Part shown: piece after piece, positions 1-401 of the stretch
Layout: the number at the start of each line of letters is the position of its first letter
Numbering within the stretch: the stretch's first letter is position 1
Source of the DNA: Escherichia coli
GTDB taxonomy: Bacteria > Pseudomonadota > Gammaproteobacteria > Enterobacterales > Enterobacteriaceae
DNA: 401 bases
Strand: one strand, 5' to 3'
Assembly: GCF_003334765.1 (NCBI RefSeq)
Contig: NZ_QOWT01000126.1
Notes under the pieces: generated by a model
The model's database searches: none
Seen by the model: the letters and a program-made list of their open reading frames with translations, nothing else
What the model was told of the DNA's origin: nothing
Program-made: the position numbers and the translations under genes

Positions 1-28
1 GGGAACCTGCGGTTGGATCACCTCCTTA
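1..28 (+). rRNA. rrs: 16S ribosomal RNA, 3' terminal fragment (partial; gene begins upstream of the window)
   Basis: Positions 1-28 read GGGAACCTGCGGTTGGATCACCTCCTTA, which I recognise as the canonical 3' end of enterobacterial 16S rRNA (helix 45 / 3' tail). The mature 3' end is placed at A28 from recall of the E. coli sequence. The operon copy cannot be assigned. Confidence 0.93.
20..28 (+). other. anti-Shine-Dalgarno sequence within the 16S rRNA 3' tail
   Basis: ACCTCCTTA at 20-28 contains the CCTCC core that pairs with mRNA Shine-Dalgarno sequences (established knowledge). It is a functional site inside the rRNA, not a separate gene. Confidence 0.85.
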
Positions 29-96
29 CCTTAAAGAAGCGTTCTTTGCAGTGCTCACACAGATTGTCTGATGAAAATGAGCAGTAAAACCTCTAC

Positions 97-172
<76 letters not shown>

Positions 173-173
<1 letters not shown>

Positions 174-191
174 AATTTGCACGGCAAATTT
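173..191 (+). other. perfect hairpin abutting the tRNA-Ile 3' end (8-bp stem, 3-nt loop); candidate tRNA 3' processing structure
   Basis: AAATTTGC (173-180) is the exact reverse complement of GCAAATTT (184-191), with loop ACG (181-183). The first stem base is the terminal A of the tRNA CCA. A processing role is inference. Confidence 0.4.
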
Positions 192-215
192 GAAGAGGTT
201 TTAACTACATGTTAT

Positions 216-291
216 GGGGCTATAGCTCAGCTGGGAGAGCGCCTGCTTTGCACGCAGGAGGTCTGCGGTTCGATCCCGCATAGCTCCACCA
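216..291 (+). tRNA. alaT: tRNA-Ala, anticodon TGC (76 nt, CCA encoded)
   Basis: Manual cloverleaf fold: acceptor stem 216-222 GGGGCTA pairs with 281-287 TAGCTCC and includes the G3-U70 wobble pair (G218 with T285), the classical alanyl-tRNA synthetase identity element; anticodon loop TTTGCAC at 247-253 with anticodon TGC at 249-251; T-arm GGTTCGATCC; discriminator A288; CCA at 289-291. The symbol is given for the paralogue family alaT/alaU/alaV; the specific copy cannot be determined. Confidence 0.96.
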
Positions 292-323
292 TCTCTGTAG
301 TGGTTAAATAAAAAATACTTCAG

Positions 324-345
324 AGTGTACCTGCAAAGGTTCACT
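324..345 (+). promoter_or_regulatory. boxB-like hairpin of the spacer antitermination module
   Basis: AGTGTACC (324-331) pairs with GGTTCACT (338-345) around loop TGCAAA (332-337): 7 of 8 positions pair, with one T-T mismatch at 328/341. It lies just upstream of a boxA-like motif, the arrangement known for rrn antitermination elements. The functional assignment is by position and recall, not by test. Confidence 0.5.
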
Positions 346-354
346 GCGAAGTTT

Positions 355-366
355 TGCTCTTTAAAA
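355..366 (+). promoter_or_regulatory. boxA-like transcription antitermination motif (NusB/NusE binding site in the RNA)
   Basis: TGCTCTTTAAAA at 355-366. The first 10 nt, TGCTCTTTAA, match the rrn boxA consensus as I recall it (TGCTCTTTAACAA), and the position between the spacer tRNAs and 23S agrees with the known spacer boxA of E. coli rrn operons. Confidence 0.65.
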
Positions 367-401
367 ATCTGGATCAAGCTGAAAATTGAAACACTGAACA
401 A

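Follow-up and report, generated by a model that had tools for sequence, protein, structure and literature searches.

On balance, we consider it likely that the hairpin at positions 172-192 of the 401-nt E. coli sequence analyzed here (the whole stretch being referred to as the window) is both the base helix of a conserved element of about 82 nt and one arm of a junction in the precursor transcript, acting as a precursor scaffold that organizes the separation of tRNA-Ile and tRNA-Ala. The hairpin probably helps to organize nuclease access to the two spacer tRNAs and their cutting out of the transcript, with the E. coli version probably representing a minimal form that is weakly important on its own. 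For E. coli itself this is a modest refinement of known biology, of small consequence and probably of minor importance. By joining the CCA end of tRNA-Ile to both its 5' leader and its 3' trailer, the covarying junction provides a concrete and testable structural basis for the order of maturation; it also carries over to a tRNA the leader-trailer concept known from rRNAs.

A hairpin and a leader-trailer helix around tRNA-Ile

The window is 100% identical to E. coli chromosomes, in the 16S-23S spacer of two-tRNA rrn operons. The features discussed here all lie on the plus strand and begin with the 3' end of 16S rRNA (1-28, with the end at about position 28, from Rfam SSU model positions 1506-1533 and the chromosome annotation). 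This is followed by tRNA-Ile(GAU) at 97-173 and tRNA-Ala(UGC) at 216-291, each with an encoded CCA and each placed by ARAGORN (anticodons GAT and TGC) in agreement with Rfam; the Ile-Ala spacer between them is 42 nt long. The sequence TGCTCTTTAAAAA (355-367) resembles the boxA antitermination element of the spacer. Rfam StyR-44, the region just upstream of 23S, is matched in its first 43 positions by bases 359-401 (41 bits, the match being truncated by the end of the window). A search of the window against Rfam 15 returned only the tRNAs, the partial SSU, the partial StyR-44 and chance-level matches, none of them on the hairpin.

Two minor features of the window were also noted. A perfect 8-bp complement joins 44-51, in the 16S trailer, to 331-338, in the region past tRNA-Ala (CTTTGCAG / CTGCAAAG); a sequence of 401 nt should hold roughly one match of this kind by chance alone. 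Many plasmids of E. coli, Salmonella and Shigella (about 85-130 kb) contain a stretch of about 50 nt that is about 86% identical to the interior of tRNA-Ala (window positions 223-278), and these plasmids probably carry a tRNA or tRNA-like gene.

A first-pass annotation of the window had described an exact inverted repeat at 173-191 that starts at the terminal A of the encoded CCA. We recover the same arms, AAATTTGC (173-180) and GCAAATTT (184-191), around the loop ACG (181-183), and A173 is indeed the terminal A of the CCA, as both ARAGORN and Rfam put tRNA-Ile at 97-173. The stem is perfect, as described, but the 8 bp assigned to it fall one pair short, since C172-G192 extends it to 9 bp. The full hairpin therefore consists of CAAAUUUGC (172-180), the loop ACG (181-183) and GCAAAUUUG (184-192), and includes both C75 and A76 of the CCA. 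As to the accompanying remark that the repeat could be chance, 2000 shuffles of the window that preserved dinucleotides gave a perfect hairpin of 9 bp or more, with a 3-8 nt loop, in 0.9% of cases, and 5000 shuffles of the CCA and spacer did so in 0.1%.

The same annotation called the stem AT-rich and weakly stable, and here its caution is fair. The 9-bp hairpin alone has a predicted energy of -6.9 kcal/mol, and the spacer without the CCA (174-215) forms only 7 pairs, with an energy no better than that of its shuffles (z = -0.38). With the CCA included (171-215) the energy is -9.5 kcal/mol with z = -2.35, a value reached by 6 of 200 shuffles. When the tRNA cloverleaf is enforced, all nine pairs of the hairpin have a predicted probability of at least 0.985, and the 3' end of the tRNA sits at the base of the helix in the predicted precursor fold, as had been anticipated. 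No terminator-like or promoter-like sites were predicted in the window. A Rho-independent terminator was considered and rejected, as the stem has only two G-C pairs (three with C172-G192) and UUUU begins 7 nt past it. On our reading, the hairpin is an RNA structure of the rrn primary transcript.

Positions 85-94 (UAAAACCUCU), which end 2 nt upstream of the 5' end of tRNA-Ile, are perfectly complementary to positions 194-203 (AGAGGUUUUA), which begin 1 nt past the hairpin. The resulting 10-bp leader-trailer helix, which we call P1, encloses tRNA-Ile together with the hairpin. An unconstrained fold of 70-215 (-48.9 kcal/mol, z = -3.39) gives a three-way junction of P1, the hairpin and, as the third arm, the acceptor stem of tRNA-Ile, with linkers of 2, 1 and 2 nt. 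With the cloverleaf enforced, the pair probabilities of P1 range from 0.46 to 1.0, with at least 0.85 for the eight inner pairs and 0.46 for the outermost pair, U85-A203. The linker ACUACAUGUUAU (204-215), which forms the 5' leader of tRNA-Ala, is predicted to be single-stranded in this constrained fold and is the longest unpaired stretch of the Ile-Ala spacer, the others being A193 and the ACG loop; A204 and U207 are predicted to pair at the outer end of P1.

The sequence of P1 differs between loci while its complementarity is kept, as in the strand pairs GTAAAACCTT/AAGGTTTTAC, GTAAACATC/GATGTTTGC, ATACCTTAAT/ATTAAGGTAT, ACGGTATCG/CGATACCGT, CATCTCTG/CAGAGATG and TAACAGTG/CACTGTTG. Covariation of this helix was assessed by an alignment-free swap of leaders and spacers; MAFFT alignments of leader and tail mini-constructs were gapless and out of register. 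The mean P1 score was 7.17 for native combinations compared with 4.98 for swapped ones, and none of 2000 permutations scored as high. The three-arm architecture is also present in nine other genera, including those in which the spacer is little more than the trailer strand. Folding and covariation together indicate that P1, the hairpin and the acceptor stem form a compact three-way junction in the E. coli precursor.

An equivalent bracket around tRNA-Ala was tried by the same approach and rejected as a conserved feature (native 5.22, swapped 5.18, with 794 of 2000 permutations as high, across 79 loci). E. coli does have complements that flank tRNA-Ala, at 204-209/296-301 (6 bp) and at 199-207/300-308 (9 bp with one G.U), the latter of which would compete with P1. 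In rrnB no bracket was found close to tRNA-Glu, whose leader forms a hairpin of its own instead.

The long element of related spacers

For comparison, the 3' end of tRNA-Ile was scanned in one genome per species, which gave at least 120 loci, mostly from Enterobacterales and with a few genera of Oceanospirillales; Vibrionales, Pasteurellales and others are outside this set. The Ile-Ala spacer of these loci ranges from 16 to more than 180 nt, most commonly 105-135 nt, and in this commonest form an irregular hairpin of about 82 nt lies directly 3' of the CCA. The layout of this element comprises a base stem of the form AAUUNNN...NNNAAUU, two short helices, an internal loop, a middle helix and a 6-bp apical hairpin. 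The internal loop is asymmetric, with CUGCGUU opposite CGCCUUG, and is nearly invariant. The element is present in most of the sampled Enterobacterales and in Nitrincola, Neptuniibacter and Aliamphritea (for example at loci L017:97-186:-, L099:78-167:- and L039:222-311:+), and in Aliamphritea it is found even without a downstream tRNA-Ala.

We aligned 57 distinct long-form sequences with MAFFT, covering several families of Enterobacterales as well as Nitrincola, Neptuniibacter and Aliamphritea. The consensus contains 25 pairs, 23 of which show compensatory double changes. Paired cells amount to 89.8% in the alignment, compared with 27-45% after sliding the 3' partners by one to three columns, and there are 326 double-change cells compared with 43-92 in the slid controls; none of 500 shuffles matched the observed values, a statistic that overstates the independence of the sequences because they are phylogenetically related. 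All 57 sequences share one invariant U.G pair. R1, a covariance model derived from this alignment, scores the sense strand at 58-97 bits for typical members and at 33-46 bits for four divergent ones, and the antisense strand at no more than about 26 bits. The invariant U.G pair and the sense-strand bias of R1 speak for a constraint at the level of RNA rather than the correction of a DNA palindrome. Judged by its covariation, the element is a conserved RNA structure. A search for compensatory changes across related spacers had been suggested by the first-pass annotation as a check on the hairpin, and such changes do occur: in the long-form relatives they preserve the helix whose first pair lies at the CCA or adjoins it.

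A search of 20 long-form loci against Rfam at E ≤ 1 found no specific family over the element. In our literature searches neither the enterobacterial element nor the tRNA-Ile bracket turned up as described; earlier descriptions are possible (Sekiya and Nishimura 1979; Perez Luz 1998; the ITS typing work of the 1990s), and a text search of the literature for the spacer sequence gave no match. The long element is well suited to being curated as an RNA family, and it explains much of the length variation of the Ile-Ala region in the ITS used for typing of Enterobacterales. A dispersed palindromic repeat of the REP or MITE type was rejected as an explanation: across about 530 kb of loci, strong R1 matches are confined to the position directly 3' of tRNA-Ile.

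Weak R1 matches of 21-27 bits occur at L092:597-705, L064:8104-8201, L027:3820-3918, L028:8039-8146 and L115:1016-1101, just downstream of 23S (in Arsenophonus, of tRNA-Ala) and antisense to the rrn operon; these may be other spacer hairpins or 5S rRNA. In Marinobacterium (L060) and Neptuniibacter (L095, L100), tRNA-Ile is followed by one or two degenerate copies that resemble it but have altered anticodon arms, and L100 also has a weak R1 match (25.7 bits, 254-362) on the opposite strand. The sequence CGCCTTGAC/CGCCTTGCC, conserved on the 3' side of the element (for example at L046, L002 and L003), contains a -35-like TTGAC, with a TAAT-type hexamer 16-17 nt past it in some long-form species. 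An internal promoter for tRNA-Ala and 23S is a possibility at some of the long-form loci.

Pairing of the CCA end is enriched across the sampled taxa. In 84 unique precursors, C74 and C75 have a mean paired probability of 0.64-0.68, compared with 0.33-0.37 when the spacers are shuffled (Wilcoxon p ~1e-7), and in E. coli it is C75 and A76 that are paired inside the predicted junction. A GGU trinucleotide (within GGUAA, GGUGA or GGUAC) is conserved just past the element in the long forms of Enterobacteriaceae and in Kluyvera (L053), and in many Enterobacteriaceae it is predicted to pair with A73-C74-C75 of tRNA-Ile. RNase P RNA binds the RCCA end with the same trinucleotide, GGU.

Short forms and the origin of the E. 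coli hairpin

Even at E ≤ 10, neither the window nor rrnB gave a match to R1, and E. coli is regarded as a derivative of the element and not a member because only the base helix has been kept. In position, the stem in E. coli corresponds to the long element's base stem. The sequence of its 5' arm and the adjoining bases (AAATTTGCAC) recurs unchanged in Erwinia rhapontici (L049), and the tail downstream of the hairpin (GAGGTTTTAAC.., GAAGAGGTTTTAACTAC...) shares homology with those found past the element in Siccibacter, Salmonella and Citrobacter. The element is partly deleted in Citrobacter youngae (75 nt), Citrobacter sp. R56 (61 nt) and Enterobacter sp. EA-1, with partial-deletion intermediates at L025, L011 and L092. 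A blastn search of 5,426 complete E. coli genomes found no match to the long form. Given the shared position, the flank homology and the partial deletions, parsimony favors a long ancestral form with repeated losses of the interior. From these comparisons, the hairpin in E. coli is best described as the surviving base helix of the 82-nt element, from which the interior was lost. Identity of the element with the 'rsl' spacer loop of the Glu-type spacers found no support.

The common polymorphism within E. coli affects the loop, which reads ACG or ACC. The same type of short hairpin is found in one strain of Citrobacter amalonaticus and in two Enterobacter species, with the loops GAT, GAA and CCT. 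This short-form family of E. coli, Citrobacter and Enterobacter has four loop variants that between them vary all three loop positions, together with three changed stem bases that leave both affected pairs intact, with no disruption; the stem of Enterobacter asburiae carries one compensation from U-A to C-G and one change from U-A to U.G. Covariation in this set of five sequences is not significant (117 of 500 shuffles), and the conservation of the stem in them is suggestive only. A metagenome scan for further short-form spacers gave one spurious match inside an unrelated sequence. Beyond this family, a hairpin with a score of at least 6 abuts the CCA in 10 of 25 unique short spacers, where 0.8 are expected, and these hairpins have about six unrelated stem sequences. 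Spacers of 16-23 nt, in Xenorhabdus, Neptuniibacter and Oceanospirillum, have no hairpin, and the existence of such spacers indicates that the hairpin is dispensable.

These observations bear directly on the main rival to a role in processing, which is that the E. coli hairpin is a neutral vestige, left over from an interior deletion and without a role, and that it is uniform owing to low divergence and to the concerted evolution of the rrn copies. Retention of the stem need not mean selection, because a deletion inside a hairpin automatically leaves complementary arms behind, and this, together with the lineages that lack a hairpin in their 16-23 nt spacers, is why we give a neutral remnant the most weight among the alternatives. 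It is also consistent with the weak, AU-rich stem, with the lack of significant covariation in the short forms, and with the presence of several deletion end-points (L011, L015, L025 and L092). However, the loop varies at all three positions in E. coli, Citrobacter and Enterobacter while the stem admits only changes that preserve pairing, and at least six independent short stems abut the CCA (10 spacers observed where 0.8 are expected). The hairpin is, moreover, built into a covarying three-way junction with very short linkers, and the pairing of the CCA is enriched across taxa. We regard a neutral vestige as an unlikely explanation, if a serious one.

Contigs from metagenome-assembled genomes labelled Bacillota (L037) and uncultured Desulfovibrio (L106) have an Ile-Ala spacer identical to that of E. 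coli and are most likely mis-binned E. coli contigs. In the Ile-Ala spacer of the E. coli GIMC1405:EC_Lstone01 assembly (L123), a hairpin arm is duplicated, and the sequence contains an N and a chimera resembling tRNA-Ala and tRNA-Glu; this looks like an assembly artefact across rrn copies.

Processing of the spacer tRNAs and alternative explanations

The order of maturation of the spacer tRNAs has so far been described in outline only, with RNase III acting for the rRNAs, followed by RNase P, RNase E and exonucleases for the tRNAs. In the model we favor, the junction would be a scaffold that exists only in the precursor and is lost during maturation. It would keep the A/U-rich spacer from mispairing with the tRNA, and would leave one longer single-stranded stretch (about 205-215) for an endonuclease, probably RNase E, to separate tRNA-Ile from tRNA-Ala. 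The separating cut would thereby be confined to the linker adjoining tRNA-Ala, making 204-215 the candidate site of endonuclease entry. Until this cut is made, the CCA and leader positions -3 to -12 would be hidden, so that the encoded CCA would be shielded from 3' exonucleases and productive binding of RNase P would be delayed. The RNA of E. coli RNase P contacts the 3' RCCA, and for this reason pairing of C75 and A76 should delay RNase P. After the cut, the weak AU-rich stem would be opened and trimmed.

RNase E is specific for single strands and acts as the principal initiator in the processing of tRNA precursors (PMC3985628), with the motif RN↓WUU in vivo (PMC5222698). The stem holds two copies of the RNase E-like motif AA↓AUU, at 173-177 and 186-190, both with pair probabilities above 0.98; a single-strand-specific enzyme should not cut these copies, because both lie inside the stem. 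Clarke 2014, Chao 2017, Stead 2011, Mohanty 2020 and Altuvia 2018 yielded no end-mapping of the ileT-alaT spacer for RNase E, RNase P or RNase III.

The helix around tRNA-Ile resembles the leader-trailer helices of pre-rRNA, the processing stems of 16S and 23S, in that it joins complementary flanks of a mature RNA within the same rrn transcript, conserves structure over sequence, as seen from covariation, and would be removed during maturation (PMC11404451, PMC10250234). It differs from them in flanking a tRNA and a hairpin and in having 7-12 bp in place of a long duplex, and it does not appear among the RNase III sites summarized in PMC6212723. In the literature we found, leader-trailer helices are described for rRNAs only; the 2024 survey of such helices mentions tRNA once, in passing (PMC11404451).

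Stem-loops in comparable positions are known elsewhere, and that of the Ile-Ala spacer is supported by comparative data from the long forms, the short forms and other Proteobacteria. Among the alpha- and betaproteobacteria, hairpins are found in the Ile-Ala spacers of Azospirillum, Ralstonia, Burkholderia, Aureimonas and Sinorhizobium, that of Sinorhizobium abutting the CCA. Structured 3' trailers need to be removed by an endonuclease before exonucleolytic trimming. The structured trailers of E. coli pre-tRNAs that RNase E removes (terminator hairpins and the leuZ 3' external transcribed spacer) are like the present hairpin in placing a stem-loop directly past the encoded CCA (PMC5222698). Unlike them, the Ile-Ala hairpin is internal to a polycistronic rrn transcript, is without a U-tract, has only two G-C pairs, takes the CCA into its own pairing and is linked by P1 to the 5' leader. 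The intervening sequences of 23S rRNA (in Salmonella, Proteus, Providencia and others) are extended hairpins, sporadic among relatives and operons, that sit in helices 25 and 45, are cut by RNase III and are excised from the precursor. The spacer element shares with them the character of a sporadic, excised rrn hairpin, and differs in lying between two tRNAs. As described in PMC12547630, the V2 helix of the cyanobacterial 16S-23S ITS, which we compared by description only, occupies the same position as the hairpin, is variably present, is without an established function and serves as a taxonomic marker, with no junction with a tRNA leader-trailer helix described there. Sequence homology between V2 and the enterobacterial element is unlikely, the resemblance being one of position. 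Set among these systems, the E. coli hairpin belongs with the rrn spacer helices as a genuine, though minimal, example.

A broader reading, which we put forward tentatively and consider possible rather than probable, is that the 82-nt element and P1 constitute an undescribed and widely conserved gammaproteobacterial module for the processing of pre-tRNA-Ile, and thus a candidate RNA family, in which the CUGCGUU/CGCCUUG loop is bound by a specific protein or nuclease and of which the E. coli hairpin is a natural minimal version. If this is true, the presence of such a version in E. coli would make the module genetically dissectable in single-rrn strains.

The nuclease of the processing step could instead be RNase III. 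The hairpin would then be stacked coaxially on P1, with the continuous strand 184-203 opposite 172-180 and 85-94. The pseudo-continuous duplex so formed, about 20 bp long, would be cut by RNase III to release pre-tRNA-Ile, and in relatives the long hairpin itself would be the target. The geometry of the constrained fold is compatible with this, as are the long forms with their 25 or more interrupted pairs. Interrupted stems of this size, 25 pairs or more, are typical of RNase III substrates. The rRNAs of the same transcript are, in addition, freed by RNase III cutting of their leader-trailer helices (PMC11404451). Against this, the duplex in E. coli is interrupted by the tRNA junction and each helix is AU-rich and only 9-10 bp; in place of a continuous duplex of about two turns there are the 10 bp of P1 and the 9 bp of the hairpin, which reach about 20 bp only if they stack across the junction. 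The seven previously known RNase III sites in E. coli rrn operons, as summarized in PMC6212723, are described as lying beside 16S, 23S, 5S, alaT (3') and gltT (3') only, with none between ileT and alaT; the refined set of that study excluded other rrn sites, so that absence from it is no proof. The short helices and the lack of a listed site between ileT and alaT make RNase III the less likely enzyme in E. coli, and we judge this alternative improbable, while cleavage of the long element by RNase III in other species is plausible.

Still less probable, in our estimate, is that the excised spacer fragment acts in trans, as a small-RNA sponge or as a protein-binding RNA in the manner of the leuZ 3' external transcribed spacer, with the hairpin as a stabilizing structure at its 5' end. 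Spacer fragments released from tRNA precursors by RNase E can be functional sponges (Lalaouna 2015, as cited in PMC5222698 and PMC9514646), and the invariant internal-loop nucleotides CUGCGUU / CGCCUUG suggest sequence-specific recognition. However, it is exactly these nucleotides that E. coli has lost, and the fragment lacks a 3' end of the terminator type to which Hfq could bind.

A chance palindrome or a DNA-level signal (a terminator, promoter element, cruciform or protein-binding site) gains something from the AT-rich repeat and from the self-complementary AATT, which raises the odds of a palindrome, but we consider it highly improbable and largely refuted by the rarity of an equal repeat in the shuffles (0.1-0.9%), by the scan of the window for terminator-like and promoter-like sites, and by the covariation, the G.U pairs and the strong strand asymmetry of R1 in the positionally homologous helix of relatives.

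Follow-up and report, generated by a model that had tools for sequence, protein, structure and literature searches.

The element between tRNA-Ala and 23S in the 401-nt stretch of Escherichia coli DNA analysed here (the window) is the spacer boxB–boxA antitermination signal ahead of the 23S gene, a signal that is already known and ordinary. The preliminary description of this DNA had called it the known second antitermination module of rrn operons, and this identification is supported by the locus, the exact boxA, the order of boxB followed by boxA and the literature. The element corresponds to the textbook second loading site for Nus factors, which serves efficient 23S synthesis and probably also the joining of the pre-23S ends, and its confirmation adds no new biology. 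What is gained is a corrected anatomy, in which the hairpin (317–352) abuts boxA and a processing helix begins 2 nt after boxA, together with comparative evidence that the supposedly dispensable boxB-like hairpin is under clear structural selection and keeps its position next to boxA throughout Enterobacterales. In other modules and taxa, this place is taken by non-homologous hairpins, which sharpens the question of what boxB does in rrn operons, and the comparison supplies defined stem variants and compensatory variants with which this role can be tested.

A boxB-like hairpin and a boxA have been described in both the leader and the 16S–23S spacer of rrn operons (PMC6614797, PMC6614801 and PMC10250234, citing Berg et al. 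1989 and Pfeiffer & Hartmann 1997), and rRNA loci carry two boxA copies, one upstream of 16S and one upstream of 23S (PMC4807359). A role of the spacer boxA in efficient 23S synthesis is credited to Berg et al. 1989 and Pfeiffer & Hartmann 1997 in the passages of PMC6614797, PMC4807359 and PMC10250234 that cite them. For the spacer boxA, the same two studies are cited in PMC6614797 and PMC4807359 as reporting that NusB–NusE binds it and that it supports Nus-dependent read-through or efficient synthesis of 23S. The NusB–NusE dimer binds boxA and nucleates the rrnTAC with NusA, NusG, SuhB and S4 (PMC6614797, PMC6614801). The complex speeds elongation and resists Rho, and in a delivery or looping model it holds the nut-like RNA until the two strands of the processing helix meet, which boosts co-transcriptional cleavage by RNase III (PMC6614801; bioRxiv 10.64898/2026.03.17.712431). 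ChIP results suggest that the Nus factors do not act chiefly by preventing Rho termination in rRNA and call antitermination into question as their main role (PMC4807359). The statement in the preliminary description that the module re-establishes Nus-modified RNA polymerase is therefore the classical reading, as later work gives at least equal weight to RNA chaperoning and to delivery of the 5′ strand of the processing helix (PMC4807359, PMC6614801, bioRxiv 10.64898/2026.03.17.712431). The boxB of rrn operons lacks a consensus, and antitermination does not depend on it (PMC6614797, PMC10250234); boxC is not required either (PMC6614797). When boxB was deleted from the leader, 30S activity and growth changed little; E. 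coli has no N protein, and the presence of boxB in rrn operons has been termed 'puzzling' (PMC10250234). 'boxB-like' is used here as a positional and structural label only.

The rrn spacer and its boxA

Annotation with ARAGORN and Rfam showed that the window is an E. coli 16S–23S spacer of the tRNA-Ile/tRNA-Ala type, containing the 3′ end of 16S (1–28), tRNA-Ile(GAU) (97–173) and tRNA-Ala(UGC) (216–291). A megablast search of E. coli chromosomes showed that all 401 bases are 100% identical to a copy in strain VR50 that lies between gmhB and dkgB; from the E. coli map, we take this copy to be rrnH. The window was matched in 5,426 of the 5,426 complete E. coli genomes searched by megablast. According to the VR50 record, 23S begins 74 nt past the end of the window, at window-equivalent position 475, and the distance from the start of boxA to the start of 23S is 120 nt. 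The element had been placed between tRNA-Ala and 23S in the preliminary description, and these positions bear that placement out. Its remark that such elements are often left unannotated also holds for the RefSeq record of VR50, in which the interval between tRNA-Ala and 23S carries no annotated feature; Rfam covers this interval only from 359 onward, with the family StyR-44. The linker between the 3′ end of tRNA-Ala and the hairpin (292–316, plus strand) is A/U-rich in its 3′ half and varies in length and sequence among relatives. Elsewhere in the spacer, a perfect 9-bp inverted repeat (CAAATTTGC / GCAAATTTG, 3-nt loop) was observed at 172–192, beginning at the last two bases of tRNA-Ile and sitting in the gap between the two tRNAs; it may be a processing hairpin.

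The spacer boxA, UGCUCUUUAA in the RNA, lies at 355–364 on the plus strand and is the expected binding site of NusB–NusE. The sequence TGCTCTTTAA had been reported at this position before, and it is there as described: it matches the rrn boxA consensus UGCUCUUUA exactly (PMC6614797, PMC2724277), and none of 200 dinucleotide-preserving shuffles of the window contained the decamer. Comparison with characterised rrn boxA sequences, which had been proposed as a check, showed that the spacer decamer differs neither from the boxA in the leader of its own operon nor from the consensus (PMC6614797). The 8.4-kb operon (L001) contains just two copies of the decamer, each on the transcribed strand; the other one is the boxA of the 16S leader (L001 2343–2352), which begins 144 nt ahead of 16S. 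Folding of transcripts ending at 372–390 predicted that positions 356–359 in the 5′ half of the spacer boxA are unpaired (probability 0.75–0.99), and that the 3′ half pairs weakly with UUAAA at 304–308 (probability unpaired 0.13–0.36), the latter being the result of a thermodynamic model for the E. coli sequence; by eye, the UUAAA partner is missing in some of the relatives listed.

The genome scan described below demanded an exact boxA, and the conservation of boxA cannot be read from the resulting set. It was sampled separately, in rrn loci on chromids that were reached via their tRNAs. Among these loci, the boxA of Proteus is exact, that of Ralstonia carries one substitution (TGTTCTTTAA) and that of Burkholderia carries two (CGTTCTTTAA). 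In four alphaproteobacterial rrn loci on chromids or plasmids (L124, L125, L128 and L129), no boxA-like motif (N-G-Y-T-C-Y-T-T) was present within 500 nt after tRNA-Ala. A Priestia match obtained in the same sampling was discarded, as it is a tRNA cluster and not an ITS.

Structure and conservation of the boxB-like hairpin

The preliminary description had placed a stem-loop at 324–345, 9 nt upstream of boxA. This stem-loop is real: folded alone, it consists of AGUG/CACU, a U·U mismatch, ACCU/AGGU and a GCAA loop, with −8.2 kcal/mol and a z score of −3.2. Its boundaries were too narrow, however, as it is only the inner part of a hairpin that spans 317–352 on the plus strand and that was delimited by RNAfold, pair probabilities, covariation and a covariance model. 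The full hairpin has 13 bp, −15.0 kcal/mol and a z score of −3.96, with 1 of 200 shuffles folding as well, and its pair probabilities within 292–401 are 0.8–0.95. In the RNAfold structure it is made up of a 5-bp outer stem (A317–C321 / G348–U352), a 2×2 internal loop (A322 G323 / G346 C347), an inner stem (324–332/337–345) with a U328·U341 mismatch and a GCAA tetraloop (333–336). Positions 345 and 355 are separated by 9 nt, as stated, but because the full hairpin spans 317–352, the distance between hairpin and boxA is 2–3 nt.

The hairpin was not detected by an exact inverted-repeat finder run on 292–401, because its arms are interrupted. A permissive E-value search of Rfam also left it uncovered, the matches being the tRNAs, the 3′ end of 16S, StyR-44 from 359 and weak, non-significant ones. 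The scan of the window for terminators and promoters returned zero sites, and an intrinsic terminator, which consists of a G+C-rich stem followed by a T run, was rejected on this basis. At a transcript length of 292–366, a competing pairing of GCAAAG with UUUUGC (333–338 with 352–357) was the predicted MFE structure.

Relatives of the element were collected by a scan of 100,044 species genomes with the pattern GCTCCACCA-N40–70-TGCTCTTTAA, which returned at least 120 loci. Among the matches listed, about 85 were gammaproteobacterial ITS and the remainder were chance matches in other DNA. From the matches listed, 29 distinct Enterobacterales homologues were aligned. This set was chosen by requiring an exact boxA and a match to a loose pattern that covers the outer stem and the internal loop; because the selection used only these parts, covariation in the inner stem is unbiased. 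The result of RNAalifold on these 29 relatives showed the same 14 pairs, 8 of which carry compensatory double changes. Pair counting over the same 29 relatives, among the matches listed, found 97% of the cells paired in the main helix and 95.4% in the whole structure, compared with 28–52% in a control in which the partners were slid by 1–3 columns, and none of 500 shuffles reached the observed covariation score. A GNRA loop was present in 30 of 39 distinct sequences among the matches listed.

The covariance model built from the 29-sequence alignment scored 81.8 bits at the hairpin of the window and found one strong match per enterobacterial ITS, mostly at 66–86 bits with one outlier at 49.9 bits. 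The same hairpin is present in the Proteus locus sampled independently via its tRNAs, where it shows additional compensatory variants and ends 1 nt before the exact boxA. Taken together, the comparative data point to clear structural selection on the hairpin across Enterobacterales. The core around the internal loop (C321, G323, A324, U345, G346 and G348; alignment columns 15–18 and 44–47) is nearly invariant in the Enterobacterales among the matches listed. Position 347 was only ever C or U among the aligned relatives, a distribution that would allow G323 to pair with C/U347 between two bulges.

In 39 sequences among the matches listed, the hairpin ended 0–4 nt before boxA (median 1). As a statistic, the distance from the last paired base to boxA is uninformative, as 40–70% of shuffles also gave 4 nt or less. 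The distance from tRNA-Ala to the start of the hairpin in the same 39 sequences was 5–27 nt, with an upper bound limited by the design of the scan. Greedy clustering over-merged the hairpin families, and reliance was placed on energy z scores and covariation. The hairpin is positionally tied to boxA and not to the tRNA.

Other boxA modules and the processing helices

All four E. coli modules compared, namely two leaders, the tRNA-Glu spacer and the tRNA-Ile/tRNA-Ala spacer, consist of an unrelated stable hairpin, 1–3 nt and UGCUCUUUAA. The tRNA-Glu spacer carries a different hairpin (AUAUCUCAAAAC…GUUUGAGAUAU; L002 3711–3749) with a UUCG loop, −15 kcal/mol and a z score of −5.4, which ends 1–2 nt before the same boxA, and the two E. 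coli spacer types are identical from the TTT directly before TGCTCTTTAA onward. The Glu-type hairpin was also found after tRNA-Ala, again abutting boxA, in Tatumella, Rosenbergiella and one further enterobacterial genome (L006, L016, L031, L032 and L105). Because it recurs after tRNA-Ala, the block of hairpin plus boxA appears to be a module that has been shuffled between spacer types.

The leader modules of rrnH and of the operon next to clpB, presumably rrnG, contain other hairpins, which end 2–3 nt before boxA. The covariance model gave zero strong matches on the leaders, and homology of the leader and spacer hairpins was rejected, as their sequences are unrelated and the leaders lack a strong match to the model. 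As a minor observation, CACUGC in the 3′ arm of the spacer hairpin recurs as the start of the 'cac-boxA' of the rrnG leader. Unrelated hairpins directly 5′ of boxA were found in Vibrio, Photobacterium, Grimontia, Shewanella, Halomonas, Idiomarina, Ralstonia and Burkholderia, those of the last two lying 1–2 nt upstream of boxA. Judged from these sequences, the design that recurs places any stable hairpin 0–4 nt before boxA.

A separate observation concerns Shewanella (L003, L082 and L091) and Porticoccaceae (L072 and L088), in which a long A/U-rich stem ahead of boxA is closed by GCC/GGC and followed by 6–7 U, 4–9 nt and boxA. This is a shape like that of an intrinsic terminator inside an rRNA spacer.

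RNAcofold of the 23S flanks gave an interrupted helix of 60 intermolecular pairs (−116.7 kcal/mol), the first of which is A366–U7434. The outermost 5′ strand of this 23S leader–trailer (RNase III) helix lies at 366–387 on the plus strand of the window and pairs with L001 7413–7434 in the 23S–5S spacer, and the helix starts 2 nt past the boxA decamer. An analogous arrangement is seen for 16S, whose leader–trailer (RNase III) helix has the leader boxA at its outer base. The window also contains the 3′ strand of this 16S helix, at 34–85, and its cofold with the 16S leader (L001 2341–2398) gave 49 intermolecular pairs and −67 kcal/mol. In this cofold, window positions 54–61 pair with the leader boxC and 79–85 (GAGCAGU) with the 5′ half of the leader boxA.

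The closest known system, the E. coli rrn spacer boxB–boxA (Berg, Squires & Squires 1989; Pfeiffer & Hartmann 1997), comes from the same organism and locus type and has the same boxA and a 5′ hairpin; no substantive difference from it was found. The nut-like site of the rrn leader (boxB–boxA–boxC, e.g. the rrnG nut RNA on which rrnTAC studies have relied) shares the boxA decamer, a hairpin 2–3 nt upstream and the position of boxA at the base of the leader–trailer helix. The two differ in their unrelated hairpins and in what follows boxA, which is AACAAUUUA and a GU-rich boxC (TGTGTGGG) in the leader and AAAAAUCUGG in the spacer. Allowing up to one mismatch, TGTGTGGG was present in the leader (L001 2370) and was not found between the spacer boxA and 23S, but an element that lacks it there can still belong to the spacer boxB–boxA class. 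Leader and spacer share the boxA, a few bases after it and a short CACT further downstream, and little else.

The 5′ part of the Rfam family StyR-44 (RF01830), an RNA fragment of the 23S leader, matches the window at 359–401 on the plus strand (41.3 bits, model positions 1–43). The full-length match, at window-equivalent positions 359–467 (L001 4359–4467), scored 122 bits against a gathering score of 54. StyR-44 was cloned as a 109-nt RNA, was detected by Northern blotting in S. Typhi and E. coli and lies upstream of 23S in all seven operons, and its authors suspected a processing intermediate (PMC2943607). StyR-44 shares 359–364 with boxA, and neither the hairpin nor the first four boxA bases belong to it; its 5′ end, C359, is thus inside boxA, and its 3′ end is 8 nt before mature 23S. 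This extent implies an RNA 5′ end within boxA.

Proposed role, alternative readings and related systems

It is highly probable that the element acts as the spacer nut-like module of the E. coli tRNA-Ile/tRNA-Ala rrn operon in the following way. The transcribed boxA (355–364), presumably single-stranded, would be bound by the NusB–NusE (S10) dimer, and this binding would nucleate or renew the antitermination complex, with NusA, NusG, SuhB and S4, on RNA polymerase just before 23S, which would result in fast, Rho-resistant elongation. Through its hold on boxA, the complex would also tether the neighbouring 5′ strand (from 366) of the 23S processing helix to the polymerase, and the strand would be kept until its partner emerges 2.9 kb later, which would help processing by RNase III. 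A fresh boxA would logically be required after the 16S leader has been cut away. We infer that the position of boxA, 2 nt upstream of the 23S leader strand, is the arrangement that a tether would need. For the binding of the Nus factors, the function of the spacer boxA and the delivery model, this account draws on the published work cited above.

The hairpin at 317–352 would fold fast and is capped by a tetraloop, and its most likely role is that of a structural insulator or boundary that sequesters the sequence ahead of it and so keeps boxA accessible. Protection of the tethered RNA end once tRNA-Ala has been removed is another possible function. The boundary role is favoured because any stable hairpin seems to serve as long as it abuts boxA. 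The hairpin may contribute little, as the rrn boxB is dispensable and its deletion from the leader was nearly silent (PMC6614797, PMC10250234).

A generic insulator role leaves the conservation of the internal-loop core and the preference for a GNRA loop unexplained. A possible, if rather doubtful, reading is that the 'boxB' of Enterobacterales spacers is a distinct, uncatalogued structured RNA with a function of its own, its features being the outer stem, a core of C-A-G-A opposite U-G-C/U-G, a covarying inner stem of 8–9 bp and the GNRA tetraloop. Such an RNA could be a docking site for a component of the rrnTAC or for a processing factor, or it could make a contact through its tetraloop; if this were true, it would give a handle on why rrn operons keep boxB without an N protein. 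It is unlikely that the hairpin is an element of RNA processing or stability outside the Nus signal and adjoins boxA only incidentally, whether as a structured border to an RNase E site, located in the A/U-rich linker, at which tRNA-Ala would be released, as an RNase III-type substrate or as a cap that stabilises an excised leader fragment. The A/U-rich sequence UAAAUAAAAAAUA (305–317), largely unpaired in the MFE fold, does lie directly 5′ of the hairpin, which itself has about 16 helical steps with an internal loop; a stable StyR-44 fragment from the region accumulates in cells (PMC2943607), and the small effect of deleting the leader boxB (PMC10250234) would also suit such a role. However, among the matches listed it is the distance to boxA that is fixed (0–4 nt) and the distance to tRNA-Ala that varies (5–27 nt), and the Glu-type hairpin follows tRNA-Glu in E. 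coli or tRNA-Ala in Tatumella and Rosenbergiella but always abuts boxA. Moreover, a hairpin 2–3 nt ahead of boxA is also present in the leader modules, where no tRNA lies upstream, and StyR-44 starts at 359, which leaves the hairpin outside it.

Two further readings turn on what follows or faces the stem. The hairpin and the U-rich tract UUUUGCUCUUU might together form a NusA-sensitive pause or weak terminator-like checkpoint, at which improperly modified polymerases would be slowed or discarded before 23S. A U-rich run that includes boxA does come immediately after the stem, the hairpins with U6–7 runs ahead of boxA in Shewanella and Porticoccaceae are terminator-like, and NusA stabilises hairpins in the RNA exit channel (PMC6614801). 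A checkpoint is nevertheless quite improbable, given that the terminator scan of the window was empty, that the base of the E. coli stem is A/U-rich and its helix is interrupted by the internal loop, and that rRNA operons require efficient read-through. Less probable again is a structural switch in which AGAGUG in the 5′ arm (322–327) pairs with UGCUCU of boxA (355–360) and the hairpin controls the exposure of boxA. Six complementary positions are evident from the sequence itself, G323 and A324 hardly vary, and a competing fold involving 352–357 is the MFE at a transcript length of 292–366. Against this, the hairpin is the first of the two to form as the RNA is made and by far the more stable (−15 kcal/mol; pair probabilities 0.8–0.95), and the change G325→A, seen in 4 of 29 relatives among the matches listed, is compensated inside the hairpin (alignment pair 19–43, GC→AU) and not against the invariant boxA. 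That an accidental stem-loop lies beside an accidental decamer is scarcely credible. The spacer is A/U-rich and 292–401 as a whole is not unusually stable (z −0.92), but a chance hairpin is refuted by the covariation and by the absence of the decamer from all 200 shuffles, and the presence of the element in 5,426 of 5,426 E. coli genomes and of the same architecture in many genera also speaks against chance.

Beyond the rrn operons, the spacer boxB–boxA can be compared with nutL and nutR of phage lambda, whose boxA, CGCUCUUA, is closely related to the UGCUCUUUA of rrn and is accompanied by a short hairpin ending in a GNRA-type loop, and which use the same host Nus factors (PMC2724277, PMC10250234). 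The order in lambda is boxA–spacer–boxB, whereas in rrn it is reversed, with boxB before boxA. The lambda boxB has a 5-bp stem and an N-binding pentaloop (GAAAA/GAAGA-type), whereas the rrn hairpin has 13 bp and an internal loop and shows no consensus across modules. A lambda-type N-binding boxB was rejected for the window, where the stem is an interrupted one of 13 bp, the loop is a GCAA tetraloop and the host has no N; the likeness to lambda boxB is limited to a GNRA-capped hairpin next to boxA. In the cyanobacterial ITS (scheme of Iteman et al. 2000, PMC8461337), a variable boxB helix and a conserved boxA are likewise recognised domains. The cyanobacterial boxA differs in sequence (GAACCTTGAAAA), and the helix serves there as a taxonomic marker.
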